DNA of 64,000 nt from Eledone cirrhosa (lineage: Eukaryota), in the NCBI GenBank assembly GCA_964016885.1, contig OZ024743.1, forward strand, positions 195,672,001 to 195,736,000, given 5' to 3'. Each line of letters starts with the position of its first letter. Position 1 is the stretch's first letter. The notes under the pieces are model-generated. The model did not search any database, was not told the DNA's origin, and was given only the letters and a program-made list of their open reading frames with translations. Shown here piece after piece: positions 1 through 64,000 of the stretch. Position numbers and translations under genes: made by a program.

Positions 1-525
1 ATACCCATACCCACACACACATACACCCACATTCCGCCATATATGTATATATATGCACATGTTTGCACATACAGGCGCGTATAAGCTCGTGCACGCACAC
101 ACAGACACACACACGCACCCATGCCCATATAGACACCCCAGCACCCACCCACGTATATATATATGCATACATACATACGCATCTACTCACGCACACAGGC
201 ACATATACCCACACACATGTCCACACATAAAAACACGTGAATATAAACACAATATGATAATAAAATAAAATAAATAAATTAAGTTACAATATTTTAGGGT
301 ACATTAAAATATGTATGTAACTGCATAAATAGGTACTCGAAAAGAAGGGGTAAAATAAAGGAACGGGTAAAATAAAAAAAAATAAAATAAAATAAAACGT
401 TGGGGGGGGGTACAGGAGAAGGTGCGTGCGTCTATCCGATATACTACACACAGGTGTTATGAGATGCCAACTTGTGTCCGTGTATAGAACAGATAACAGT
501 AACAGAACAATGATAGAACAATAAT

Positions 526-713
526 TGTTTCTATTTTAGGCACAAGGCCAGCAATTAACCAGTGCATTACTGGTACTTTATTTTATCGACCCCGTAAGGA
601 TGAAAGGCAAAGTCGACCTCGGCGGGATTTGAACTCAGATCGTAAAGGGACGTAACTATGGTGGAAAGCATGGCGTCCGACCCTCTACCGATACTGCCAA
701 TCCACCGCCCTCT
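526..713 (-). mobile_element. tRNA-derived SINE, full length, with 16-bp TSD
   Basis: Reverse complement has an A-box-like TGGCAGTATCGGT, B box GAGTTCAAATCC and central GCCTTTCATCCTTACGGGGTCGATAAAATAAAGTACCAG (resembles the Meta-SINE domain, from memory). TSD ATGATAGAACAATAAT at 510-525 and 714-729. Confidence 0.9.
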
Positions 714-769
714 ATGATAGAACAATAATGATATTAATAATTACTGTTCCAAAGTGGAACAGGTGTAGA

Positions 770-1130
770 GTATATAGTGACGATTGACGGTGTACACATT
801 CAATGTGACGCCTGTCACGGTCGCCATGGGGCATGTCACCGTGGCTCGGGTGTGCTGTTCTATACGTTTATTTCACAGGACCGGGTGGCAGTGCGGCCCA
901 GTGTCAGCCGGTCAAGGCCCATGCGGTATATCTTCCAATGTTGTGTGCACGGACACCGTCATCATGGCATGGCGTCAGGTCCCCTAATCCCGCTAGGCCA
1001 ATCGGATCTGTGCGTACTCATTCCCATGCACCCTCCCTGCGTCACCCGGCGGTTTCCATGCCCCATGGAGATAGTCAGACTGAAGGATGACGCCGTCAAC
1101 CTGAAGTCTGAAATTATCATGACATGCTGA
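770..1130. other. GC-rich, self-complementary segment of unknown identity
   Basis: Nested complementary blocks: 785-794/1090-1099, 824-835/1057-1068 (CCATGGGGCATG/CATGCCCCATGG), 881-889/1041-1049. Confidence 0.45.
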
Positions 1131-1142
1131 CACCAGAGAAGA

Positions 1143-1779
<637 letters not shown>

Positions 1780-1785
1780 TATATA

Positions 1786-2078
<293 letters not shown>

Positions 2079-2549
2079 TAAGTTTCAAAGAGGCAGTACA
2101 ATGTGGTAGAAATATATAATGGGCGCGGGGTGAAAAATAAAATTAAACAAAGTAATATTTTACTTAGTACATTTTAATATGATATTTCAGTGCCGTCACC
2201 AATATGTAATGTTGCTATAAATTGTGTGGGTTTTCGAAGATATTTGAGAGTGTAAACGGAAACAGCTCAATATATTCTATGGACAGGAGTTTTGGTTACG
2301 TATCTGTCTGTGTATCTCTATAATTCACAATTGACCTATTATAATGGGAATTGTTTCTGTTTTAAATCTTCACATTCTAATTAACTCTATTTTCTGAACT
2401 TCATATTAGGATTGTTCATTTATTTCAGAGATATATGGTAGTCGTTTAAGATTGAGATATTAATTAATAGATATTATTGTATTAGGTTTCTTTGTTTAAC
2501 GGCAACATTCTAACATCTCCCAGTCTCTGTGTATCTTCATATCTTAAAT

Positions 2550-2850
2550 GTGTGTCATTTTGTGTTCTGTGAGACATATTTTAGCGTATACTTTCACAAT
2601 TTTTGTGGTATTCACATTTGACATCGACCGAGGAGCCAGAAAAGAATGTGATTGATTGTATTCTTATCGCGTACACACAACTCAAAGTTATTTTTTATAT
2701 TTGGTACTTTGAATTTTTTTATTCTTTCTGGCGTGAAAGATTGGGAATTTAGTGAAAACCGAAATCCTGCCATATCAGGCTTTATTCCTATGCTTCGCAA
2801 CTACCAATGATTTTGTTTTCTTTATGCACATACCATGTAAGTGCTCTTTG
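2550..2850 (-). pseudogene. Possible decayed LINE ORF2 C-terminal zinc-knuckle remnant
   Basis: Translation NNFELCVRDKNTINHILFW resembles a degenerate Cx2Cx7-8Hx4C LINE knuckle. Confidence 0.3.
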
Positions 2851-3779
2851 TTTTGCCTACCAAGGCATTTTGTAGTACTGTTTTTAGTTTAAACCTGCTA
2901 TATCGTGTTCACAGCTGTGTATTACCTGAAGCTAGGAATCATCTGTTTTATATTGTGTAGGTATATATGTATATTAGTTTCTCTTTAAGTTTATAATATA
3001 TGTGGAGTTCTAATTGCATTTGAATTCTACGTTCGAATATTTGTGAACCATGAACTCCTTTCTAATAAACATTTTAGCTCTAACTCTATCACTATTTCTC
3101 TTTTTATTTCTTTTCTTGTCTTACTATTTCCCTTAACTGATAATATCATAGGTATATTTTTTATCAGCTATATCTTACTTTTAGAAACTAGTTCAGGATT
3201 AAACGTATTAATCTAATATTCATATCTCTATCTAGATTTTCTGTTCATTCGGATATTTTAAAATACTTTTAATTCTTGTTTCTATGAATTTTGAGGTTTA
3301 TCACTGGTCGAATTCGTTTAAAGCTATTTCATATAATAACATTCTGGTTGAAAAGAGCGGTAGGTCAGAGGTGGTCATAAGTATTTGTTTCTGTTATCAA
3401 TAAATACGTAACTGACGATTATGGGAGAGAAGAGAAGAATTATTAATAAAAGTATCGACCATTTATTATATCGTTTATTACTTCTCGTCGTGAAACAGAA
3501 TGTGACCAGCCTGACCCTTTAAATTAGATGCGCAACTAAAAGGTAATAGTACAAACCACTTCTTGTGTATTACTTAGGGTACTTTCAAAGTAGTAGAAAA
3601 CACACCAAAGTAAAAACAATTTAACGAACCCAAAGCACAAATCTACGTTCAGTAGTGCAATGAAAGCATGCAATAGAAATTAAAACAACTGAAAAATAAA
3701 TTATAATATAAGCACAATAGCACATAATATATTTGGGAGAACTATATTAGAATAAATCAACCTCAATATATAACTGTTA

Positions 3780-3912
3780 CTTATTCTATTGACCTCAGAA
3801 GACTTTAAGACGAAAGTAGCCACGATGGAATTGAAACACAGAACGTAAACTATTGTAATTAAATACCGCAGAAGATATTGGTCATAGTTCTAATGATTCT
3901 GTCTATCCATTT
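3780..3912 (-). mobile_element. Old diverged SINE copy
   Basis: Degenerate match to the reverse complement of the SINE consensus (B-box and GTCGATA regions). Confidence 0.5.
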
Positions 3913-4465
3913 CCCCAATAATAGGGGGAAAAAAGAAAAAGAATTGATGAAAAAACAAATCGAAGGAAAAACGAAGAAAAGTTAACGTAGAAGTTGCAAA
4001 ATAGGAAAAGATATTGAAAACGATATTAATATTAATGACTATGCTGGGTAATGTATGACTTCTGATATGAAACTAACTGAAGTTGTTACAGGTGCAGAGA
4101 AAAATGGCGACCAATTATTAGTTCAAATAACAAAGAGAAGCTAATAACCAGCAGCTGTTATTTACCTCATTAAAGCATTTGCCACATGTTATTTTATACA
4201 TTATTGCATTTTAGCAATTGGATGTCGTATGGTGTTCACTTTCCTTGGATAGATAGACATTTCGATGGAAACAAAAATCGCTACTTGACGTTTACAAAAT
4301 TTGGCAATTATCACACGTCTTGTCTTGTATAGTATTACAAACGTAGCATTTCTCATCTCTTCTATGTTTGATATACAGAAAAATCTAAAGGAGAAATTCA
4401 GTAAAAAGTAAATAATTATCTATATATATCTCACTCTTTATTAAATCTCTCTCTCTCTCTCTCTG

Positions 4466-4579
<114 letters not shown>

Positions 4580-4770
4580 GGTGCGGATAAAAAGCTATAT
4601 AAGATTTATCTACTGTTTCTTCATAAGTATATTTTAAACTTAGAGCCTCGTTTAAATGATTTTTTGTGTGGTTGATTTATGTTGATTGGGAGAAGAAATA
4701 CTGTATATATTTTATCTAATGATTCTATGGAATTACTTTTTATATATATCTCTGATTATTAATTATTTAA

Positions 4771-4955
4771 GGGCGGTGGATTGGCAGTATCGGTAGAGGG
4801 TCGGACGCCATGCTTTCCACCATAGTTACGTCCCTTTACGATCTGAGTTAAAATCCCGCCGAGGTTGACTTTGCCTTTCATCCTTACGGGGTCGATAAAA
4901 TAAAGTACCAGTAATGCACTGGGTAATTGCTGGCCTTGTGCCTAAAGTAGAAACA
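4771..4955 (+). mobile_element. tRNA-derived SINE, full length, with 16-bp TSD
   Basis: Near-identical to the copy at 526-713. TSD ATTATTAATTATTTAA at 4755-4770 and 4956-4971. Confidence 0.92.
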
Positions 4956-5170
4956 ATTATTAATTATTTAATTAATTCGTCATTGAACCACACCGTGAAT
5001 GGTTGCCAAACACATATATATATATATTTCTATAGCCTTGTCTAGTTTATATGTATATACCCTTTAAATTATATATATATATACAGTATATACATATATG
5101 TATGTATTCAGAGACCGTTTATGATTTACATATATTCTATCAGTTATATATATATATATATATATATTTT

Positions 5171-5853
5171 AAAAAAACATGAGAAGAAAGAAGAATACTG
5201 CATGGTTGCACATGGGTTAAATATGATAAAAATAGTCCTTCGTCAGTGATTTGCCAACAGTCATTGATATTTTCATCGCATTAAAAATCAAATACCTCAG
5301 GTTGGTGCGAGCAATAACTAAAAAAAGCTATTGGGACAAGTAAATCGCGTAAAGCGAGTGAGACAAGTAAACAACATAGAAGGTTGAAAGCAACGCAAAG
5401 ATTGGAATAAACAAGCAACATGGTTATCCGGTCAGCATAAGCTGGGTGGATTTCATGAGCGACGAGATACAGACCATCCGGCGTGAGTGAGATGTGATCA
5501 AGAAGAGAACCCACTACTAGCCAAACGGGGGGGGGGGGGGGAGTGAGAAGTGGAGAAACAGAGAGTGAGTGAGTGGAAGTGCGAGGAAGAGCTCAGTCGA
5601 GAGAAAGTGTAATGACAGAGGGGGCGAAAGAAGGTGAGAGCAACAGAGAGAACGGGGAACCAGTAAGAGAGAAACAGACAAACGCAGCCGAGGTAAATAT
5701 ATATAAAAAACATGAGAAGAAAGAAGAATACTGCGTGGTTGCACATGGGTTACATATGATAAAAATAGTCCTTCGTCATATATATATATATATATATATA
5801 TATATTCTTCTTTCTTCTCATGTTTTTTATATATATTTACCTCGGCTGCGTTT
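5171..5853. mobile_element. Non-autonomous element with split direct and inverted repeats in (TA)n
   Basis: ~74-bp direct repeat at 5172-5245 and 5705-5778; ~50-bp inverted repeat at 5680-5730 and 5803-5853. Confidence 0.6.
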
Positions 5854-5904
5854 ATATATATATATGTTACTGATAGAATATATGTAAATCAAAAACTGTC
5901 TATG

Positions 5905-6090
5905 TATACATACATATATCCATACATAGGCACATACATATATACATACATTTATACATACATACATGCATACATACGTACATACATACGTACATACATA
6001 CGTACATACATACGTACATAAATACGTACATACATACATACGTACATACATACGTACATACATACGTACATACATACGTACATACATATG
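5905..6090. repeat. (ATAC)n with 12-nt higher-order unit TACATACATACG
   Basis: Direct reading. Confidence 0.9.
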
Positions 6091-9000
6091 TGCGTATGTG
6101 TGTCCGTGTGTCTATGTAATGTGTGTATGCATTATGTATGATATTCGTATATGTGTATGTATTTATTATGTGCGACTATGTGAGTGTGCGTGTGTCTGTG
6201 CGCGTATTTAAGGTGTGTCTATGTGTGTACATAGTTCTAGTCTCAAATACCGTAGCACCTGTCAAAATATATCTGAGGAAAAATGTCGAAGTAGCTGCTA
6301 AGGTATTAATGAACATCGTTTCAGTGACACCATGTTTTGCATATTAAGAGTGGTCAGTGGCAAATATATACAATACTGTGATTGCTGACTGCTATGTGTA
6401 AGCCAATACTAAATAATTAATCAGCTCAAAAGATTCATTTTAAATTTCACAGAAATAATATTTTGAATACATCCCATAAAAAACATTCACTGTGAATAAA
6501 AACTAAAACCTCTACATTTTCTGTCACCCTAATAAACCAATATTCTTGCGATCATAATTTATAGTATAGGAGTGCGTGAATTTTAATAGAGCCTAATTTA
6601 CTATAAATCATGTTTAGATTGTCTAGGAGGAAATAGGTATACTTATCATGCATAACCTAATCTGAAACTTCCGGCTGTACTCTGAAAGTACTTTCAATGG
6701 GTAGTATACAAGTATATACATAGTCCAGACAGGTCCATGTAGCGAAACACCAAGTATTTAGTTCTCGACTCTTGTATTGTGCTTTAGAGAAGTGAAACCC
6801 CTGCTCTATACATCCATTTGATCTCACATATTACATTGGTACTCATGGTCAATCAATGCGCCTGACTAGGCTGTCCAGTATGTGGCAGATAGGCAACACT
6901 ACACATATACTCTTCAAGAGATTAAAAGTATGAAAATAATTCATGTAAACGAAAACCTGGAGTTGTCGGTCTCGATACTTTTAAACCAGCTCTAGAACTC
7001 AAGGATGTTTGAAAATTGTTTGTGAACTCATTAATGGAATGCTGCACAAAACATTAACATAGCCTAATTGATATTTGTTTACATTGACATTCAAGCTTCA
7101 CATCAAATCATGTTAAAAACTATAATGATTCTATCTTTAAGCATAATCAGTAAAGAAAATGTTTCTTAAAATTACAATTACGTTCCTTAAGAACGTATAC
7201 AATTACCGTTTCGAACTACGTATATTACGTATTCAAATAGATAATAGATAATTTTATAAATATATTTATAATTATATAAAAACAAATTAGAATTATTTAA
7301 TTATAATTATATAGAGATATATTTATAATTGTATATAGAGATTTATATTTACTGATTCACACAATTCACACAATTGTATATAGAGATTTATATTCACTGA
7401 TAAGCTGGAAATAAAATCCTTTAAATTGTCTTCCTATTAGACATATATTAAGACCACTTCTCATATATGACACAATACAACAATAATCCTTCAAATCCTT
7501 TCTGATTGAAATATACTTCTACAAAGACACATATTGTTAGGAAATATATTGAAAGCAATCAAAATTATTGATTGCTTTCCGGAATATGTTATATGTAAAT
7601 TTTTTCTCATTGGTCAAATCGGCACCACACTTCCACATCTATAAGTAGAAGCTTGAAATTGTAAGCCAAAATCATATATACTATACACAACTAATTGCGG
7701 TGTCATTCATACTATCGAAATACATAGCAACGTTCAAAGTAAGAAAACAGATAAACCATACAAAATCATTTAAAAACTTTCTCCACTAACGTCATACATA
7801 TCAGCTGACGCCTCATAAGAGCATGGGCGTATAAGCACATACATGTATGAATGAATGCTTGTTCCCATTACGAGATTCGTTAGATGATATTCGATTTTCA
7901 ATTGCAGCCACTTCATTTCATTTATATGCTAATAATTCTAAGAAAAACATGGACGTCAAAACTTGCCATTTTTCTTCTGTCAATAACAGGCTTTACATTT
8001 ATATAAGAAACCAATATTAAAAATTGATATCAATAATTATATTATATATCAGGATTTTTTTCATATAGGTTTATGGCAGATGACTTCTATGCCTGTGAAG
8101 TAATGGAATCCAACTTCCATGCAACCTTATTTATTCTATCAGTCTATGAGAATTTGCTCTTTATGCAGCATCTTGTATAAGAAAATTCTGAAATAATTGA
8201 AATTATAAAGGAATTGCAGTAACGATGCCATGGAATTAATAAGTTAAAAAGAAGATAAGGAGATTTAACAAAGAATAGCTGAAGATAAAAAGGAAAAGAG
8301 AAGGTACGAATAAAATATTGAAATACAAAATGAAATATATATGGGAATTAATAAACAGAAAACAAAAGCTAAAGATTCTAAGAAGATTTTAATTAACAAA
8401 ACGTAAGCAGCTATGTCGTCAGAATGGAGACAATAGAATACTTTCCAATGGAAATTAAAGAAAAACACATTTATTCAATAGTCTCCTTTCTTCGTTTCAA
8501 AATATTTTATTTTATATTTTATTTTCCTGTTGATATTTCATTTTATTTTGTTTCACTTTTTCAAGGATAATTTGTGTATATATAATAAATGTTCACGTTA
8601 AATAACACCTCTACATGACTATGTGCTTGTACACACACTCAAATGTATATATGCTCTGCTGACATACACAAACATAACATACACATACACAGACGCACGT
8701 ATAATTTCAATTATAAAATTTGATTAATCTTCAATGAACATTAACGAATCCAGTTTGTTTCTATGAAGGTCATTCATTGTAACATATTGATTTCTATAAT
8801 TGGCAGAAGAGCAAATATTTTGTAGGTAGCATGTATTATGTACCCATAATTGATGATGGAGTCGTAGGAGCGAATAACAATGTATTATGGTCACTTTACA
8901 CCAAGCAAACACATCATATCCCTCTAGAAACAACCTATTTCTTCTAGAGAAGGAAAGAGATTAAAAGAGAGGCAGTGAGAAGGAACAATCAACCTTAGTA

Positions 9001-9178
9001 ATAGACAGGTATAAATATTATCGATCTCGAAAGGATGAAAAGGAAAGTTAACCATGGTGGGTGGGGTTTGGACAGAGAGTGCAGACAGTCTGAACGAATA
9101 AAACAAAAGCTTTCTATCTGACGTTCTAACGATACCAGCAATTTTTGAAAGATAATATAGTTGTTTCTAAGGTTTTAC

Positions 9179-9241
9179 TGCTTCTTCTTCTTCTTCTTCT
9201 TCTTCTTCTTCTTCTTCTTCTTCTACAACAACAACGACAAA

Positions 9242-9273
<32 letters not shown>

Positions 9274-9289
9274 AACTACTACTACTACA

Positions 9290-9334
<45 letters not shown>
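9179..9334. repeat. Compound (CTT)n(CAA)n(CTA)n microsatellite
   Basis: Direct reading. Confidence 0.95.
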
Positions 9335-10084
9335 GTTTACTACCAGGTTAGTATTGTACCATTCCATCCAAGTCTTGGCGATTATTTAATATTTATTAGA
9401 TCTACTCACCACAAGCAAAATAATAAAGCCTCTAGGATACGAGAGTTTACTGGGAAGGGAAAAGACAAGGAGAAGATAATTCATGGGGGATAGAGAACAC
9501 CATTGTTGTTGCTTTTGAATGTTTGCAAATTATATAATATCTAATGTATACTCTTTTTTCTAAAGCATTGGAATATGATTGGAGGGAGATATGGCAGCTT
9601 TTTCTAGTTGGTCGAATGATCACGCATGGATTCTCAGGTTGTAACATCATATACTGATATAACCTGAATTATCTTGATCATGTGACATAATGCAACTGAT
9701 AACCTCTACCAATATAGATGATTCTAAGCAGCAAAAGCAGCAGCATCACCAGCAGAACTAGTAGTAGCAGCAATACTATTTCCTTTAAACAATGTGAGAA
9801 AGTAGTGACTGTTGGTAAGCCGAAGGTGTGAGGCTCGCTAGTTGGAATGACTCTTCCAGCGCGTCTCCCTCACCATCCTCCGGGGAAATTCCTTCTCTAT
9901 TCTGTCCGCCGGGGCTGTGTGGCGGCCAGCGCGTGGGATCCCATTTTCACATATTAGTGAGAGTTGGGAGAGCGAGAGAGGCGGAAGCAGTGAATGAAGG
10001 AGGGAGTACACCAACTGATAGCCTGACTTTCAGCAATCATTGGTATATTCTCAATATTCGAATTCTGTTAAAAAGTAACGCACG

Positions 10085-10192
<108 letters not shown>

Positions 10193-11949
10193 CATATATA
10201 TATAAATACGAAGCTATTTCATTAGTCATATTCTAATAGTCCGTGTACTTAGTCACAGGTCTCCTGATGGGTGCCAGAAGTCCGTGCTAATATATGATAT
10301 GTCTTGCACATTTTCTGGAAGTGTTACATCCTTGAAACAATTCCATGAAATAATCCTTTCGTTGAAATTCCATGAAATTACGGTTGTCTCTTTAAGTCTT
10401 TTCTTTCAAACATTTCTTTCAAACAGATTTTATTAAAAAACAAATAAAAAAAACCAACAGACGCAATATGCAACAACTAACATTCACAATATTTATGTAG
10501 AAAAGTGTAGATTATTTCTCATAGCATCAAGTAAAAAACAGAAACACAATATTTTATTGTCAAGAAGATTTGGATTTTAGAGTCTTTGATAATCATTGTT
10601 GGTACTTAACTAACATAAATCCCTGTGTAATGCGGATAACCTGTAGGATTTGAACAGTGGATTGTAAATCCTTTAGTAGTAAGCTCTATATTCAAGTTCC
10701 GCTTTATGATACGTCGCCTCCTCATTCAGTAACTAATTACCAATCTACTTAATTAGACTGTATCAAGATTAGATTAATCCTTCTTTAAGGACTGCAATCG
10801 GTTTAGAATCTTCACGTGGAGACTATAAACGATGGAAGAGCATGTTTGAATTTCTGTTATATAACTAAATAATATTAGCTTGTAATACTTTTCAGCTGTT
10901 CCGTATAATTCAGCAATTTTCACTTTATAAAATATCGACACGAGTATCTGAGAAGACATCAAAACATACATAATGGCCATTCTAGCAGTTTTGAGAAATG
11001 GCATTGCTTAAGTTCATGACTTATTTCCCAATGACGTCTTAATCCATCTACAGATTTAAATGATTCCATCCAGATTCCGTGTCGTTCTCAGTATGATTCA
11101 CCTCCTTATACCACTGAATTAATGGAATTTGGTAATCCGGTCATTTATCAAATGGTACAAGAGCATATCTCAGATTATTACATTACACAGAATTCAACAG
11201 GCCTTTAAGCTCCCGATAATGATAATAATTACAGAAAAAGCATTAGTAGCTGCTGATTTTTCACGAATTGTTCCCAGGAAGTGCATACGCAAACACCAAT
11301 GTATTTTTATCCACTATGATTATAGCCATGCATACTCACTTATAAATAATACACTCAGAATTGTGTCATTGAAAGAAAAAGAAAAGATAAGTTCGAAAGT
11401 TAAATTAATTACTGACTGAGCTTCTATATCTGGAGTATTTTAAGAATTTAAGGTTCAGTTACTTTTAATATTATACTATATTGATTCTAATGGTGTTTGC
11501 GTTCTAACTTTCCTTAAAAGTATTTTTGAGCCTGTCGAGTTAGTTGTGGTGTTGGTAGTGTTGGTTATTTTGTTGATTCTATTGATGTTGGCAGTGATGA
11601 TGTTGGTGGTGGTGGTGATGGTGTTGCTTTGGGTGGAGAGGGTGGTGTCGTATTAGTAGTAGTCGTTTAATTGGTCGTAGTGATGGAGCTATTGATGGTG
11701 GTGGTGATAGGGGTGATGATGGTGGTAATAGTGATAGTGAATGGGATGCTGGTGACGTCGGTAGTGGTGGTGATGCTGCTTATTGAAAATCTGGCATTCA
11801 CGAATATTTTTTTAAAATTTTGACTTCAGCCTGCAGTAGTCAATCTGTTTTGATCTAATATTTTAGTATTCGGTTACTTATATTATAAGTAAAATATATA
11901 GTCTGGCCCAAAAGTCACTAGACCATTTTAAAATATAACTTTTTGACAC

Positions 11950-12160
11950 TTAATTACTCCTGAGAGGGTCATGGGGGCAGAGTCCTCAAACACATCTTCC
12001 AGCGGGTTCTGCCAGAAGCAACCGCCTCCAATTGATCCAAGCGTGACCAGCCAAATGGATGTTTTCCCACTATCTTGCTCGAGGTCTATCTCTCGACATC
12101 CTGTCGGTTGGTTTTTGCCCATAAAATCTGTCCAGTGCTTCAGTCCTGTGACATTCTAGG
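11950..12160 (-). mobile_element. 3' end fragment of an RTE-type LINE
   Basis: Similar to 16790-16917; minus-strand translation LEDVFEDSAPMTLSGVI resembles an RTE-type terminus. Confidence 0.5.
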
Positions 12161-12990
12161 CACATGTTCGTATGCAACTACTGAATCACCAGCGGTAAAC
12201 TAATATTGGAGATGTTCAATAGATGACATCTTTTGCTCCCAAGAAAACATACTTGACCATTTAAACTATACTTTGTTCTTTGTCTTTCCTTATATGATTT
12301 ATATCCGCAAAAACAATGCTGTTTCGTCCAAAGAACTCTTTGAATGTTAATGCAGCTACAACAATCTTTCTTTTTTGCAGGGATCTTTGTGGCTTATCTT
12401 GCAATGAGAGCCTGTTATTCTCGTTTAGCCCCCTATTTTCTCTCTCCTTATATACTGTTTCTTTGCATATGTCCTTTGACCTTTTGTTCGGGTAATATAT
12501 GCTGAAATATTTTCTTAATACTCAAAATCTTATATCGCCTACCCAAATTTCCAGTCGCTCTGCATTTTGTGTTGGGCGATAACTGTGCACTAGACTATAT
12601 TCCACAGAGTATTTAGTTATTTGTAATAAAATCATACTGTGATTAGGTCTAAATTATATTTTCTGCTTTCAATAGATTTTTTTACCAATAATATGCTGAG
12701 ATTGGTTCACTCGTTTTCACTACTGTTTCTTAAGTTAGAACAAAAACCAAATCAGTAATTACATAATAAGTCATCATTAATTTTATTATGAAAGTGATGA
12801 ATCATAATTTCACTCTTATTGAGCACAATGTATAATGGAAATGCTGGTTTGCTATTCACTGGAATAATTTGTTTATTCAATTTATCCAGAAAAGACCTTA
12901 ATAGCAGCTGTTGCATTATATTCAATATAGCAATTAGATGATAATTTGTATGTAACCTTCTTGACATTCCCATATGATCAATGTATAGAT

Positions 12991-13150
12991 GGGCGGCGAA
13001 TTCCCAGAGTCACTAGATCATCGAAATGAATGCGTTATTAGTTCCGGGTTTCAGCACTATGTGAGTTCAAAACCCACCAACAACAAATTTGCTTTTCAAC
13101 ATTCTGAGATGGATAGAAAAAAATCAATCCAGGACTAGGGTCAATTCTTC
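12991..13150 (+). mobile_element. Old diverged SINE copy
   Basis: GGGCGGCGAATT start, GAGTTCAAAACC B box and TTTGCTTTTCA block. Confidence 0.55.
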
Positions 13151-13989
13151 GCCTGTCTCTCTTTTAAATTTGCTTCTCTCTCTTTCTCTGGGAGAGATCC
13201 GCTCTGTTTAGACCTGAAAAAAATAGTCTCTGCAAGGTTTAGAAAATGCTCAAAACATGTTGTATATCACCACGCCGCCCCTACGACTCCACAAGTAGTT
13301 CCGGTTTCATACGTACATACATGGAACATTAGAATTTAACGTAGAAAGCAACTGCGTATGTTTTATATATCTTACTCTTTAACAGAATTTGTTTATTGAG
13401 AAATCTACCAATGGTTGAAGAAAGAATTTATTCTATTCAATGCAAATGTCAAAGAACAGCAGTAAATTGCTAGTGAGCTAAATTAAAATAGAAGTCTCGT
13501 TTTTCAACTGAGCCGTTACATCACTTCTACTTGTTTCCGCAATTTCAGGCTGAAATCAATATTATGAAGTGATATGGATTCCATTAGGTGAAGATGTTCT
13601 TGAAATAATGCTCGAAGGCGAAAGCAATAGTTGTTCGACAATTGCAGTTGACCAAAGGAGACGAATGAAAAAGTTGGTATATGAAAGTAAATTGTATAAA
13701 AAAAAAATATATTGTAAAGTGTGCAATCGAATGTATACGCACCGGCAGCGCTAATAACATTTATAATTACATATCAATGTGTTCTTAAATGTACTGATTA
13801 TCCAGTTGTCATTTAAATAGTTCTCTTTATTCATATATCCACATCATCAGGAAGCATTTTGATATGTTTACCTTGTGCTGCATGGATAATTTATCCATGT
13901 GCCTGTCTATATTTTGTTTATATAGACAATCATGTATTTCTACCCAGCAGAATATATCAAATTAGCTAAATAGTATTACAAGTAATGTT

Positions 13990-14162
13990 TGGAGGAAAGG
14001 GCAATTTTGAATAAATGAATCCCAAGATTATTTTACCAAACTCGGGAGTGTGAATGCAAAGTCCACATCGGCGGGATTTGAACCCAGAATATAAAGGGCC
14101 AGAATAAATACCACAATGGCATTTTATCCGGCTCTCTATCAATTTTCCCAACCCACCACCTT
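13990..14162 (-). mobile_element. Old diverged SINE copy
   Basis: GGCGGGATTTGAACCCAG (reverse-complement B box) and flanking similarity to the consensus. Confidence 0.6.
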
Positions 14163-16789
14163 CAAAATTATTCCTAACAAAATGACTATTAATTTTTACG
14201 TTGGGTTTTCCTCTTCATAAAATATGAAGTTATTTTGAAATTAATATTGAAACGAGACAGCTTATAGTTGCCTAAAATCAGTTACGAATGAAATCCCTGC
14301 TTTGGGATAATGGACATATTTAACCGAATTTCAATTCATCTAATAATTCAGGTCACTCCAGTTTGGGTTGTTCCAATATTATGCAATATCAAGGAACGGA
14401 GCAGAAGCCTATAGTGCAATATTTAGTATTTTCGATGCTGAAAATGAGGGAAAGATCCAGGTTAAATACGTATAAACAGCGGAATGGCATACATCGGAAG
14501 CTGCAAGACTGAATGCATTACATTATTTAGTTACGTTCCTTTGTGTTTGTAAAATCAAATTCTGTAAGTCTTCTGCTTTCTTTTCATCCTCTAATATTGA
14601 TAACATATGTTCAGGTTATATTCTTGATTCGATATCAATCGATTACAGACTTCCCTACACACCAGTGTGCAAAATAACATTTCTTCGCTCATTGAAATTT
14701 ATTTTTCAAATATTCTTTGAGAAAAGATTTTCCTTCATTCTACCCCTTACCTCTCTGAAATACAATAAGATCTCAAAGGGACAGTTAATAATAAATAAAA
14801 TAATATCGGGTATGGCAATTCATGATAACAAAATAAATAATAAACGCTACGTATAGCAGTATAACAATGTGATGTATGTATCTGGAAAATGATTAGCTTC
14901 TGGAAAACAGGATAAGATAAAACATGGAAATATTACTTTCAAGTAATATCGATTGATATTGCAAAGGCTTTCAAATAATTTGAAAACGAAATGAGAAACG
15001 AATAAACGAATGAATGAATGAACGGTGAATGAGTGTGAGTGAAGAAAGAGACAATAGAAACAGGAGAGGAGTAGAGAAAATTAGAAAAGATAAGTTATAT
15101 AATCTTAGATTATCAAGTACATTCAACTTCTAGAACTCCGTACATTTCTTTCGTAGAACTAAATTCACGAATAGATTAAAGGCTTAAGTTATTGTTGTAG
15201 TTTCTAGTTTGCCTTTGCTAAAAACAGTTATCGTAACATTTCCTCTTGCTTCATATCTACCAAAGTTTTAAAAATTATCTATATTTCATTTTAACTAAAC
15301 GCTCTCGTCTAAAACTATTTTTTTTTTTAAATTAAAATAGCTTAGTATCATTTAAAAAGCAGTAGTTGATTAATACTCTGTTCAGAAGAAAATTTGCTCT
15401 TGACATTAAAAGGTAGATTATAGAGAAGATTTTATCTTTCTTGGAAAATATATATACAATCATCTTGAAAAGGATCAGGCAATATATCTAACTAAATAAC
15501 AATTTAAATATCTATTTTCTAAATTTCCCCAGCATTTCGTCTTTTTCACGAGAGATCTCACAGTTTTCACTTATATTCTAAGTTTACTCATTAATGATAA
15601 ATTCTTAACAATACAAGATATATTATAAATTCTTTGCATTAATCGCATGTTATGAAAGAAGCTAATGATAATTTGTTTTTCTATATGATTCTTCGAGATA
15701 TAAAATAACGTCATTATAAAGTAAAATTTGAAATTAAAGTTTACTTCATTGCATTTAAGATTGATAATGAAAGCCTTACTATTATGTTGGGAAAAGACAT
15801 TGTATGGAAAAGTAGCTATTTGCGAACCAGACAAATAAAACTTAGAAATAAATGCGAATATTATGTTCCCGTCATTGTTCGAACTTTAGATGCATTTTAA
15901 GTGCACATGGACATTATATCATAACAAATGTGGATTGTGTCTTTTTCAATGTCGTGAATATATTTAACTATAATAGATTGGATTTACCTTATTATATGAG
16001 TGATATATGACTATCATCTCCGCAAGGATGAAACACTAAACTAAAGCAGCAGTGTTTGATCTCAGAATATAGCGGAATAACACTAGTATGCCAGATATTC
16101 TACTGTTTCAGAAAATACAATCACATAATTTACGAAAGATATCTATTACCAACTGTAACGCTTCGAAACAATTAAACAGTAAATAAAGATTTTTTTTTTT
16201 AAACTGCGATAAATTTGTTGGTTTCTGGTTTTTCAACATCCACTAATTAGCGAAATATATTTGATAACTTTCTAATTTACACATACTATTTCATTTTATG
16301 GATTCGTTCTTTCTTGCATACTTGCTCGCAAACTGTTTTTCAAAGTCTAATCGATTTTTATGTTAACAGCCAGTGAAATATCAGAGGCCATTTTCTGTAA
16401 AAGTTCTCTTAACATTAAATCTTCTGAACATTAATTAGTTGAAGTATATTTCCAGACATGCAACTCAGAATCTATTTGTATTAAAGTCATTCACAGACCA
16501 AAATTCGCATATATCTGGCTTCCTGGACTGGATCACTATAGCAAAGATTAGTTTCTTAATAGGACAAGGCAATGAGTATGCAGTATGTAGTAGTCTATGA
16601 TATTATTGGGTAATATTCCGAATACTTCAGCATATTTAGAGAAAACGAATAATTTATATCAATCGTTATTTAAACAAGCCCGGTCTTCGGGCGTTTTTCT
16701 ACTAGCATATGTAGTGTGCTTATTAGTATTATACGCAAATATATATGCATATAGATATGATATATAAATTGAAAAGTGAATTGACAATA

Positions 16790-16917
16790 TCTTCTTCTTC
16801 GCCCAATCATTTCTGAAAGGGTCGTGGGGGCAGAGTCTTCCTCAAACACACCTTCCAGCGAGTCTGTCAGAAGCAAACATCTCTAACTGACCCAGTTGGA
16901 TCCCAAATCGTGACCAG
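16790..16917 (-). mobile_element. 3' end fragment of an RTE-type LINE with (GAA)n tail
   Basis: Homologous to 11950-12050; ends in CTTCTT repeats on the plus strand. Confidence 0.5.
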
Positions 16918-16977
16918 CCTCTGGTCAACATATCAGAGTACGTAGATATCTACGTACTCTGATGTGTTGACCAGAGG
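16918..16977. repeat. 60-bp near-perfect palindrome with no spacer
   Basis: CCTCTGGTCAACATATCAGAGTACGTAGAT followed by its reverse complement with one mismatch. Confidence 0.95.
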
Positions 16978-17300
16978 TAAATAATGTATTGGAGATCGAG
17001 TGACGCAACTTCAAGCGATTAGCGAATGGTAGACTCACCTGATCAACGAAACAATTGTCAGTACTTTAAATAAAGCCAACCAATTGTACAGCCAATCATG
17101 TTACTCTTCATTCTTTCACTATTATTACTTCAAGTATAACCTGCATAGAAATTACCGCGAACTCGCTGCATAACTATGGAAGCATCTTGTTGAGTCAAAC
17201 AAAGCCGTACGTTAAAACTATCCACAATGCAGAGTACTCACAACTTCTAACTGGATTACCTATAACGATAACTTGTTATCCCATATATATATATATTATT

Positions 17301-17485
17301 CGGTGGATTGGCAGTATTGGTAGAGGGTCGGATGCCATGCTTTGACGCATAGAGTTACAGCCCTTGCCATTCTGAGTTCAAATCCCGCCGAGGTTAACTT
17401 TGCCTTTCATCCTTACGGGGTCGATAAAATAAAGTACCAGTAATACACTGGTGATTGCTGGCCTTGTGCCTAACGTAGAAACAAT

Positions 17486-17531
<46 letters not shown>
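17301..17531 (+). mobile_element. tRNA-derived SINE with expanded (TAA)n tail
   Basis: Match to the SINE consensus; B box GAGTTCAAATCC. Confidence 0.9.
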
Positions 17532-17532
<1 letters not shown>

Positions 17533-17949
17533 GTTGACGGACCCAGCATAGGTATCAATGCTAGGACCGGTTGCATCTCAGTGTACTCAATAGGTAATGT
17601 AAAATACAATCCCAGAGTATAACATAGTTATTCGCTTCAATACAACACACGTAAACGGGTACCTATAGTAGATCCCGAAATCGAATTTCTGCCACATTTA
17701 ATGCACAATATGGTGCAATGCACCCTCTGTCCTCATATTATGCAACAATGCATAATCGGCACATGTGTAAAGTTATTAGAAACTGGGATCTGATACAATG
17801 CTGTCCCCCGACCGGCTACCGATTTATAAATTTACGTGATGGCAGGAGATTAGAAAATAAATAGGTCTACTCCCGTCATAAGCTCTCAGCCAACGTGTCC
17901 CAAACACAAATTAATAAGTTAGTGAAAAATTGGTTATTAGAAAGCATCC

Positions 17950-18480
17950 CCTCGAGAAGACCGGACGGTCTTACCCAGTACCCCTGGTCAAGAGGCAGGT
18001 GCCTCATCTGGGACCCCAGAGTTAGTGACGCTTTTGCGTCTTCCTCGTTCCTGGATGCAGCAGTAAGGGCGAGAGCTACTGCATCCGGAGCCGAACGGAA
18101 TAAAACCCTAAAATACCGGGATCAGTCGGCTAACTACATTTTCCAAACAGTGGCCTTCGGGGCGTTTCGGGGAATCGGGCTACTGACTGAGAGGTTCTTA
18201 TCTTCACTGACGGCTTGCCTAACCGAGGTAACTGGTGATGCTTCTGGGGGTGCTTCGTTGTTCCACCACCTCAGCCCTGGCCATCACCCGAGGTAACGCT
18301 GCGAGCGCGCTGGCTTACCTCAGTTCTCGTTATATCGTTATCTTTTGCTCTGGTAGCTGCTCGTTCGTGCACCCCTTTCGCCAGCCTTTTGTTGCATGAG
18401 GTCCTAGATGTGTGTGCTACCAGCTTGTGTTTATTTCTCTTTTTTTTCCCTTTTCCTTTCCATTGTATATGTTATATTTG
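17950..18480 (+). mobile_element. 3' fragment of a CRE-clade non-LTR retrotransposon (restriction-like endonuclease domain)
   Basis: RRPDGLTQYPWSRGRCLIWD...KTLKY...FQTVAFGAFRG...LFHHLS and, after a frameshift, AITRGNAAS match the CRE-type RLE C-terminus. Confidence 0.75.
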
Positions 18481-18497
18481 TTTGTGTTTTCGTTCTG

Positions 18498-18676
18498 TTG
18501 GCATTATAGAGGTTGGGCGGCATGCTTTGCAGCAAAGAGTTACGGCTCTTGCCATTTTGAGTTCAAATCCCGCCGAGGTTAATTTTGCCTTTCATCCTTA
18601 CGGGGTCGATAAAATAAAGTAACAGTAATGAACTGGGTAATTGCTGGCCTTGTGCCAACAGTAGAAACAATTATTA
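18498..18676 (+). mobile_element. tRNA-derived SINE, diverged 5' end
   Basis: Match to the SINE consensus. Confidence 0.85.
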
Positions 18677-18810
18677 TATATTTTAATACATATAAATGTA
18701 TGCATATGCACATACACACACGCACAAACATGCACATACGCGCCAGCGTGTTGAAAGATCCTAATCTCTTCATCTTTCATTTTCCTCTCGCCCTCTCTCA
18801 CCCCTCCCAT

Positions 18811-18861
<51 letters not shown>

Positions 18862-18904
18862 TTGTGTGTGTGCGTGTGTATATATATATAGAGAGAGAGA
18901 AATA

Positions 18905-18958
<54 letters not shown>

Positions 18959-19210
18959 GTGTCATATAGTCACTCCATCTGTCTGTATCTCTCTCTTCAC
19001 ACAGTCTCTCTTTCTTTCTCGCTCTGTATATATATGTATATATATGGTAGTTGAAGTGGTGATGGCGATATACCGGAAGTTGAAATTTGAAACTTTTAAT
19101 GGAAGTGAATCTTAAAATAAGCAATACATTAAATTATTTATGTTTAATAGGGTGTTACAAAATTTAGTAGATAAACTATATAATATTCATCCATTATTTA
19201 TTCAAAATTT

Positions 19211-19391
19211 GGTGGATTGGCAGTGTCGAAAGAGGGTCGGACGCCATGCTTTGCAGCATAGTTACGTCCCTTTACGATCTGAGTTCAAATCCTGCCGAGG
19301 TTGACTTCGCCTTTCATCCTTACGGGGTCGATAACATAAAGTACCAATAATGCATTGGGTAATTGCTGGCCTTGTGCCTAAAGTAGAAACA
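19211..19391 (+). mobile_element. tRNA-derived SINE with 17-bp TSD
   Basis: TSD ATTATTTATTCAAAATT at 19193-19209 and 19392-19408. Confidence 0.92.
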
Positions 19392-20094
19392 ATTATTTAT
19401 TCAAAATTATTCATTTTATTTTGTTAACGAGATTAAAAAATATAAAACGGACACTGTCCCGCCCTTACTCCTCCCTTTATTATATTATAGATACAGAACA
19501 CCTGTTTTTGCGTTAAAATTTATTTATTATTTAGCTACAAGGCCCCACAGTTAATTGAAGGAAAAACATGATGAATCCCACTGCTGTGTATCGTTAGTAG
19601 TTAAATTTGATCTAGCTGAGAAAGATAAAAATCCAAATTTGACCACAGCGGGTCATGAGAATGAAAACGTAATTATCACTATGTTCCCGGTACATTTTCC
19701 CAGTATTCTGCAAACTCTGTTTACGTTGTTAGTGAACTCCGTGGATATACCTATCCGTGTCCAAATCTGATAACAATGATAACTAGATTCAGTGAAATTA
19801 TTTAAAACAACTGTGATATATACGATGAGCTAATTGATTACTTTTAATCATGTTTTCTTTAAATGATATTATGTATGTATGAATGTTCTGGTTTTATAAT
19901 TTCACAAATTTTTTCCTCAATAGAGAGAGAGTCGGTTTCTAACATAGACACAAGACTCTCTCATTGGAATTTAGACAACATCAAATGGGTAGATTATGTA
20001 TGCATGCATGCATGTGTAGATATGGATGTGTATGTTTTGAGTTGTATGTGTGCATGTGGATATGCTTTGTATCTGTATATGTGTATATGCAGTT

Positions 20095-23000
20095 ATTAGA
20101 TGCAAAACTTTTGGAATGTTTTACATATTTTACTGTTCCATTAATAGATTGTACTGGTAATTTCCTAAATAGTTGTGTTCTTTCTGTTCCTCTGAAGCCT
20201 AGCTTCTCAAGATTTGTATTGAGGCAGTTACTAACATACCCCAGTGCCCCAATAATCACAGGCATAAATCTGAAGGGTGGAGTATCTGCAGATTTCTCAT
20301 CAGTTCTGCATAAATATTCTCCTTTTCGCTAATCTTTGATATTATATTGGCATCTGCTGGCCCATATCATAATATCTGGTCTGTTATGCCTGCATTTTAT
20401 TGGGGTTTTTACTGGAACATTCCACCAGTACTCTTTCATATTATGTACATGGATGTCTTCCACATTGCTGTAGCTTTTAATGTGTTTGTTATCGGGGCTA
20501 TCTTTTTTACGAACTGCATTGTATAGTGTTTTGGCCACTATATCATGCCTCATAGGTAGATAGTACCGCGATGACATCTTTGGACAGCTGCTGATGACGT
20601 GGGTGATATCTTCGATGTTAGTTCTGCAGAGTCTGTACTTGTTATCACATCTAGGTGTTATGCCTGCATCCCTATCTCTTTTGTGAATCAGGTATTTCGT
20701 GTTAATCTCCTGTTCTTGGATTGCAAAAGCGTATCCTTCAAAGTGGGAGCCAATATAGCGGCTGTTGGTCCAAGATAGACTACTTTCCTTATCTATATTA
20801 CTCTCACTTCCTGGCAACATATCCATGCATGATTTTTTGCTGATAAGCATGCAGTTTTTCATCCATGGATTCACTGCCATACTGCTGAGCGACTTCCCTG
20901 GGTGTGAGTTTTTGATTAACACACAGGGAGTATCTCTCGGGGAGTTCCTGCCCAACTCTCATGATCTTACCTTTCATGCAAATAGACTTGCTCGAGAGAC
21001 GGGATCCTACGCTTCGAGGTTCGTAGATGTTGTCAGAGAGATATGATGCGACATTCAAATGTTGTCTGGACTGATGTTAGGCCTTTGCCTCCCTGCTTAC
21101 GTTTCAAGTAAAGGCGGTCTATGTCACTGTTGATGTGGAAGTTTCCGGTGTTGTTTAGTATTTTTCGAGTTCCAACATCAACTGCTCGGATTTCGTCTAT
21201 CGTCCAATTGAGTATTCCAAACATTGGTGTTAGGACAGGCACAGAAAACACATTGTGAGCCACTGTTTTGTTTTGCGCAGAGAGTTCCGATCACCAAATC
21301 TTTCTTAATCGGGTGTAGTATTCCCTGGTTACGCCTTCTTTATTACAGAGACCATTATAGGATATGTTCTCATCTATCCCCAGGTATCTGTAGCAGTCCT
21401 CATCAGATATCGGTGAAACAGTTAGGCCATTGATGACAATGTTGCTAGATTGGGTTGTTGTTTTTTCCCGCTTTACAGTCATGTATGAGCATTTATCTTG
21501 TCCAAACTCCATTCCTATATCCTTTGAGAACGTTGTAACCAGGTCAAGATCTTTCTTCATCCCATCCATGTTCTTGGCATAGAGTTTTAGATCGTCCACA
21601 AAGAAAGTATGGGTTAGGTTCGTATTTCTGTCCTCCTGTGAACCAATGATGTATCCCTCACATTGCTTGAGCAGAGAGGACAAGGGGTTTAATGACAAGA
21701 TGAATAATATCACAGAGAGACTGTCCCCCTGAAATACACCCCTGTGATATTTTATTTTATCAGTGAAAATAGAGTCCTCCCTCTCTATCTTTAACCTTAG
21801 GATAGTAGACCAAGAAGAAGACAGCCTCTCTATGGCTCTGACAATAATGTCTGGGACTTTAGCAAGCTGGAGGGCCTCTATCATCCAAGTGTGGGGAACA
21901 GAATCGAAAGCTTTCCTGTAGTCCAGCTAGACTGTAACCATATTCCTCCTAAGTTGTCGCACCTCCGACATCGCAGTTTTGTTGATTAGGAGTTGTTCAG
22001 CACATCCTCAAACCCCTTTCTTTCCAGCTGCTTGTTTATCTGTGATGATGTTATTATTTTCAGTGTTCTTGGAGGAATAGGTTCAGGCAGGCTGTATACA
22101 TCTTATACATCAGGTTCTGGCATGCAATGGGTCGGTAGTTTTTTTGCCAAGTGGGTGTCTTTGTTCTTGGGGACCAGTAATGTTTGTGCTAATGTCAACC
22201 ATTCTGGTATAAGTGTATCTCCCTTAAGAACTTGTTGGTAGAGGTCAGTAAGATACCTTCGATAGAATATCAGTATTTTTGTGCCAATAGCCGACAATCA
22301 TGTCTCTTCCTGGTGTTTTCTTATCTTGGAGTTTTTCTATCACAGTCTCAAGGGTAGCTTAACTTATTTCGTATGTTTTTGTTGTAGTGTAGGAGCAATA
22401 GTTCTTTCGGATTTCTCTTAGCCACACTGCATCTTGGTTGAAATTCTTCTTTTCACCCCATATTTTGCTCCAAAAGGAATCTGTCTTTCTGGGATGGGGC
22501 CTCAGTGACTCTTATTATTTTGTTCTTCATATCTCTATAGACTGATGTTTGATTTCGTCTGAATCTTTTATTAAGCAATTTTCTCTCATCTACCTTCTTC
22601 AGGTATCGGCGTTTTTCGCTAACAGCTCTCAATTCTTGTTTGAGGGTGATCAGCTTATGTTACATCGTCTCTATTTTATTTTTCACTCTTTGTTGGTGAG
22701 GAGTGAGGTTTTTTGTGTTTGTTTGCATGTACGGAGCAGTGTCACATATCCTATGGTTTTTCGTAGGTCAGCAATCTTTCTTTATTTTAGTTATATATGA
22801 TGGAATTTTTGGTGGTGTTCTGTTCTTGTTAATATCTCTGCTACCACCAAGATAATGCTTCACTGTCGTTGCTAAAACATTTAAACAGGCGTTGATTTAC
22901 CAAAATGTTGGCGTTTTTATCCGTCGTAAATATTCATCCCCTATTTCGTCAATAACACGTAATATTTCATTATTTGGTTTTTTATTAAACATTGTCGTTT

Positions 23001-23893
23001 TAATACGTTCAGCAAGAGAGATATTTATACATGAATTAATTTCTCTCTGGAAGATTTTGTTGAGGGAAATTTTCAATTGTTTATACTTTGGATTATTATC
23101 ATTATCGATAGTATTTTCCACAATAGTCGAGGTAGACTCGGACGGTACACGTGGTGTCAAATTTCTTCGATTATTATTATTATCGATAGTGTTCCTCAGC
23201 GTTCGAGGTAGAATTAGATGGTACAGGTGGTGTCAAGTTTCTTACAGGCGTAGTTGTTTCAAGGCGCTGTTCGACCTGACTGCTAGGATGTCTAGTAGCA
23301 TAGCGATCTGTAACACGTATTGTTGATCCCATGTTTGTTGTGGGGGAGTTACAATTACTACTATTTATCTTATTTTTACGTTCAACAAACGTCGCTTGTT
23401 GGCGTAATTGTTTCGCTGTGAAATAATTTAGCTCTGGGTGCATTTCGTCCCAGTGTAGCTTCATTCTGTTCATATAGCCAATGGAGGGATTGGTTTTTTT
23501 TGCCATTATATAACAATTAAATAAATCATTATTAAGTTCGCAACTCCAAGAGAAATGCGATTTATAATTTCGGCTTCTTCTGTAGCTACAACTGAATAAA
23601 GTTTGTTTACCTTTCTTGTTGTTGGTCTTCGATACTTCCATAATTTTGTTGTTGATGTTGTGTTCAGCAACATCAACATCATGCTGTTTCTAGCAAATCC
23701 TTGTAAAATGAATTATGTATTTAGTCGGATATCTCTACGAATTCGAATAAAAGGTGTCTTCAGAAGATATAGTTAGAAGAATAACCAGTTATTCAACATG
23801 ACTGTAGGTGGGGCATTACTGTCGGAGATAGTATTCATCTTAAATTTAATAAATAGTCTCCCACGCCAAAATATGCGACTGATCGCGTTGACT
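20095..23893 (-). mobile_element. Near-full-length decayed R4/Dong-clade non-LTR retrotransposon (Myb-like, RT, zinc knuckle, RLE)
   Basis: Fragmented ORF: N-terminal W..CY..GYMNRMKLHW..HP..QLRQQA (23180-23641); RT GVFQGDSLS and FFVDDLKLY (21291-21884); DIDRLYLKRKQGGKGL; C-terminal EDITHVISSC, RHDIVA and NRPDI (20329-20955). Multiple stops and frameshifts. Confidence 0.88.
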
Positions 23894-23925
23894 GTATATG
23901 TATGTATGTATGCATGTATGTATGT

Positions 23926-24116
23926 GTCTGGTCACTCTTGAGTGCTACTGGCAACATGTAACCCAGTACAACCTGTCGCATGGTCGGGTCTTTGCCGACT
24001 AAACCGGCGACCCCACCAAGTTTACTTGATGAGGAGGGTGATTTAGGACACCTTGCAGGACAAAAAACAAAACATGACAAAGGGCAGAAGAACTCATAAG
24101 TGTCAACGGCCATTGA
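23926..24116 (+). mobile_element. 5' fragment of RTE-derived non-autonomous family Y
   Basis: Homologous to 24176-24360. Confidence 0.75.
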
Positions 24117-24175
24117 AAAATGTGTAAACATGTGTATACATGTATGCATGTGTATGTATATATATATACATACAT

Positions 24176-24770
24176 GTCAGGTCACCAGATGGTGCTACTG
24201 GTAACATCTATTCCAGTAGAACCTGTCCCATTGTCGGGTCGTTGGCGACTAAACTGGCAATCCCACCAAGGTTTCTTGGTGAGCAGGGTAACTTAGGACA
24301 TCCTGCAGGACTAAAAACAAAACCTGTCAAAGGGCAAAAGAGCTCTTAAGAGTGAATGGCCATCCAAAATCACCGGGAGAGATGAGCCTTTGTCAAGGCA
24401 GAATTCTAGGAGAAGGAAAACTCTGATATAACAGCTGCAACCCTGATGGTATCCAATGATGTTGACTTGTTCTTCTTTTTGGTAAATATCATCTTGGTTA
24501 AGAGAGTGAGACTGGCTTTGTGCAGTACCTTTGCTCACTATAAAAGCTTCACGGCACAGGCATTGCTTTATATCTGCAGATCTCTCTTCACTTGTCGTCA
24601 CATGGTACCATGGGCCCAGCACTGTGTCAATAATTGTCACAAGTGTAGCGTTTGTACCAGACTTTTCAAGTCGCTGGCTGGACTAAAAAGTCACACTCGT
24701 TCAGCGCATCGGTAAGGGTTGTCCTACATGGATATAAAGTAGTGGCTGTACTCGAAAACGAGTTGGCAGC

Positions 24771-24773
<3 letters not shown>
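24176..24773 (+). mobile_element. Full-length RTE-derived bipartite non-autonomous retroelement (family Y)
   Basis: RTE-like 5' UTR block (TTCTAGGAGAAGG...GATGTTGAC...GCACAGGCATTGC) joined to a terminal C2H2 remnant (CSVCTRLFKSLAGLKSH) and an RTE-type 3' stem-loop CTCG-AAAA-CGAG. Other copies at 36345, 39820 and 42545. Confidence 0.85.
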
Positions 24774-24838
<65 letters not shown>

Positions 24839-24900
24839 CTGTGTGTATGTATGTGTGTGCGTGTGTGTGTGTGTGTACATGTATGCATGTGTATGTATAT

Positions 24901-25252
24901 GCGCGGGAACATAGAAATAATTGGGCTGGATACATGACCACACGTAGTGAAGGACCCCTAGCCTTTGTCAGGGCATTCTTCTAGGAGAAGGCAACTCAGG
25001 AAACTGGGATAACTCCAACATAAAACCTGCGACTCAGTAGTTACCGATGATGTTGATCTTTTCTTCTTTTCGGGTTGCAGTTACTGTCGCTGAGAGAGTG
25101 GGATTGGCTCAGAGCACAGTCTTTCTTCACTTTAAAAAAATCTTTGCACGATAACATTAATTGATAATTATTATATTAATTGATAATTATTAATAATGTT
25201 ATATCTTGCAATGGCCATACTCGATAACGAGCAGGCAACCACCATGTATGTA
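24901..25252 (+). mobile_element. Bipartite non-autonomous element built from the 5' UTR and 3' tail of the RTE LINE in this window (family Z)
   Basis: 24901-25150 matches the reverse complement of 48320-48584; 25208-25245 matches the RTE 3' end (44413-44457, minus) and is followed by (ATGT)n. Confidence 0.85.
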
Positions 25253-25354
25253 TGATTGTATGTATGTACGTATGTATGTATATGTTGGTAGGTATGGATG
25301 TATGTACGTGTGTATATATTAAAAAAGAAATGTATATATATATATATGTATATA

Positions 25355-25650
<296 letters not shown>

Positions 25651-26386
25651 AATTAAGTAAAATATTCAAGATTTGGCTTCGTTTATTAAAGATGTACTGC
25701 TATATATATTTCGGTGCAGCCATCATTGGCTGTGACCTCTTCAGGCAGTTCGAATTGGTGTGGTAGAGACAGGTACACATGTTGTTAAAGTGTTTTATTC
25801 CGTCAATACTCCGATATGTCCAGTTCCTGGTTGGGTTGTTATTTATCTGAAGAACTGGAATCATATGATATGATTCCAGTTCCTCACAGTATGGACATAG
25901 AATAAAGAATGCAAATGCAAAAGATATTGTTGACAATTAGTCTTTTACCTTAGATTTATTTAAAATGTCCTTAATTTTCGAGATAATATCTCTTCTTCGG
26001 AGGGAAGTAAAGCGGTTAAACCAGTGTTCTAAATAGCTATATATATATATATATATATATGCATTTTGATACGCTAACGTGAAGGAGAGATATTTCTTAA
26101 GATAACTATTAGATAACATTCTCTCGAATCTCAATCTGCTTTCTTTCTCAGCCTCAAAATTGAAATGAATGAGGTTGGATAAGGGAGTCTGGAAGTTGAT
26201 ACATGGGACATGTTAAAATATTCATATTTCATTGGTCATCTCTGCTCATATGATATTGTTTAGAGTACGGGATTGTCACTCGTAGCAGTATGGGACAGCT
26301 TTCCCTTTTATTTCCTTTTGTTTCCCTTCTTGTTATTATTGCCGTCATTATAGTTGTCATTATTCTTATTATTATCGTTACTGTAA

Positions 26387-26535
26387 GGGCGGGGAATTGG
26401 CAGTATCTGTAGAGGGTCGGACGCCATGCTTTGCGCCATAGAGTTACGGGCCTCGCCGAGGTTAACTTTGCCTTTCATCCTTACGAGGTCGATATAATCT
26501 ACTTTCCCCTCCCCCAAAATTGCTGGCCTTGTGAC
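26387..26535 (+). mobile_element. SINE copy with internal deletions
   Basis: Consensus 5' end; B-box region deleted; variant 3' part TTCCCCTCCCCCAAAATTGCTGG. Confidence 0.8.
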
Positions 26536-26699
26536 TATATATATTATTATTGTTACTGTAAATAATATCATGTTTATACAGTTTTTATTAGCAAAGAATT
26601 GTTTTCATCTTTATGAGATAAACCCTCATGAACTTACACGCTTAAATATCACGGGTTAAACTAAATCACTTGAGCTGCTTGTGATAGTTAAAAATTGAT

Positions 26700-27330
26700 G
26701 GAGACTTGATCAATCAGTTAAAATGGAATACCATAGGATTTGATTGAAAATGTCGTAGCGTAATGGTTGGATGAGTAGTCGCGATACATTAGTGATAAAT
26801 CTATCTGATGGGTCAAGGAATTGAGATGAGAAACACACCATGAGTATTTGAAGTGCCTGTCTGGAAAACGCGTAACAAAAGAACCTAATTGGTGTAGAGA
26901 TTTGATGAATGCGAATAATTAGGAATCCTCATTGTTGATATCAGTGTGAGTGAAAGCCAAAAATATTGTAGGTGGTGAAGTCACCGAGGATGATGATTTT
27001 AAAGTAGGGTGAGGTGATGTATATGTGGTTAAGCAAGAGAAAATATTGTTGAAACGTTGTTGTTGGTTTGAATAGTTCGTGATCGATAGAGGATGTAAGT
27101 GTATATAAAAGAGAGAAAGAGTTAAACTTTGAGTCAGTGTAAGTAGCAGTCCTTGCTGCTAATTGAGAGAGTTGAGGGACATGGAGTATAGAATTTGCAT
27201 TCCTGCAGATACTAGCTTTGAGTATAGAGAGTAGCCTGTGGATGGGATAATGACTTTGGAAAAGATAAGAGAGATATAACTGTCGAGAGGAATAGAATCT
27301 GCAGTTTGGGCGCCAGTAAGCTTTGAAGTG
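26700..27330 (-). pseudogene. Highly decayed LINE APE-endonuclease remnant
   Basis: Minus-strand relics YRS, GDF, TRFPD and LD appear in the expected order, broken by many stops. Confidence 0.4.
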
Positions 27331-29403
27331 TGTGGTCTAAGCTGAATCAGAATTTACGGTTAATAGTGAAGAGGAGGAAGAAATACCCAGCATGTTTAGG
27401 CTTATTTTCTGGTCACCTAGAAAAACACAAATGTCAATGTGCCGTAAGATCATACTAAAGACAAACCCATTTAGGAGCCTCGTTCGAATTCTTGTTGGTT
27501 ATGTTTCATGGATTATACATTCCCCAAATTGGTGATGCCTTTTTTACATTTCAGAAAACATTCGCTTGTGTTACATCCTCAACAATAACGCTTTTCGAGA
27601 ATTCGTTTTAGCTATAGATATGGATTTATTACGATTATGAAACATATATTGAAAGTAGAAATGTTATCTGTCGAAACTTGTAACAACTTATGTCATATTC
27701 TTAAAATATTCCAAATATTATTAAATACTAAACAAATCATTAATGTAAATGTATTTATTTCAGTTAAGAAATTACTGTTATATATAAATTAGATACATTG
27801 TGTTACAAGTTACATTTGACAAATGTTTCTCTTTTCTTATTTATTTTAATTCCATTTAGTCTTCGTATTCAACATTACTCCTGCTCTCTCAAAAGGAAAT
27901 AATTTAAACACATCTCAAAGTGTTATATAGATGTTGATCTCAAGAAACTAAATATTCATTGAATTGAAACGAATTTGACGCTTTAGTTCTCTTTCCAGTA
28001 ATTTGTAATGCCAATAACACTAGACTTTTTCGTGAACTGAGTAATTTGTTTCTTCTCTATCTGTGTTTTCGACGTGTTTTCTTCTTTGATACTTCAAAAG
28101 AACTTAAAGAACATTAATATTCACCTCTTTCAAACTTAACAGCTTCTCAACATGCGTGTCTAACAATTAAACACACACAGAAAGGCATTTCTTTGTAAAC
28201 ATATCACGGTCTTCTGAAGAGAAATAAGCACTTCTTGTACTTATTTGTCGGCCTTTCTTCGCTAAGATGTACTGAAAGATTATTCAATAATGAACCAAAA
28301 TCCACAAGGTCATTTTACTAGAAATACTTCCGTGAAACATGGTTATTTCACCAATAGCTTGACATGCAGATAACATCTATTTAATTCAATGATCTGACGT
28401 GAAAATATTCATTTTGCATTTGAAGGAAACAGAAAACATCTTAGTTGGGAAAGGCTATCAATGTCGTAGAAATCATATCTAAGATTTTAATTATTTCTAT
28501 GTTGCGGAAATACATTACTCTTGAATGACCTTGATTAGTCTCACTACATTGCATGGGAAGAATTTAAAATTTCAATTTATTTCGTTATTCATAAGTGTGT
28601 TTCTTGTTGTCACATTTTATCTGAGATTTATGTTGGTATACTACCAAGTTATCCAGCGACTCCCCGATTGTATAACCAATTACACTAAACGCTTTCACAC
28701 ACCCTTATGTGTATGTACATAACCCGCACACATACATGAAGAACTCCAATATATTCTTGCTTTTAAATCTCTATGGTTATTCATATCTTTATGTCAACGT
28801 ATCACCAATAGTAATAATTTAATATAAAACTCCATAATACTGCAAAACACATTAAATCCTCCTTCTCTGGTTTTCAAACTTTCTAATAAGTAAAGATTCA
28901 ATTAGAGACGAAGCACTAATAATTACCTCCGGTATCCCAGTAAACAAGCAGTGTGATACAAGTATACCTATCTTCTATCGTGTAGTATATTATCAAAGTG
29001 TAAGGAAGTATAATGTGGACACCGAAGTTTGAAGCAGAAAATTTGTAATTGCTGATGGGTATATTTCTTACAAAATGCGATAATTCTTTTCTAATTCAGT
29101 AGAGATAATTCCATTTATTACAGAATATTAGCCATAACAACTGGTGGTACATTGCCCAGGACGCCATTCAGTGGGTTTCTAAATTGATGCAGGATATATT
29201 ATTATATACTACTAACAGAAACAACGCCCTACGGCGGTTTTCTACTACTATATATAATGTGTGTGTGAAAGAAAGAGAAAGAGAGGATATAAATATATAT
29301 ATATATATATATCCACCCCACTCTCCAGAGCGTGAAATTAATAAACATTCGTTGTACTGCCTCTCTGTTTTGTTCCTGTTCAAATTTTCCATTATATATA
29401 TAT

Positions 29404-30535
29404 AAATAAATAAATTAGACAATTATCAAAGTTGTGTTCACATCATTTAATAGCTGACAATCGTTTCTTCCAAATTCTCGTTTGGAGTCATCGGAGCATT
29501 ATCAATGTTTGTACATGTAATGAACCTCCTACTCAACAATAATATAGATACATATATATTGATGTTGTGAGCGACAGTTTCGTATTTACAGGGTGGAATG
29601 GATGTGACATATATTTTACGAGAATTTTACAAACATTCAGATTCAAATTAAAAGCACAGAGTGGAATACATGCAACAGATAATACAAGAGAATAGTCTAA
29701 TAATTAAAGAGGCATTGAGAAAGGATCTTTGGGAAAGAAAGAGTACATTAGCAATACATATGCAGGCGTGTAGAAAGTGCACATGCGTTAGTCATATATA
29801 TGAGAAGGAAATAAGCAAAGTTAATGTGCATATATAAATAAATACTGTATTTTAAGCAAATATGTTAATGTATTAAAATCTATGGTGGATATAGTACGTT
29901 GATAGTGTTTGAATGTGTGTGTGTTGAGAAAAACAAAGTTATTGCAGTATTTTTCCATTACATATGTTGAATTATATTTTAGTTAATGTTTATATTGAAT
30001 GTTTTAAGTTAGTTGAAGTAATGGATTGTAAATTAGTCTTATTGTATTCTTATTCATGGACTATAATTGTTCAACAGGTACATTTTCCAACGGTTAATTT
30101 CCGGAAGTGAGTAAGGGGAGCCAATGCGTAAGGAGAGGTAACTAGCTAATTAAATTCAGTTATTTAAATTCTTTGCTCTAATACACATTATAATGTGATA
30201 CAATTGAATCTCTATAACATAATGATATATATTTATACCGAATTTTAAATACAGTGTATTTTACTATAATACATTAAAGGTCCCTTTAGATTGTTATCTA
30301 TTCATTACTGGACAAGATATATGTTATGGAAAATTATATAGCTGTTTATATGTCCAAATAGAAATATCATTTGTGTAATAATATACATTATTGTTTTAAA
30401 AGTTGAATAGGAGGTTAATTACATGTACAAACATTGATAATGCTCCGATGATTCCAAACGAGAGTTTGGGAGAAACGATTGTCAGCTATTAAATGATTTG
30501 AACACAACTTTGATAATTGTCTAATTTATTTATTT
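29404..30535. repeat. ~134-bp inverted repeat pair enclosing ~865 bp (possible MITE or foldback element)
   Basis: 29404-29537 is the reverse complement of 30402-30535 with a few mismatches. Confidence 0.8.
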
Positions 30536-30650
30536 TCCTGCTCTGTATGTTCTTACATTGAGCTATTTCTCTTACTGGTAATACGGTAGTAGGAAATTAC
30601 TGACCTTTTCTGTTTATAGTTGTTTATAGTATATACATAACTATAAATAG

Positions 30651-30727
<77 letters not shown>

Positions 30728-32392
30728 TGCGGGAGCTATTGTATTTGTGTTTTCTAATGTTTATATACATGAAAAGGAAGATATATATATTTGACGTGTG
30801 AATGATATGTTTAATCTAATGCAACAAAATGACTCCGGTGTGATAAGCAGAGGCCTGATCAAATAGCTTAGCACGGCAAATCAGATTAGAATCGGATCTG
30901 TAAAGATGTTCAAATAATACAGTTTAGCAGCTTCCTTTTATACAGATAGACCTTATATTGTGTCCACAAAAACTGCTCGTGATTCAGCCGATTTGGATCT
31001 CACTATCAGCTTCTGTTCCTTTATAAATGTTATCTAATAATACCCAATTACTTGCACACATTCACATGTACAGTCTTTCGCTTCTTCACTCTATTCTTCT
31101 CGTATTGCTATATGGCAAATCTCACAAGGTTACTAAAGGTGCTTTGAAGGCAGAGGTTTTACAGAGAGTTAAATTCAAAACCAAAACTTTTTTCCTTTAC
31201 TCTTCCTTTTGTTCCTCATGCATTCGTGCATTGATTTTGCTGCAATGGATTTGTTTATGTAAACCATATGATTAGCAATTATATTATAAATTTTTGGCAT
31301 TTTAAAGGATGTTTGTATCAGTAATGTAGTAAATATTACGTAAATTTTAACAGTCACGCCAAAGTTTATATCAACTACGCTGTAGAAAATAGAAGACTGA
31401 CATATGCAGATTTTAATTTGTTTAACCTTACGTACAGAAATTAAGTGTTGGTATCAGATTGTATAGTTAACTATCTTTGATTACATTATGAATATGTGGA
31501 AGGCCAAAACAGATTTTATATTTATATTTACATTTTTATATTAGATGAAGACTAAGTTAAACTCAAAAACTCAAGAATCGATGGAACGAATTTAAGGCTA
31601 CGACAAAAATAGATGGCGGCCAATGACTGATGAAATCGGTAAATCTGATGAGGACACGTAGCCTAATGATTAAGGTGTTGGATAAAGAATCAGAGTGTCA
31701 TGAGACCGATACCTATACTGAGCAACGCATTGTGTTCATATGCTGATAATTTCATTTTAAGTTGCACCTTCTGCCAGGGGTTGCTACTTTAATATGGTGT
31801 TTCCAAGTTTGAATATATATGCTGACCTCATGGCGAGGCGAGTAAATAGAAGCCTTATCATTATCAATATTGCTATTGTTATTGTTTACATATTATATCG
31901 TTATTATAATATTATAAGAACAATTCATGATTATCAATGCACTATGCACACATTAATAACAGTATAGATGAAGTATTATGTTTGTCTATTTGTTACTAAG
32001 TCGATAATGATCTGTCAATCAGGCAATTTAATGTTATTTTTATTAAGTTTGGAAATTTTAAAAATCTAATTTGCTATGATTTATGGTATTTGGGCAAAGG
32101 TCTAAGGGAATTTGTTGATTCTTTTAAGAATTATTCCCTTCGTACAAAGAGCATGTGATGTTTAAGATAACCAATATTTAGAAAGCAACGTACTCGTAAA
32201 TTGAGTTCAAATCGCAAATGAAGGCATACTTTGATGTTGGCAATTAATGCAATATATATTTCTGTTATATAGTTACGCATGTGTCTTCATCAAATACACA
32301 TACACTCATAAGTGTAGTTATGCAAACATGGGGACGTGTCACTGGTCAGGTATTACCATCCAGTTGTGATACCAGCAGATATATATGCACAC

Positions 32393-32465
<73 letters not shown>

Positions 32466-32888
32466 GAGAGAGATGGTTATATAACCAGTATATATATATA
32501 AATATATATATATAAACGGAAAAAATGAAACGAAATTTCATTTCTCACTCTTAAGTACGGCTGTTACTTAAATATAAGTATGTATACGTAGATACATATA
32601 TGTATACAGACGCACAGTAGTATGTATATATATATATATACATACATGCACACATATATATATGTACGTATGGATTCACCGAACATTTATTATAATGCTC
32701 GGTGTGTTTGTAAACAAACATCCCGAATTAAGCCGTACAGTGTCTAGCAACCATCGTTGATCATTTGTTCAACCCTGACAAAAGAAGGATGTACTAGTTT
32801 CAAGCTTATTAGCTATCGTCAGCAACGTATACCTTCCTGCCAGATGGTCGAACGTCTGAAAGTATAAACATTCCTCATGCATATTAAC

Positions 32889-33854
<966 letters not shown>

Positions 33855-34020
33855 AAAAGATGGTTAAAGGAGTTCCATGTATTTTATCATGCGCATTTCA
33901 AAAACAAACATCATCATGCAATAATATTTGTGTTTTCATCAGATAAAACAGGAGAACATGATATGAAGGCTAAAAATCACTTGTGGATAGTGCAGTTGTA
34001 AATCAACATATGTTGATATT

Positions 34021-34127
<107 letters not shown>

Positions 34128-35116
34128 ATTAGGAAAAACAGGCAAGGTGTAAGGAGAAAATTGAAGAAAGATTTATTGAATAATTTGACTAAATAATCTA
34201 ACACGTGTTTCGTTATTGGTTGTATAACCATCTACGAGAGCAGCTTAGAAATATGTTATCTCTACACACGTTTGCACTATGTCGGTATTCAGGAATTCCT
34301 CAGAGATTAATGAATTAATAAATATTCTTAGTTATATTTGTATAGAAATGGAAGAAGGAGGAAGTGAGGTGGACAGTAATCAATGGGTTTCAAGCATTCA
34401 CGGTACTAGTTCAAAGAGGACCATTTTAGGAAATGGGACTGGTAGATTATTTAATGAAATAAATCTCTCTTCAAATTTCTCTTCACTCCTTGCCTGTTTT
34501 TCCAAATATAATATTTTATACTAAATTTCTCCGCGAATTCTTTGATCCTCTACCGCACTCAAGGATATAACACATGGACAATAATATTACATGACTGCAT
34601 TAATTGAGAAATTATCATATGGTAAGCTTTTCTTTCACTATTATTTACATAATCATTCTACACAAATAATAATTCATCAACATTTGAAATTCCCTTATCT
34701 TCTCATATGTATAAATATATAGATATAGATATATATGTACATATGTGTGTATGTGTGTGGATGTGTGTGTGTTACAATTCTAAATGTGAAGAAACAATTA
34801 GGTATATTTTGTCTATTTTCTCTTCACATTTCTAATTGTTATATAGCTCTGATTAATTGATTATTTTTTTTAATTCTCACAGCCATTGAGCAAAATGGGT
34901 AAGGCGGGATACCACATACACACGCGCGCGCACACACACACACGTACACACACATACGCACACACACATATATATATATATAAACTTTTAGATGGTAAGG
35001 TGACACAAAGGAGAGATGGACAGTTTTCATTCGTCAGCTGTTTACTGCGGATCACGGATGTTTCGGCGCATTATAAACAGTACATCTATCCTTAGCGCGC
35101 CCATAGTCTCTTTTCT

Positions 35117-35145
<29 letters not shown>

Positions 35146-35150
<5 letters not shown>

Positions 35151-35266
35151 AAAATGTTCAGGACCCCGTCGGGGTTCTGAACCTTTTCCTATTACCCACT
35201 CTACTACCCAAAGTATCGAGTACTCTGGTGCGTTATGGGCGACCTGGTTCCTTACCACACTTCCTT

Positions 35267-35270
<4 letters not shown>
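35146..35270 (+). mobile_element. Hairpin-plus-tail element (family H), shorter hairpin
   Basis: 23-bp arms at 35146-35168/35170-35192 with 2 mismatches; tail homologous to 1651-1730; flanked by (TA)n. Confidence 0.75.
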
Positions 35271-35328
<58 letters not shown>

Positions 35329-36002
35329 GTATTATTAACGGCAGGTGAGAAAATACTCAATACCAAAGTAAATTATAAATATTCATTAAATATGTCTACC
35401 TGGTGAGGTTTGTTATATTTTATTCTGGAGTTTCACCTGCACACTCACAAGATCACCAGACACATATATTCTATAGTCCATACTTTACATTCTGTTATTT
35501 TATAATATAATATATTTCAATTTTCATAGTTTTTTGTTTTTCATTTTTCATATTTTCTAATCTTAATCTATTTTTATGTTTTTCCTATTGTCCATAACGC
35601 TGTCACTACCTTCACCAATAGAGTACTCAGTACAACCCCACTAACATTGGACATTTTACAAAACTCTCTTTATCATTAACACCCTTTATAAAATGTTCCG
35701 GTCTATTTCTATTTCTTTTCTTTTTTCTTGTCTCTCTTGTTTTTCCTTCTCACTTTTTTCCGCCTTTCTATTCTTTTCCATTTTTCATATCCACTCATAT
35801 CTCCTTAACATTACTATCAACCACTGACCACTAAATATATTTTCACCATCATCATCACCACCCACTAGCAGGAATTTATTCAACCATTTTATTTGTTTCA
35901 CACCATCCTGTTTTCTAAGTAATTCTATTTCTCAATAAATACTTTTCAGTAAACATCATTCAGCCGCGGGGTCCGTAGCAACAAAAGAACTGACTCGAAA
36001 AA

Positions 36003-36066
<64 letters not shown>

Positions 36067-36344
36067 CAAACCTGGACCATCACCTCGAAGATTCTACAAT
36101 ATCTCAGTTAGGTTTCCGTAAATCCGAAATTAACAAAATACGCTTGCAGTGTATGCAAGTTAAGTTTATGGAAGATTGAACAGTGGATTTACTTTCTCAA
36201 CATGCTTTTCGTTCTGACACCAATTCGGTTGTGCGGGAACATGTTACTCCAAAGAGAACTAACTCCGGTTTTTGGCGGTCAAATTCAAATGATGAGCAAT
36301 GGAAAAAGTTTCATACACAAACTGAAATGTATGTATGTATGTAT

Positions 36345-36580
36345 GCTTTATATCTGGAGATCTCTCTGCACTTGTCGTCACATGGTACCATGGGCCCAGC
36401 ACTATGTGTCAATAATTGTCACAAGTGCAGTGTTTGTACCAGAGTTTTCAAGTCGCTGGCTGGACTAAAAAGTCACACTCGTCAGCGCATCGGTAGGGGT
36501 TCTCCTACATGGTTATAAAGTAGTGGCCCTACTCGAAAACGAGTTGGCAGCCACCATGTATGTATGTATGTATGTATGTA
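36345..36580 (+). mobile_element. 5'-truncated family Y copy with (ATGT)n tail
   Basis: Matches 24565-24773. Confidence 0.85.
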
Positions 36581-36739
36581 GTCGATAAATTAAAAAAAAT
36601 TCAATACATTGATGTAAAAATACCAAGTCATATTAGGTTCACGCTTAGATGAAGTGATATATATGTGTATATGTATATATATGGTTGTTTACAACATAAT
36701 GATAGAGATATGAGCTTTTGATTACATCGTGATCGTGAT

Positions 36740-37230
36740 TTCGCAATAATTGACGCAGAGTCGTGGGGAATTATATTATCCATAGATTCAGTTAATGAAA
36801 TGTCATAGGGAAAAATAGGCTTTCTATTTAATGATAGTTTATCGAAACGAGAACTGCTTCAATCAAGAAAGAGGAGTCGGGTTAGAGATATTGAGAGTGT
36901 CATACTAAGAATAGTTATTTCCTACTCAGAGAATAATAAACAAATAACATTGATGTGGATAACAAGCTATACATGTATGGGAAATAGATGAATTACCAAA
37001 GGATGGAGAACAAAGGGAAATATCACGAGTGGAATCATTTAAAAAAATATAATTAGTCAAGGGTGGATAAATGTTTGGGATGAATCTAGAGATACGCACT
37101 TAAAATTTCAATCCTCTACATTCGCAACCAAAACTGATAAAAATTAAAATATATCAGACACTAAGCAATGTTAATGAAAGAAAAAAGCTAGACTATCCTT
37201 AGCTTCGAACTGGACATATACCATTGTATT
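36740..37230 (+). pseudogene. Decayed LINE RNase H region (I-group-like)
   Basis: Relics KQITLMWITSY..GN, QGWINVWD and LRTGH appear in the expected order. Confidence 0.45.
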
Positions 37231-37579
37231 ATATTTTATCACAAACTAGTCATAGAGAATCACCTATGCATCTGTGTATATATATGTTACTAGATATACT
37301 AATTCTTTATAATTATCTCCAAATTATTTTGTCCAGCAAAAATTGGCCAAAACTGCTACTATAGTAACGGTCCGGCTGCTGTCTTCTTAACAAACCACTC
37401 TTCACTGATTGACCTCGATGCCACGTGATTGATTCTTTTGAATTTGCCACCGACGCAGTAGGCAGTGATTTTTTCAATGGATTGGAACTTAGTCCACGGT
37501 TTGCTTTTTCCATCCACTGAATTATTTTTGTATAAGTTCCCTGTGTCCACGTATTGCCTGGAAACTTAGCTGAGAATGG

Positions 37580-37661
37580 ACTTCCCTGATGACGAAAGGC
37601 TTCTCCGTACGTTTCTTCGGAAACTATGTTTATTCCCTTTAAGAAACTAATTAGTTGGAGT
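37580..37661 (+). ncRNA. Type I hammerhead-like motif, probably from a PLE terminus
   Basis: ACTTCC-CTGATGA-(AAAGG...CCTTT)-GAAA-CTAATTAG-TT-GGAGT. Confidence 0.45.
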
Positions 37662-37693
37662 GAAAGTTAATTTTATAATTTTCTTATTTTACG

Positions 37694-37775
<82 letters not shown>

Positions 37776-38214
37776 GTGTGTGTGTGTGTGTGTTGTGTCA
37801 GTGTGTGTGTCTGTATGTGTGTGTGTGTGTATATTTTCCATTTTGACGTTATAGTCACTTATATATTATGAAATACTGTTGGTTTCTTGCTCGCATTAAT
37901 TTCTCTACTTTCATTTATATTTATACTCGGAATTTTTCCTAGAGTGCTTAAATTATTTGCGACTAATCCCGGTCTTTTTTTTTTTTTTAAACCGCGATAA
38001 TATTGCTATATGCTGAACTCCATACTTTTGTAGAGTTTTCTTCGGAATATGTTGACTGCTGTTTCTTGTAAACAGACATTCGTCTCATTCTGACGTCACC
38101 AGCCATGTTTCTCCATGTGTGTTTATTTTCATAATTCCACACGAGGTGAACTAGCCTGCTTTTAAATTCCCTTTCTTACATATTTTGGCAGTGGTATTTT
38201 GGTTATCGTGTTGA

Positions 38215-38295
38215 GCTCCACTGATGAACGGTTCCAACCGTGACTAATCTCACTGAAAGGTTTCGTGAAAAGGTCTTTTTAAGACTATATAGAGC
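38215..38295 (+). ncRNA. Type I hammerhead-like motif, slightly degenerate
   Basis: GCTCCA-CTGATGA-ACG...CGT-GAAA-AGGTCTT-TTT-AAGACTA-TA-TAGAGC; one mismatch each in stems I and III. Confidence 0.5.
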
Positions 38296-38586
38296 ATTGG
38301 CAGTTTTTCCAAATTGAAGTATGAGTATTTAAACTTTATTTTATTGTGATTTAAGACTCTATTGGTTTTTTCCCTGGATTTCACAAAATCTGTGGATAAA
38401 ATCTCTGTCTTGTTTTTTTTTTATTTGAGTTTGAATTATTTTCCCATATCCCATGTTAAATATTTTCCATTTTGACGTTATAGTCACTTGGCTTCTTGCT
38501 CACATTAATTTCTCTACTGTCATTTATATATATATATTATGGAATACTGTTGGCTTCTTGCTACAATAATTTATATACTTTTCATT

Positions 38587-38617
<31 letters not shown>

Positions 38618-39819
38618 AAAGAGAGAGAGGTATCATTACCAAAACTGCTATAATACTAACTAACTATTTGTGAACACTGTATTTTAAGATGAAGTTTCAC
38701 AACTACAAGCTTATTATCTCATTAAGTGTGTGTGTATGGGGGGGAATGGCAGAAAGTAGATGAAATAAATATATTATTGATATTTAAATTAGGTTGATGT
38801 ACTGAAAATTAAAAAATACTAAAATATATTACAGATTTTGACTACGTACTGTCAGCATCACTTATAATAATATTTTCTATTGCATTGTTGAATTATAAAT
38901 GCAACAGTCCACATATTAATATAATATATAATATCTACTATAATTTCATACAGAAGTCTTGCAAGTGTTAATTTCGAACAATGTATTATTGAATGTAGAA
39001 CAATCTATGTATTTAAGTGTATTGACAATGGTAGAATCAGTTAGATTCCGGACAGCGTTGGCAAGCTTTCGGTAAACTGCGTTGATGAGATACAAAATTA
39101 CCCAATGCCTCATATTGAAATTAATTCCATAGTTCACTAATATTATTCTTACTGTTTAGTAAACAGAGGTTTATAAAAATTCGATTAGTTTAATTAATCC
39201 TTTCGTTGTAAAGTAATATATTTCCATTTCTTCAATCTAGCACGCGCTACTCAAGGGTCATAACTTTGCGTGCGATCTATTGACAAACTATTTTCCTCGC
39301 TTACATAGATACAATAAGAGTTTGGCTATTGTTTAATTAATCTTATCAAAAGAGTTAGACGCAAAAGAAAGGGTGCATTTCTCTGAGATAAAATTACTAG
39401 TAATCCCTGTCTGCGAGAAGCTCACGATTCCTGGCTCGTGAGTCCAAAAGATACAATCGATTGGAGATGCCAACTAATCTCCTTGCATTGACTAATCTAA
39501 ATTTTGTGAAAGATGTCAACACTTCAGTAGACACGGCATTTATTGCTGATAGCGTATTCTATACAAATACTTCCTTAAGTTTATTGATTTCTTCATAATC
39601 ATGCTTCACCACTGTTCACACAAACGCATATATACATCGCAGCTTTGTCTCGATATTTCTCGTTCTCTTTCTCGCTACATGGATATGTATATTTTTCTGA
39701 GTCAATACACAAATATTGCAGTGTACTGCAGTTCTACTTTTATATATATTATATGCATCTATCATGTCACACACACACACTGACAGACATGCATATGTAT
39801 GTATATATATATATATATA

Positions 39820-40180
39820 TGGTGGCTTCCAACTCGTTTTTGAGTACGGCCACTACTTTATATCCATGTAGGAGAACCTCTAACGATGCGCTGAACGAGT
39901 GTGACATTTTAGTCTAGCCAGCGACTTGAAAACTCTGATACAAACACTACACTTGTGACAATTATTGACACATAGTGCTGGGCCCATGGTACCATGTGAC
40001 GACAAGTGCAGAGAGATCTCTAGATATAAAGTAATGCCTGTGCCGTGAAACTTTTATAGTGAGCAAAGGCACTGCACAAAGCCAGTCCCACTCCCTTAAC
40101 CAAGATGATATTTACTAAAAAGAAGAACAAGTCAACATCATTGGATACCATCAGGGTTGCAGGTGTTGTATCAGAGTTTT
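39820..40180 (-). mobile_element. 5'-truncated family Y copy
   Basis: Reverse complement of 24415-24773. Confidence 0.85.
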
Positions 40181-40189
40181 CGGGATGTT

Positions 40190-40812
40190 CGGGATGTTTG
40201 TTTACAAACACACCGAGCATTATAATAAATGTTCGGTGAATCCATACGTACATATATATATGTGTGCATGTATGTATATATATATACATACTACTGTACG
40301 TCTGTATACATATATGTATGTACGTATACATACTTATATCTAAGTAACAGTCGTACTAAGAGTGAGAAATGAAATTTCGTTTCATTTTTTCCGTTTATCG
40401 TTATCGGTGCCCCGGCCGATTAACTCACTCGATATGCAAATTAGGCTGCTCAGCCGTTAATATGCATAGGGAAAGTATTTACTTTAAGACGTTCAATTAT
40501 CTGGCAGGAGAGTATACGTTGCTGACGATAGCTAATAAGCTTGAAACTAGTACAGCGTTCCTTTGTCAGTGTTGAACATATGAGCAACGATGGTTGCTAG
40601 ACACTGTACGGCTTAATGCGGGGTGTTTGTTTACAAACACACCGAGCATTATAATAAATGTTCGGTGAATCCATACGCAAATATATATATATGTGTGCAT
40701 GTACATATATATATATATATACATACTACTGTACGTCTGTATACATATATATATATGTACGTATACATACTTATATTTAAGTAACAGCCGTACTAAGAGT
40801 GAGAAATGAATT
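40190..40812 (+). mobile_element. ~1.45 tandem units (period 429 nt) of hammerhead-containing family X
   Basis: TGTTTGTTTACAAACACACCGAG at 40195 and 40624. Confidence 0.88.
40516..40558 (+). ncRNA. Minimal type I hammerhead ribozyme
   Basis: Stem I ACGTTG/CAGCGT, core CTGACGA, stem II (T)AGCT-AATA-AGCT(T), GAAA, palindromic CTAG, UH = TA. Predicted cleavage after 40552. Confidence 0.75.
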
Positions 40813-41079
40813 ACGACCTCTTTTATACCATAAACGTGGTTCTGTCTTTGCGCGTAATTGTTTTTCACCGCTGCTATTAATGACGTATTATTCGTTTTTT
40901 ACCGTTCTTTGCCAGCGAACGTTACCACGAACCAAAGTATCGTCTTCCTGTCTTCTTCCGGTTGCAACGTTTTTTGAAATATCCAGTTCTGCGTTTACAG
41001 ATTGACTTTGTTAGTTTCAGAAGATCCCGTTAAAGGTGAAAGCAGCGATTCTTTGCTTAAACTTTAATCTGTTATTTTA

Positions 41080-41201
<122 letters not shown>

Positions 41202-42544
41202 ATACCCTCGAACGCACACACATGTAAACACATATTCATATGTGTATATAATATATATATGCCTGTGTTTGAATTCGTGTTTAGGTATGTACGAATGCAT
41301 GTATGAATGTCTGTTTGCATGTATGTATGTATATGTTTGTGTGCATAAATTGTAAATAGGGTGATATATACCGGTTTTTATGCATCGATTTATATAAGGA
41401 TTAATTCAACATCAACATTTATGTTATTATAGCTTCATACGAATGTGTGTGTACTATCGTTTATTATTTTAGTTCCCCCCCCCCCCCTGGCATATGACAT
41501 ACAAAATGATATCGATGTGGAATGGGGTCCCTTTCATTGACTTTGTCCATAAACGTTTTGTTGGATTTTTGCTGGGTTTATGGACTAGTTTTTCAAATAT
41601 TTCCATCACCAGTTTTGTGTTATTGACCAATGGGAAATAAAAATCGCCTTTGACGGTGCAGAAAATGAAACAAATATGTCTATATTAAACACTCAACGAC
41701 TATATGTGTAGTTCAGCTCATAGTTTTAAGGAAACTGCATTTAACAACGGAAGAGATTTTGAGTGATCCTTCAGATTTTGAAGTTAGAATGATAGAATAG
41801 AGAAATCTTTGGGAGCAAGTTTATGTTTGAATTCATCATAAAGTGGACAACTTCAATGTATCATGTCATGGATGTCTACAGAAATAAGAGGAATATATCG
41901 CTAGATGTATGAACAATATTCTATAAAAGCTTGACCTGTAACCACAAGAGATCGATACAAAATGACTAATATAGAAATGATTTATCGCAGAAAATATTTC
42001 ATAAGCTGTGCGCGACATAGCACGGAAAGAAGTAATAAATATCATATTATTCTGCTAGTCCTCTACCAGATAGATGAATATATGAAATATATCTTATTTA
42101 GATATTCTTATTCCATAACTAATGCATTAGATAGCTGTTACAAATATTGTTAATTCTAAACTGTCCCATGTGTTCATCGTTTTGTAATAAATATGATGAT
42201 AAAAAGGGAAATATATTTCCTGTGAGGCTGCCAGACTGGCAGATATTTAGCACAGAGATGGAGTTATGTTATTTATCCCTAAACTAAGAGACGATTACTG
42301 TTTCAAGTCTTGCGTAGTATAGTCACACGCTGGAGAGCTCCAGTAGTATAAAAAAAACAGAATAACACTACTTCCTTGGTACGCTTCAAATTTGTTCGAC
42401 ATATATTGATAGTAGAGTTAACTAGTTGTGTCATGAATCCATCAATATTTAAGTCATAACAGCATCACTAGTAGTCTGTGTTTATCATAAAGCAATGTGG
42501 AAATATAAAAGTACTATTCATACATACTTATATGCATACATACA

Positions 42545-43092
42545 TGGTGGCTACCAACTCGTTTTCGAGTACGGCCACTACTTTATATCCATGTAGGAGA
42601 ACTACCGATGCGCTGAACGAGTGTGACTTTTTAGTCCAGCCAGCGAATTGAAAACTCTGGTACAAACACTACACTTGTGACAATTATTGACACATAGTGC
42701 TGGGCCCATGGTACCATGTGACGACAAGTGCAGAGAGATCTCCAGATATAAAGCAATGCTTTGCCGTGAAGCTTATATATTGAGCAAAGGCACTGCACAA
42801 AGCCAGTCCCACTTTTTTAACCAAGATGATATTTACCAAAAAGAAGAAAAAGTCAACATCATTGGATACCATCAGGGTTGCAGGTGTTATATCAGAGTTT
42901 TCCTTCACCTAGAATTCTACCTTGACAAAGGCTAAGGGGTCATCTCTCCCGGTGATTTTGGATATCCATTGACACTTAAGAGCTCCTTTGCCCTTTGACA
43001 GGTTTTGTTTTTAGTCATGCAGGATGTCCAAAGTCACCCTTCTCACCAAGAAAGCTTGGTGGGGTTGCCAGTTTAGTCGCCAACGACCCGAC
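42545..43092 (-). mobile_element. Nearly full family Y copy
   Basis: Reverse complement of 24233-24773, with (ATAC)n tail on the plus strand. Confidence 0.88.
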
Positions 43093-44346
43093 ATACATAC
43101 ATACATACATGATGATGGCTGCCCCCTCGTTATCGAGTATGGCCAATAATAAAATAAAAAAATAAATAAAATAAAATAAAAATATATATAAACATACATA
43201 TACACACACATATTAATAACAACAATAATAATAATAATAATAACAAAAATAATAATAACGACAACAACAACAATAATAATATACATATACATATATATAT
43301 ATATACACACACACGCACACATAAACATATCTATACACATACACGATAGTAACTAACAGCGCTGCGATCGAATGTGGCTTTTTAGCCCAGCCAATGATCT
43401 AAAATGTCTTGCACAGAGTCGGCAACCAAAACATTTATTGGGAATAGCCGGCTGTGGTTGGAGTTCATGTACTTTTGCATGTCGCTTGAGCCCTCCTGCT
43501 GATTTACATTCCCTACCACATGCTTGGTAGGCATGATGAGTAGCATCTCCAACAGCAGCCTGTTAGTCAACCACTGGTCTTACTTTATGACTGCGAAGAT
43601 GACTTTCGAGTCCAGCTTTGCTTAGGCAGAGTCTCGCACAGACGCTGCATGTCAGCACCATAGGAGGACCCTCGCCGTCTGGAAGTGCAACAGCAATGCC
43701 CTTCCTCACATCCCGCTTTACTTTCTCGTATGCGATTCGAGATGCCTCAAAGGCAACTTTTCGCTCATATACAGTCTTTCTGCATTTATTACGATCAGCA
43801 GCAATATTTTCCCATGTATCAGCAGACATGTTAGCGTCTTTCAAAGAGGCTTTCAAGGAATCATTATACCTCTTTTTTGGTTTATGTGGTGGTCGTTTTC
43901 CTTTAACTAACTCTCCATAAAAGAGTTGTTTTGGTATTCTAGAATCCTTCATCCTGGCAATGTGACCACTCCAACGGAGTCGTTGCTTAAGCTCAAGAGC
44001 TTCTATACTGTCACACATAGAGCTTTCCAAAATCTCGACATCACTGATGTGGTCCCTCCAGTGAACGCCATGGATCCGCCTGAGACACATCTGATGGAAA
44101 CGCTACAATTGCTTAAGGTCGTGTCGATATGTGACCAGGTCTCGCAGACATAAAGAAGACAAGAGAGCACACATGCCTTGTACACCTTTACCTTTGTCCT
44201 CCTGCATATGTCTCGCCGACACCAGAGTCGCCTTTCTAGCTTTCCGAAAGCATCACTTGCTTTCCTAATCCTAAGTGAAATTTCTCTATCAAGGTTGCTA
44301 TATCGATTGACAGTGCTTCCCAGGTAGACAAACTGATCAACCACTC
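43093..44346 (-). mobile_element. 5'-truncated RTE LINE copy
   Basis: Highly similar to 44347-45675; encodes the RT thumb region and C2H2 fingers. Confidence 0.9.
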
Positions 44347-47300
44347 CATACATACATACATACATACATACATACATACATACATACATACATACATACA
44401 TACATACATACATACATGATGATGGCTGCCCCCTCGTTATCGAGTATGGCCATTGCACGGCGAGAAAGAAATATTAATAAATAAAGAGAAAAGAAAAAAA
44501 AAAAAGAAATATATATATATATATACATACACATATACATACATATATACACACACACACACATATATATACACACACACATACATTAATAACAATAATA
44601 ATAATAATAATAACAACAATAATAATAACGTCAACAACAATAATAATATACATATACATATATATATACACATACACGCACACACATAAACATATCTATA
44701 CACACACACACACACACGATAGTAACTAACAGCGCTGCGATCGAATGTGGCTTTTTAGCCCAGCCAATGATCTAAAATGTCTTGCACAGAGTCGGCAACC
44801 AAAACATTCACTGGGAATAGTCGGCTGTGGTTGGAGTTCGTGTACTTTTGCATGTCGCTTGAGCCCCCCTGCTGATTTACATTCTCTACCACATGTTTGG
44901 CAAGCATGATGAGTAGCATCTCCAACAGCAGCCTGGTAGTCAAACACTGGTCTTTTTTTATGACTGCGAAGATGACTTTCGAGTCCAGCTTTGCTTAGGC
45001 AGAGTCTCGCACAGACGCTGCATGTCAGCACCATAGGAGGACCCTCGCCGTCTGGAAGTGCAACAGCAATGCCCTTCCTCACATCCCGCTTTACTTTCTC
45101 GTATGCGATTCGAGATACCTCAAAGGCAACTTTTCCCTCATATACAGTCTTTCTCCATTTATTACGATCAGCAGCAATATTTTCCCATGTATCAGCAGAG
45201 ATGTTAGCGTCTTTCAGAGAGGCTTTCAAGGAATACCTCTTTTTTGGTTTATGTGGCGGTCGTTTTCCTTTAACCAACTCTCCATAAAAGAGTTGTTTTG
45301 GTATTCTAGAATCATTCATCCTGGCAATGTGACCACTCCAACGGAGTCGTTGCTTAAGCACAAGAGCTTCTATACTGTCACACATAGAGCTTTCCAAAAT
45401 CTCGACACCACTGATGTGATCCCTCCAGTGAACGCCATGGATCCGTCTGAGACACATCTGATGGAAACGCTTCAATTGCTTAAGGTGATGTCGATATGTG
45501 ACCCAGGTCTCGCAGGCATAAAGAAGACAAGAGAGCACACATGCCCTGTACACATTTACCTTTGTCCTCCTGCATATGTCTCGCCGACCCCAGAGTCGCC
45601 TTTCTAGCTTTCCGAAAGCATCACTTGCTGTATCGATTGACAGTGCTTCCCAGGTAGACAAACTGATCAACCACTCCAAGTCGTTTGCCATACACATAGA
45701 TGTTTGGTTCAGTGTACTGCTTACCAGGGGCAGGATGGTACATGACGACGGTTTTCTTGAGACTGACAGTCAATCCTAGGGCAGTGCAAGCGTCAGAAAA
45801 TGCATTCAAAATATGCTGCATATCACTCTCTGTGTGCGCTACAAGATCGCAATCATCTGCATACAAGAGGTCTCTTATGATTGATGTAAATACTTTTGTC
45901 TTCGCAGAAAAGCGCCTGATGTTAAATATGCTGCCTGAGGTTCGATATCGGATGTAAACACCATGCTCGCAATTCCTGAATGCAATACAGAAAACCATTG
46001 CAAAGTATATGGCAAACAGGGTCGGTGCTGGAATATCCCCATGTTTCACACCATTTTTTACGGAGATAGGCTCCGACATGTTACCTCCGACATTAACCCA
46101 AGCCTACATGTCAACATGGAAAGACCTAACTAAAGCAAGGAACTTATCAGGGCAACCAAGTTTCTGGAGAACCTTCCATAATGCATCTTTGTTAACAGTA
46201 TCGAAAGCTTTTGTCAGATCGACAAAAATCTGATACAGATCCAAGCCTTGTTCCATGCACTTCTCCTGGAGCTGTCTAGCTGAGAAGATAATATCAGTAG
46301 TGCCGCGTCCAGCACGAAAACCAGATTGAGTTTCAGGAAGAACACAATCTGCAATGTGTGTCAGCAGACAGTCCAGAAGCATCCTACATAAAACTTTCCC
46401 TACGACAGAAAGCAATGATATACCTCTGTAGTTCCCACAATCATTCCTGTTACCCTTTCCCTTGTACAAGACCACCATTACTGCATCTCTCCAGTCCTCA
46501 GGTACGGATGCATTAGTCCATATCCTGCCAAACAAAGAGTGAAGATGTTGCAGGAGTCTCTCACCACCATATTGTAGGAGCTCAGCATGTATGCTATCCA
46601 TACCCGGAGATCTTCCACTGTTCAGCTTCGAAATAGCCACTGCAACCTCCACAAGCATCGGAGGTTCTGCGAGAGCTACTTTCACAGGACTTTCTGGAAT
46701 GAGATTGAGGAAATCTTCACTGACGACAGACGGCTGATTCAAAAGATCATCAAAGTGCTCTCGCCACCTTCGTAGAATTCCTTGTGAGTCACGAAGAAGT
46801 TCTTTGCCATCCTTGCTGCGAAGCAGTGTCACCAGAGAAGAAGACGGTCCATAAACCTCACGCAAGAGACTGTACAACAGCTTTGTGTTATTGGAATCTG
46901 ACTCAGTTTGTATCTCACCAGCCTTCTCACTCCACCACTGATCCTTCATCTGAGAAAGACTCCGCCTAACACGTGATTTTACATCCCTGAGTTCCTCATG
47001 CAACGTATTCCTCTCCTGTGGTTTTGCCGTCAAGTAGCGTGACAGAGCACGCCTCTTATCAGCCAACAAGTCTTCTATATGTACATCATTCTCATTAAAC
47101 CAGTCCTAATGTTTTCTCTGCACCGATCCCAGAACACGCCTGCCTACATCATAAACCGACTTTTTAAGGGTCGGCCAATCCTCACCATGATCTGCAGCCT
47201 GCATCTCTTCTTCCAATGTCCTCTTCACATTTTTATCCTTAAGACGAGCAGCATTTAATCTTTTGGGTAGGGCAACACCAGGAGCCCGGATTTTACGTTT

Positions 47301-48584
47301 AGTGATTAGTTTCACTTTTGCGCGTACCAGGCGGTGGTCCGTCCAGCACTCAGCTCCACGAAGAGAACGAACACACTGCACATCCTGTCTGTCACGCATC
47401 CTGACTAGGACGTAGTCCAAAAGATGCCATTCCTTAGATGCAGGATGCATCCATGTGGTCTTGAATTTGTTCTTTTGTTGGAACATGGTTTTGGTAACAC
47501 ACAGATCCAGCTCCTCACACATCTGCAGCAGGAGAATACCATTGTTGTTACACTTTCCCATCCCATGACTTCCGATTACATTCCATGTGTTAAAACCCCT
47601 ACCCACTATAGCATTAAATTCACCAAGCACGATGACTTTGTCTGCCTGAGGCATATTTCTTAAAACACCTTTCAAGGCATGGTAAAAGGACACTTTTTCT
47701 TCATCGACAGAATTCATAGTTGGAGCATACACACTCACCAGGGTCGCATATCTTCCTTTGTCCAGCAGAATTCTCATGGACATAAGACGCTCACTAATCC
47801 CTAATGGGAATTCTTCTAATTTATTTACAAGTACAGTCTTAACAGCAAATCCTACCCCAGCCTCTCTTCTGGTTCCTTCATCTCTTCCTTTCCATGTATA
47901 TTCTCCAAAAAATTCTGTAAGATGACCATCTCCAGCTAACCTCGTCTCAGATAAAGCCACAATGTCAAGATCGTAACGTCGAAGCTCCTTTGCAACAAGA
48001 GCGGTCCTTCGTTCAGGACGCTCCAAGGAATCCCTGTCAAGCAGCGTCCGTACGTTCCAGCAGCCAAGACTAAATGCCTTGTTTGGCTCTATTACAATGG
48101 CACGATAACGAGCGGGCCCAGGCTGTGATAACCTGGGGCCCCCACCCTTATTGCCAATTGTCTTTTTTGTTCCAGAACCTAAATTGCCTATTATCTCTTT
48201 TATATTGTTCTGGAACATCATTGAATTGGAATAAAAATAATAAAAAAATAAAAAAATAATAATAATAGTAATAATAATAGTACACTATTAATAATTATTA
48301 ATGCACTCGTGCAATGCCTGTGCGTGACGAATATTTTTAAAGTGAGGAAAGACTGTGCACTGAGCCAATCCCACTCTCCGAGCGACAGTAGCTATAACCC
48401 GAAAAGAAGAAAAGATCAACATCATCGGTAACTACTGAGCCGCAGGTTTTATGTCGGAGTTAACCCAGTTTCCTGAGATGCCTTCTCCTAGAAGAATGCC
48501 CTGACAAGAGCTAGGGGTTCTTCACTCCCAGTGGTTTAACTGCGCGATCGGGCATCCAGCCCGAGTATTTCTATGTCCCCGCGC
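44347..48584 (-). mobile_element. Near-full-length RTE-clade LINE
   Basis: 5' UTR ~48230-48584, a single APE-RT-ZnF ORF, a microsatellite-containing 3' UTR, a CTCG-ATAA-CGAG stem-loop and an (ATGT)n tail. Confidence 0.93.
44726..48221 (-). pseudogene. RTE ORF: APE endonuclease, reverse transcriptase and three C2H2 zinc fingers, disrupted
   Basis: WNVRTL, RPERRTALVA, ALSETRL, VYAPT, LDYVL, TDHRLV; YRGISLL, FVDLTKAFD, GVKHG, LLYADDC; three Cx2Cx12Hx3H-type motifs (the last imperfect). In-frame TAG at 47106 and 46104; 38-bp deletion near 45630. Confidence 0.93.
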
Positions 48585-48871
48585 AAAAAAAATAAAATAA
48601 ATAAAATAAACTCACTTATTGACACTTATACGTACGACATACACACACGCGCATACATATGCGCGCACACACACGCATACATACGCGCGCACACAGCAAC
48701 ACTCATACATACAAACAAACACACACACGCTACTCACTTACACACACACATATATATATATATATATTACTGTCATTACTGATACAAGATTACAAGATTA
48801 TGTCAACTGTTGACTTTCAAGAGTTTGTATAGTTGAAGCCGATCGTATTACAGTCCAGTATTATGATAATT

Positions 48872-49026
48872 GCTTTACAGCATAGAGTTATGGCTCTCGA
48901 CGCTCTGAGCTTAAATCCCGCCGAGGTCAACCTTGCCTTTCAGCCCCACGGAGTCAACAAAAGAGAGTACCAGTGATGCGCTGGGCCAGTCGCTGGATCC
49001 GTGCCAAAAGCAGAAAAATTATTATT
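48872..49026 (+). mobile_element. 5'-truncated SINE copy with biased substitutions
   Basis: Aligns to the SINE consensus with many T>C and A>G changes. Confidence 0.85.
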
Positions 49027-49869
49027 AAAGTTGTTTTCTTAAGGCTCGGTCGCTGGTGATGGTGATGGCGGCGGTGGTGGCGGTGGTGGTGGTGGTGGCA
49101 GTTGATGTTGTTGTTGTGTTGTGAGCGTGTGTGTGTGTTTTGTTATTTTGAGTTTTTTTGTTTGTTTGTGTTTTTTTTTGTTTGTTTTTTATCTTTTGAT
49201 GCCGCTGTTGTTGTTGTTGTAAATGTTCATTTCAATTCATTCTGAAGCTGTTGTTGGTGAAAACATTAGTGCCGGTGTTGTTGTTGTAGATGTTGGGGTT
49301 GAAATCTGGTCGTCTGACTGAGTGATGTATATACACACATATACATATATATATATATATATACACATTCAACACAGAGTAGGGAGTTTGACAACAGGTC
49401 GATGACTTTAGTCTAGATAGGGTAATGACATGTGATGGTGGGGAGAGAGTGTAGACGTTATTATGGTGGCGGGGGACAGTGAGATGTATCTAGTTCATTT
49501 GTACGTTTTCTTCTCTTTGCAAAATTTGAATTTTAGCCATGTTATATTGAGATGTAAGTAAATGTAAAATGTAAAATATAAATAAGGATTGCTCTGGTAA
49601 AATATACTAAAATATTTGTGTAACTTCTACAAACTTCTGTCGTGACAATCCCGAGTCCAGTGACCAAAAAATTGTTGTATTTTGATGTTTCAGAATACAA
49701 AAATTGATTAAAAACTTACCCCACGAAAACACAGCGTGCGTTGTCATATCTATAAGCTCCCTCATGTACATACATACATACATACATACATACATACATA
49801 CATACATACATACATACATACATACATACATACATACATACATACATACATACATGATTACACACATAC

Positions 49870-50030
49870 ATATTCTACAATAAGGAGGAATCTGGAGATA
49901 CTCCATCTTGACTGTACTTTTAGATTTGTACCTGTGATAACTGGAGCTTTCGAATATGTTGCTAACTGCCTCAGTACAAATCTTGACAAGATGGGCTTCA
50001 GAGAAACAGAATGGGCACGTCTGGTTAGAA
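49870..50030 (+). mobile_element. Fragment of the R4/Dong-type RLE C-terminus
   Basis: RNLEILH..FRFVPVITGAFEYVANCLSTNLDKMGFRETE is homologous to 20165-20310 (minus). Confidence 0.75.
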
Positions 50031-50161
50031 TTACAATTTTATTTTTGATATTCGGCAAGGCCAGCCGTAACTTCCTCGGTATGCAAATGAAACTACTCAG
50101 CCGATGTGTACTAACGGAAATACTATATATTTTCAACCGTTCAACAGACTAGCAGAGGTAT

Positions 50162-50204
50162 ACAGTCCTGATGAAGGGTAATGACCCAGAAATATGGTCA
50201 TTGT
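50162..50204 (+). ncRNA. Degenerate minimal hammerhead-like motif
   Basis: ACAGT-C-CTGATGA-A-GGGT-AATG-ACCC-A-GAAA-TATGG-TC-ATTGT. Confidence 0.4.
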
Positions 50205-50267
50205 TCCTCAAAGTCAGTATTGAACAAACAGGTGACCATCGGTCACAGGCACGGCACAGCTTCAAGT

Positions 50268-50456
50268 CGGTGGATTGGCAGTATCGGTAGAGAGTCGGAC
50301 GCCATGCTTTCCAGCATAGTTACGTCCCTTTACGGTCTGAGTTCAAATCCCGCCGAGGTTGACTTTGCCTTTCATCCTTACGGGGTCGATAAAATAAAGT
50401 ACCAGTAATGTACTGGGTATTTGCTGGCGTTGTATCAAAAGTAGAAACAATTATTA
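50268..50456 (+). mobile_element. tRNA-derived SINE
   Basis: Match to the SINE consensus. Confidence 0.9.
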
Positions 50457-50469
50457 ATGTTCGATATAA

Positions 50470-50748
50470 CCAATACGCATGTATATGTAAATACATATGT
50501 GTATATAAATATAAGTATGTATACGTACATACATATATGTATACAGACGTACAGTAGTATATATATATATATATACATACATGCACACATATATATATAT
50601 GTACGTATGGATTCACCGAACATTTATTATAATGCTCGGTGTGTTTGTAAACAAACATCCCGTATTAAGCCGTACAGTGTCTAGCAACCATCGTTGCTCT
50701 TTTGTTCAACACAGACAAAGGAACGTTGTACTAGTTTCAAGCTTATTA
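50470..50748 (-). mobile_element. Partial family X copy
   Basis: Minus strand starts AATAAGCTTGAAACTAGTACAACGT, the 3' half of the hammerhead with a perfect stem I strand. Confidence 0.82.
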
Positions 50749-51457
50749 CTTCATACATATGTGTATACATATCTATATATCTATATATATATATGTGTGT
50801 GTGTGTGTGTATGTGTGTGTAAGTGTGTGTGTGTGTAAGTGTGTGCACGCGCGTGTGTGTACATGTGTGTCTGCGTGTGTGTGTGTGTATAGTTACATTT
50901 ATATATTAGCTGTGGTAGGGGGAGAACTAAAATGTATATATATATATATATAGTTAAAAGAATAGAGGTGTAACACAGAAGTTATTATATATTGGTAAAC
51001 GGAATAGAAAATGCTGACAAATTGTTCACAGTTGAAAAATGGTTTAATTAGGAATAAAAGAGTATTAGTGATTGTATGGGTTAGTATTCAGTTGTGGTTT
51101 TAAGTTTTTAAGTTTTTACCGGTTGCGCTTTTCAAAAATAATTTTGAGATAGAGTGTCCGTGCTGTTTGCTCTGATCTGATTAGTTTTGGGAATTCTACC
51201 TGTTTTTATGTTAAAAAAGTGGCTCCAGCGTTATTTTTGTGTTGCAAAAATGCTTGTGGTCAAAACAATTTTGATTGGTCGGTAGAGGTCATGTGAATGT
51301 ATGAAGTTGATTTTGCGCCAAGACTGTTTTTATGTTAAAAAAGTGGCTCCAGCAAAAATTCTTGGTCAAAACAATTTTGATTGGTCGGTAGAGGTCATGT
51401 GGATAAAAAATTGGTTTTGCGCCAAGATTGAGAAATGACTCTTTCACAACAAATATG

Positions 51458-51564
<107 letters not shown>

Positions 51565-51635
51565 AGTAGTAGTAGTAAGGTGTTCGATGCTGCGACAATG
51601 GCCAGCAGCGATGTGTGTCAAATGGCTATTAAGAT

Positions 51636-51670
<35 letters not shown>

Positions 51671-52140
51671 GCGGAGTCATTCGAAGGTCAAAAGATATTT
51701 TTCAGCTTTTGCCTTATACGGAGAAGTGCGTGTGTGTGTGTGTATAAGTCTCTTTGTATGTTGATGTACGCGTGTGTATGTGTTTGTGTATATATGTGTT
51801 TGTGTGTGTGTGTGTGGGTGGACCAGTATTGTTTTCCCCCTGGTAAAATGGTGTACATTATTCGATTTTTTCAGTAAAATCGGTTCTCTTAATAGAACAT
51901 CAAAAATCTTAACAATAAAAGGTGTGAAATGATATTCACTATATATATATACACACATACATATATTCACTACATATATATATATACATATACATATATA
52001 CGTACATATATATGCCCATATATTTTTTTGTATTGCACCATAGAGCATATGTGTTTACGTGTGTCATTGTGTTTATATGTGGGTAGAGATGTGTGCTGAT
52101 GTAGGTATGTATGTTGACGTGTGTATGTTGTGGGTTCGTC

Positions 52141-54465
52141 TTAGGGAGAAGTGTTTAGACGGGGTCCGTATTTGTTAATGAAGTAAGATTCCTTGCTGAT
52201 GCGCTGGGTGTGGGTGGCATTATCTTTAAGTTTGTAGAGGGGAAAGATTCTGAAGTTGGGATGATTTTGGGCGGCACAGGTATCAATGTGTTCACTTAGT
52301 GGTATTTTCCTGTATTCCCGTATTTTAATTTGGGATCTATGGACAGTCATGCGTTGGCGGAGGCTGTTTTTGGTCTGGCCTATGTATTGTTCTCGACAAC
52401 CTGAACAAGTTAATACATATATTAGATTTTCCGATGCACATGTGAAATTGTGTTTTACTATAAAACCTTGTCCATCTTTGAAATAGAATTCCGAACCCTC
52501 TATTAGGTTGATGCAAATGCTACAGTTGGGTCTATCGCATTTTTTTACTCTGGGTTTCGTTGTTGTGGTTGGCAGTACTTTGGCATGTGTTAAGATGTTT
52601 TTCATTGACTTGGATTGTCTTTTGCTCTTTATGATATCGTGTGTTCGTAGAATTTGGTTCATTCTATAGTCCTTTTTCAATACAGGGATGTTCTGGAGGA
52701 TGGTGTCAAAGGCCTCATTGTTGAGGGGGTTGTGTGTGAAGATGTATGGAAGAGCTTTTAGTTTTGGTTCATTTACTTTACGGTGTCTAAGGTCCTGGGT
52801 ACTGAGTTTTAGGGCACGTTGGATTCCATTGTCAATTAGTGATGCAGGGTAGTCCCTGCCTATGAGTGTGTCCTTTAGTTCTTGTAGCTGTAAGTAGCAG
52901 ATGTTTTTTTTGGAGACTATAGTACAGATTCTCTTGGCTAAGTTGTAGGGAATATTAATTTTAACGTGTCTAGGGTGGCAAGAGTTGAAGGGGAGATATT
53001 GCTTGGAGTCTGTGGGCTTGTAGTATATGTCTGTTTCTATTTTTTTGTTATGGATCTTAATGAGGATGTCGAGGAAGGGGAGTTGTTGATGACTGTATTC
53101 CATCGTGAAGTTAATATTCGTGTTGAACCCATTTATAAGGGTGTGAAATTCTTTAAGTTTTTCGATGTTTTCGTGCCAAAGGATGAAGCAGTCATCTAGA
53201 TATCGCTTCCAGTTCCTTTCAATGTGTAAGTGGAGGGTGTTTCCAAATTTGTTTAGGACTTTAGTGTAGAGGGTGATTTCCAGGTATCCCATGACTAGGT
53301 TGGCATAAGTAGGGGCTGTTTTCGTTCCCATAGCGGTCCCAGATTTCTGCCTGTAGGGTTTGTTATTGAAAACGAAGTAATTGTTCTCCAAGATAAATTT
53401 GAGTCCCTCTATCACGAATTCTTTTTTGATGCGTTGTGGGAGTTCATTGTGGAAATTATCCAGCCAGAATTGGATAGCTTCTATTCCTAGTTTGTGGGGG
53501 ATGTTGGAGTATAGGTTGACTACATCGAACGTCACTAGTAGGGTTTGTTCAGAAAGTGGCATATTAGGGAGGTGATTGAGCATATCTAGGTCGTCCCTTA
53601 TATAGCTTTTGATGTGCTTGAGGAAGGGTTTGAGAAGGGTATCAATGAAGTTGCTAAGACGGTGCGTTTCGCAAGCAGGGCCTGCTATTATAGGCCTTAA
53701 TTTGAGATCATTGGGTGAGGGGACATTGATGACTATGTCTGTGGCTTCCTTGCATGCCTTACTGATTGATTCGCTTTTATGTACTTTAGGGATACCGTAG
53801 AAAAGGCTGGATTTACTTGTGAAGTCTGTGATGAAGCTGAATTCCTTGTTAGTGAGTCCTTCTTTGTATTGGTTGATTAGAGTTTTTAGGTTTCTCATAA
53901 TTTTCTGTTGATTGTAGTGTTCAGCCTTTTCGTAGTATGTTTCGTTTTCCAAAGTGGAGACCGCTAAGTTGATATAGAATTCTGTCTCCATTAGGACTAC
54001 TGTACTCCCTTTATCAGCCTCTTTAATTGTAATGGTTCTGTCGGTTTTTAATCTATTTAATTCTTCCCATTCTTTCTTGTTGAGGTTAGGCTTGTGTTTT
54101 TGTCTGTGCAAGTGTTGGTAAGGGAAGTTTGTGATGTGTTCACAGAATTCGTCCAGGATTTTATTTCTACCTTTTGAAGGGGTGTAATTGCTTCTATTTC
54201 TGGCTAATGATTCATCCTCATTGTACTGGTCGAATAGTTGTTCACTATGTCGTAACTTTCTACAGAAGTCTGTGAGGTCTTCCTTCATTTCATAGTAGTT
54301 AGGACGTAGTGGGGTCGGTGTGAATTTAAGACCTTTGGAGAGTAAGTTGATAAGGTTGGGTGTTGGTTCTGCACTAGTAAGATTGATAATTTTTATTACT
54401 ATCGGTTTCTCCTCCCTGTCTTGTGTTATTTTGTTTGCCTGTATCTGTGTGCTGTGTCTAAAAAA
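52141..54465 (-). CDS. PLE reverse transcriptase plus GIY-YIG endonuclease (frame open upstream of the first ATG at 54288)
   Basis: IINLT..LLSKGLKFTPTP lies upstream of the Met; ADKG, FYGIPKVHK, LRPII, FDVVNLYSNIP, GTAMG, RYLDD, FLD, YYKPTD; NLIYVLTC..C..QYIGQT..LRQRM..H. No internal stops. Confidence 0.92.
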   Translation of the reverse strand, partial: FFRHSTQIQANKITQDREEKPIVIKIINLTSAEPTPNLINLLSKGLKFTPTPLRPNYYEMKEDLTDFCRKLRHSEQLFDQYNEDESLARNRSNYTPSKGRNKILDEFCEHITNFPYQHLHRQKHKPNLNKKEWEELNRLKTDRTITIKEADKGSTVVLMETEFYINLAVSTLENETYYEKAEHYNQQKIMRNLKTLINQYKEGLTNKEFSFITDFTSKSSLFYGIPKVHKSESISKACKEATDIVINVPSPNDLKLRPIIAGPACETHRLSNFIDTLLKPFLKHIKSYIRDDLDMLNHLPNMPLSEQTLLVTFDVVNLYSNIPHKLGIEAIQFWLDNFHNELPQRIKKEFVIEGLKFILENNYFVFNNKPYRQKSGTAMGTKTAPTYANLVMGYLEITLYTKVLNKFGNTLHLHIERNWKRYLDDCFILWHENIEKLKEFHTLINGFNTNINFTMEYSHQQLPFLDILIKIHNKKIETDIYYKPTDSKQYLPFNSCHPRHVKINIPYNLAKRICTIVSKKNICYLQLQELKDTLIGRDYPASLIDNGIQRALKLSTQDLRHRKVNEPKLKALPYIFTHNPLNNEAFDTILQNIPVLKKDYRMNQILRTHDIIKSKRQSKSMKNILTHAKVLPTTTTKPRVKKCDRPNCSICINLIEGSEFYFKDGQGFIVKHNFTCASENLIYVLTCSGCREQYIGQTKNSLRQRMTVHRSQIKIREYRKIPLSEHIDTCAAQNHPNFRIFPLYKLKDNATHTQRISKESYFINKYGPRLNTSP

Positions 54466-55684
54466 TGGTTGGGGTAGAGGGGTTGTCTGCTGATGTTAAG
54501 TGGTCTCCTGTGTTTGTTATATTCCTTGTTGTTGTAAAATGTGGTTCGGGTTGGTGGTTGTAGATTGAATGGGGTGTTCCTGTACTGCGAGTATGGGTGT
54601 GTGTTTCTATGTGCCATGTTGTATTGTGGTGTTATAAGTGGCCTACGTTGTTGGTTGTATCGAGTGGTGTGGGTTTGTTGTGTATTGTGGAAGTGGGAGT
54701 TGAGAAAATGGTAATTACCTTGCTGTCCCCTTGAAGCGGGGAAGTTGTTGCATCTATCATGGCGGTGGTATCTTTTCCCTATGTTTGACGATGAGGAATC
54801 CGCGTAGTGGTTGAGTGATTTGGTATGGTGTCTCCTTGAAGGGGGAAAGTTGTAAATGTCATTCTGGGGGAGATGATTTCTTGGGTTTTTGTTCCTTCTT
54901 ATGGTAGCGAGGTTGGGAAGTTCATCTTCGGTGTGGTGCTTCCTTCTTCGTTTGTTTGAGTCTTGGGGGTTTGAGAAGTTGTTGTGCGGTTCAGTTATGG
55001 GTTTTCCTATTTTTATGAACGGGTTATTGGAGGTGTAATCCGTTTGAAAAGTCGATTCATAGTGTAGGAACCAAGCGGCACTTTTTTCCCAGCGTTGAAG
55101 GGATTTCAGTTCTTCTCTGTTGCAGTCCCCTTTCCATAATTTGGAGATCTTCTCTACCTTGGGGCCTTCAGTTTTGTTGTTGATTTCCAGGAGGATCTCT
55201 TCATCGATGGTTTTGATTTTTTCCTCATTTGTCTGGGCCCTCAGTTTAAGAAGTTCAATTTCTGTCTTCATTTTTTCCAATGCCATTCTTTCCCTAAGGT
55301 GTCTTTGAGGTTCGGGTTCATTTGGAATGGACTTTATTTGTAGTTTACGGGGGAGAGTTAGAGGGGTTGAGTTAAGCCATTTTTCATATATCTCTGCTTT
55401 GTCGTGATTTTGTATCATCTTCCAGAATGAGAACTTTCTGTCTCTGAGGGATTTGTTCCATTTTGGAATTGTTCGAATTTTCATTTTGTGTGAATCAATC
55501 TCACATGGTTCTTCGTTGGTTTTTCCTGGGTTGGTAGTAGTGAACATAGTTTGGATAGTATCGCAAAGGTTTTGGAGTTTGTCGCCGATTTCGGAGGGTT
55601 TGTATCCGGTGGCGGTTTCCTTATTTGTGGAGTCAAGTTTGTCGACCAGCAAAGATAGGTTGGTGTTGATTTTCTTGAGTTCCT
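54426..55684 (-). CDS. PLE upstream ORF (helical/coiled-coil N-terminal part, low-complexity C-terminal part), 5'-truncated
   Basis: An intact ORF of 408+ aa overlaps the RT frame; K/E-rich heptad-like segment ERMALEKMKTEIELLKLR. Confidence 0.75.
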
Positions 55685-56394
55685 GTAAAACACAATTTCA
55701 CATGTGCATCGGAAAATCTAATATATGTATTCACTTGTTCAGGTTGTTGAGAACAATACATAGGCCAGACCAAAAACAGCCTCCGCCAACGCATGACTGT
55801 CCATAGATCCCAAATAAAAATACGGGAATACAGGAAAATACCACTAAGTGAACACATTGATACCTGTTCCGCCCAAAATCATCCCAACTTCAGAATCTTT
55901 CCCCTCTACAAATTTAAAGATAATGCCACCCACACCCAGCGCATCAGCAAGGAATCTTACTTCATTAACAAATACGGACCCCGTCTAAACACTTCTCCCT
56001 AAGACGAACCCACAACATACACACGTCAACATACATACCTACATCAGCACACATCTCTACCCACATATAAACACAATGACACACGTAAACACACATGCTC
56101 TATGGTGCAATACAAAAAAATATATGTGCATATATATGTATGTATATATGTATATGTATATATATATATGTAGTGAATATATGTATGTGTGTATATATAT
56201 ATAGTGAATATCATTTCACACCTTTTATTGTTAAGATTTTTGATGTTCTATTAAGAGAACCGATTTTACTGAAAAAATCGAATAATGTACACCATTTTAC
56301 CAGGGGGAAAAAAATACTGGTCCACCCACACACACACACAAACACATATATACACAAACACATACACACGCGTACATCAACATACAAAGAGACT

Positions 56395-56425
<31 letters not shown>

Positions 56426-56493
56426 TTCTCCGTATAAGACAAAAGCTAAAAAATATCTTTTGACCTTCGAATGACTCCGCTATATACACACAC

Positions 56494-56549
<56 letters not shown>

Positions 56550-57136
56550 ATCTTAATAGCCATTTGACACACATCGCTGCTGGCCATTGTCGCAGCATCG
56601 AACACCTTACTACTACTACTACACACACACACACACACACATATATATACACACACACACATATTTGTTGTGAAAGAGTCATTTCTCAATCTTGGCACAA
56701 AACCAATTTTTTATCCACATGACCTCTACCGACCAATCAAAATTGTTTTGACCAAGAATTTTTGCTGGAGCCACTTTTTTAACATAAAAACAGTCTTGGC
56801 GCAAAATCAACTTTATACATTCACATGACCTCTACCGACCAATCAAAATTGTTTTGACCACAAGCATTTTTGCAACACAAAAATAACGCTGGAGCCACTT
56901 TTTTAACATAAAAACAGGTAGAATTCCCAAAACTAATCAGATCAGAGCAAACAGCACGGACACTCTATCTCAAAATTATTTTTGAAAAGCATTTAGAAAT
57001 GCGCAACCGGTAAAAACTTAAAAACTTAAAACCACAACTGAATACTAACCCATACAATCACTAATACTCTTTTATTCCTAATTAAACCATTTTTCAACTG
57101 TGAACAATTTGTCAGCATTTTCTATTCCGTTTACCA

Positions 57137-57137
<1 letters not shown>
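55685..57137 (+). repeat. Inverted pseudo-LTR of the PLE (GIY-YIG C-terminus plus 3' UTR)
   Basis: Reverse complement of 50992-52458, differing in a few SNPs, microsatellite lengths and one 12-bp indel. Confidence 0.95.
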
Positions 57138-57203
<66 letters not shown>

Positions 57204-57419
57204 CGAGGGTTGCTGAAGGGTTCTTGGCTTTAAGAATATTTAAAAGGCCTGGATGTAGACCCAATCATCCGAGTTCGTTTTAAAGGGCTTAGAAAAACTT
57301 AAGTACCGCTGCAATAAGTGTGTGAATTTGAGAGGGGAATACATTGAATAAAATCATAATTAACTGATTCACCTCTATTTTCTTTTACACAAAACAATAA
57401 AAATGTTAACACCCTCTCA
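57204..57419 (+). mobile_element. Mariner/Tc1-derived MITE
   Basis: TA-CGAGGGTTGCTGAA left end, degenerate right end TTAACACCCTCTCA-TA, and an internal KCVNLRGEYIE* mariner transposase C-terminal relic. Confidence 0.7.
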
Positions 57420-57514
57420 TATATGGAAAGGGCCGAACCAGTAGGTATTTTTCTTCTCTGAAGACCTTGTGATCTGCTGTTCTTGTCTCCTATGACCTTC
57501 TTATTACTCTATAC

Positions 57515-57588
<74 letters not shown>

Positions 57589-58233
57589 ATAAATGGGTTT
57601 CATAAACAGACTTCCTTTGTTAAGTTATGCAAGATATACAGTTACTGAGTCAAAGAATATGTGAGCATGTGGTACATCGTTTAAGAAATTACCAAACTAC
57701 AAATTTACAAGTATTGCTCATATATCAATAGACTGCATACGTAACACATCTATGGTAATCACATGCTTTATCACATCTATGGTAAATGAGACAATTTCAG
57801 AAGTTAACATTTTCCTATTTTAGGAGCTTTCTTCTCTCTATTTCACCTATCGGAAATGTAACTAGTTTTATACCACACCCAGATATACTTATTTAAGCTA
57901 TGTTTAGTTACATTCGTTATCACAATTTTCCTTTATTTTGACTTTCTGAACCCAAAGTTTTCACTGCCTAACACTTCGATTTTGAATTCTCTGTGTGTAT
58001 GGAAATTGCTCTAAGGGTTTTAGTAAATTATATCGAACTCATTTCCCAGTACTTATTTGATCTATTATATATTTATCAAACAATTTAGACAACCTCGGCG
58101 TAAAAGGTGCAATTCAGATGGATAAAAAGGCACAAGATATTTTTGGTCGACGCACCAAAATATCGTAAGTACTTTCTTGAATTACACACAGACAAACAGA
58201 GAAATTCCCCCTCTCTACACAAATATTTAAAAA

Positions 58234-58283
<50 letters not shown>

Positions 58284-58286
58284 CGT

Positions 58287-58338
<52 letters not shown>

Positions 58339-58893
58339 ATATATATATGTATATATATATATAGTATGTATATATGGATGTATGTATCAATGCATGTATG
58401 TATATATACGAAAGTTCTACTCAACCTATACGTTAACCTTATTAGAACTCAATGTAGAATTGATATGATTACTCATTCGAGTTTTTGTGAGTTAACTAAT
58501 AAATCTTGTCTTTTGGTATTCATTGTTCAACATTATTTATAAATAATGGTAACCATCACTTGCCGAGATTATAGTGCACAACTATCGAACTTGGATTCAA
58601 ATGAATACGAATTTAACTTTTTAACCATACATATATTATCACTATGTTAGTGGCTTCAGTTTGAAGATAGATGTGAATTCGGTCAAAGATTTTCGCTGGA
58701 TTGATGGTTATATATATATGTTTTTATCTGTTGAATCATGGTGTCAATTTTCGGTTCGACATGCACATGGCAAAATGTCTGTAGTAGAGAATGAATTGCC
58801 GCAGGCGGATACATACAAGTTCACATGTATATACACGTACATACTACACTTACACACACTTATGCACACACGTTCTCATGCACTCATGCACAT

Positions 58894-58968
<75 letters not shown>

Positions 58969-58991
58969 TACTATTCTTCTTCTTATTATTA

Positions 58992-59063
58992 TTACGGGGT
59001 CGATAAAATAAAGTACCAGTAATGCACTGGATAATTGCTGGCTTTGTGCCAAGAGTAGAAACA

Positions 59064-59100
<37 letters not shown>
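58992..59100 (+). mobile_element. 5'-truncated SINE with (TTA)n tail
   Basis: TTACGGGGTCGATAAAATAAAGTACCAG...AGAAACAGTTATT. Confidence 0.85.
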
Positions 59101-59103
<3 letters not shown>

Positions 59104-59533
59104 AATGCTATGGTTGACGGAGGCTCGGCTCTGTAAGGTATTGTAAATTTTGAACGCTATAACAATTGTAAATTGTTTAAAACTTTAACGAACTTGTAGA
59201 CAAAAACACCCTCCTCCTCGTGAGAGGGGTCTTTCTGCCCGTTATTTGGCCCTTCGGGGTTAAATAACTGCTTATTGTGGTTTTGTGCCCAATATTTATT
59301 TTAAACAAAACAAACAACATGGTTACGAAAAAGAATTTTCATAGGTCACTCCCACTCATTCCGTCTTCTTCTTCCTCAATCATCACTACAGCAGAGAGAA
59401 GATTGTCTCTCTCCCTCCCTTCTTTAAATGTGTCTCTCTCCCTCCCTTCTCTTTCGCAAGCGACGAAAGAAAAGAAAAGTCTCGTGCAAAGCGTGCAAGA
59501 TTTCTCCACGACGACGACGACAACGACGAAAAA

Positions 59534-61429
59534 GTGTGCGGGAAATACGAAAACCCACTTCATTCGTCTGACGTCAGGAATAATAGCAGTAGCAGCCGTA
59601 ATAACAACAGCAACAGTGACAATGAAAACAACAGTAGCAGCCGCAACAGTAACACCAGCAGCATAAACAACAACAGCATTAGCAGCAGCAACACCAACAA
59701 CAACCACAGCAACAGCGGCGGAGGCAGTAGTCGTAGTACCTGCAGCAACAACAAAAGTAACAGCAGCTCTGACGACAACAACAACAACAGCGGCAAAGAA
59801 AAACCAATCTCATTTGCAGGTATCGCGAAGAACCTGGAAACAATCCTCATAACAAATGAGGAATTAGAGGAAGCGAAGAAGATGGTGACAAAAACAGGAC
59901 ACCGAGCAATCTTCAAGGCAGCGGAAAAATTTTTCGAAACCCAACAGCACTGTACGGTCACGTACCGTACAGTAAGTACAAAATCCCGTAGGGTGGAAAG
60001 AGCCACAGAGGCTCAAATACAAAAAGCCTTGGGGTCTGTGTGGCAGCGGAAAACATACATCACCCGAGGCAAGAAATATGCCACCGTAGACGTACTTTTT
60101 GACACACCCCAGGAGGCAAAGGCTCAATCCGTAGTGACCCTAAGGAGCGAGGAAATGGTGTTGGTGCCCTCCTACTGCGGGCAAAAATTTGTGAGGGTCA
60201 AACTGACCCACGTCCCCCCCCCCCCCGGGATGGCCCCTTCTTGGCTGGCCGCGTCTGTCCTCGTCGGAATCGAGGACAAAACAACTGTACTGCAAGTACA
60301 GATAAAAAGTAAGAGAAGATTGGGTCGGCATCTCCATTTAGATGTTAATCCAAACCAACCAGGAGTGCATCGAAGCTATCCCGGATGTGATAGACTTCGA
60401 TAACGGCACTCAACTGCCCATAAGTGTTGAGGGCAAACGCCCGAAATGCTTTCGCTGTGGATCGAAGACTCACCTCAGGGCCTTCTGCAACGAGAAGACC
60501 CTGAGAAAGGAGAAAACCCCCTCCTTCCGAAACCGGCTCCACGGCTACCAGCAACAGGACAAGCGGCAACCAGGAACGATAGGTCCATGGCACCCATACC
60601 CACGCCACGGAAATCAAAAACAGCAGCAGCAGTGGAAGTATTAACAACAACAACAACAGCAATACCAAATGCAGCTGCAACAGAGACTCCAGTGCAAACA
60701 TCACCAACAATAACAAGTGAAAGAGTGGAGCTGGTACCCCTCCCCGACCTCACAGAATCAGACATGGAGTGTGAGGTGGGAGAGGGATGGCAAAAGGTCG
60801 TAAGAAGGCACAAACGCAGAAGCAGCGCATCGTCGCCTTTGAAAAGGGAGGAAAGAAATGAAAAAAGGGTAATGTCTACTGCAAAGAGACTCACAGCAGC
60901 AACACCACCAACACCATCACCACCCACACTAGCACCACCATCACCACCGGCGACAACCCCACCGCCAACAACACCTTCAACACCACCACCACAAGCACCA
61001 ACATCGCAAACACAACAACAAAACACACACACCCAGGAACAACGAAAAGAAAATAGCAGAACCACACCCCACCCCAAGAAAAACAAATGTACGGCAATAA
61101 ATACACACAACAAGAAACTAATGACTTACATAATTGAACACACAGACATTTCACAACACTACTACATAATACCAGCACCAATCAAAACGCCAACTAACAT
61201 AAGACTGCTAAAAATAGCACAGAAACAATACACAAACATTAAAACGAAATTCCCCAACGCAGTTGGTGATTTCAAGGACCTAGGAGGAACTATCAATCGA
61301 AGAGTATATTCGGACATACTCATAGAAGAGACGACGACCAGCCGAAGGGACGATTCAACGGTCCCTTCACCAGACGATCAATTGAAAAGGGATGTAAAAA
61401 CCATCCCTCCTCTACGAAAAGTACGGTAA
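59534..61429 (+). pseudogene. LINE ORF1 (gag-like, CCHC zinc knuckle), frameshifted
   Basis: KPISFAGIA, then RPKCFRCGSKTHLRAFC in a different frame (60342-60644), then GWQKVVRR and a Pro/Thr-rich tail. Frameshifts near 60.31 and 60.51 kb. Confidence 0.8.
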
Positions 61430-61465
61430 AATAGTCTTTCCCATCTTTTCCACTCTATTTTAAAC

Positions 61466-64000
61466 ATGACCTCCCTCAGAATAGGCAGCATAAATGCGCG
61501 TGGCTTGGGGTCGTCATGGAAGCAGGGTCACCTGCTCAACGACCTCAGGTCACTAAACATAGATGTAGTGGCCATCAGCGAGACCAGAATCTCCGAAGCA
61601 CGGGCCTTCGCACCGATCTTCGGCGGCTACGATGTGTACGCATCTCCCAGCCGGCCTGGATCGGGGGGAGGAGTTGCTGTGCTTTTTCGGAGAGGTTTGG
61701 ATCTCGCCATACGGGCCATCTTCCTGGACCCAGAGGGTAAGCTAGTGGTGCTGGACGTGACCAGCGGAGACGGGCAAGCTTGCAGGCTAGTGGCAGTCTA
61801 TGCCCCGACAGGAGCAGGGCGGCCTGATTTCTTCCGGCATCTGGAGACCTTTCTTGGAACGTCCCGCTCTTTAGTGTTAGTGGGTGACTGGAATGGGATC
61901 TTAGATGCACGCTGGGACTGTGTGGGATTAGCGGATAGGGGTGGAGGGTGCAAGAGCCTCACCAACCTGCTCAGGCGTTTTGAACTGTCTGACAGGTACC
62001 GATTGGATTTCCCGAATGTGCCAATGTGGACTTGGACAAATCGCATAGGGTCATCCAGATCATATCTAGATAGAGTATTTTGTAGGGAAATAGATAGGTC
62101 TAGCATAGGGTGTCCACAATTCAAGATAGTCAGCTACACGGACCACAAATTCGTGATCTGTGTGCTTGACTTAGATAGGCTTCATAGACGAGGACCCGGC
62201 TACTGGAAGCTAAACGCGTCCTTACCAGCGCGCAAGGCCTACAGAGACCGGATTAGCGATCTAGTTAGGCGGGCGTTGACGGGGGCCATCGTCAAAAACA
62301 AGTGGTGGTTTGCTCTGAAAAGAGCGATTAGAATAGAATCCATTAGGTTTAGTAAGGCTTTAGCAATAGAGAAAAATAGAGCAGAGGGAGAACTAGTTAG
62401 AAAATTAGACGAGGCGCTTAGCAAAGGCATTGCGACCGACGTGCTTGCGGCGAAATTGGCCCTTGACCAATTCTTCAATGCAAAGAACGAAGGCTGCGTT
62501 GTCAGAGCAAGGGTGCGTGCTCTCAGACACGAGGGGACGAAAGCCGTTCAATGGGCCCGAGTGGCGGAGGTGCGTCGTGGCAACAAAGCCATGATCCGGT
62601 CTTTGGTGGACCACGGCGGGCGCATGCTACTGGATCCCGGGAAAATGTGTGAAGCTTTTCAGCGACACCTCGCTCAGCTGTTCGGGGGCAGCGGTGGGCC
62701 GCGTCGAGGGATGGACTATAGTGTCTACCTCGACGGACTTCCGCGGCTCTCGGCCATGACTGGCTGCACAAGGGGTAATCGCCTGGTTGGGGTGGTCTGC
62801 CCTATGAACTTTACGTACAGATGCCAGACTTGTTCGGAGGCCTCTTGGCGGACGTCTACTGCAACTGGCAACAGAACGGGAGAATTCCCAGTTCTGTGAG
62901 CCGAGGAGCGGTGGCACTGCTGAGAAAGGATCCGAACAAGGGGGATAACATAGATAATTTCCGGCCCATAACTCTGCTAAACACAGATTTCAAGATTTTG
63001 GCCAAGGTGCTAGCAAAGAGGTTGGCGCTTGTCGTTGGTGGTCTGGTAGGAGAGGCGCAGACATGCGCCATTCCCGACAGATCCATCCACGACAACCTCC
63101 ACCTCATGCGATACATCGTAGAGAGGGTAGCTAGGGAACCTGGCACGGGTGGGTCCTTGATCAATTTAGATCAGTCGAAAGCTTTCGATAGGGTCGACCA
63201 TCGTTACCTAGCGGCAGTCCTGAGGGCGGCTGGCTTTGGGCCCGTCTTCAGAGGCTGGATCGCTGCCATGCACAGCAACATCTGCTCTGTGGCGAGAGTG
63301 AACGCTCACCTGTCGGAACCATTCAACATCATGGGCTCGGTCCGCCAAGGATGTCCCCTCTCGTCCCTCTTGTACGTATTGACTCTCGAGCCATTACTGC
63401 ACAAACTGGAGACGTTGAGGGGCATACCGCGCGAACTAGGATGCGGAAGATCCGTGTCAGCATATGCGGACGATGTCACCGTAGTGGTGTCGAACGCCAA
63501 ACACATCGAGGCGATCGGCACCACACTAAGAGAATACGAAGCGGTGACAGGAGCAATGATCAACCAGGAAAAGTCAGTGGGCCTGCAGCTCGGCACCTGG
63601 AGAGGGAGGTCCATGCCGTCCAACAGCGTCGTCGGACGCTGGACGGACGGACCGGTTAAATTGCTAGGGGTCTGGTTCGGTCCGGACCTCCAGACGGACA
63701 AAAACTGGGACGAGGTGACGAGCAGGGTGGCTTCTCTCACCCAGAAATGGGCGGAGAGGAAGCTATCCCTGAAAGGTCGAGCGGAGGTGGCTAACGCGTA
63801 CATCGCGTCTGTCATCTGCTACCGCCTGACCGTCGTACCTTGTCCTAAGCCTCGCCTGACTGCGCTGGAGCGTTTGCTCTTTCGCTTTTTGTGGAAGGGA
63901 CACGCTCCGATGGTCAGGCGGTCCATCTGTTGTCAACACCCGTTACGTGGAGGGCTGGGCATGCCGTGGCTGGTGATGCGCAGGCACGCGCTCAGGCTAC
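61466..64000 (+). pseudogene. LINE ORF2: APE endonuclease and reverse transcriptase, frameshift near 62.78 kb
   Basis: SINARGL, AISETR, VYAP, VGDWN, SYLDR, TDHK, GYWKLN; after the shift, FRPITLLNTDFKILAK, LDQSKAFDRVDH, VRQGCPLS and AYADDVT. Confidence 0.92.

Follow-up and report, generated by a model that had tools for sequence, protein, structure and literature searches.

Organization of the element

The window, a 64,000-nt stretch of Eledone cirrhosa contig OZ024743.1 (assembly GCA_964016885.1, positions 195,672,001 to 195,736,000), carries on its minus strand a copy of a Penelope-like element (PLE) with inverted pseudo-LTRs (pLTRs) and (TA)n stretches on both sides (50952..57143; the left end was set by eye, by matching a short tail to the DNA upstream of ORF1 in full copies). 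The 3' pLTR lies at 50986..52458 (minus strand), and the inverted pLTR lies at 55685..57143 on the plus strand, with arms I1-I3 and I5 at 96-99%. The latter reproduces the 3' end, the last part of the GIY-YIG frame included, and takes the place of the 5' end of ORF1. ORF1 (54426..55688, minus strand, in a frame open over 55697..54426) is missing its 16 initial codons at the junction with the inverted pLTR, so that the claim of the sequence-only reading that both ORFs are otherwise intact fails for ORF1. Full-length copies (L003, L006, L014 and others) contain a 436-aa ORF1 starting from ATG.

ORF2 lies in the -1 frame on the same strand and is open from 54495, comprising 784 codons from stop to stop (52141..54495). 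It has no ATG until 54288, and the conserved PLE N-terminal motif, IINL...GLKFTPTP (54310..54390, minus strand), is located upstream of that ATG, all as had been read from the letters. It also encodes a reverse transcriptase (RT) core (RVT_1, 53113..53703, E 1.5e-7), a zinc-finger-like CX4CX2C linker (52513..52539) and, at the C-terminus, a GIY-YIG endonuclease with a CCHH motif (52156..52425, E 1.5e-6), all on the minus strand. Searches of the DNA against Rfam returned microsatellite noise only, and no hammerhead ribozyme motif was found in the window by Rfam or pattern; pattern-level motifs were present in relatives L087 and L088. With a PLE-type RT bearing an N-terminal GxKF, a C-terminal GIY-YIG with CCHH and inverted pLTRs, the element belongs to the endonuclease-bearing (EN+) PLEs.

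In several respects the element resembles the Neptune/Nematis-type EN+ PLEs as portrayed in PMC8557442: the RT, the CX2-5CxxC linker (here at 52539-52513), the GIY-YIG with CCHH, the inverted pLTRs, the (TA)n flanks and GxKF are shared, and by eye the layout of the EN region is like the Neptune/Naiad rows of its Fig. S2. However, EN+ PLEs, the Neptune/Nematis type included, are described there as single-ORF elements, and PMC6431247 likewise divides PLEs into those with EN, which have one ORF, and those without it, which have two. Here a separate ORF1 of 340-470 aa overlaps ORF2 in the -1 frame, and two overlapping frames rather than one continuous ORF were found in 355 of 392 genomic copies and in all 14 families with readable junction DNA. 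In an RT tree, a quick one with unnamed rows, the two-ORF elements formed their own clade (SH-aLRT 100), apart from the single-ORF elements that bear the linker.

The ORF1 protein is predicted to be helical or coiled-coil over residues 8-233, followed by a disordered tail rich in N, R and Q, in agreement with the coiled-coil product that had been proposed. Its relatives fall into 559 clusters at 50% identity, and among the best 150 of these none exceeds 473 aa. No Pfam family was common to 95 ORF1 members, the Atlas gave no ORF1 match, and the PDB returned only generic coiled coils: the best sequence match had E 0.0018, and the best fold match had Z 8.9 and rmsd 5.3 over 142 aligned residues, a Z under the noise level for helical bundles. 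The ORF1 profile had no match in the long N-termini of single-ORF PLE loci. A search for longer fused relatives of ORF2 yielded five proteins of 25-32% identity, mostly fused to unrelated host domains.

Slippery heptamer and frame arrangement

On the minus strand, ORF1 reads CAT TTT TTA GAC, which places T_TTT_TTA at 54465-54459 in XXX_YYY_Z phase (Phe-Leu in ORF1), followed by exactly ten sense codons (54429..54458, minus strand) and a TAA. The heptamer is the only run of at least five Ts on the 3,557-nt sense strand of both ORFs. Rereading of the sequence confirmed both the slippery site and the -1 frame arrangement in the window. Canonical programmed -1 frameshift sites are X_XXY_YYZ heptamers with a 3' stem-loop or pseudoknot 5-9 nt downstream, and HIV-1 gag-pol uses U_UUU_UUA itself. 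An in-phase heptamer within the overlap is present here, whereas no such stem-loop or pseudoknot was seen.

We then compared copies and families. First, among 392 genomic copies with exact flanks, 355 had six Ts and only five had seven; T5 copies occurred too, and family B kept T6 in 30 of 30 copies. Second, an in-phase heptamer was found in 14 of 14 divergent families with readable junction DNA (T6A in 11, T6G in three), five of them in this genome and nine in other samples; ORF2 identities go as low as 31%, and in each family ORF2 was open in the -1 frame from the heptamer. A heptamer ending in G is atypical for eukaryotic -1 sites. Most of the 132 loci outside this genome were distant single-ORF PLEs or too short, and two-ORF clade rows that did not reach the junction (L089, L096, L166, L168, L169 and L171) were left out; the contig ends inside the upstream frame of L086 and of L095, and neither frame matched the ORF1 profile. 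Searches of this genome with P0001, P0154 and P0161 recovered only families already found, as judged by places and frame lengths, and a scan of viral contigs gave no relatives. Third, Phe-Leu occurred within the last 45 residues in 61 of the 74 ORF1 relatives of at least 330 aa; the two stretches just before held it in four and three relatives, and 1000 shuffles gave 6.5 on average and 16 at most. Thus, the heptamer and the -1 offset are kept across copies and families, which is what the sequence-only reading had put forward for checking, and these comparative results support the gag-pol-like expression that it suggested. A programmed -1 frameshift at U_UUU_UUA is, on the conservation of the site, likely.

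Other explanations of the two frames were weighed against the same data. One is that loss of a single base, in this copy or its source, broke a single-ORF element, or that the assembly is in error. Fused long ORFs do exist in family A (1183 aa, L247), family C (1181, 1157 and 1138 aa) and family E (1289 aa), but those that could be traced are private, separate indels (T7, an insertion 17 nt upstream, differing C-runs, an A8 run), no T7 copy had, over the stretch looked at, an undamaged single ORF of full length, and the amplified form is two-frame in every family. The 355 of 392 copies and the 14 families refute this idea, and its probability is practically negligible. Slippage of RNA polymerase on the T run, adding one U and so fusing the frames, would suit a homopolymer for which T5 and T7 copies are found; however, the run is only six long, and such slippage takes no account of codon phase, which nevertheless agrees in all 14 families. 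We regard it as extremely unlikely.

Splicing could also connect the frames if TTTTTTAG were an acceptor linking ORF2 to an exon further upstream in a spliced RNA. Introns are known from PLEs (PMC8557442), and a pyrimidine run with AG is present in nine of the 14 families. However, the AG is absent from the other five (D, L088, L095, L097 and L167), which rules out splicing at this place as a general rule. The two donor-like sites of the window ORF1 (score at least 7/9) lie in phase 1, which does not match the phase 2 of the would-be acceptor, and neither would therefore give an in-frame join; nor would splicing fix the codon phase of ORF1. This explanation appears very improbable.

Finally, ribosomes might begin ORF2 independently, through leaky scanning, reinitiation or a near-cognate codon close to where ORF1 stops, with the heptamer being secondary. 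In family C, an AUG in frame with ORF2 stands ten codons after the heptamer, and the same place holds GUG in family B, CUG in L086 and AUA in family A. In addition, many database ORF2 calls open with Met just before IINLS, although callers may write GTG or TTG as Met. On the other hand, an AUG ahead of the IINL motif was observed in only one of the 14 families, leaving 13 without an ORF2 start there (two more have a Met inside or behind the motif), and an own start does not account for the in-phase heptamer, nor for ORF2 being open back to it in every family. Such a start is improbable. The -1 frameshift remains the preferred reading.

Spacing of the ORF1 stop and the search for a stimulator

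To our knowledge, -1 frameshifting is thought to need a downstream RNA fold or a bound protein. The earlier remark that no strong hairpin follows the heptamer was borne out by a minimum free energy of 0.0 kcal/mol for the 40 nt after it, and no downstream fold common to the families was detected in the 11-13 tested by minimum-free-energy folding. What was conserved in part of the clade is the length, and not the sequence, of the unstructured 30-nt spacer between heptamer and stop. Among 85 ORF1 relatives with a tail of at least 70 aa behind the core, Phe-Leu was present in the tail of 65 and absent from 20; the distance from Phe-Leu to the stop had a minimum of ten codons and was exactly ten, as in the window, in 22 of the 65. 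No stop occupied any of the 650 codon slots before position 10, compared with 0.081 stops per codon beyond it (relatedness ignored). In the unfiltered set, where 92 of 162 relatives had a tail Phe-Leu, two distances fell below ten (P0230 and P0249); both are short proteins removed by the core-plus-70-aa filter. A degraded copy related to family E, L226, has its stop one codon after Phe-Leu.

The ten-residue tails share on average one residue in ten, at a median core identity of 35%. At the DNA level, five of the 14 families, A, L088 and L093 among them, have the ten-codon spacer although the GLKF motif lies at variable distances of 38 to 86 codons, so the stop is anchored to the slip site. In four of these five the stop is followed by CA, as in the window (UAA then CA, 54424..54428, minus strand), where it may serve as a pause site for the ribosome in front; in the fifth family one copy carries UAG-C and another UAG-A. 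The ten-codon state is concentrated in a single large section of the ORF1 tree, which makes the counts non-independent. A periodicity at 20 and 30 codons is not claimed, and may be a by-product of the stop lying at or beside the ORF2 KIIN codons in B, C, E and L167.

The ORF1 stop at ten codons is the best candidate for the stimulator, which the sequence-only reading left unnamed. A collision at this stop as a natural stimulator of the -1 slip is plausible, although, judged from conservation only, its chances are somewhat below even. It is not required throughout, because the spacer exceeds ten codons in 43 of the 65 relatives and in nine of the 14 DNA families, including families B-E of this genome with spacers of 19-31 codons. 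An alternative with close to an even chance keeps the same -1 frameshift and differs in the stimulator only: basal U6A slippage, the nascent peptide, upstream RNA, a bound protein (e.g. ORF1) or family-specific hairpins could act, and the ten-codon spacing would be inherited or kept for another reason. The longer spacers of two thirds of the relatives agree with it. So do a 7-bp stem in L086 that begins 2 nt past the heptamer (z -2.4 to -3.8; L086 is the only one to beat its shuffles) and a 6-bp stem downstream of the heptamer in L093. Gly directly follows Phe-Leu in 26 of the 43 longer-spacer relatives versus three of the 22 with a spacer of ten, which hints at G-rich elements, and the 30 residues ahead of Phe-Leu are rich in N, R and Q. 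However, this alternative offers no fold common to the families tested, and it does not account for the lack of stops before codon 10 among the filtered relatives, or for the third of them that end at precisely that codon with unrelated tails.

Stop-codon collision as a possible stimulator

Under the -1 frameshift reading, most ribosomes would end at the ORF1 stop and release the helical ORF1 protein, which probably packages RNA or serves as an oligomerising partner. In a minority of cases, tRNA-Phe and tRNA-Leu would re-pair one base back, and the ribosome would read on into RT-GIY-YIG. If, more tentatively, stop-codon collision is the stimulator, slow termination on UAA-C would keep one ribosome 33 nt in front of the next, the A site of the latter being on the Leu codon. 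The step of this follower from 33 to 30 nt would be the last available before full collision, and it might therefore stall while translocating over the slippery pair. The terminating ribosome would thus stand in for the missing pseudoknot. Eukaryotic collisions are reportedly better known for +1 shifts.

The ten-codon spacing is that of collided 80S ribosomes: yeast disomes give footprints of 58/61 nt and pile up at stop codons (PMC7784341), from which we calculated a disome spacing of 30/33 nt. In engineered E. coli reporters with a slippery heptad and a slow stop, the -1 shift of trailing ribosomes peaked at a nine-codon spacer, about 2-fold (Smith et al. 2019, PMC6815119). That system shares with ours the slippery heptad, the unstructured spacer and the stop one ribosome-length on, and spacer codons were counted in the same way; however, it is artificial and bacterial, whereas the present one is natural and eukaryotic, with ten codons inferred from conservation. 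In the paper texts searched, a collision-driven -1 mechanism was found only for these reporters, and neither the frameshift of this clade nor a stop collision acting as a natural stimulator was found described; an earlier mention is possible.

Other frameshifting systems show both likeness and difference. The legend of Fig. 1 in PMC8557442 states that in some PLEs a frameshift with a pseudoknot can set ORF1 apart, without stating the clade. Those elements, as far as the legend describes them, likewise have a coiled-coil ORF1 upstream of a PLE RT and joined to it by a frameshift, whereas no pseudoknot or conserved fold was seen here. The present element is not of the EN- Athena/Terminon type: GIY-YIG is present and copies are dispersed over many contigs. 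Athena elements lack the endonuclease and are telomeric, and we take the frameshift-with-pseudoknot PLEs to be Athena/Terminons. With HIV-1 gag-pol the element shares the heptamer, its phase and the logic of a structural protein plus enzyme, but here there is no stem-loop, a G in the last position is tolerated and the 0-frame stop is held at least ten codons away.

Taken as a whole, it is quite probable that a conserved slip site in a two-ORF EN+ PLE clade yields an ORF1-RT-endonuclease fusion, possibly triggered by collision. A whole clade of EN+ PLEs has a separate, conserved ORF1 (559 clusters, no Pfam family) and probably a gag-pol-like switch, and annotation from the first ORF2 Met would miss both. 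More tentatively, this widespread and unannotated clade may use a natural collision-driven -1 frameshift, with the stop one 80S-length past U_UUU_UUA/G. If so, a ribosome held at the stop would replace the pseudoknot as roadblock and tie RT output to ribosome load. It would also be a natural case of a ribosome as stimulator, in a fold-free cassette of about 45 nt consisting of a heptamer and a ten-codon distance to the stop, and it suggests a pattern for genome-wide searches: heptamer, 30 nt and stop.

The window copy

On the minus strand, the Penelope-like element (PLE) of the window has two open frames, ORF1 (55697 to 54426) and, in the -1 frame relative to it, ORF2 (54495 to 52141), for which domain search revealed RT and GIY-YIG domains and which contains the CX4CX2C linker. 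The sequence-only reading had placed an in-phase T_TTT_TTA heptamer (Phe-Leu in ORF1) at 54465-54459, ten sense codons ahead of the ORF1 stop, and an RT frame open from 54495 without an ATG until 54288. All of these were found in the window DNA, where ten codons are followed by TAA, and the PLE N-terminal motif (IINL...GLKFTP) does precede 54288 and is kept in close relatives. However, the claim that both ORFs are otherwise intact fails for ORF1 (436 aa in full copies). Comparison of the arms within the window showed that inverted pseudo-LTRs bound the copy (50986-52458 and 55685-57143), and the right one took the place of the first 16 ORF1 codons. Thus, this copy is probably not an expression-competent source.

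The window also contains two LINEs. One (44726-48284, minus strand) has AP-endonuclease, RT and C-terminal C2H2 zinc fingers and is broken by stops; the other (59345-64000, plus strand) has low-complexity frames resembling ORF1, followed by AP-endonuclease (61430-62899) and RT (62779 to the window end), which overlap in different frames.

Conservation of the junction

In the window's family (family A), T6A was present in 30 of the 30 best genomic matches, which were chosen by similarity (97-99% identical). A search of the genome that required exact flanks but left the middle open identified 392 copies, of which 355 had T6A and 5 had T7; the remaining 32 had T5 or substitutions where listed. 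Copies with seven Ts, which would have spoken against the frameshift reading, were limited to those five, all truncated or otherwise broken. Single long-ORF copies occurred in families A, C and E, each with its own indel where traced, and therefore no fused lineage was amplified. These natural single-frame copies (L066, L067, L068 and L083 of family C; L221/L241 of family E; L247 of family A) mostly arose where a homopolymer within or close to the overlap changed in length, and some may be long-read assembly errors.

The junction could also be read in four further families of the same genome (B-E, with ORF2 identity of ~56% in B and C and ~41% in E) and in nine found in other samples (L086, L087, L088, L092, L093, L094/L091, L095, L097 and L167; 31-50% identity for those that are whole). 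Including A, all 14 families had an in-phase T6A (11) or T6G (3), and in each the -1 frame of ORF2 was open from the heptamer onward, so the conservation expected for copies and relatives was borne out. A splice-acceptor AG was absent at the junction in 5 of the 14 families, and an AUG preceded the IINL motif in family C only. A quick RT tree of 46 unnamed rows grouped the 12 two-ORF rows with six fragments that lack the junction in one clade (SH-aLRT 100), separate from single-ORF PLEs.

Named relatives were located in bivalve-symbiont and other marine bins and are most likely host DNA. Many eukaryotic PLEs (L086-L217) lay inside bacterial bins (GTDB genomes, symbiont MAGs), most likely as host contamination. 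Pattern search detected hammerhead-like minimal motifs in the tandemly arranged L087 (58-100 and 3757-3800) and in L088 (4102-4145); the same pattern found none in the window's family.

ORF1 relatives and stop spacing

A cutoff of E<=0.001 gave 559 relatives of ORF1, the best 150 of which are all 473 aa or shorter. No Pfam family common to the 95 members compared was found, and structural and sequence comparison gave generic helical matches only. In the predicted model, residues 8-233 form long helices, with pLDDT >90 over about 81-240, and the tail is disordered. Phe-Leu occurred within the last 45 residues in 61 of 74 relatives of at least 330 aa, compared with 4 and 3 in control windows and an average of 6.5 in shuffles; this enrichment is the heptamer's protein shadow. 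Some relatives lacking it end in Asn-Phe or Asp-Phe and then 10 residues, which, from the protein alone, is compatible with other XXX_YYY_Z heptamers. Judged likewise, the x-Phe tails of P0142 and P0206 (10 residues after), P0169 and P0192 (12) and P0187 (25) probably represent other slippery heptamers with similar spacing.

The 40 nt downstream of the window heptamer did not fold, in agreement with the earlier view that no strong hairpin is present. Only L086 among 11 families folded better than its own shuffles, and a stem scan of 13 families revealed no stem in common. The conserved downstream feature is the distance to the stop. Among 85 ORF1 relatives with a complete-looking tail, 65 had Phe-Leu, never less than 10 codons from the stop, at exactly 10 in 22 and at 11 in 4. 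Stops before codon 10 numbered 0 in 650 slots versus 0.081 per codon later (relatedness ignored). The 10-residue tails were unrelated (1 identity in 10; cores 21-61% identical). At the DNA level, 5 of 14 families had the 10-codon spacer; in four of these CA follows the stop, and the fifth has UAG-C in one copy and UAG-A in another. A C directly after the stop is a weak termination context.

Trp often occupied codon 11 in longer-spacer relatives (8/63 unfiltered, 5/43 filtered; most from one lineage), and a Trp codon can be one step away from a stop. Where ten-codon families have the stop, codon 11 is TGG in L070 (family C), L040 (family B) and L086; this sets an AUG, GUG or CUG, respectively, into the ORF2 frame, each with a G at +4, and a D-T-R/G-W motif is kept there in the ORF1 relatives P0002, P0128 and P0139. 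This site may offer a further way into ORF2 or act as a different pause site.

Proposed mechanism and known systems

To judge from the sequence, -1 tandem slippage at the heptamer is very probable; collision with a terminating ribosome is a possible stimulator in families like the window's, and the less firm part of the proposal. Passages of Smith et al. (2019) describe engineered E. coli reporters with a slippery heptad set 5-11 codons ahead of a slow stop, in which -1 shifting by trailing ribosomes rose about 2-fold, with a peak at 9 codons (8 without bL9) (PMC6815119). Yeast disomes, according to passages of PMC7784341, protect 58 or 61 nt and build up at stop codons, the change from 61 to 58 nt being one further step of the follower. 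If a leading ribosome has the ORF1 stop in its A site, one that trails it by 33 nt would have the Leu codon in its own, and in translocating across the slippery pair this follower would take the last step before full collision (61 to 58). However, spacers longer than 10 codons in 43 of 65 relatives, phylogenetic clustering of the ten-codon state and one degraded copy that stops one codon after Phe-Leu count against collision. In SARS-CoV-2, by contrast, the stop position is described in part of PMC8168617 as working via pseudoknot refolding.

The element would work like gag-pol frameshifting. It matches Neptune/Nematis-type endonuclease-bearing PLEs by motif but differs from the single-ORF organization by which such PLEs are defined in passages of PMC8557442 and PMC6431247. 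Frameshifts in PLEs are not new in kind, because the Fig. 1 legend of PMC8557442 already describes ORF1 as separable by a frameshift with a pseudoknot, naming no clade; the supplement mentions frameshift/ORF1 only for Chlamys rows. This clade was not mentioned in passages of PMC3846280, PMC5408684, PMC5718144, PMC6515669, PMC10294476, PMC8915115, PMC5009743, PMC7544508 and PMC13388722, or in main-text passages of bioRxiv 10.64898/2026.07.22.740005, and the literature searched contained no earlier description of the clade-wide ORF1, the fold-free site or the fixed stop spacing. The feature is real and conserved, and the mechanistic hypothesis is sharply testable.
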